Shown here: one piece after another, positions 1 through 5,111 of the stretch | Position numbering within the stretch: the first letter of the stretch is position 1 | How the letters are laid out: every line of letters starts with the position of its first letter | Source of the DNA: a virus | Lineage: Duplodnaviria > Heunggongvirae > Uroviricota > Caudoviricetes | Reading direction: 5' to 3' (one strand) | Length of the DNA stretch: 5,111 bases | Virus record (IMG/VR): IMGVR_UViG_3300029504_000052 | The notes under the pieces: generated by a model | Seen by the model: only the letters and a program-made list of their open reading frames with translations | Told to the model about the DNA's origin: nothing | The model's database searches: none | Program-made: the position numbers and the translations under genes

Positions 1-1
1 T

Positions 2-142
2 ACGCAGCGAATTGAGCGGCATAACCTGAATCTGAGGCAGCACCTGGCACGGCTGGGACGGAAGTTGCTGTCGTTCTCAAAATCGGTGGAGCTGCATGAC
101 AAAGTCATCGGGCATTATCTGAACATAAAACACTATCAATAA
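2..142 (+). CDS. 3' end of an upstream ORF of unknown function (partial; N-terminus lies before the window)
   Basis: Frame 2 is open from the window edge for 46 codons (...[32 protein letters not shown]) to a TAA at 140-142, while the other two + frames hit stops within the first 30 nt. It is followed by a 157-bp gap with a promoter-like site. I do not recognise the product. Confidence 0.3.
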
Positions 143-213
143 GTTGGAGTCATTACCCGTTGTTTGTATCCCAGCAATCTGTTGTTTGGTTTTTATTCCA
201 TTAAGGTGGGGGC

Positions 214-241
214 TTTACACTGGAACCAGTTTATTTATACT
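214..241 (+). promoter_or_regulatory. Candidate sigma70 promoter upstream of the 300..899 gene
   Basis: TTTACA at 214-219, a 16-nt spacer, then TATACT at 236-241, about 60 nt upstream of the ATG at 300. Sequence pattern only. Confidence 0.3.
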
Positions 242-299
242 TTATACGTCAGCCTGAACAACTGGCATCTGCTGCACTGCGCCATCGAGAGATTGAGAA

Positions 300-899
300 A
301 TGGCGCATATACAACTGGTCAAACAAACTTCTTCTGGTTTACTTCTCCCGGCGACGCCGGAGAGTTGCGATTTTCTGCATCAAATCAAAATAGGTGAGTG
401 GATACACGCAGACTTTAAGCGTGTGCGTAACTACGCATTCCACAAGCGTTTTTTCAAACTCCTGCAACTGGGATTCGATTACTGGACTCCGGTCGGTGGG
501 GCGATCACGCCTCGCGAACGAGAACTGCTGTCTGGTTTCGTTGATTACCTGTGCGAATCAGTTGGTCGGGAACACACGCCAGCCCTGAGTGATGCCGCAG
601 AGCAATACCTTAACACCGTTGCGACTCGTAGAACCCGGGATACGGCGTTGCTAAAGTCGTTTGAGGCTTTCCGCGAGTGGGTAACCATTCAGGCCGGATT
701 TTACACCGAGCATATTTATCCGGACGGTAGCCGTGGGCGTCGGGCAAAATCCATCGCTTTTGCGAATATGGACGAAGTCGAGTTTCAGCAGGTTTATAAA
801 TCTGTACTGAATGTGCTGTGGAACTGGATTCTGTTCCGTAAATTCTCCTCTCAGGAGGAAGTTGAAAATGTGGCCGCACAACTACTGGAGTTTGCGTAA
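300..899 (+). CDS. Conserved lambdoid nin-region protein, probably DUF1367 family (199 aa)
   Basis: ATG-initiated 199-codon ORF in a gene-dense operon. Its TAA (897-899) overlaps the next ATG (899-901), indicating translational coupling. Position immediately upstream of a YbcO-like gene and Q matches the nin region of lambdoid prophages. The family assignment is from memory and not verified. Confidence 0.8.
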   Translation: MAHIQLVKQTSSGLLLPATPESCDFLHQIKIGEWIHADFKRVRNYAFHKRFFKLLQLGFDYWTPVGGAITPRERELLSGFVDYLCESVGREHTPALSDAAEQYLNTVATRRTRDTALLKSFEAFREWVTIQAGFYTEHIYPDGSRGRRAKSIAFANMDEVEFQQVYKSVLNVLWNWILFRKFSSQEEVENVAAQLLEFA

Positions 900-1189
900 T
901 GGTGAATTTACGTAAAGCGGCTAAAGGCCAGATGTGCCAGATCAGAATCCCTGGCTACTGCAATCACAATCCCGAAACCTCTGTGCTGGCGCATTACAGG
1001 CTGGCGGGGACGTGCGGAACAGCGACAAAACCACACGATATGCAGGCGGCGATAGCCTGTAGCTCATGCCACGATCTAATCGACGGGCGGGTAAAAACCA
1101 GCGATTACACCAAAGAAGAATTGCGCCTGATGCATGCTGAAGGGGTTTTTCGCACACAAGAAATCTGGAGAAAGAAAGGTCATTTATGA
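899..1189 (+). CDS. ybcO: YbcO-like DUF1364 protein (putative small nuclease, 96 aa)
   Basis: 96 aa with four cysteines (CQIRIPGYCN ... CSSCHDL), matching my recollection of DLP12 YbcO in size, Cys pattern and position just upstream of Q. Start overlaps the upstream stop (TAATG) and stop overlaps the Q start (ATGA). Confidence 0.8.
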   Translation: MVNLRKAAKGQMCQIRIPGYCNHNPETSVLAHYRLAGTCGTATKPHDMQAAIACSSCHDLIDGRVKTSDYTKEELRLMHAEGVFRTQEIWRKKGHL

Positions 1190-1728
1190 TTTACCCAACG
1201 AATACAGGAAAAAGCGGAGAACACCTTCGCCTCACCACGCTGGAAAGTGTCTGGATTCAGGGAAAACTACGTATGTGGGGGCGCTGGTCGTATATTGGCG
1301 GTGGCAGGTCAGGGAATATGTTCAATCAGTTGTTGGCATCCAAAAAACTGACGAAAACAGCCATTAATGAAGCCCTGCGCAGAATGAAAAAAGCGGGAAT
1401 AGAGAAAGCTGAGCTGGAAGCGTTTTTGCGAGAGATGATCAACGGCAAGCAAAAGAGCTGGCTGGCGCATTGTACTGATGCAGAGGCGTTATGTATTGAT
1501 CGAGTCATAAGTGAGGTGCTGGCAGAGCATCCAGGATTGATTTGCATTCTCCGGCAACGCTATGAAGGGCGGGGGATGACTAAGCGCAAAATGGCTGAAT
1601 TGCTAAATGATGCACACCCAGAGTGGTGTTTTAGCACATGCGAAAAACGGATTGCTAATTGGTTAGCTGTTGCTGAGTATGCCCTATATATTCCCATGCG
1701 TGAATCATTTGCTGAGAAAATGGCTTGA
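1186..1728 (+). CDS. Late-gene antitermination protein Q family (180 aa)
   Basis: Last gene of the coupled nin cluster, followed within about 80 bp by a strong intrinsic terminator (the classic Q / pR' / tR' arrangement) and then by a lysis cassette. Contains a W-G-x-W segment (LRMWGRWS) reminiscent of Q-family proteins. Which Q subtype (lambda, 21 or 82) cannot be decided by eye. Confidence 0.7.
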   Translation: MIYPTNTGKSGEHLRLTTLESVWIQGKLRMWGRWSYIGGGRSGNMFNQLLASKKLTKTAINEALRRMKKAGIEKAELEAFLREMINGKQKSWLAHCTDAEALCIDRVISEVLAEHPGLICILRQRYEGRGMTKRKMAELLNDAHPEWCFSTCEKRIANWLAVAEYALYIPMRESFAEKMA

Positions 1729-1808
1729 TTTCTTACGTATAAACTGCTTCAATTTTGCTATGCTTCGTAAAGCTGTATCGCGAGGCGGATTGCAGACATG
1801 GACATCGT

Positions 1809-1835
1809 AAAAAAACCGCTTAATGCGGTTTTTTT
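1809..1835 (+). terminator. Rho-independent terminator, tR'-like
   Basis: AAAAAACCGC - ttaat - GCGGTTTTTT: an inverted repeat with a 4-bp GC core flanked by an A-tract and a 7-T run. It is symmetric, so it could terminate in both directions. Confidence 0.7.
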
Positions 1836-1856
1836 ACGTCAGGAAAGCAGGGGAGA

Positions 1857-2006
1857 ATGCTGCTAGTTGGGCAACTGGTCTTTCTGCTCCAAATTATAAC
1901 AGAGACCAGTTATAGTTTCGGTGCTGTGTTTTTTTTACAATATTGTGATAACACATTGCTGGCGGGAGTTTTGATATTTCTTGGCAGGGGCTGATGATGC
2001 GTTATC
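1857..2006 (+). CDS. Hypothetical small hydrophobic protein (49 aa), speculative
   Basis: ATG at 1857 preceded by a purine-rich AGGAAAGCAGGGGAGA. Translates to MLLVGQLVFLLQIITETSYSFGAVFFLQYCDNTLLAGVLIFLGRG, ending at a TGA at 2004-2006. AT/T-rich DNA readily yields hydrophobic ORFs by chance and the SD spacing is poor. Confidence 0.2.
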
Positions 2007-2155
2007 CTGATGTCGTCAACTCATATAAAATGAGATGAGAGATCATTGCAGGGTGGTTTGTAATTCGCTGTTTAGCGGGACAATATGTTGTCTGATACAA
2101 GACACCCGACGCCTCAGATTACTATAATAAAGACGAAGCATCCTTTGTATTGACC

Positions 2156-2181
2156 AACCGCCTGTTTAGGCGGTTCTTTTT
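2156..2181 (+). terminator. Candidate rho-independent terminator
   Basis: AACCGCC - tgttta - GGCGGTT followed by CTTTTT: a 7-bp stem, 6-nt loop and T-rich tail. The reverse-strand version lacks a T-tract. Confidence 0.45.
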
Positions 2182-2713
2182 GGGCTGGTTTATTGTATGC
2201 CAAATGATTATTAAAAAGGTTGTGTTAATAACAAAATCCGAAATAATATGCCTGCATATTTTTATCTTGCTTATATTCTGCATATTGTGCATAGCAGGCT
2301 CATCCCTGCAATCAAAACTGTATGATGAGTATTTTTTGTTTTCCTTTTTTCCAGTCATCTGATGATGACCTGCTTCTTTTTAATCCGGATCGACATCAGT
2401 TTTTTAAGATAATTCCTGCGAGTTATATGCATAAATACCACAAACTCCGCATTTTATGTGGTTGGGAGTTGCCGGGCGCGCAGTGAGTTTGCTAAGAAAA
2501 CTCCTGCATGGTGAATCCCCCTGTGCGGTGGGGTGATACCATTAACCTTTTCTGTCGCCGACAGGTATCACGAACATTTTGTTCACCGGGAGGCACCCGG
2601 CACCATGCACTTCAATAGATTCTCTCCACATTATGGATATTCTTTCAGAATATCCCACGCAGACTTTGTGTAAATGTTAACAAATGTGCGTTTTATTTGA
2701 TCTGATTCGCTGT

Positions 2714-2743
2714 TTGAGCGTCCAAAACAACGGTATATATAAT
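2714..2743 (+). promoter_or_regulatory. Candidate sigma70 promoter of the TolA-III-like lipoprotein cassette
   Basis: TTGAGC at 2714-2719, an 18-nt spacer, then a perfect TATAAT at 2738-2743 inside TATATATAAT, about 30 nt upstream of the ATG at 2773. A GAGGAA ribosome-binding site sits at 2765-2770. Confidence 0.4.
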
Positions 2744-2772
2744 CCTTTACTATATGACATATGTGAGGAAAA

Positions 2773-3201
2773 ATGGGTTTTCGTAGCGCATCAATTCTTA
2801 CGTTGATTATTAGTGGGATTATTATCGGGTGCACTGATGCTGTATCGACAAATTATCATGACCGTACATCATATTACTCCGATAAAGCAATAGAGACACA
2901 GTATGTGAGTTCATCTGAACGTACTTCTGATGTTAGTGAGGATATCCGTCTGTATGCCCATCAAATCAAGAGCGCCATCGAAAAACAGTTCGGGGATGCG
3001 AGTAAGTATTCAGGAAAAGAGTGTACACTGAGAATGCATATGGCCCCGAATGGCCTTCTACTGGAGGTTAAAAGAGAAAGTGGAGACCTCGATTTATGTC
3101 GTGAAGCGATGAATGCGATAAAGAATGCTGATATACCTGCCCCCCCTTCGCCGGAAGTATATAAAGTATTTCAAAATGGGGTGCTGGATTTTAAACCCTG
3201 A
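2773..3201 (+). CDS. Prophage lipoprotein with a TolA C-terminal (domain III)-like domain, paralog 1 (142 aa)
   Basis: N-terminus MGFRSASILTLIISGIIIGC is a type II signal peptide with lipobox IIGC and Thr at +2, predicting outer-membrane sorting. The C-terminal ~80 residues (YAHQIKSAIEKQFGDASKYSGKECTLRMHMAPNGLLLEVKRESGDLDLCREAMNAIKNADIPAPPSPEVYKVFQNGVLDFKP) closely parallel my recollection of the E. coli TolA C-terminus, including both Cys and the terminal LDFKP. Confidence 0.85.
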   Translation: MGFRSASILTLIISGIIIGCTDAVSTNYHDRTSYYSDKAIETQYVSSSERTSDVSEDIRLYAHQIKSAIEKQFGDASKYSGKECTLRMHMAPNGLLLEVKRESGDLDLCREAMNAIKNADIPAPPSPEVYKVFQNGVLDFKP

Positions 3202-3351
3202 TATTTATTGTTTTGTAATAAACGGTTTCGGCTTAGGTTTGTTCTGACACAGCTACGGCACTGAGCTAAATTTAGCGGATAGTCAGCTCTGAGCCAGTGG
3301 CGGACGTAACAACTACTATTGCTGAGATTTTAATGGATTGAGGAGCAAGAA

Positions 3352-3747
3352 GTGGGATTAAAGAAAATCGTTATGTTGACTTTTTGGGTCGGTTTTGTTG
3401 CGGGATGCACACCTTTACACCCTTCAGATTGCCACAAAACTACTGCTACAGGTAGTTGCAGTTCAGGACGCTGGGATGATCAGGATGAATGGGGGGCGCA
3501 AGCGCGGGGAATCAGAGCTGCAATTAATGCCAAACTTGATGAGCCGCATAACTGGAAAGGGAAAAAATGCAGGTTGCATATGGAATTCTCTCAGGATGGC
3601 ACGGCGTTAAAAATATCTACCAGTAACGGTGATAAAGCCTATTGCGAAGCGATAAAGTCCGCAGCTCATAAAGCCAAATTTCCGGCCTTCAACAATCCGG
3701 AAGTCTACAGAGATTTTCAGAAATCTGGCTTTGACATGCGAGGTTAG
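3352..3747 (+). CDS. Prophage lipoprotein with a diverged TolA-III-like domain, paralog 2 (131 aa)
   Basis: GTG start at 3352 with an AGGAG ribosome-binding site at 3341-3345. Signal peptide MGLKKIVMLTFWVGFVAGC has lipobox VAGC and Thr at +2. The C-terminal domain (GKKCRLHMEFSQDGTALKISTSNGDKAYCEAIKSAAHKAKFPAFNNPEVYRDFQKSGF) keeps the two-Cys spacing and the PEVY..FQ motif of paralog 1, at roughly 30% identity by eye. Confidence 0.8.
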   Translation: MGLKKIVMLTFWVGFVAGCTPLHPSDCHKTTATGSCSSGRWDDQDEWGAQARGIRAAINAKLDEPHNWKGKKCRLHMEFSQDGTALKISTSNGDKAYCEAIKSAAHKAKFPAFNNPEVYRDFQKSGFDMRG

Positions 3748-3872
3748 CTCTTCAATTACTATATCTCATTCATAGCAAACTGACAGATTTGATGATGTTC
3801 TATATACGAAACCTGTGATGTCAAGTCTGAGCTAATACAAATAAACATAATATCAGAGAAATACATTTTATT

Positions 3873-3895
3873 AGCTCGCTACGGCGAGCTTTTTA
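3873..3895 (+). terminator. Candidate rho-independent terminator closing the lipoprotein cassette
   Basis: AGCTCGC - tacg - GCGAGCT followed by TTTTAT: a perfect 7-bp stem and 4-nt loop, about 125 bp after the paralog 2 stop. Confidence 0.5.
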
Positions 3896-3998
3896 TATTG
3901 CATCGTCTCCAGCATATATATCAATTAAGGCTCTGATTGATGTGTCTGAAAGCCTACACATAATAACTATGCCATCCGTTCCGTGCGGAGGTGAGGCT

Positions 3999-4214
3999 AT
4001 GAAATCCATGGACAAAATTTCAACAGGCATTGCCTACGGCACCTCCGCAGGCAGTGCTGGCTACTGGTTTTTACAGTTGCTCGATAGAGTAACTCCGTCA
4101 CAGTGGGCTGCAATCGGTGTGCTGGGTAGTCTGGTATTTGGCCTGCTGACGTACCTGACAAACCTTTATTTCAAGATTAAAGAAGATAAGCGCAAGGCTG
4201 CGAGAGGTGAATAA
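3999..4214 (+). CDS. S: Class II holin (pinholin), phage 21 S21 type, with dual-start motif (71 aa)
   Basis: [71 protein letters not shown] is near-identical to my recollection of S21 / EssD. Met1 and Met4 give the antiholin/holin dual start. GGAGGTGAGG ribosome-binding site at 3987-3996. The stop overlaps the endolysin ATG (TAATG). The ORF-track extension back to 3942 uses a GTG and is not the real start. Confidence 0.9.
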
Positions 4215-4343
4215 TGCCTCCATCATTACGAAAAGTCGTTGCTGCTGCTATTGGTGGCGGAGCAATTGCTATAGCATCAGTGTTAATCACTGGCCCAAGT
4301 GGTAACGATGGTCTGGAAGGTGTCAGCTACATACCATACAAAG
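4214..4343 (+). pseudogene. R: SAR endolysin (R21-type lysozyme), N-terminal fragment cut by IS2
   Basis: [47 protein letters not shown] matches the Gly/Ala-rich SAR domain and N-terminus of the phage 21 endolysin as I recall it. Homology stops abruptly at about 4343, where the IS2 terminal inverted repeat begins. The 105-aa track ORF 4214..4531 is a chimera reading into IS2. Confidence 0.85.
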
Positions 4344-5111
4344 ATATTGTTGGTGGATTTGCCCCTATATTTCCAGACATCTGTTATCACTTAACCCATT
4401 ACAAGCCCGCTGCCGCAGATATTCCCGTGGCGAGCGATAACCCAGCGCACTATGCGGATGCCATTCGTTATAATGCTCGAACGCCTCTGCAAGGTTCTTT
4501 GCTGCCGTTAACCCGTCTGGTTTGGGCATGATACTGATGTAGTCACGCTTTATCGTTTTCACGAAGCTCTCTGCTATTCCGTTACTCTCCGGACTCCGCA
4601 CCGCCGTGTTCTTCGGTTCAAGTCCCAACATCCGGGCGAACTGGCGTGTTTCATTAGCCCGGTAGCATGAACCATTATCCGTCAGCCACTCCACTGGAGA
4701 CGACGGAAGATCGTTGCCGAAGCGGCGTTCCACCGCTCCCAGCATGACGTCCTGTACTGTTTCACTGTTGAAGCCGCCGGTAGTCACCGCCCAGTGCAGT
4801 GCCTCACGATCACAGCAGTCCAGCGCGAACGTGACACGCAGTCTCTCTCCGTTATCACAGCAGAACTCGAACCCGTCAGAGCACCATCGCTGATTGCTTT
4901 CTTTCACGGCCACTCTGCCTGTATGTGCCCGTTTCGATGGCGGTACAGCAGGTTTTCGCTCAAGCAACAGCGCATTCTGGCGCATGATCCGGTAAACACG
5001 TTTGGCATTGATCGCAGGCATACCATCAAGTTCTGCCTGTCTGCGAAGCTGCGCCCATACCCGACGATAACCATACGTGGGCAGCTCTCCGATAACATGG
5101 TGTATACGGAG
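4344..5111 (-). mobile_element. IS2 (IS3 family) insertion sequence, partial; continues past the window end
   Basis: TGGATTTGCCCCTATATTTCCAGACATCTGTTATCACTTAACCC at 4344-4387 matches the reverse complement of the IS2 right terminal inverted repeat as I recall it. It is followed on the minus strand by the IS2 orfB (InsD) transposase. Confidence 0.9.
4365..5111 (-). CDS. insD: IS2 transposase OrfB (InsD), C-terminal ~250 aa; N-terminus lies beyond the window
   Basis: Minus-strand translation ...[52 protein letters not shown]...[19 protein letters not shown]...CLEI is the DDE integrase/transposase of IS2. The frame stays open upstream of the track's Met (5021) to the window edge, so the true start is outside the window. 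Stop at 4365-4367. Confidence 0.9.

Follow-up and report, generated by a model that had tools for sequence, protein, structure and literature searches.

Gene content of the late region

The window, meaning the whole 5,111-nucleotide stretch of DNA analyzed here, carries two small lipoprotein genes between a Q-like antiterminator gene and a holin gene in a decayed, defective lambda-like prophage. The prophage is truncated on the left by an IS1 end (1–157): positions 1–157/162 match IS1A, IS1B and IS1SD copies at 98–99%, homology with an uninterrupted prophage (L002) begins at 158, and the early region is missing. On the plus strand, as are all further prophage features described below, lies a Q-like late antiterminator gene of the DUF1133 family (1186–1728; Pfam DUF1133, 2.5e-107), which has in addition a weak match to Pfam Phage_antitermQ (8.6e-06). 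Just 3' of Q, a tR'-like intrinsic terminator hairpin (1806–1838) is formed by a perfect 14-bp inverted repeat, with a free energy of −19.7 kcal/mol and z = −6.1 versus shuffles; an isrK-like Rfam match at 1762–1835 is weak, scoring 20 bits and falling under threshold. Searches against the phage collection, and against Pfam for the small ORFs it contains, matched nothing in the region 1791–2475, taken here as non-coding filler. This region is followed by an STnc100-family sRNA element (RF02076; 2476–2662) scoring 86.6 bits versus a gathering score of 47 (E = 2.9e-18), the 3' hairpin of which is here AT-rich and lacks the consensus U tract.

Gene 1 (2773–3201) and gene 2 (3352–3747) come next, and beyond them an S21-type class II holin gene (3999–4214; Pfam Phage_holin_2_1, 2.1e-35), the L002 equivalent of which is annotated essD. 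Homology with L002 identifies the first ~48 codons of an rrrD-type endolysin gene (4214–4358); this homology stops at 4358, while rrrD runs on in L002. The gene is cut by an IS2 element of the IS3 family on the minus strand (4354–5111; Pfam rve and rve_3), which is 99.7% identical to other IS2 copies. A tRNA search found no tRNA genes in the window, and a repeat search for direct repeats or target duplications flanking the two genes returned short chance-level matches only; nothing suggests transposition. The entire Q-to-S interval has a GC content of 37–47%, versus 45–55% in the Q module; as a moron signature this base composition is only suggestive.

Both genes are complete. Gene 1 starts with ATG, 4 nt downstream of GAGG, and gene 2 with GTG, 6 nt downstream of AGGAG. 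The spacer between them (3202–3351, plus strand) has no predicted terminator, folds no better than shuffles (z = −0.83) and contains a weak promoter match, CTGACA-17-TAAATT, at 3244–3272. Between gene 2 and the holin gene, an intrinsic terminator is predicted at 3873–3899, consisting of a hairpin (3873–3890) with a 7-bp GC-rich stem and a 4-nt loop and a T run, TTTTTATATT; its free energy is −13 kcal/mol, with z = −4.1 versus shuffles. Upstream of gene 1 lies a putative sigma-70-like promoter, TTGAGC-18-TATAAT (2714–2743), in which the −35 hexamer at 2714–2719 and the −10 hexamer at 2738–2743 flank an 18-nt spacer and together agree with the consensus at 10 of 12 positions.

An earlier note on this DNA had described a self-contained unit of promoter, two lipoprotein genes and hairpin terminator, located between the Q/tR' region and the holin gene. 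The genes, with their Shine-Dalgarno sequences and lipoboxes, the terminator and the location were all borne out, and the promoter match is present as described. As an autonomous promoter it is a candidate only. A promoter scan of the window returned 12 sites versus 8.6 ± 3.1 in shuffles, which is no enrichment over chance, and the hexamers are invariant only across near-identical copies. In a 94%-identical relative (L014) the −10 hexamer reads TGTAAT, having lost the critical A at position 2, and an 81% relative (L013) has unrelated DNA upstream, without the match.

Two predicted lipoproteins carrying TolA domain III

The products of both genes are predicted outer-membrane lipoproteins that end in a stand-alone copy of TolA domain III (TolA-III). 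Gene 1 codes for 142 residues, comprising a signal peptide with lipobox IIGC, a ~35-residue linker modeled at low confidence, and the TolA domain. Gene 2 codes for 131 residues and has the lipobox VAGC, a conserved Cys-containing N-terminal segment and the TolA domain. The signal peptides, MGFRSASILTLIISGIIIG in gene 1 and MGLKKIVMLTFWVGFVAG in gene 2, end directly before the lipobox cysteine (IIG/C-T and VAG/C-T, respectively). Outer-membrane lipoproteins were recognized by the lipobox [LVI][ASTVI][GAS]C together with a +2 residue other than Asp. Both proteins have these features, with Thr at +2; their relatives have A, S or T there and never D. With Thr following the lipidated Cys, both would be expected to sort to the outer membrane, on its inner face. 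Every full-length gene 1 relative keeps the lipobox, as do about 109 of the 120 gene 2 relatives.

Sequence and predicted fold strongly support the identification of both proteins as TolA-III mimics, as the earlier note had proposed. Against the Pfam TolA C-terminal family PF06519 (cut-off 25 bits), gene 1 scores 82.6 bits (2.4e-23) and gene 2 scores 54.6 bits (1.3e-14), and a phmmer search with gene 1 matches TolA chains in the PDB at E = 5e-28. The gene 1 domain is identical to E. coli TolA 334–421 at 52 of 88 positions (59%), including C363/C388 and LDFKP. It retains 11 of 16 residues of the helix that contacts g3p and ColN (334–349), as well as F352, and its terminal beta3 strand, reading VLDFKP, keeps L-D-F-K-P. 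The gene 2 domain shares 27 of 88 positions with TolA-III (31%); its helix and its beta3 strand, which reads GFDMRG, have diverged from TolA, and the gene 2 ligand may therefore differ from the known TolA partners. The disulfide cysteines C363/C388 are invariant in both gene families. Proline at TolA 418 or 420, which abolishes ColN, g3p and TolB binding (PMC4339652), is found at the equivalent positions of neither protein.

Both AF2 models conform to the alpha-beta-beta-alpha-alpha-beta fold of TolA-III, and the predicted domains superpose on TolA-III as solved in its g3p and colicin A complexes. For gene 1 (domain pLDDT >89), comparison with 2X9A_B gives a target-normalized TM-score of 0.96 and an rmsd of 0.6 Å; for gene 2 (pLDDT 79.8), the corresponding values for the domain versus 3QDP are 0.92 and 1.1 Å. 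Both domains have evolved under purifying selection, with dN/dS of 0.09–0.30 in gene 1 and 0.06–0.10 in gene 2, where selection is strong, each at dS 0.2–1.0.

PGAP labels gene 1 a tolA pseudogene, "incomplete; missing N-terminus". The proteins do not qualify as full-length TolA, as domains I and II are absent from both and the genes are not in a tol-pal operon. NCBIfam TolA equivalog models match over their last ~95 positions only, and PRK09510 scores 107.8 for gene 1 and 53.7 for gene 2 versus a cut-off of 213. Recent tandem duplication does not account for the pair, the two domains being 28% identical to each other and each closer to other lineages. In PHROGs both proteins fall in the unannotated phrog_5772, and PADLOC returned no match to either at E ≤ 0.1. 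Further short proteins that combine a lipobox with TolA-III make up at least 58 additional clusters at 50% identity. A full-text literature search turned up no work on the function of stand-alone TolA-III lipoproteins or on these genes. EDL933_2012, a "TolA" induced 32-fold by ciprofloxacin (PMC11125564), was set aside: in the supplement it is listed as a tail fibre protein rather than a homologue of TolA-III, and it thus gives no expression evidence for TolA-III genes.

Mosaic structure and distribution of the cargo

The segment 2476–3987 is composite accessory cargo ("morons") of the Q-to-holin interval, made up of the STnc100-type sRNA element, two lipoprotein genes of unrelated lineages and the terminator. 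Comparisons of related prophages support this placement of both genes, which are co-oriented with the late operon. First, L005 has the same Q and holin genes but carries tRNA-Thr and tRNA-Gly in place of both lipoprotein genes. Second, the same block follows a Q of another type, as phage mEp460 and strain S586 show; in L001 and L006, which have this arrangement, homology begins at 2485 and 2582, respectively. The cargo also has its own predicted terminator downstream. The earlier note had proposed comparing the Q-to-S interval across prophages for presence or absence of the unit precisely at this site. The genes do come and go between phages with common flanks, but the block that moves is larger, reaching from ~2485–2582, inside STnc100 at its left junction, through the holin gene at its right end to 4215.

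Although the two genes are accessory cargo, they are a composite of independently occurring parts and not the single self-contained cassette of the earlier note. Other prophages have gene 1 without gene 2. Gene 2 in turn occurs without gene 1, both on about 600 plasmids and, in other Enterobacterales, as a chromosomal orphan. The seam between the modules lies in the spacer, as homology with L014 stops at 3202 and that with plasmid and chromosomal gene 2 copies begins at 3315–3322. Of 5,426 complete E. coli genomes, 898 have gene 1 and 775 have the full cassette; the terminator region (3752–3987) occurs in 794 genomes, approximately the same set as the cassette. Clonal descent, more than selection, may account for most of the roughly 780 near-identical copies.

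The proposed equivalence with the stx slot holds for a gene 1 relative and fails for the window itself. In Stx phages, stx lies upstream of STnc100 and nanS-p downstream, and in H-19B, STnc100 is just 3' of stx1B. In the window STnc100 is upstream of both genes, which consequently occupy the nanS-p position. In L013, however, a gene 1 relative lies between the tRNAs and STnc100, precisely where stx2 is found in Phi24B, with L024 and L023 providing the empty-site or stx-site comparison.

The two lineages differ in range. That of gene 1 was found only in the late regions (Q-to-S intervals) of E. coli and Shigella prophages. The gene 2 family spans 368 clusters across Enterobacterales, and its relatives occur on 617 plasmids, 264 of which are conjugative; because conjugative plasmids are pilus-bearing, their carriers are exposed to filamentous phages. 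One relative lies in the pO157 leading region, adjoining psiB/hok, and another adjoins an IncK2/Z relaxase gene. Solitary chromosomal relatives occur in Enterobacter, Citrobacter, Klebsiella and Serratia, those in Serratia being located beside GmrSD and HEPN genes. Plasmid and orphan chromosomal copies have no lysis genes nearby.

Candidate functions and known systems

We tentatively propose, at slightly less than an even chance, that both proteins are outer-membrane-tethered TolA-III decoys that catch TolA-binding colicins and the g3p of filamentous phages. With its lipoprotein signal and linker, each protein would hold a stand-alone TolA-III just beneath the outer membrane. Neither has the TolA membrane anchor or the long helical domain II, so neither can couple to the TolQR motor. 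The decoy domains would take ligands that dock on TolA-III by beta-strand addition; those expected are the translocation domains of the TolA-dependent colicins A, N, K and E1, and the g3p-N1 domain of pilus-specific filamentous phages. Trapped ligands would never reach energized TolA, and the cell would be tolerant. In the 1993 work of Levengood-Freyermuth, exported TolA-III is reported to confer tolerance to colicins and phage.

The converse arrangement has an experimental precedent, in that periplasmic g3p-N1 sequesters TolA and brings colicin A resistance and a 4-log fall in phage uptake (PMC10424213). The affinities are about 1 uM for ColN versus 40 uM for TolB (PMC4339652). Since parasite proteins bind TolA much more tightly than TolB does, a small amount of decoy could be protective while costing Tol-Pal little. 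The decoy could also titrate TolB and damage the envelope, and loss of tolA or pal raises bile-salt sensitivity (PMC12505904). Since no other promoter is known for the downstream holin gene, read-through by Q-modified polymerase would be expected from lambda biology; the high protein levels reached at induction would then cause some outer-membrane leakiness as a side effect. E. coli that exports TolA-III by itself to the periplasm becomes leaky (Levengood-Freyermuth 1993, Wan & Baneyx 1998, both as cited in PMC6195910).

The gene distribution fits cell protection rather than phage lysis. Against the decoy proposal, the confinement of the gene 1 lineage to prophage late regions is equally compatible with a role in lytic growth, and the promoter from which the lysogen would express the proteins is a consensus match only and is not conserved. 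A wider claim, somewhat doubtful as yet, is that stand-alone, outer-membrane-anchored TolA-III lipoproteins form an unrecognized and widespread class of envelope defense by co-receptor mimicry. Besides both prophage genes, the class would take in the relatives carried by about 600 conjugative and virulence plasmids and dozens of further Enterobacterales clusters, and it would trap Tol-dependent colicins and g3p in the periplasm. Plasmid copies would offset the phage susceptibility brought by the plasmid's own pili, and the two prophage versions would broaden the range of invaders trapped.

It is unlikely that the proteins instead help lysis or release, the function suggested in the earlier note. 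Free TolA-III made late would titrate TolB off TolA and weaken Tol-Pal outer-membrane stability, speeding or completing lysis or virion release alongside holin, endolysin and spanin. Such a role would suit genes that are co-oriented with the late operon and directly 5' of the holin gene, where late read-through is expected, and it would suit the restriction of gene 1 relatives to prophage Q-to-S intervals and the leakiness of cells over-producing periplasmic TolA-III (cited in PMC6195910). It fits poorly with the gene 2 family, which is found mostly on plasmids and at chromosomal sites without lysis genes and yet is under strong purifying selection; because this family lies mostly outside phages, a lysis helper is less likely than a decoy. 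Lambdoid lysis also already has an outer-membrane step, with a spanin gene present in L002, and the genes are absent from related phages that share this Q and holin (L005). The cassette stays intact in this prophage, where IS2 in the endolysin gene leaves lysis genetically dead, and the weak TolA–TolB affinity would demand very high protein levels.

A host envelope modulator is improbable to a similar degree. Here a low-level decoy would tune Tol-Pal through TolB or CpoB and alter vesiculation, toxin or sRNA export, or stress tolerance, and defense against colicins or phages would not be its primary role. TolA-III is a hub bound by TolB and CpoB (PMC7391070), the adjacent sRNA STnc100 has been detected in outer-membrane vesicles (PMC12370729), gene 2 is conserved as a solitary chromosomal gene in several genera, and its diverged TolA-like binding face suggests another partner. 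However, loss of Tol-Pal is costly in the gut, given the bile sensitivity noted above (PMC12505904), and the carriage of these genes by conjugative plasmids and prophages in particular would be left unexplained.

The SOS response induces prophages and colicins alike, and depolarization makes holins fire. Late-made decoys might accordingly shield the induced cell from the pore-forming colicins of SOS-induced neighbors, which would collapse the membrane potential and trigger the holin early. The expected late co-transcription with the holin gene and the restriction of gene 1 to prophage late regions would agree with such protection during the lytic cycle, but the idea is purely speculative, leaves the plasmid and chromosomal gene 2 copies unexplained and overlaps in mechanism with the decoy proposal, differing in timing only; we consider it very unlikely. 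That the genes are decaying, functionless remnants of captured tolA 3' ends is scarcely credible, for despite the PGAP label of a missing N-terminus on gene 1, each ORF is complete and equipped with a Shine-Dalgarno sequence, a lipoprotein signal peptide and a conserved lipobox, both proteins fold confidently in AF2, and dN/dS is well under 1 over substantial synonymous divergence.

If the decoys do confer tolerance to Tol-dependent colicins or filamentous phages, colicin-sensitivity and host-range data from natural isolates would read differently, with a bearing on the design of colicin- or phage-based antimicrobials. Explanations of how a conjugative plasmid keeps down the cost of its phage receptor would change too; gene 2 relatives are found on pO157 and many IncK2/Z-type conjugative plasmids. 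If late sabotage of Tol-Pal is true instead, the genes would add a new accessory step to lambdoid lysis. The comparative map of tRNAs, cargo, STnc100, cargo and holin, with STnc100 copies at the junctions, refines the sites of cargo exchange in Stx-type phages.

The closest known counterpart is the host TolA domain III (~334–421; PDB 1TOL, 2X9A, 3QDP/3QDR and 1S62), which shares family, fold and disulfide cysteines with the prophage domains. TolA and the prophage proteins terminate at the same point, with the C-terminal beta3 strand, and most residues contacting g3p, ColN and TolB are still present in gene 1. Unlike TolA, the prophage proteins lack the transmembrane domain I, with its SHLS motif for coupling to TolQR, and the helical domain II; they have a lipoprotein signal instead, which predicts an anchor in the outer and not the inner membrane, and their genes lie on prophages or plasmids and not in the tol-pal operon. 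As cargo, they resemble the Q-to-S morons stx1/stx2, the nanS-p esterase gene and nmpC of DLP12 in compartment, orientation and variable presence between related phages, as well as in being bracketed by tRNA genes and STnc100 elements, but they code for envelope lipoproteins and not for a toxin, an esterase or a porin.

Receptor masking by phage and plasmid lipoproteins is well known from Cor (phi80/N15), Llp (T5) and TraT (F). These are likewise small outer-membrane lipoproteins, with an entry-blocking role of the kind proposed here, and they have no sequence relationship to the window proteins. They mask an outer-membrane receptor (FhuA, OmpA), whereas the window proteins would mimic a periplasmic co-receptor; the full-text literature search found no description of TolA co-receptor mimicry by a mobile-element protein. 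In g3p exclusion and with recombinant periplasmic TolA-III, as in the mechanism proposed here, the contact between TolA-III and its ligand is titrated competitively in the periplasm. In contrast to g3p, which titrates the receptor, the window proteins would titrate the invader, and whereas recombinant TolA-III is soluble and over-produced, they are natural proteins with a predicted lipid anchor.

Two lipoproteins built around a TolA-III domain

Gene 1 (2773–3201; 142 aa) has a GAGG motif four bases before its ATG, and gene 2 (3352–3747; 131 aa) starts at a GTG, with AGGAG six bases upstream. The N-termini of the two products, MGFRSASILTLIISGIIIG and MGLKKIVMLTFWVGFVAG, each followed directly by C, are standard lipoprotein signal peptides, and the next residue (+2) is Thr in both. 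The residue after the lipidated Cys sets lipoprotein sorting, and by this +2 rule both products are predicted to be sorted to the outer membrane. Among relatives, all full-length gene 1 proteins and ~109 of the 120 gene 2 proteins keep the lipobox, and their +2 residue is A, S or T. Pairwise comparison of the window genes with diverged relatives gives dN/dS values of 0.06–0.10 for the gene 2 domain (at dS 0.4–1.0) and 0.09–0.30 for the gene 1 domain; the gene 1 linker changes more quickly, with a value of 0.79 against the closest relative compared (L014, the strain M6 locus). The low dN/dS and the conserved lipobox indicate that both genes are under purifying selection as lipoproteins. PGAP labels gene 1 "tolA, incomplete, missing N-terminus" in L002, an uninterrupted relative (8228–8488), and in strain S586 (L006, 5360–5620), a call equivalent to window 2941–3201, and the PGAP/RefSeq start for gene 2 is an internal ATG giving 124 aa. 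Both ORFs are complete and carry lipoprotein signal peptides, and both calls look like artefacts of applying a full-length TolA model.

The Pfam TolA C-terminal domain is matched by gene 1 (2.4e-23) and gene 2 (1.3e-14). The last 88 residues of the gene 1 product align without gaps to E. coli TolA 334–421 (52/88 identical) and end at the same C-terminal residue, retaining C363, C388, F352, 11 of 16 first-helix residues and the beta3-terminal L-D-F-K-P. The gene 2 product shares 31% identity with TolA-III and 28% with gene 1, values that mark the two as separate lineages rather than a recent duplication. AlphaFold2 models have domain pLDDT of ~83–97 per block, with signal peptides and the gene 1 linker below 50, and both show the alpha-beta-beta-alpha-alpha-beta order of TolA-III. 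Superposition of the gene 1 model on TolA as complexed with If1 g3p (2X9A_B) gives 0.6 Å and a target-normalised TM-score of 0.96, and that of the gene 2 model on 3QDP gives 1.1 Å and a TM-score of 0.92. Unlike host TolA, the window proteins have no membrane anchor and no long domain II; NCBIfam TolA equivalog models match only over their last ~95 positions, and both proteins fall far under the PRK09510 cut-off. Sequence and predicted fold thus bear out the earlier note's TolA-III mimics, each a TolA-III domain on a lipoprotein anchor without means of TolQR coupling. PADLOC holds no model for the window proteins, and their PHROGs family, phrog_5772, is listed without function.

Mature proteins of the gene 2 family begin with a segment that is near-invariant between genera, C-(A/T)-PLHPS-x-CHKTTATGSCSSGRWDDQDEWG (gene 2 residues 19–47; window 3406–3492). 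This segment has two extra cysteines, while the gene 1 linker is variable and Ser/Thr-rich; the gene 2 segment may be a functional disulfide-bonded element and not a simple tether.

A decayed late region and its putative transcription signals

The 5.1-kb window comes from a decayed lambdoid prophage and corresponds to its region of late control and lysis. The end part of an IS1 copy (1–157) truncates the prophage on the left, and Pfam identifies genes for a DUF1367 protein (300–899), a YbcO-type nuclease (899–1189) and a DUF1133/Q-like antiterminator (1186–1728). A perfect 14-bp hairpin flanked by A and T runs (1806–1838; −19.7 kcal/mol, z = −6.1) lies at the expected tR' position. The two lipoprotein genes and their putative signals lie in the 2.2-kb interval between Q and an S21-type holin gene (3999–4214). 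The endolysin gene (4214–4358) is interrupted after ~48 codons by an IS2 copy that fills the rest of the window (4354–5111). The element carrying the cassette is a lysis-defective remnant. In L002, without the IS interruption, host genes adjoin hokD, and the early and immunity region is absent.

A weak isrK-like Rfam match (1762–1835; 20 bits, below threshold) overlaps the tR'-like hairpin close behind the Q-like gene, and together they are consistent with a short pR'-tR' leader transcript like those of Gifsy-1 and the lambda 6S RNA. Further on, a promoter-like AAGACA-18-TATAAT (2099–2128) is followed after ~30 nt by a terminator-like hairpin (2156–2175) and a T run; this stretch (2099–2185) may form a very short transcription unit. 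It belongs to the AT-rich filler (1791–2475) that separates tR' from STnc100 and for which the phage collection gave no match.

All elements of the proposed cassette, comprising a promoter match, two lipoprotein genes and a terminator-like hairpin, were found in the sequence. The scans place TTGAGC-18-TATAAT at 2714–2743, with 10 of 12 consensus matches, and a terminator-like hairpin at 3873–3890 followed by TTTTTATATT (−13 kcal/mol, z = −4.1 against shuffles). The 3' segment bearing the terminator occurs in 794 genomes, practically the same set as the cassette. The claim that the promoter is autonomous fares less well beyond the consensus match. Promoter scanning of the whole window gave 12 sites against 8.6 ± 3.1 in shuffles, and the hexamers are unvarying only among copies 97–100% identical overall. 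In strain M6 (94% identical) the −10 is TGTAAT and the critical second-position A is gone, and in the 81% relative of strain 2013C-3181 (L013) the DNA upstream of the gene is unrelated to the window promoter region. The promoter is therefore the weak point of the unit, and unproven. Q-driven expression from L002's own early promoters is doubtful because the early region is missing, and any function there would need a local promoter.

Mosaic boundaries and distribution

The 1182-bp interval (2714–3895) is at least 99% identical in ~780 of 5,426 complete E. coli genomes, copies that may be largely clonal, and is found in one sequenced phage, mEp460_ev081; gene 1 is present in 898 of the 5,426 genomes. 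Local BLAST between loci was used to set the mosaic limits. A tRNA-bearing prophage (L005) has the same Q and holin with tRNA-Thr and tRNA-Gly between them (window 209–1790 and 3988–4358 matched). mEp460 has a different, 822-bp Q gene (2485–4215 matched), and strain S586 combines the mEp460-type Q with tRNA-Ile, tRNA-Arg and a different endolysin module (2582–4215 matched). These limits place the start of the mobile unit inside an STnc100 element (Rfam, 2476–2662; 86.6 bits against a threshold of 47) and include the holin, so that the travelling block is larger than the self-contained cassette first proposed. Phages that share the flanking genes differ in whether they carry the block. The two genes also occur separately. 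In strain M6, gene 1 stands alone after four tRNAs and an STnc100 copy; homology to the window ends exactly at its stop codon, and beyond the gene lie a further two STnc100 copies and a gene for a sialate esterase. In strain 2013C-3181 the gene 1 relative is solitary, between tRNA-Arg and STnc100.

Phage H-19B is arranged as Q–stx1A–stx1B–STnc100–esterase-like ORFs–holin, with STnc100 beginning 79 nt past stx1B, and a published report likewise places STnc100 75 nt downstream of stx2 (PMC12370729). STnc100 in the window lies upstream of both genes, which thus occupy the STnc100-to-holin segment, the place of nanS-p in Stx phages. The proposed stx position consequently does not hold for the window genes, but the gene 1 lineage does use it: the flanks in strain 2013C-3181 match the stx-negative phage phi296, which has 110 bp (third tRNA) versus 730 bp with the gene, and also Phi24B, where the DNA between them is stx2::cat. 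All lambdoid loci examined have STnc100 at their cargo-segment junctions, in tandem arrays of as many as four copies in some (M6, 4204–4377, 5099–5303 and 5354–5561; 2013C-3181, 4982–5194 and, four in tandem, 6954–7933; a further locus, L007, 4483–4695). This arrangement suggests that STnc100 may provide homologous linkers for swapping stx, TolA-III genes and nanS-p. The window copy has the lowest score and an AT-rich 3' hairpin without a U tract, which could let transcription continue into gene 1.

Gene 2 relatives occur on 617 plasmids, with 87% nucleotide identity over the ORF and ~30 nt upstream only. On a pO157-type plasmid (L003, 4995–5426) the relative lies between the psiB/psiA/hok leading-region genes and toxB, and on an IncK2/Z plasmid (L004, 4995–5426) directly after the relaxase gene. 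Both copies are in or near regions transferred early in conjugation, a siting that would let a new recipient express the gene early. The gene 2 family spans 368 clusters across Citrobacter, Enterobacter, Klebsiella, Raoultella and Serratia, where the gene stands by itself in the chromosome, at sites that are not syntenic. In Serratia (L009–L012, ~6957–8736) a relative lies ~550 bp upstream of GmrSD-type restriction and HEPN (RiboL-PSP) genes, a defence-island-like neighbourhood. When 1.8 billion representatives were searched with a profile, 105–170-aa proteins with a lipobox and C-terminal TolA-III made up at least 58 more clusters at 50% identity, including examples from Rahnella, Klebsiella, Franconibacter and related genera.

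Candidate function and comparison with known systems

A conjugative plasmid makes its host accessible to filamentous phages that are pilus-specific and depend on TolA. Several ligands dock on TolA-III by beta-strand addition: g3p-N1 of the Ff and If1 phages, colicins A and N, and the N-terminus of TolB (PMC7391070, PMC4339652). Mutagenesis maps the surface for g3p-N1, colicin N and TolB to the first helix and beta3, and all three interactions are lost when residue 418 or 420 is proline (PMC4339652); both window proteins lack a proline at the equivalent positions. From these features, and from the published precedents that follow, we infer that both lipoproteins may act as TolA-III decoys. Lying directly beneath the outer membrane, such decoys would intercept Tol-dependent colicins and the g3p of filamentous phages on their way to energised TolA. 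Exported TolA-III reportedly makes cells tolerant to colicins and phage. Cells become leaky when TolA-III alone is exported to the periplasm (Levengood-Freyermuth 1993; Wan & Baneyx 1998; both as cited in PMC6195910). In the converse case periplasmic g3p-N1 sequesters TolA, and the cells resist colicin A and take up phage 4 logs less (PMC10424213). Loss of tolA or pal raises bile-salt sensitivity (PMC12505904), so a strong and constant block of Tol-Pal would carry a cost in the gut. The parasites bind far more tightly than the endogenous partner does (~1 µM for ColN vs 40 µM for TolB; PMC4339652), and this gap could let a modest decoy level escape the Tol-Pal cost.

The gene 1 lineage is confined to prophage late regions, and gene 1 could have a lytic-phase role, through leakiness or by keeping pore-forming colicins from setting off the holin prematurely in the induced cell. 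The gene 2 ligand may be something other than the TolA partners, as its binding surface has diverged. Less favoured is the earlier note's proposal that a TolA mimic made late weakens Tol-Pal and assists lysis or release, since the gene 2 family is mainly on conjugative and virulence plasmids and in chromosomes with no lysis genes nearby, and the cassette is intact in a prophage that IS2 in the endolysin leaves unable to lyse. The gene distribution thus favours decoy function over a lysis aid.

Full-text literature searches found neither a description of a mobile-element lipoprotein with a free TolA-III domain nor a functional study of a stand-alone TolA-III lipoprotein family. The hypothesis of decoy function is specific and plausible, and is reached entirely by inference. 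In the lambdoid moron pattern, accessory cargo lies between Q and S, is read through by Q-modified polymerase and ends at a terminator. The window architecture conforms to this pattern, and the domain that it carries is one already known.

What the first reader, a model, noticed from the sequence alone, without database searches (positions are those of the whole stretch)
2773..3201. Prophage outer-membrane lipoprotein carrying a near-canonical TolA domain III
Seen in sequence: a 142-aa ORF with a lipobox signal peptide (IIGC, Thr at +2, so outer-membrane sorting is predicted) and a C-terminal ~80 residues that, against my recollection of E. coli TolA, are identical at about half of positions, including both disulfide cysteines and the terminal LDFKP. 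Established knowledge: TolA domain III is the periplasmic hub bound by the N1 domain of Ff filamentous-phage g3p and by the translocation domains of Tol-dependent (group A) colicins, and it also contacts TolB, Pal and CpoB. Soluble periplasmic TolA-III is known to confer colicin tolerance and outer-membrane leakiness. Inference: an outer-membrane-tethered TolA-III copy could be a decoy giving the lysogen colicin tolerance or Ff-phage exclusion, or could modulate Tol-Pal-dependent vesiculation.
Basis: partly seen in the sequence, partly recalled or inferred. Interest (0 to 1): 0.85.

Follow-up and report, generated by a model that had tools for sequence, protein, structure and literature searches.

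The report
Prophage lipoprotein pair mimicking TolA
An E. coli prophage carries two small genes for outer-membrane-anchored copies of the tip of the host protein TolA, the part that colicin toxins and filamentous viruses grab to enter the cell, so they are probably decoys, although this has not been tested.

Summary
ORF 2773-3201 encodes a 142-aa protein with a lipoprotein signal peptide (lipobox IIGC, Thr at +2), a roughly 34-residue disordered linker and a TolA domain III. Evidence for the domain: Pfam PF06519 E=2e-23, 59% identity to E. coli TolA 334-421, both cysteines and the terminal LDFKP kept, and an AF2 model at 0.6 Å from PDB 2x9a.

The two genes sit between a promoter-like site and an intrinsic terminator, in the slot between the Q-like antiterminator and the S21-type holin of a lambdoid prophage. 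The prophage's lysozyme gene is broken by IS2.

Both genes are intact in every copy examined and under purifying selection, although RefSeq calls ORF1 a tolA pseudogene. The cassette is in 775 of 5426 complete E. coli genomes.

Relatives form a large family of stand-alone TolA-III lipoproteins on mobile elements: IncI/IncK/IncF plasmids, pO157, and Klebsiella bacteriocin plasmids, where one is paired with a periplasmic TonB C-terminal domain.

The most likely function is an outer-membrane-tethered decoy or competitor for TolA-III ligands (group A colicins, filamentous-phage g3p, TolB). This is inferred, not shown. I found no published study of the family.

The parts
2714..2743 (+). Sigma-70 promoter-like site (TTGAGC-18-TATAAT), 30 nt upstream of the ORF1 start. 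Candidate promoter for expression in the lysogen.
   Evidence: Consensus scan, 10 of 12 matches. The scan found 11 sites against 7.0±2.2 expected by shuffling, so this is weak evidence. No transcript data.
2773..3201 (+). ORF1, 142-aa predicted outer-membrane lipoprotein with a C-terminal TolA domain III (the finding).
   Evidence: Intact in 81 of 81 related loci. dN/dS 0.36 overall and 0.24 in the domain against a 66%-identical variant.
2773..2832 (+). ORF1 signal peptide with lipobox IIGC (residues 1-20; Cys20 is the predicted lipidated residue; +2 is Thr).
   Evidence: Read from the sequence. The lipobox Cys is invariant in the alignment of both subfamilies.
2833..2934 (+). ORF1 Ser/Thr/Tyr-rich linker (residues 21-54), predicted disordered.
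   Evidence: pLDDT below 50 for residues 18-51. It is the most variable segment in the family and has a higher dN/dS, 0.50.
2935..3198 (+). ORF1 TolA-III domain (residues 55-142): alpha1, beta1, beta2, alpha2, alpha3, beta3. Disulfide cysteines C84 and C109. beta3 and C-terminus read GVLDFKP.
3352..3747 (+). ORF2, 131-aa second predicted outer-membrane lipoprotein with a diverged TolA domain III. GTG start preceded by GAGGAG, lipobox VAGC, Thr at +2.
   Evidence: Pfam TolA E=1.3e-14. PDB TolA-III E=5e-9, 34% identity. AF2 TolA-III fold with pLDDT above 90 from about residue 51, helix from residue 41. Intact in 78 of 78 loci. dN/dS 0.11-0.12.
3409..3474 (+). ORF2 linker (residues 20-41) with two extra cysteines (C27, C36). 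The sequence is conserved across genera but not confidently modelled.
   Evidence: Alignments. pLDDT below 50. dN/dS 0.14-0.18 for the N-terminal part.
3873..3898 (+). Intrinsic terminator-like hairpin (AGCTCGC-TACG-GCGAGC then a T-run) between ORF2 and the holin gene; closes the two-gene cassette.
2476..2662 (+). Context: prophage sRNA STnc100 (RF02076), directly upstream of the cassette.
   Evidence: cmscan 86.6 bits against a gathering score of 47, E=2.9e-18, full-length match.
1186..1728 (+). Context: DUF1133 / Q-like late antiterminator gene, the upstream border of the slot.
   Evidence: Pfam DUF1133 E=2.5e-107; Phage_antitermQ 26.1 bits.
3999..4214 (+). Context: S21-type holin (essD), the downstream border of the slot.
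   Evidence: Pfam Phage_holin_2_1 E=4.5e-35. RefSeq annotates it as essD.
4214..4355 (+). Context: 5' fragment of the rrrD-type lysozyme gene, cut by the IS2 insertion.
   Evidence: Alignment to an intact rrrD locus stops at window position 4355.
4354..5111 (-). Context: IS2 (right end plus tnpB), running off the end of the window.
   Evidence: NCBIfam 'IS2 transposase TnpB' E=1.8e-157; junction.

Best explanation
ORF1 (2773-3201) and its neighbour ORF2 (3352-3747) are two real accessory genes ('morons') carried by a lambdoid prophage. Each encodes a lipoprotein that is predicted to be lipidated at the lipobox cysteine and sorted by Lol to the inner leaflet of the outer membrane. From there a short linker dangles a stand-alone TolA domain III just under the outer membrane.

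Both proteins lack TolA's membrane anchor and long helical domain II, so they cannot couple to TolQR or transmit force. ORF1 keeps TolA's open beta3 edge and C-terminus. That is the strand to which g3p-N1 of filamentous phages, the colicin N translocation domain and the TolB N-terminus add by beta-strand augmentation. ORF1 also keeps most of the colicin A site on beta2.

The most likely mode of action is competitive. The tethered domain captures the TolA-binding epitope of an incoming Tol-dependent invader (a group A colicin or bacteriocin, or a filamentous-phage g3p) as it emerges beneath the outer membrane, or it competes for the TolB N-terminus. Either way the invader is never handed to the energised native TolA, and the lysogen becomes tolerant.

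Shown here: gene reality, domain identity and fold, the lipobox, conservation of the binding strands, and the association with mobile elements. Inferred: outer-membrane localisation, expression in the lysogen, ligand binding, and the protective phenotype.
For: 1. Domain identity and fold: Pfam and NCBIfam hits, 59% identity to E. coli TolA-III, rmsd 0.6 Å to 2x9a_B.

2. No TolA domains I or II: the protein is 142 aa, and it matches the NCBIfam full-length TolA models only at positions 293-386 of 387 and 265-362 of 362.

3. Binding surfaces. beta3 and the C-terminus read GVLDFKP against TolA's APLDFKP, so L417, D418, F419, K420 and P421 are identical. The D418 and K420 backbone amides are what g3p-N1, ColN and TolB need (PMC4339652). 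In alpha1, I348 and most of QIKSAIE are kept. At the ColA site, L375-P380 LLDIKP becomes LLEVKR; K379 and K396 are kept and K368 becomes His (PMC3365938; mapping).

4. Real genes. ORF1 is intact in 81 of 81 loci and ORF2 in 78 of 78. dN/dS is 0.24 for the ORF1 domain and about 0.07 for the ORF2 domain.

5. Family. An HMM search of 1.84 billion representatives gave 555 hits. Of the top 150, 98 are 175 aa or shorter and 61 carry a lipobox. Of 58 full-length (100-175 aa) lipobox-bearing representatives, none has Asp at +2. Across 34 diverse members, beta3 plus the C-terminus is the most conserved segment.

6. Context is mobile and conflict-related:
- the Q-to-holin moron slot of prophages;
- directly after the nikA-nikB relaxase genes of IncK2/Z and MPF_I-type (IncI-like) plasmids;
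- downstream of psiB-psiA-hok on pO157;
- on 10-kb Klebsiella ColRNAI bacteriocin plasmids, next to a secreted TonB C-terminal domain.
In all, 1307 plasmid records carry a TolA-III ORF. PDB 2x9a is the g3p of phage IF1 bound to TolA-III. From my own knowledge, IF1 uses I-type pili, so pilus-encoding plasmids have a reason to carry such a decoy.

7. The mirror experiment works in vivo: periplasmic g3p-N1 sequesters TolA, giving colicin A resistance and a 4-log drop in fd uptake (PMC10424213).

8. Reported affinities favour invaders over the host partner: ColA-T 1.3 µM, ColN-T about 1-3 µM, g3p-N1 about 12 µM, TolB about 4-200 µM.

9. Moron-like layout: a promoter-like site, two genes, a terminator, and lower G+C (42-46% against 47-50% in the flanking genes).
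Against: - There is no experimental or transcript evidence for expression, localisation, binding or phenotype.
- The promoter is only a consensus match, in a region where such matches are barely enriched (11 against 7.0±2.2).
- The genes lie inside the Q-dependent late transcription unit, right before the lysis genes. Their main expression could therefore be during lytic growth, which fits a lysis or vesiculation role at least as well.
- Several contact positions differ from TolA: N338R and N339L in alpha1, in the stretch implicated in ColN specificity; K368H and P380R at the ColA site. ORF2 has lost all three ColA cation-pi lysines and ends FDMRG. Binding to any particular colicin or g3p cannot be assumed.
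- A tethered TolA-III should also compete for TolB and could be costly.
- Ff and IF1 phages infect only cells with the matching pili, which most lysogens may lack.
- The PADLOC defence-protein library has no match, and PHROGs lists the family as of unknown function.
Confidence: 0.5

Rival explanations
1. Tol-Pal modulator that serves the phage. The genes are made at high level from the Q-dependent late transcript just before S, R and Rz. The tethered TolA-III domains titrate the TolB N-terminus away from native TolA, so Pal is no longer redeposited on peptidoglycan. This loosens the outer membrane, which could help the last step of lysis or raise vesicle release and leakage. Colicin or phage tolerance would then be only a side effect.
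For: The position is immediately upstream of the holin, inside the late operon. [quoted passage not shown]
Against: Relatives sit on conjugative and bacteriocin plasmids and on chromosomal islands with no lysis cassette nearby. The pairing with a secreted TonB C-terminal domain is hard to explain by outer-membrane loosening. In this window the cassette is intact and under purifying selection in a prophage whose lysozyme gene is destroyed by IS2. TolB binds TolA-III only weakly (Kd about 4-200 µM). ORF1 has Gly where TolA has the tyrosine genetically linked to TolB binding, if the 'Y352' is Tyr353 in the numbering used here; that is my own mapping and is uncertain.
Confidence: 0.2
2. A decoy or blocker for a different, so far unknown ligand. 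TolA-III would be used as a general beta-strand-augmentation module that binds another periplasmic or outer-membrane component, for example a protein of another tailed phage's injection machinery, a conjugation or entry-exclusion partner, or a TolA-dependent effector not yet described.
For: ORF2 is only 34% identical to TolA-III and has lost the ColA lysines. It nevertheless has a strongly conserved Cys-containing linker and a very low dN/dS. Its plasmid copies sit beside relaxase and transfer genes. ORF1 and ORF2 are only 32% identical to each other, which suggests different targets.
Against: No candidate ligand emerged from any search. For ORF1, the close retention of E. coli TolA's own binding strands, down to the exact LDFKP C-terminus, points to ligands that evolved to bind E. 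coli TolA.
Confidence: 0.15
3. A non-functional remnant: a 3' fragment of a tolA gene picked up by the phage. RefSeq treats ORF1 this way ('tolA, incomplete, missing N-terminus', pseudogene).
For: PGAP flags window 2941-3201 as a tolA pseudogene. The NCBIfam full-length TolA model PRK09510 is matched only at its C-terminal end and below its cut-off, 107.8 against 213 bits.
Against: ORF1 is a complete ORF with its own start, a Shine-Dalgarno sequence and a lipoprotein signal peptide that TolA does not have. It is intact in 81 of 81 loci. Variants 65-74% identical keep the frame, the lipobox and the domain. dN/dS is 0.24 in the domain. The same architecture recurs in dozens of 50%-identity clusters.
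Confidence: 0.03

Closest known systems
E. coli TolA domain III (residues about 325-421 of P19934; PDB 1s62, 1tol, 2x9a, 3qdp/3qdr)
   Same: Same Pfam family and same fold (rmsd 0.6 Å). ORF1 is 59% identical and ORF2 34%. The disulfide pair is conserved, and ORF1 has the same beta3 strand and LDFKP C-terminus.
   Different: No transmembrane helix with the TolQR-coupling motif and no helical domain II. Instead there is a lipoprotein signal peptide and a short linker, so the domain would hang from the outer membrane, not the inner one, and cannot be energised. It is encoded by a prophage, not the tol-pal operon.
Phage outer-membrane lipoproteins that exclude superinfecting phages and colicins by blocking a receptor: Cor (phi80, N15, HK022) and Llp (T5), which inactivate FhuA (from my own knowledge)
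   Same: A small, phage-encoded, predicted outer-membrane lipoprotein, and a plausible role in protecting the host from both phages and colicins that share one entry route.
   Different: No sequence relation: Pfam and PHROGs return only TolA-type families. Cor and Llp bind and block an outer-membrane receptor. The proposed action here is mimicry of a periplasmic import hub, acting on the invader rather than on the receptor.
Exclusion by filamentous-phage g3p: periplasmic g3p or its N1 domain sequesters TolA and makes cells colicin-tolerant and resistant to superinfection (PMC10424213)
   Same: It exploits the same TolA-III / g3p-N1 interface by titration, and the expected phenotypes are the same (colicin tolerance, block of Ff uptake).
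   Different: It is the mirror image. There the ligand is overproduced to occupy TolA; here a copy of the TolA domain would occupy the ligand.
Recombinant periplasmic TolA-III, reported to cause colicin tolerance and outer-membrane leakiness (Levengood-Freyermuth, Click and Webster 1993, J Bacteriol; from my own knowledge, paper not held)
   Same: A stand-alone TolA-III in the periplasm acting as a dominant-negative competitor.
   Different: That is a laboratory construct, soluble and overexpressed. This is a natural gene family, lipid-anchored, diverged from the host copy and carried by mobile elements.
Lambdoid 'moron' genes in or near the late region, such as stx and nanS-p between Q and S, nmpC in DLP12, and bor and lom in lambda (from my own knowledge)
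   Same: The same genomic slot between the late antiterminator and the holin, a promoter-like and terminator-like frame, lower G+C, and carriage as a module behind at least two different Q genes.
   Different: The cargo is a mimic of a host envelope protein domain, present as two diverged copies.

Membership tests
TolA C-terminal domain (Pfam PF06519, TolA-III) | Profile match above the curated gathering score | tested here: met
   ORF1 82.6 bits and ORF2 54.6 bits, against a cut-off of 25.
TolA C-terminal domain (Pfam PF06519, TolA-III) | alpha/beta fold of TolA-III (three-stranded sheet packed on helices) | tested here: met
   AF2 models have pLDDT above 90 in the domain. For ORF1, Foldseek gives 2x9a_B TM 0.96, rmsd 0.6 Å. 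The ORF2 model was not put through a fold search.
TolA C-terminal domain (Pfam PF06519, TolA-III) | Conserved disulfide cysteine pair (TolA C363/C388) | tested here: met
   ORF1 C84/C109 and ORF2 C73/C98. These columns are invariant in all alignments.
TolA C-terminal domain (Pfam PF06519, TolA-III) | Open beta3 edge and C-terminus used for beta-strand augmentation (TolA A415-P421) | tested here: met
   ORF1 reads GVLDFKP against APLDFKP. ORF2 reads SGFDMRG, which keeps the pattern hydrophobic-Asp-hydrophobic-basic. Actual ligand binding is not testable here.
Full-length TolA (NCBIfam equivalogs PRK09510 / TIGR02794; Tol-Pal component) | N-terminal transmembrane helix that couples to TolQ-TolR | tested here: not met
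   The N-terminus is a cleavable lipoprotein signal peptide. The full-length models are matched only at positions 293-386 of 387 and 265-362 of 362.
Full-length TolA (NCBIfam equivalogs PRK09510 / TIGR02794; Tol-Pal component) | Long helical, Ala/Lys/Glu-rich domain II that spans the periplasm | tested here: not met
   Only a 34-residue (ORF1) or roughly 22-residue (ORF2) linker, with no helix predicted.
Full-length TolA (NCBIfam equivalogs PRK09510 / TIGR02794; Tol-Pal component) | Score above the curated equivalog cut-off | tested here: not met
   PRK09510: 107.8 (ORF1) and 53.7 (ORF2) against 213. TIGR02794: ORF1 75.6 passes 59.45 but through the C-terminal part alone; ORF2 47.2 fails. So the RefSeq name 'cell envelope integrity protein TolA' is not justified.
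Bacterial lipoproteins (signal peptidase II substrates) sorted to the outer membrane | Basic n-region, hydrophobic core, and lipobox [LVI][ASTVI][GAS]C within the first 15-35 residues | tested here: met
   ORF1 has R4, then SILTLIISGII, then IIGC at residues 17-20. ORF2 has K4 K5, then IVMLTFWVGF, then VAGC at residues 16-19. The Cys is invariant in 19 of 19 aligned homologues.
Bacterial lipoproteins (signal peptidase II substrates) sorted to the outer membrane | No Lol-avoidance signal (Asp at +2) | tested here: met
   +2 is Thr in both proteins. Of 58 full-length (100-175 aa) lipobox-bearing family representatives, none has Asp at +2.
Bacterial lipoproteins (signal peptidase II substrates) sorted to the outer membrane | Actual lipidation and outer-membrane location | not testable with these tools
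   Needs globomycin or palmitate labelling and membrane fractionation.
Phage superinfection-exclusion lipoproteins (Cor / Llp type) | Sequence or profile relationship to Cor or Llp | tested here: not met
   Pfam and PHROGs return only TolA/TonB-type families and phrog_5772, 'unknown function'. PADLOC has no hit.
Phage superinfection-exclusion lipoproteins (Cor / Llp type) | Expressed in the lysogen and protects against a phage or colicin | not testable with these tools
   Only a consensus promoter match. No usable expression data were found.
Lambdoid moron | Insert in an otherwise conserved phage gene order, framed by its own promoter and terminator, with deviating base composition | tested here: inconclusive
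   The slot between Q and S, carriage as a module behind two different Q contexts, a terminator-like hairpin and lower G+C all fit. The promoter is only a consensus match.

The most novel reading that the evidence does not exclude
ORF1 and ORF2 belong to a widespread, unrecognised class of mobile-element defence genes: stand-alone copies of the ligand-binding tips of the two envelope energy transducers. These are TolA-III, mostly tethered to the outer membrane as a lipoprotein, and sometimes TonB-CTD secreted into the periplasm. They would act as molecular decoys that intercept Tol- or Ton-dependent bacteriocins and filamentous phages before they reach the energised host protein. Prophages, pilus-encoding conjugative plasmids and bacteriocin plasmids would each carry them to protect their host cell. 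A quarter of complete E. coli genomes would then carry such 'import-hub mimicry' immunity.
Probability: 0.4. Interest if true: 0.8.

Novelty: new variant of a known kind. Interest (0 to 1): 0.65.

Why it matters
TolA domain III is the best-studied periplasmic entry hub for colicins and filamentous phages. Natural, horizontally transferred copies of just that domain, anchored to the outer membrane, have not been discussed in the literature I could search. If they act as decoys, three things follow.

- They would be a new kind of broad, import-level immunity to bacteriocins and a new superinfection-exclusion principle: mimicry of a host periplasmic hub rather than blocking of a surface receptor.
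- They would affect how strains respond to colicin- or phage-based antimicrobials and to M13-type vectors. The ORF1-ORF2 cassette is in 14% of complete E. coli genomes, and at least one of the two genes is in 25%.
- They would offer natural variants for dissecting TolA-III ligand specificity, and perhaps for tuning Tol-Pal and vesicle production.

There is also a practical annotation point. RefSeq marks ORF1 as a tolA pseudogene or names these proteins 'TolA', which hides the family.

Tried and rejected
- Literature. Ten full-text searches found no paper on a prophage- or plasmid-encoded TolA-III protein. They combined TolA with prophage, lipoprotein, colicin, moron, lambdoid, leading region, decoy, CloDF13, 'TolA-like' and 'TolA homolog'. 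The library holds open-access papers only, so absence is not proof.
- Apparent expression evidence. PMC11125564 links 'EDL933_2012' to TolA and reports a 32-fold induction by ciprofloxacin. Its own table lists that gene simply as 'Tail fiber protein', so I discarded it.
- Promoter conservation. Aligning the region upstream of ORF1 with that of the 66%-identical variant was uninformative, because the upstream regions are unrelated.
- Wider genome scans. The scan with the closer alignment returned only 11 loci, too few to describe distribution.
- Other libraries. The BFVD viral structure library had no significant TolA-III fold, and tblastn found only one of 50,697 deposited phage genomes with either gene, mEp460_ev081. 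The family is common in prophages but almost absent from sequenced free phages. PADLOC had no hit.
- Paper retrieval. Levengood-Freyermuth 1993, on periplasmic TolA-III, is not held. That point rests on my own knowledge.
- tRNA genes in the 1-kb Q-to-ORF1 spacer: none.
- Complex prediction.
Full report
**1. The observation**

The window is the late-gene region of an E. coli/Shigella lambdoid prophage. In order it holds a DUF1367 gene (300-899), a YbcO-family gene (899-1189) and a DUF1133/Q-like antiterminator gene (1186-1728). A spacer of about 1 kb follows, then ORF1 (2773-3201), ORF2 (3352-3747), an S21-type holin (3999-4214) and the first 142 bp of an rrrD-type lysozyme gene, which is cut by IS2 at about position 4355.

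- It is 142 aa with an ATG start and a GAGG four bases upstream.
- The N-terminus is MGFRSASILTLIISGIIIGC|TD, that is, a lipobox with Thr at +2.
- Residues 49-140 match Pfam 'TolA C-terminal' at E=2.4e-23.
- Residues 55-142 match E. coli TolA-III chains in the PDB at E=5e-28.
- I counted 52 of 88 identical residues (59%) to TolA 334-421, without gaps. These include both disulfide cysteines and the C-terminal LDFKP.
- AlphaFold2 gives a confident domain (pLDDT about 90 or more for residues 55-142) behind a disordered linker (residues 21-51 below 50).
- Foldseek places the model on E. coli TolA-III with TM 0.96 and rmsd 0.6 Å (2x9a_B). More distant TolA and TonB C-terminal domains follow.

**2.

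A second gene of the same kind begins 150 bp downstream. ORF2 (3352-3747, GTG start after GAGGAG) encodes 131 aa: the signal peptide MGLKKIVMLTFWVGFVAGC|TP, a short linker with two extra cysteines, and a diverged TolA-III. The evidence is Pfam E=1.3e-14, 34% identity to TolA, 32% to ORF1, and an AF2 model with the TolA-III fold (pLDDT above 90 from about residue 51, first helix from residue 41).

The pair is framed by two signals. A sigma-70-like site (TTGAGC-18-TATAAT, 2714-2743) lies 30 nt before ORF1. A hairpin plus T-run (3873-3898) lies between ORF2 and the holin gene. G+C is lower in the pair (42-46%) than in the flanking phage genes (47-50%). This is the usual anatomy of a lambdoid 'moron'. 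However, the promoter is only a consensus match in a region where such matches are barely enriched. A full-length match to the prophage sRNA family STnc100 lies just upstream at 2476-2662.

**3. Are these real genes?**

RefSeq's pipeline calls ORF1 a 'tolA pseudogene, missing N-terminus' (window 2941-3201). It starts ORF2 seven codons late, at 3373. The evidence says both are functional genes.
- In 81 related loci (80 IMG/VR prophage contigs plus a Shigella flexneri genome), ORF1 is intact in 81 of 81. ORF2 is intact in all 78 that reach it. Only a handful of single substitutions occur.
- Variants of ORF1 that are 65-74% identical keep the frame, the lipobox cysteine and the domain.
- dN/dS is 0.36 for ORF1 against a 66%-identical variant (0.24 in the domain, 0.50 in the signal peptide plus linker). 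It is 0.11-0.12 for ORF2 against its pO157 and Citrobacter homologues.
- The GTG start for ORF2 restores the conserved basic n-region MG[LV]KK that homologues have.

**4. Distribution**

- The two-gene cassette is in 775 of 5426 complete E. coli genomes at 99% identity or more. Counting genomes with a match to any part of the cassette region (mostly ORF2-like plasmid copies and diverged ORF1 variants), 1340 of 5426 are positive.
- It travels as a module with the 3' part of STnc100 and the holin, behind at least two different antiterminator regions. One of these is in the isolated phage mEp460_ev081.
- ORF1-type proteins were found only in E. coli and Shigella, always in the Q-to-holin slot of prophages, sometimes without ORF2 and next to other morons.
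- ORF2-type proteins are spread over Citrobacter, Enterobacter, Klebsiella, Raoultella and Serratia. They occur on chromosomal islands and on about 600 plasmids at 80-90% identity. There they sit directly after the nikA-nikB relaxase genes of IncK2/Z and MPF_I-type (IncI-like) plasmids, and downstream of psiB-psiA-hok on pO157.
- More distant relatives are on Klebsiella IncF plasmids, beside a secreted thioredoxin-fold protein.
- They are also on 10-12-kb ColRNAI bacteriocin plasmids. There a 123-aa TolA-III lipoprotein overlaps the start of a 121-aa TonB C-terminal domain that has an ordinary signal peptide. Both lie next to a bacteriocin (tRNase domain) gene, its immunity gene and a lysis gene.
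- In all, 1307 plasmid records carry a TolA-III ORF.
- An HMM search of 1.84 billion cluster representatives found 555 relatives. Of the best 150, 98 are 175 aa or shorter and 61 have a recognisable lipobox. A few have plain signal peptides instead.
- By contrast, only one of 50,697 deposited phage genomes has either gene, and the BFVD viral structure library has no such fold.

**5. How it most likely works**

Two things follow directly from the sequence. First, the proteins have TolA's domain III but neither its membrane helix nor its long helical domain II, so they cannot be energised by TolQR. Second, they carry lipoprotein signal peptides without the Asp+2 retention signal. Of 58 full-length lipobox-bearing family representatives, none has Asp at +2. 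By the established +2 rule this predicts Lol-dependent sorting to the outer membrane.

The domain would therefore hang on a linker of about 34 residues (ORF1) or 22 residues (ORF2), just under the outer membrane. That is where TolB-Pal sits and where colicin translocation domains and g3p first appear.

Published structures and mutants define two ligand sites on TolA-III.
- The beta3 edge (A415-K420, through the backbone amides of D418 and K420) together with helix alpha1 binds g3p-N1, colicin N and the TolB N-terminus (PMC4339652; PMC7391070).
- beta2 (L375-P380), together with K368, K379 and K396, binds colicin A (PMC3365938).

ORF1 keeps L417-P421 exactly, as well as I348 and most of alpha1. 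At the colicin A site it keeps K379 and K396, while K368 becomes His and P380 becomes Arg. It differs at N338 and N339, in the stretch implicated in colicin N specificity. ORF2 keeps only the general pattern of beta3 and has lost the three colicin A lysines.

Across 34 diverse stand-alone family members, beta3 plus the C-terminus is the most conserved segment (mean major-residue frequency 0.71, against 0.34-0.61 for the other segments). For proteins that cannot pull on TolB, this argues that ligand capture at this strand is what selection maintains.

Titration of this interface is known to work in vivo in the mirror direction. Periplasmic g3p-N1 sequesters TolA, giving colicin A resistance and a 4-log drop in fd uptake (PMC10424213). 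Reported affinities are higher for invader epitopes (about 1-12 µM) than for TolB (about 4-200 µM). A decoy could therefore work without crippling Tol-Pal.

Finally, the family's hosts are the elements that stand to gain.
- Conjugative plasmids make the pili that attract filamentous phages. PDB 2x9a is the g3p of phage IF1 bound to TolA-III. That IF1 uses I pili is from my own knowledge.
- Bacteriocin plasmids carry the TolA-III lipoprotein together with a TonB-CTD, so the plasmid carries copies of both import hubs.
- Prophages also carry the family.

I therefore favour an outer-membrane-tethered decoy or competitor that gives tolerance to Tol-dependent bacteriocins and/or filamentous phages, with a confidence of about 0.5. 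Localisation, expression in the lysogen, binding and phenotype are all inferred.

**6. Rivals**

- (a) A phage-serving Tol-Pal modulator that titrates TolB late in infection to loosen the outer membrane. This fits the position just before the holin. It fits poorly with the plasmid and island copies, with the TonB-CTD partner, and with conservation in a prophage whose lysozyme gene is destroyed (confidence about 0.2).
- (b) A blocker of an unknown ligand. This is more plausible for ORF2, which is diverged, has a conserved Cys-containing linker that I cannot explain, and sits beside relaxase genes on plasmids (about 0.15).
- (c) A pseudogene remnant. This is contradicted (about 0.03).

The decoy model and rival (a) are not exclusive. 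They may simply reflect low expression in the lysogen and high expression after induction.

**7. Comparison with what is known, and novelty**

By membership these are TolA-III domain proteins: the profile, fold, disulfide and beta3 tests are all met. They are not TolA orthologues: no anchor, no domain II, and below the PRK09510 cut-off.

Functionally, the nearest precedents are these.
- Cor and Llp, phage outer-membrane lipoproteins that block FhuA. They show no sequence relation to ORF1 or ORF2.
- g3p-mediated exclusion, which is the mirror image of the proposed mechanism.
- Laboratory periplasmic TolA-III constructs.

The family is catalogued but not understood: Pfam domain, PGAP names, PHROG 5772 'unknown function', and absent from PADLOC. 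Ten full-text searches found no study of it. I rate it a new variant of a known kind. It is common, easy to test, and of real interest to people working on colicins, Tol-Pal and phage exclusion. The functional claim, however, is not demonstrated.

Noticed in passing
window 2476-2662 (+): Full-length match to the prophage sRNA family STnc100 (RF02076; 86.6 bits against a gathering score of 47), ending about 110 nt before ORF1. Its 3' part (from about 2582) travels with the ORF1-ORF2-holin module into phage mEp460_ev081. A 2026 preprint relates STnc100 to the PasD sRNAs of Stx phages. Whether it regulates or is co-transcribed with the TolA-III genes is unknown.
   Followed up: partly
window 4214-5111: The rrrD-type SAR lysozyme gene is interrupted after codon 47 (position about 4355) by IS2, which runs off the window end (tnpB on the minus strand, 4365-5021). 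The prophage is therefore lysis-defective, while the two TolA-III genes upstream are intact.
   Followed up: yes
window 2941-3201 and 3373-3747 (as annotated in NZ_CP021726.1; L001:13242-13502 and 13674-14048): RefSeq/PGAP annotates ORF1 as a 'tolA' pseudogene 'missing N-terminus' and starts ORF2 seven codons late, which removes the basic n-region of its signal peptide. Elsewhere these small proteins are named 'cell envelope integrity protein TolA'. This annotation hides the family.
   Followed up: yes
L009:5099-5832 (Klebsiella pneumoniae 10,060-bp ColRNAI plasmid NZ_CP028801.2): A 123-aa TolA-III lipoprotein (lipobox LTAC) overlaps the start of a 121-aa TonB C-terminal domain that has an ordinary signal peptide. 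Both lie next to a colicin-like bacteriocin (tRNase domain) gene, its immunity gene and a lysis gene. These look like stand-alone copies of both import hubs on one bacteriocin plasmid. Many near-identical 10-12-kb plasmids exist.
   Followed up: partly
L103:6965-7396, L104:3555-3986, L010:5815-6246: ORF2-family genes (about 88% identical, 143 aa as annotated) sit directly downstream of nikA-nikB (relaxase) on IncK2/Z and MPF_I-type (IncI-like) plasmids, and downstream of psiB-psiA-hok on pO157. About 600 plasmid records carry such a copy.
   Followed up: partly
L011:5229-6258 (Klebsiella IncFIB/IncFII plasmid NZ_CP018818.1): A secreted thioredoxin-fold (DsbA/TraF-like) protein is encoded immediately upstream of a 144-aa TolA-III lipoprotein. 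It may be a dedicated oxidoreductase for the domain's disulfide.
   Followed up: no
window 3409-3474 (ORF2 residues 20-41): The ORF2 linker TPLHPSDCHKTTATGSCSSGRWDD is conserved across genera, including two extra cysteines (C27, C36), yet AF2 does not model it (pLDDT below 50). Unlike the variable ORF1 linker, it looks like a functional element of unknown role.
   Followed up: partly
window 1805-1840 (+): A strong hairpin with flanking A- and T-runs (AAAAAAACCGCTTAATGCGGTTTTTTT) lies about 80 nt after the Q-like gene. The simple scan did not list it. A second promoter-like site (2099-2128) followed by a terminator-like hairpin (2156-2175) may be the late promoter and its terminator.
   Followed up: no
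P0227, P0261, P0296, P0211 (family representatives): A minority of stand-alone TolA-III proteins have ordinary (non-lipoprotein) signal peptides, so both soluble periplasmic and lipid-anchored versions exist in nature.
   Followed up: no
L006-L008 (E. coli prophages carrying the 66%-identical ORF1 variant P0028): In these prophages the ORF1-type gene stands alone, without ORF2, in the Q-to-holin slot. Other morons sit beside it: an AraC-type regulator, a TfpB-family protein and, in L008, a NanS-p-type esterase.
   Followed up: partly

Follow-up and report, generated by a model that had tools for sequence, protein, structure and literature searches.

P2, a TolA-III-like lipoprotein encoded next to a second one in an Escherichia coli prophage remnant: a candidate outer-membrane decoy against Tol-dependent entry

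Layout of the locus and start of the P2 gene

The window, by which we mean the whole 5111-nucleotide stretch of viral DNA analysed here, has an E. coli prophage remnant as its host context. Two small lipoprotein genes, called P1 and P2 in the following, lie between its Q-like antiterminator gene and the holin gene with which the lysis cassette starts, inside the late transcription unit. The features are the following.

1186–1728: Q-like antiterminator gene, upstream of P1 and P2.
2714–2743, plus strand: sigma-70-like promoter candidate (TTGAGC-18-TATAAT, 10 of 12 matches), 30 nt upstream of P1, from a consensus scan only.
2773–3201, plus strand: P1, a 142-residue predicted lipoprotein (lipobox IIG-C, Thr at +2, Asp at +3) with a variable linker and a TolA-III domain.
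3203–3311, no strand: mosaic junction; similarity to prophages carrying P1 only stops at 3202, and the leader common to the P2 contexts starts at about 3312.
3340–3345, plus strand: Shine–Dalgarno sequence GAGGAG, 6 nt before GTG 3352 and within the conserved P2 leader of about 40 nt (from sequence and alignment).
3352–3747, plus strand: P2 open reading frame, 131 residues, with GTG at 3352 and TAG at 3745–3747.
3352–3408, plus strand: predicted signal peptide of P2 (residues 1–18) and its lipobox (V16-A17-G18-C19).
3406–3492, plus strand: conserved mature N-terminal module of P2, C-T-PLHPSDCHKTTATGSCSSGRWDDQDEWG, which contains C27 and C36.
3481–3744, plus strand: TolA-III domain of P2 (residues 44–131; helix–strand–strand–helix–helix–strand), with the disulfide pair C73/C98.
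3873–3898, plus strand: intrinsic-terminator-like hairpin (AGCTCGC-TACG-GCGAGCT, then a T run), from a consensus scan only.
3999–4214, plus strand: P21-type holin gene (Pfam Phage_holin_2_1, E = 4.5e-35), essD in the SE11 annotation.

The junction was delimited by blastn of the window against two other loci and by a DNA alignment of six contexts. The same alignment bears on the start of P2, for which RefSeq gives a protein of 124 residues from the internal ATG 3373. Judged from the sequence, GTG 3352 is the better start, because GAGGAG is suitably spaced before it, because the homologous codon is ATG in the plasmid copies and GTG in the chromosomal copies, and because upstream conservation begins only about 40 nt before it (at about 3312). 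The start codons of P2 are annotated inconsistently.

P2 is less AT-rich than P1, as had been judged by eye, albeit modestly (46.0% GC and GC3 of 43%, compared with 42.4% and 36%), and both genes lie below the flanking phage genes (47–50% GC). A lambdoid-phage moron, an autonomous cargo unit of the late region, would have a promoter and a terminator of its own, a composition unlike that of its flanks and presence/absence polymorphism between related phages. The pair shows the GC difference (42–46% versus 47–50%) and the polymorphism, and its promoter and terminator are candidates by consensus match only, so that it may be of this kind. From the promoter candidate, P1 and P2 could be transcribed without the late promoter; no terminator-like site was found between the two genes in the consensus scan, and the hairpin between P2 and the holin gene would close the P1–P2 unit. 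Moreover, the endolysin gene of the window is interrupted by IS2, although P1 and P2 are intact and identical to copies in 773 genomes, which points to a benefit for the host rather than to a role in lysis only.

The TolA-III domain and the N-terminal region of P2

The initial annotation described P2 as a TolA-III-like lipoprotein, and profile, fold and lipobox evidence all bear this out. The profile searches place P2 in the TolA_C family and not in an unrelated one: Pfam PF06519 matches residues 44–125 (profile positions 10–92 of 96) with an E-value of 1.3e-14 and 54.6 bits for a cut-off of 25, and phmmer aligns P2 without gaps to TolA-III from the PDB (E = 5e-9). This score and the purifying selection on the homologues rule out a chance open reading frame, so that P2 is, as far as its sequence can tell, a genuine gene. 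The dN/dS of 0.04–0.12 and the intact lipoboxes also rule out two other readings that were considered, namely a pseudogene in decay and a fragment captured from tolA; in the P2 clade these ratios were obtained at dS of 0.5–1.1 and denote strong purifying selection.

The AlphaFold model of P2 has a pLDDT above 90 at residues 41–131, with helices at 41–61, 95–107 and 116–122 and strands at 72–79, 85–93 and 124–130. Using this model, the best PDB matches found by Foldseek are E. coli TolA-III (entries 3qdp, 3qdr and 2x9a), with TM-scores of 0.90–0.92 and an r.m.s.d. of 1.1–1.3 Å over 85–93 residues. C73 and C98 are invariant in the alignment and 25 residues apart, as are C84 and C109 in P1 and C363 and C388 in E. 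coli TolA. The two-cysteine spacing is thus kept, and so is the PEVY..FQ motif (PEVYRDFQ in P2 and PEVYKVFQ in P1).

P2 therefore resembles domain III of E. coli TolA (PDB entries 1TOL, 1S62, 3QDP/3QDR and 2X9A) in its fold, its disulfide spacing and its proline-free β3 strand. It differs from it in being only 31% identical, in carrying an extra conserved Cys-loop module and in lying outside the tol-pal operon. The other features of a bona fide TolA, namely the N-terminal transmembrane anchor, the long Ala/Lys-rich helical domain II and the tolQRA–tolB–pal location, are absent from P2. As it has a lipoprotein signal instead of the anchor and domain II, P2 would be tethered to the outer membrane and not to the TolQR motor. 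Indeed, P2 stays below the cut-offs of both TolA equivalog models (47.2 versus 59.45 for TIGR02794 and 53.7 versus 213 for NF007065), and its matches cover only the C-terminal end of these models. P1, on which the Pfam TolA profile has an E-value of 2.4e-23, fails NF007065 (107.8 versus 213) and passes TIGR02794 (75.6 versus 59.45), again with the C-terminal end only. The gene name 'tolA' given to P1 in RefSeq is misleading, since domains I and II are absent and the neighbours are phage genes. This name and the inconsistently called P2 starts are the annotations that the present analysis corrects.

In the predicted signal peptide of P2, MGLKKIVMLTFWVGFVAG followed by C, an n-region with KK precedes a hydrophobic core of 13 residues and the lipobox V-A-G-C; the peptide can be segmented into MGLKK, IVMLTFWVGF and VAG-C, after which come Thr (+2) and Pro (+3). 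Translation confirmed the VAGC lipobox with its Thr. P2 thus has the sequence features expected of a signal peptidase II substrate sorted to the outer membrane: a positively charged n-region, a hydrophobic core, a lipobox (taken as [LVI][ASTVI][GAS]C without Asp at +2) and a +2 residue that is not Asp. Cys19 (codon 3406–3408) is the predicted lipidation site, and the protein is predicted to be sorted to the outer membrane because its +2 residue is Thr and not Asp, the retention signal. A lipobox-like motif is found within the first 60 residues of all 120 close P2 homologues, and those inspected have Ala or Thr at +2.

About 22 residues separate the lipid cysteine from the TolA domain. As had been described, this mature N-terminal region is unrelated to that of P1 and adds two cysteines, C27 (SDCHK) and C36 (GSCSS), which define the clade and are probably joined in a disulfide loop. 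Down to relatives of about 30% identity, C27 never varies and C36 hardly ever. Most positions of the module are at least 95% conserved among 136 cluster representatives and its dN/dS is 0.01–0.07, so that it is constrained at least as much as the domain. AlphaFold gave no confident structure for residues 1–40 (pLDDT of about 45–65) with either a broad or a Cys-loop-subfamily alignment.

Probable separate histories of P1 and P2

The domains of P1 and P2 had been put at about 30% identity, and an old tandem duplication with diversification had been proposed, with two independently acquired genes as the fallback. The first figure holds: pairwise alignment gives 29% identity over 141 BLASTP columns (E = 2e-18) and 28% over the gapless 88-residue domain, and at 28% the two genes are not recent identical duplicates. 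An old duplication inside the prophage is consistent with the adjacency of P1 and P2 on the same strand, with their common plan of lipobox, linker and TolA-III domain, with the gapless alignment of the domains and with the assignment of both to PHROG 5772 (listed as of unknown function). Yet over the 88 gapless residues E. coli TolA-III is 59% identical to P1 and 31% identical to P2, so that P1 is twice as similar to the host domain as to its neighbour. The phylogeny of the homologues goes the same way: P1 and P2 are sisters in none of the 500 neighbour-joining bootstraps, and the nearest sequences outside their own clades are E. coli TolA-III for P1 and other Cys-loop lipoproteins for P2. Moreover, variants of P1 occur without P2 at the same site between the Q and holin genes in other prophages, where the shared sequence ends at the P1 stop codon (the mosaic breakpoint), and the closest relatives of P2 are single genes on plasmids and in the chromosomes of other genera. 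The N-terminal regions, besides being unrelated, are under opposite selective regimes, with a dN/dS of 0.4–0.8 for the P1 linker and 0.01–0.07 for the P2 module. We therefore regard the duplication as highly improbable. The fallback, on the other hand, is favoured by the identities, the bootstraps, the synteny and the stand-alone relatives of P2, and these favour a separate acquisition of P2 and P1, in which P2 would be no tandem duplicate. Mosaic recombination would then have joined P2 to the P1 module in the cargo site between the Q and holin genes, the P2 cargo unit consisting, as we propose, of the reading frame and its leader of about 40 nt.

P1 shares with P2 the lipobox–linker–TolA-III architecture, the cargo site and possibly the transcription unit. 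Its family is confined to E. coli and Shigella prophages (with a dN/dS of 0.09–0.34 for the domain), whereas that of P2 includes plasmid copies and spans several genera. Copies of P2 that are 88% identical follow nikA–nikB on IncB/O/K/Z/I-gamma (I-complex) plasmids, and chromosomes of Enterobacter, Citrobacter and Serratia have single-gene copies (84–86% identical). Among 5426 complete E. coli genomes, 1269 carry P2. When a homologue search was started from a diverse alignment, nearly all the sequences it gave belonged to the P2 clade. The P2 fold is close to absent from isolated phages: the P1–P2 pair was found in one of 50 697 phage records (mEp460_ev081), and the viral structure library BFVD gave no match to the P2 fold at E-values up to 0.001. 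The clade would move among prophages, I-complex conjugative plasmids and the chromosomes of several enterobacterial genera.

A further copy, likewise 88% identical, adjoins a nikB remnant on pO157-type plasmids, which are typed as non-mobilizable. As it has carried along about 0.9 kb of the nikB 3′ end, this copy is a fragment of an I-complex plasmid; a leading-region (early-entry) logic, considered for it, is ruled out by the same stretch. A contiguous nikB 3′ end and P2 are found on 593 plasmids (I-complex and pO157-type, ~590), and a related nikB without P2 on 263.

We may wonder whether P2 serves conjugation on the I-complex plasmids, for instance by helping mating pairs to form, by contributing to entry exclusion or by protecting the donor envelope; gene flow would then have left the prophage copy as a by-product. 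Its position right after nikA–nikB, converging on trbCBA, is constant in the IncB/O/K/Z/I-gamma plasmids, and co-transcription with the relaxase operon is possible, as the 100-nt gap that follows nikB showed neither a promoter-like nor a terminator-like site. However, the gene is accessory there, since the 263 plasmids with a related nikB do without it, and it is equally conserved in chromosomes without nearby transfer genes and on the non-mobilizable pO157-type plasmids. In addition, normal conjugation has been reported for tolA mutants (PMC3102678). A conjugative role is in our view very unlikely.

Ligand surfaces and possible functions of P2

Group A colicins and filamentous phages have TolA-III as their common point of entry. 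We projected the published TolA interfaces onto the gapless alignment of P1, P2 and TolA. The colicin A site, formed by β2 (L375–P380) together with K368, K379 and K396 (PMC3365938), corresponds to LLEVKR with H, K and K in P1 and to ALKIST with E, S and H in P2, which has therefore lost the three lysines of the site (cation–π). The site for g3p, colicin N and TolB is β3 (A415–K420), where ligands are bound by hydrogen bonds of the backbone and substitution by proline abolishes binding (PMC4339652; PMC7391070). Its equivalents are GVLDFK in P1 and SGFDMR in P2, the latter being proline-free with the Asp retained. P1 thus keeps both ligand edges of TolA almost unchanged. As the predicted surfaces of the two proteins differ, different ligands for P1 and P2 are plausible.

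These observations lead us to propose, with about an even chance of being right, that P2 is a stand-alone mobile cargo lipoprotein of a separate clade which acts as an outer-membrane-tethered decoy against Tol-dependent entry. The protein would be attached to the periplasmic side of the outer membrane, with the Cys-loop module first and the TolA-III domain beyond it, so placed that the domain lies just under the membrane, where native TolA-III meets its ligands. Its free β3 edge would be offered for β-strand addition and would capture the TolA-binding parts of filamentous-phage g3p (the N1 domain) and of colicins using the same edge, and perhaps also the N-terminus of TolB, on which Tol-dependent colicins rely. 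Such capture would stop the invaders from coupling to the energised TolQRA motor. As P1 keeps both edges and P2 lacks the three colicin A lysines, the two proteins would cover overlapping but different ligand sets. Since TolA binds colicin N at 1 µM and TolB at about 40 µM (PMC4339652), the decoy could bind up invaders while hardly disturbing normal Tol-Pal function. F- and I-pilus filamentous phages use TolA as coreceptor (PMC3102678; PDB entry 2x9a), and the I-complex plasmid copy could protect its host from those using the plasmid's own pilus, for example If1. The first helix, which also contacts g3p, reads GADINNYA in TolA and QDEWGAQA in P2, and this counts against a decoy. Moreover, a simple decoy would not explain the conserved N-terminal module, and purifying selection as strong as that on P2, acting across genera, resembles the recognition of a conserved partner (the TolB N-terminus, for instance) more than an arms race with variable toxins and phages.

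Such a partner would be expected if P2 modulates the Tol-Pal system itself, by binding the TolB N-terminus close to the outer membrane and stopping TolA from pulling TolB off Pal. The tie between outer membrane and cell wall would be loosened and vesiculation increased, which would help lysis or release in the phage and tune the envelope on plasmids and chromosomes. We think this unlikely, although the strong cross-genera selection fits a conserved host partner, the TolB-binding β3 edge is kept (site as in PMC7391070), the gene immediately precedes the holin gene in the late operon, and vesicle production could in principle be regulated through TolB interactions according to a review (PMC7391070). 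A prophage gene described as of TolA type, possibly a homologue of P1, is reported to be induced 32-fold by ciprofloxacin in EHEC (PMC11125564); this late-type induction suits a modulator and, like the place of P2 in the late transcription unit, counts against the decoy, since it agrees equally well with late expression. Against a modulator, TolA–TolB binding is weak (about 40 µM; PMC4339652), so that titrating TolB needs high expression. P1 and P2 are intact and identical in 773 genomes though IS2 destroyed the endolysin gene, and the P1–P2 unit has promoter-like and terminator-like sites of its own. Finally, the plasmid and chromosomal copies have no lysis genes nearby, and a leaky tol-like phenotype would be costly there.

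For the decoy, there are natural and artificial parallels. Cor (of phi80, N15 and the mEp phages) and Llp (of T5) are small outer-membrane lipoproteins by which phages exclude superinfection through inactivation of FhuA. Like the proposed P2, they are accessory phage lipoproteins that block the entry of other phages and sometimes of colicins. They are unrelated to it in sequence, TolA being the only Pfam family above cut-off on P2, and they inactivate a receptor, whereas P2 would mimic a periplasmic coreceptor domain. Levengood-Freyermuth and co-workers are said to have found in 1993 that periplasmic C-terminal fragments of TolA gave colicin tolerance. Engineered periplasmic N-terminal domains of g3p block Ff infection (Boeke et al., 1982, as cited in PMC3102678). 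Taken together, the TolA-fragment and g3p results show that Tol-dependent entry can be disturbed by a free copy of one binding partner or the other. The laboratory fragments were artificial, soluble and over-produced and caused envelope defects, whereas P1 and P2 are natural, predicted to be lipid-anchored, mobile and under purifying selection.

A broader and more tentative reading, possible but rather doubtful as it stands, is that P2 and its relatives are natural, mobile 'coreceptor mimic' immunity genes whose outer-membrane TolA-III intercepts TolA hijackers. The copies beside the relaxase genes would immunise hosts of I-complex plasmids against filamentous phages using the plasmids' own pilus, prophages would stack P1 and P2, whose ligand surfaces differ, as a broad shield from Tol-dependent colicins and phages, and the Cys-loop would be a second binding element. 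If this is true, it would represent an undescribed mode of superinfection exclusion and bacteriocin tolerance, encoded by roughly one in four complete E. coli genomes. No PADLOC-DB 2.0 model matches P1 or P2 (none for P2 at E-values up to 0.1), and searches of the full-text literature and of defence libraries found no functional study of lipoproteins of this type; as far as these searches show, a widespread, mobile and conserved outer-membrane copy of TolA-III has thus gone without one. A decoy would be a one-gene determinant of colicin tolerance and filamentous-phage resistance, relevant to bacteriocin and phage therapies, to phage display hosts and to the ecology of plasmids and pilus-specific phages; a Tol-Pal tuner would instead be a mobile gene that regulates vesiculation and the stability of the outer membrane. 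Among the hits of the literature searches, a 'TolA protein' stands in tables of strain-specific genes or is confused with tolA.

Setting and gene structure of P2

The gene under study, P2, encodes a lipoprotein-type precursor of 131 aa with a predicted TolA-III fold, and is mobile, conserved and independent of its upstream neighbour P1 (142 aa). The window is the remnant of a prophage in the E. coli chromosome, and two complete genomes match it at 5111 of 5111 bases. Its features are as follows.

300-899, DUF1367 gene
899-1189, YbcO/DUF1364 gene
1186-1728, DUF1133 gene, with a weak match to Q-antiterminator
Between the DUF1133 gene and P1, about 1 kb of AT-rich non-coding DNA containing the STnc100 match
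2476-2662 (+), full-length match to STnc100 sRNA (Rfam RF02076; 86.6 bits against a gathering score of 47, E 2.9e-18)
2773-3201 (+), lipoprotein P1
3352-3747 (+), P2
3999-4214, P21-type holin
From 4214, ORF of which about 47 codons are left before an IS2 insertion
About 4354-5111 (-), IS2 copy (RefSeq 'IS3-like element IS2 family transposase'; Pfam rve domains)

P1 and P2 fill a cargo site with the antiterminator on one side and the lysis cassette on the other, an arrangement also annotated in E. coli SE11 and phage mEp460_ev081. IS2 interrupts the ORF after the holin, which we take by eye to be a SAR endolysin, so that the lysis cassette is dead while both P1 and P2 remain whole. At the left edge (1 to about 160) the window looks, by eye, like the end of an IS1, and IS1A is annotated at this position in a related genome. 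The holin ORF opens with MKSM (3999-4010), that is, two Met codons three codons apart, a dual start typical of holin/antiholin pairs; a longer ORF from GTG 3942 is probably not used, since the Pfam holin match begins at residue 24. The STnc100 match sits inside a module (2100-3202) common to prophages that carry P1 only, and a 37-nt piece of it is repeated 3' of P1 in two of these (L019 and L020, 5724-5760).

The P2 ORF, its VAGC lipobox with Thr at +2, the 25-residue spacing of its domain cysteines (C73 and C98), the PEVY..FQ motif and the extra cysteines (C27 and C36) are all present as initially annotated, and P2 is indeed the less AT-rich gene (GC 46.0%, versus 42.4% for P1). We place the true start at GTG 3352, because GAGGAG lies 6 nt 5' of it, plasmid copies have ATG and chromosomal copies GTG at the homologous position, the sequence conserved between contexts reaches just about 40 nt further upstream, and this start supplies a Lys-Lys n-region that is missing from the 124-aa RefSeq call. 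Public start calls for P2-type genes vary (124, 131, 135 and 143-149 aa; window 3352 versus 3373; L002 8774-9148 and L004 5965-6396 among the compared loci), and a proper lipoprotein signal peptide results when translation begins at the conserved GTG/ATG that follows GAGGAG. In two records from the representatives search (P0169 and P0170), P2 is broken after about residue 73; P0169 runs on into the same reading-frame peptide that is found past this window's IS2 junction; elsewhere, then, P2 itself has apparently been a target of IS2 insertion.

Domain family and separate origins of P1 and P2

With 54.6 bits, P2 clears the Pfam TolA_C threshold of 25, and it aligns without gaps with E. coli TolA-III from the PDB (E 5e-9). 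Superposition of its AlphaFold model (pLDDT above 90 for residues 41-131) on structures of E. coli TolA-III gives TM 0.90-0.92 and an rmsd of 1.1-1.3 Å. Score and fold both assign P2 to the TolA_C domain family, yet it is no TolA: it scores below both NCBIfam TolA equivalog cut-offs, has neither membrane anchor nor domain II, and lies outside any tol-pal operon. P1 likewise lacks the anchor, domain II and a tol-pal operon. RefSeq labels it 'tolA: cell envelope integrity protein TolA', a misnomer that may be explained by its match to the C-terminal end only of TIGR02794, whose cut-off it clears (75.6 versus 59.45) while missing that of NF007065 (107.8 versus 213). The domain assignment of P2 is already in public annotation. 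P2 places this known domain in an uncharacterised architecture: mobile, lipid-anchored and extended by one more conserved module. The PHROG holding P2 is of unknown function, PADLOC defence models gave no match to P2, and a full-text literature search, with thin coverage of subscription journals so that an older study may have been missed, returned no functional work on these lipoproteins.

The initial annotation favoured an old tandem duplication, with two independently acquired genes as the fallback. Its estimate of about 30% identity between P1 and P2 holds (29% by BLASTP; 28% across the 88-residue domain). Over the same 88 gapless residues, identity to E. coli TolA-III is 59% for P1 and 31% for P2. 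We built a neighbour-joining tree of 93 domain sequences, drawn from both clades, from an exhaustive HMMER search (representatives at 50% identity) and from E. coli TolA-III. An exclusive P1-P2 pair appeared in 0 of 500 bootstraps, whereas the P1 clade was recovered in 496 and P2 with its Cys-loop relatives in 394, in a distance tree of 84 columns whose deep branches are unreliable. The lack of any support for sisterhood is nevertheless clear. Outside its own clade, the distance table places P1 closest to E. coli TolA-III and P2 closest to other short lipoproteins. Other prophages carry P1 variants (91% and 66% identical) at the same Q-holin site, and neither P2 nor a P2 relic is present in these P1-only prophages. 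The stretch that the window shares with them comprises the sRNA region and P1, ends at 3202, at the P1 stop codon, and restarts only at the holin gene. Because of these identities, bootstraps, P1-only sites and this breakpoint, P1 and P2 are distinct mosaic modules; tandem duplication is rejected as very improbable, and the evidence favours the fallback.

Mobility and constraint

Counted as clusters at 90%, the relatives of P2 number 370; P1 has only 46. The best 120 of the 370 are 78-99% identical across 93-100% of the P2 length, with sources including Citrobacter, Enterobacter, Serratia, Raoultella, Klebsiella oxytoca and Shigella; named P1 relatives come from E. coli or Shigella in every case. 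Among 5426 complete E. coli genomes, P2 is present in 1269, P1 in 888 and the exact P1-P2 pair in 773 (14%). The P2-matching records include 784 with an at least 99% identical, chromosomal variant and 515 with an 80-90% variant, and 525 of 1350 matching places are on plasmids. Of 50,697 phage genomes deposited, mEp460_ev081 alone has the pair, and searching BFVD viral structures for the fold gave no match at E up to 0.001; P1-P2 seems confined almost entirely to resident, often defective, prophages.

Plasmid copies 88% identical to P2 lie directly 3' of nikA-nikB (annotated mobA, relaxase), convergent with trbCBA, on plasmids typed IncK2/Z, IncI1/B/O and IncI-gamma/K1. The 3' end of nikB is contiguous with P2 on 593 plasmids, and a further 263 carry a related nikB without P2, which is therefore accessory. 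This position is the sole pointer to a role of P2 in conjugation itself, which we regard as improbable. On pO157-type IncF plasmids, the P2 copy nearly matches the I-complex one (dS 0.015). It is carried with about 0.9 kb of the nikB 3' end (L003 5000-6393, matches H84-H88), at 99.7% identity to I-complex plasmids, between psiB-psiA-hok on one side and toxB on the other, and seems to have been left behind by recombination with a plasmid of that group. Chromosomal copies 84-86% identical are single genes in unrelated neighbourhoods: between glutathione peroxidase and RidA-like genes in Enterobacter, near a WYL regulator gene and prophage relics in Citrobacter, and beside a GmrSD-like (GmrSD_N) and HEPN gene pair in Serratia (L013/L014 8957-10736). 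All P2 contexts have in common just the ORF and a leader of about 40 nt.

On a Klebsiella IncR plasmid (L022 4217-8648), a 35%-identical 'tolA' lipoprotein gene adjoins a thioredoxin-fold gene, a DUF1778/GNAT toxin-antitoxin pair and a TIR-domain gene; this and the Serratia neighbourhood are, anecdotally, defence-island-like. On a single metagenomic contig (L025 324-4822), a 59%-identical relative (P0168) lies about 500 bp 3' of genes for a membrane-fusion protein, a Peptidase_C39 ABC exporter and a 60-71-aa hydrophobic protein. The first two form a pair of the kind that exports bacteriocins or microcins, and a link to bacteriocin loci is possible.

Between contexts, P2 shows dS 0.5-1.1, dN 0.02-0.08 and dN/dS 0.04-0.12, which excludes a decaying gene. 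The unrelated, cysteine-adding N-terminal region that had been noticed is present, and proves to be more than that. Its first 29 mature residues (C-x-PLHPSxCHKTTATGSCSSGRWDDQDEWG) have dN/dS 0.01-0.07, a constraint at least that of the domain; most positions are at least 95% conserved among 136 cluster representatives, and C27 is invariant, and C36 nearly so, even in relatives with as little as about 30% identity. It is thus a conserved, clade-defining module, for which neither of two alignments gave a confident AlphaFold structure. The counterpart in P1 has dN/dS 0.4-0.8, compared with 0.09-0.34 for the P1 domain, and behaves as a spacer.

The 130 representative clusters that match P2 include 67 with lengths of 110-174 aa; a lipobox is present in 52 of the 67, and the Cys loop as well in 11. 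Short TolA-III-only lipoproteins thus make up a large and diverse class. Distant relatives (P0207, P0223, P0263, P0205 and P0216) include other architectures: some are lipoproteins of about 205-235 aa with, by eye, a TonB-C-like domain fused to TolA-III, and two are long, one of 804 aa with 11 matched stretches, which looks like a translated repeat, and one of 2512 aa with six.

Ligand surfaces and a putative decoy function

Colicin A adds a strand to β2 of TolA-III (L375-P380), with cation-π contacts to K368, K379 and K396 (PMC3365938). The g3p N1 domain, colicin N and the TolB N-terminus instead add a strand to β3 (A415-K420), mostly through backbone hydrogen bonds, and this binding is lost on single proline substitutions (PMC4339652, PMC7391070). 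We transferred these interfaces via the gapless alignment.

β2 strand (colicin A): TolA LLDIKP; P1 LLEVKR; P2 ALKIST
Positions 368, 379 and 396: TolA K, K, K; P1 H, K, K; P2 E, S, H
β3 strand (g3p, colicin N, TolB): TolA APLDFK; P1 GVLDFK; P2 SGFDMR

By this mapping both edges are nearly copied in P1. P2 keeps none of the three lysines; in its clade the first two positions are E and S in at least 95%, and no residue reaches 70% at the third. Its β3 strand is proline-free and keeps the Asp. Judged from sequence, the comparison supports different ligand ranges for P1 and P2.

P2 could be an outer-membrane-tethered decoy whose β3 edge intercepts Tol-dependent invaders to the benefit of the lysogen, a reading to which we give roughly even weight. 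Outer-membrane sorting is predicted from Thr or Ala at +2, and about 22 residues between the lipid cysteine and the domain would hold the latter just beneath the outer membrane, where TolA-III usually contacts TolB-Pal and colicin and g3p epitopes emerge. Epitopes captured there by a free β3 edge would be uncoupled from the TolQRA motor. TolA binds colicin N about 40 times more tightly than TolB (1 µM versus about 40 µM; PMC4339652), so a modest decoy level could titrate invaders and leave Tol-Pal working. For I-complex plasmids, the obvious target would be filamentous phages entering by I pili, which use TolA as coreceptor (PDB 2x9a; PMC3102678). A function benefiting the lysogen also fits P1 and P2 being intact beside a destroyed endolysin, and the promoter-like and terminator-like sites flanking them.

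As the main alternative, P2 might bind the TolB N-terminus and loosen the envelope for lysis or vesiculation. Selection that is strongly purifying across genera agrees well with this reading, as does the late-operon position, although we consider it unlikely. An EHEC prophage gene described as TolA-type, possibly a P1 homologue, was reported to be induced 32-fold by ciprofloxacin (PMC11125564). P2 is a very common gene, and the decoy hypothesis bears on a classic cell-entry pathway.

Follow-up and report, generated by a model that had tools for sequence, protein, structure and literature searches.

The window (the whole 5,111-nucleotide stretch analysed here) is what remains of the late genes of Rac, a cryptic prophage of Escherichia coli. 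It opens in the right end of an IS1 element, runs through a DUF1133 gene, two genes for lipoproteins with TolA C-terminal domains and a gene for a phage-21-type pinholin (essD), and ends in an R21-type endolysin gene (rrrD) which is broken off by the right end of an IS2 element (Table 1). The essD product matches the Pfam family 'Bacteriophage P21 holin S' with an E value of 2.1e-35, identifying it as a pinholin, and RefSeq assigns the name essD to the gene in strain S171-1. Its stop codon overlaps the rrrD start codon (ATAATG); phage 21 R/RrrD and the S21 pinholin are arranged in the same way, with a P21-type holin gene directly upstream and a stop/start overlap.

The DUF1133 protein scores 26.1 bits against Phage_antitermQ, for which the cut-off is 26, and its best matches in the PDB are to the Q21 antiterminator; these are weak (E 0.27), with a W..G.L..WG.W.Y motif in common. 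On these comparisons it is plausible to call the gene Q-like, and DUF1133 may represent a divergent Q21-type antiterminator family. A long non-coding stretch separates the Q-like gene from the first TolA-like gene and holds a match to the STnc100 small RNA family. The promoter-like element and hairpin at 2099–2175 are reminiscent of a late promoter and terminator of lambdoid type, and two further hairpins are listed in Table 1.

Table 1. Features of the window, followed by the sites in rrrD and Rz at which insertions of IS2 or IS2-like elements were mapped; positions are those of the window unless another numbering is named.
Feature	Position	Strand	Remarks
IS1 right end (1–157) and right copy of the 9-bp duplication CGTTGTTTG (158–166)	1..166		768-bp IS1
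DUF1133 gene	1186..1728	+	Intact, where a Q antiterminator would sit; Pfam DUF1133, E 2.5e-107
Hairpin and T-run	1803–1830		After the Q-like gene; spotted by eye
Promoter-like element AAGACA-18-TATAAT	2099–2128	+	
Strong terminator hairpin	2156–2175		Plus strand; about 30 nt beyond the promoter-like element
STnc100 sRNA family match (Rfam)	2476–2662	+	86.6 bits, gathering score 47, full length
Lipoprotein gene, TolA C-terminal domain	2773–3201	+	Intact; PF06519, E 2.4e-23
Lipoprotein gene, TolA C-terminal domain	3352–3747	+	Intact; PF06519, E 1.3e-14
Second terminator	3873–3890	+	Just 5′ of the pinholin gene
essD, phage-21-type pinholin (class II holin)	3999..4214	+	71 aa, MKSM dual start; PF04971, intact
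rrrD 5′ fragment, nt 1–140	4214..4353	+	R21-type SAR endolysin; SAR membrane domain, E35, D44
Chimeric 105-aa ORF	4214..4531	+	47 RrrD residues and 58 IS2-derived residues
GTTGG, 5-bp IS2 target, left copy of the target-site duplication	4349..4353		rrrD nt 136–140
IS2 right terminal inverted repeat (IRR), 41 bp	4354..4394	−	Exact match, also at five other loci
IS2 right-hand 758 bp	4354..5111	−	3′ part of transposase orfB, stop codon 4365–4367; continues off the window
Target GTTGG	rrrD nt 140		4 independent events
Target GGCAT	rrrD nt 165		1 event
Target CCGGA	rrrD nt 171		1 event
Target GGAAA	rrrD nt 173		1 event
Target CCAGA	rrrD nt 252		2 events
Target CAACG	rrrD nt 294		2 events
Target CAATT	rrrD nt 340		3 events
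Target CTGTC	position 553 (in Rz)		1 event
Target ACCGT	position 575 (in Rz)		1 event

The two TolA-like lipoproteins are paralogous, each with a lipobox cysteine, and their genes follow the Q-like gene and precede the lysis genes. The promoter-like element and the hairpins together suggest that they would be transcribed as part of a Q-dependent late unit; that a free TolA domain III might serve colicins or filamentous phages as a decoy is speculation. Both genes are identical in the E. coli strains M10, F467, 13C1065T and S171-1. PGAP labels the first of them a pseudogene in several records, a label that we rejected, as its 142-aa reading frame is the same as that of the M10 copy, which is annotated as intact. 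An earlier note on this DNA had described the lipoprotein cassette and the Q region as intact; this is borne out for the Q-like gene and both lipoprotein genes, and holds for the pinholin gene too, by their nucleotide identity in relatives with an intact or a broken R gene. Its further proposal, that this cargo has been selectively retained, does not follow, since the identity reflects recent shared ancestry and is uninformative on selection.

Two complete E. coli genomes, S171-1 (from a pangolin, China) and EC20-72C-1 (from a fish gut, Viet Nam), match the window from end to end, apart from one mismatch in 5,111 positions (C where the window has T, at 1768), and are identical to one another over 13.1 kb around the locus. 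In S171-1, the nearest relative rather than the window's own genome, the locus is Rac, lying between ttcA and uspF/ompN. The genes run ttcA, intR, xisR, rcbA, ralR, recT, recE, racC, kilR, sieB and regulators; next come a transporter/metabolic block, hokD, IS1, a DUF1367 gene, a YbcO-like gene, the DUF1133 gene and the two TolA-C-terminal lipoprotein genes; and the order continues with essD, the rrrD fragment, an IS2 fragment, IS3, a 5′-truncated rzoD/Rz, trkG, fragments of ynaK and tfa, pinR, uspF and ompN. The annotation of Rac in S171-1 and EC20-72C-1 contains no terminase, portal, capsid or tail genes. Because these morphogenesis genes are absent, Rac is cryptic with or without IS2; the earlier note had called the prophage probably cryptic, but the broken lysis cassette which it gave as the reason is not the cause, head, tail and packaging genes being missing from the nearest genomes. 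For the same reason, the plaque test that it proposed would be uninformative on the IS2 insertion.

The Rac prophage of E. coli K-12 retains remnants of rzpR and rzoR beside trkG and is not known to have holin or endolysin genes. It shares with the window-type Rac the chromosomal site, the backbone (ttcA, intR, recET, kilR, sieB, trkG and pinR) and the spanin-gene remnants beside trkG, whereas the window-type Rac has in addition the Q-like gene, two TolA-like lipoproteins, the pinholin, the endolysin stub and transporter genes. Decay has proceeded here via IS1, IS2 and IS3, and in K-12 via a deletion of its own.

The IS1 element was inserted intergenically, 142 bp upstream of the DUF1367 gene, at a site which is empty in M10; among the loci examined, the insertion is common to the window, S171-1 and EC20-72C-1 only, and F467 is without it. 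At position 1768 the window carries T, whereas all of the fetched E. coli genome loci which cover this position carry C. The T allele is also present in three gut-metagenome contigs (L009–L011), which have 4–5 mismatches to the window, none of them reaching the rrrD/IS2 junction; in two of these contigs, one end shows a short match to an IS1 end in inverted orientation. Neither a 36-mer around position 1768 (T allele) nor a 42-mer across the rrrD/IS2 junction had a match in the representative-genome collection.

The interrupted endolysin gene and the IS2 end

The rrrD reading frame opens at ATG 4214, and its first 47 residues, ending in YIPYKDIVG, are those with which the product of the intact Rac allele in strain M10 begins. 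Native sequence stops at nucleotide 140 of the gene (position 4353), within codon 47 (GGT), which is restored by chance by the first T of IS2. The frame then continues into the element as far as a stop codon at 4529–4531, and a Pfam search with the resulting 105-residue chimeric product returned no family, and so no lysozyme. The window therefore holds only the first 28% of rrrD, which makes it a pseudogene; PGAP likewise labels the gene in S171-1 a pseudogene without its C-terminus. The earlier note had described an R21-type SAR endolysin truncated by an IS2 end after about 44 codons: the truncation is confirmed by the exact terminal repeat and 758 identical bases, whilst the number of codons kept is 47.

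The M10 allele (L007, 9393–9887) encodes 165 residues with a Pfam Phage_lysozyme domain, and aligns over all 165 residues both with RrrD (PDB 4ZPU; E 2.5e-111, two substitutions, both conservative) and with the phage 21 lysozyme (PDB 3HDE; E 9.6e-111; 3HDF was also matched). The E-X8-D-X5-T motif, the canonical lysozyme triad (PMC9239132), is located in this allele at E35, D44 and T50. It is through the M10 allele that the 47-residue fragment is recognised as homologous to R21/RrrD. The stub keeps E35 and D44 and what appears to be the same Gly/Ala-rich N-terminal domain (18 residues) as in the 3HDE and 4ZPU proteins, and loses T50; residues 48–165 of the endolysin (118 of the 165) are missing and are replaced by IS2-derived sequence. 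Neither the lysozyme fold nor the complete triad of the R21/RrrD GH24 family is thus found in it. Since T50 and the rest of the GH24 fold are absent and IS2 residues are fused on, the stub should not function as a muramidase, and loss of this activity can safely be inferred. The claim that the lysis cassette is inactivated is upheld to this extent, with T50 and residues 48–165 gone and a lysozyme match lacking in Pfam. Unlike phage 21 R and RrrD, with which it shares residues 1–47 by way of the intact Rac allele, the gene in the window is a pseudogene.

An exact 44-nt match to the right end of IS2, TGGATTTGCCCCTATATTTCCAGACATCTGTTATCACTTAACCC, begins at position 4354, so that the start of the element at 4344, as first proposed, was ten bases too early. 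From 4354 to 5111 the window shows no differences from the first 758 bp of the complete 1331-bp IS2 of F467, and two differences from three other annotated IS2 copies. A minus-strand reading frame (4365–5021) matches the integrase core families rve (E 9.6e-19) and rve_3 (E 1e-18), as expected of the DDE transposase orfB. The locus thus has the marks of IS2, namely the 41-bp IRR, near-identity to a full-length 1331-bp element and an rve-type orfB; the exact IRR, 758 of 758 identical bases and the rve domains together rule out a chance resemblance. The alignment check which the earlier note had suggested accordingly came out in its favour, the terminal segment being an IS2 end with 100% identity over 758 bp. 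A length of 41 bp is that reported for the IRR of IS2, a member of the IS3 family which transposes by a copy-out/paste-in route via a minicircle (PMC3299598). The window copy has the same right end and rve (DDE) transposase as IS2 elsewhere, which, where complete, is 1331 bp long with a 5-bp duplication; unlike these, the copy in the window lineage is most likely a 953-bp remnant without a left end.

The region beyond the window and the probable order of events

Only the right end of IS2 and the left GTTGG copy fall within the window, and the full duplication is seen at the same site in F467. There (L002) a complete 1331-bp IS2 has GTTGG on both sides and is followed by rrrD nt 141–498, the 5′ part of Rz, an IS3 element, the 3′ end of Rz and trkG; this IS3 sits in the overlapping Rz/Rz1 genes and is flanked by an ATG duplication. 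The rrrD–IS2 segment of F467 is 100% identical to that of the window lineage, and over the 4 kb upstream F467 and S171-1 are 8 bases apart. The extension past the window end which the earlier note had advised, made here by way of relatives, yielded the other IS2 end, the GTTGG duplication and the rest of R, all in F467.

S171-1 and EC20-72C-1 have a different arrangement. Their IS2 is only 953 bp long (0 differences from F467) and abuts the left end of IS3, TGATCCTACCC, at a junction which in these genomes lies 195 bp past the window end; the right GTTGG copy, present in F467, is deleted. The IS3 itself is identical to that of F467 and has the same right junction; here, however, it is flanked by AGG and ATG and has no duplication. 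Compared with F467, 990 bp are missing: IS2 has lost 378 bp at its left end, rrrD 358 nt and Rz a further 249 nt, and the second GTTGG is gone as well. As a single alignment piece, the deletion junction was found in S171-1 and EC20-72C-1 only, among 5426 genomes. Whether the locus is an insertion or a rearrangement, which the earlier note could not judge, thus has a two-part answer: a simple insertion stands in F467, and an IS3-associated deletion follows in the nearest genomes. In the nearest genomes a plain insertion alone does not hold, as the rest of R is absent from these two genomes, at one mismatch from the window; the note itself had named such an absence as refuting it.

These structures are consistent with a sequence of events in which IS2 first entered rrrD at GTTGG (nt 136–140), its right end facing the 5′ part of the gene, and left a 47-residue stub fused to 58 IS2-derived residues. 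IS3 would then have inserted into the overlapping spanin genes Rz/Rz1 in the same lineage, and an IS3-associated deletion of 990 bp would have removed the left repeat of IS2 with the start of orfA, one GTTGG copy, rrrD nt 141–498 and the first ~250 nt of Rz. As the deletion begins at an IS3 end, it may stem from the IS3 left end acting intramolecularly, or a second IS3 copy may have entered IS2 and recombined with the first; both routes yield the same product. The pinholin gene would be left as the sole survivor of the lysis cassette. The IS2 and IS3 insertions are both shared with F467, and the deletion would have come later; IS1 would have entered this lineage at some other point. We put the probability of this whole account (IS2 insertion, IS3 insertion and a 990-bp deletion, all in Rac) at roughly 85%. 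Deletions adjacent to an IS are a classic result of the activity of the element, or of two of its copies recombining; here too one IS3 junction is unchanged, the other has moved by 990 bp and the duplication is lost, but the endpoint lies inside another IS, giving a nested IS2–IS3 scar.

Since the window is one SNP away from the deletion genomes and has the IS1 insertion in common with them, its own genome very probably carries the deletion as well, although the window stops 195 bp short of the junction. The IS2 piece in the window is then most likely an immobile remnant. It is also conceivable that simple insertion is all that happened in the source genome, which would keep a complete, potentially mobile IS2 together with the rest of rrrD and Rz. 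F467 has exactly that arrangement with an identical rrrD–IS2 segment, the window stops inside IS2 before the two structures part, and the window SNP at 1768 is absent from both deletion genomes. We nevertheless consider this unlikely, given that IS1 with its 9-bp duplication is shared by the window with S171-1 and EC20-72C-1 and is absent from F467, that the window differs from the deletion genomes by one base in 5,111 as against the 8 bases which separate F467 from S171-1 in 4 kb, and that the two deletion genomes are identical over 13.1 kb. A misjoin at a repeated IS during assembly can hardly account for the junction: misassembly at IS copies is a classic problem, and the window has IS1 at one edge and IS2 at the other, but the junction recurs in three complete genomes with independent assemblies and in two others (in MS1657 within another prophage), and F467 carries a full-length IS2 with a perfect 5-bp duplication.

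Further IS3 insertions were observed at related loci. F467 has a second IS3 (L002, 4744–6001) exactly in the overlap of the essD stop and rrrD start codons, with a TAA duplication, and in strain MB06173 (L012, about 3095–4355) an IS2-like element in rrrD is split by an IS3 ~35 bp from its left end.

rrrD as a target of IS2

The rrrD/IS2 junction at nucleotide 140 is also present in strains MS1657 and VTB96929v. In MS1657 it lies in a different lambdoid prophage, apparently complete, which carries cII, O/P-type replication genes, nin genes, terminase and portal; the R allele there is diverged, and the IS2 copy differs at 7 positions. Inheritance of the MS1657 junction by shared ancestry was considered and rejected, as the flanking R sequence diverges within 60 bp on the left and 21 bp on the right; the 7 IS2 differences and the other prophage speak further against it, and gene conversion is a possible alternative route. 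The same GTTGG has also been hit in the opposite orientation by a ~95–98% IS2 variant in S1-CAM-02-A (in a DLP12-like prophage) and in MB06173 (in Rac).

Altogether, at least 16 independent insertions of IS2 or IS2-like elements were mapped at nine positions in rrrD/Rz, four of which were used more than once (Table 1), with reuse spanning both orientations and Rac, DLP12-like and other lambdoid prophages. Fifteen loci were mapped by script and MB06173 by hand, on the basis of perfect 5-bp duplications (the hot-region loci are window 4349–4353, L002, L003, L004, L005, L008 and L012–L022); a difference in orientation, IS variant or prophage was the criterion for counting events as independent, and the IS2 junction queries under-sample sites upstream of nt 81 and 95% IS2 variants. 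The mapped elements are all 1331 bp long, except those of PK8566 (1330 bp, frameshifted) and MB06173 (IS3-interrupted). When 16 events were placed at random on 580 positions, fewer than 12 distinct sites never resulted in 200,000 trials.

An apparent orientation bias of IS2 proved to be an artefact built into the query, as a synthetic query for the opposite end found about as many insertions. Alignment of the nine sites, on both strands, gave no convincing sequence motif; a target consensus with C at −4 and A/T at −3 from the duplication was a weak symmetric hint, nine sites being too few to establish a motif. Target choice by IS2 is known to be non-random and has been linked to intrinsic DNA curvature (PMC3299598), with hot targets in a region of phage P1 and in hemB (Sengstag 1983 and Lewis 1994, as cited in PMC3299598). 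The rrrD sites resemble these in being non-random and are reused in both orientations, and differ in that the target is a prophage endolysin gene; in a non-exhaustive literature search we did not find such a gene listed as an IS2 hot region.

Exact-site reuse in both orientations points to a target preference of the transposase rather than to selection, because the same nucleotide positions are reused and selection for gene loss alone would not give that. The notion that IS2 knock-outs are adaptive, disarming a dangerous pinholin/SAR-endolysin pair whilst the cargo of a domesticated prophage is kept, draws on the number of independent insertions in R21-type rrrD or the adjoining Rz and on the intact pinholin, TolA-like lipoprotein and Q-like genes at the present locus. 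It is nonetheless decidedly improbable, since reuse of four of the nine sites in both orientations is what target preference predicts, non-random targets of IS2 are already on record (PMC3299598), and Rac is defective with or without R. Few copies, moreover, are interrupted: of 5426 genomes, 3946 carry R21-type rrrD and 3789 have a copy that spans 80% or more of the gene, as against about 20 genomes in which an interrupted copy was found. A combined proposal, in which R21-type endolysin genes form an IS2 hot-spot cluster across unrelated prophages and selection against a live pinholin/SAR-endolysin pair has perhaps made the knock-outs more frequent than transposase preference alone would, is at best a long shot.

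Significance of the locus

IS-mediated decay of the lysis cassette in an already defective prophage is an ordinary event of a known kind, and the rrrD pseudogene beside an IS2 transposase is already annotated in RefSeq. What is added here is the reconstruction of the events, the identification of the prophage as Rac and, as a side observation, the IS2 hot spot. The main value lies in annotating the region correctly, as a triple-IS scar (IS1, an IS2 remnant and IS3) in Rac and not as a recently disabled functional phage, with an IS2 piece that is probably immobile. Finding one and the same IS junction in different strains is no proof of common descent, and rrrD provides a natural catalogue of IS2 target choice, which could help to define what IS2 recognises.
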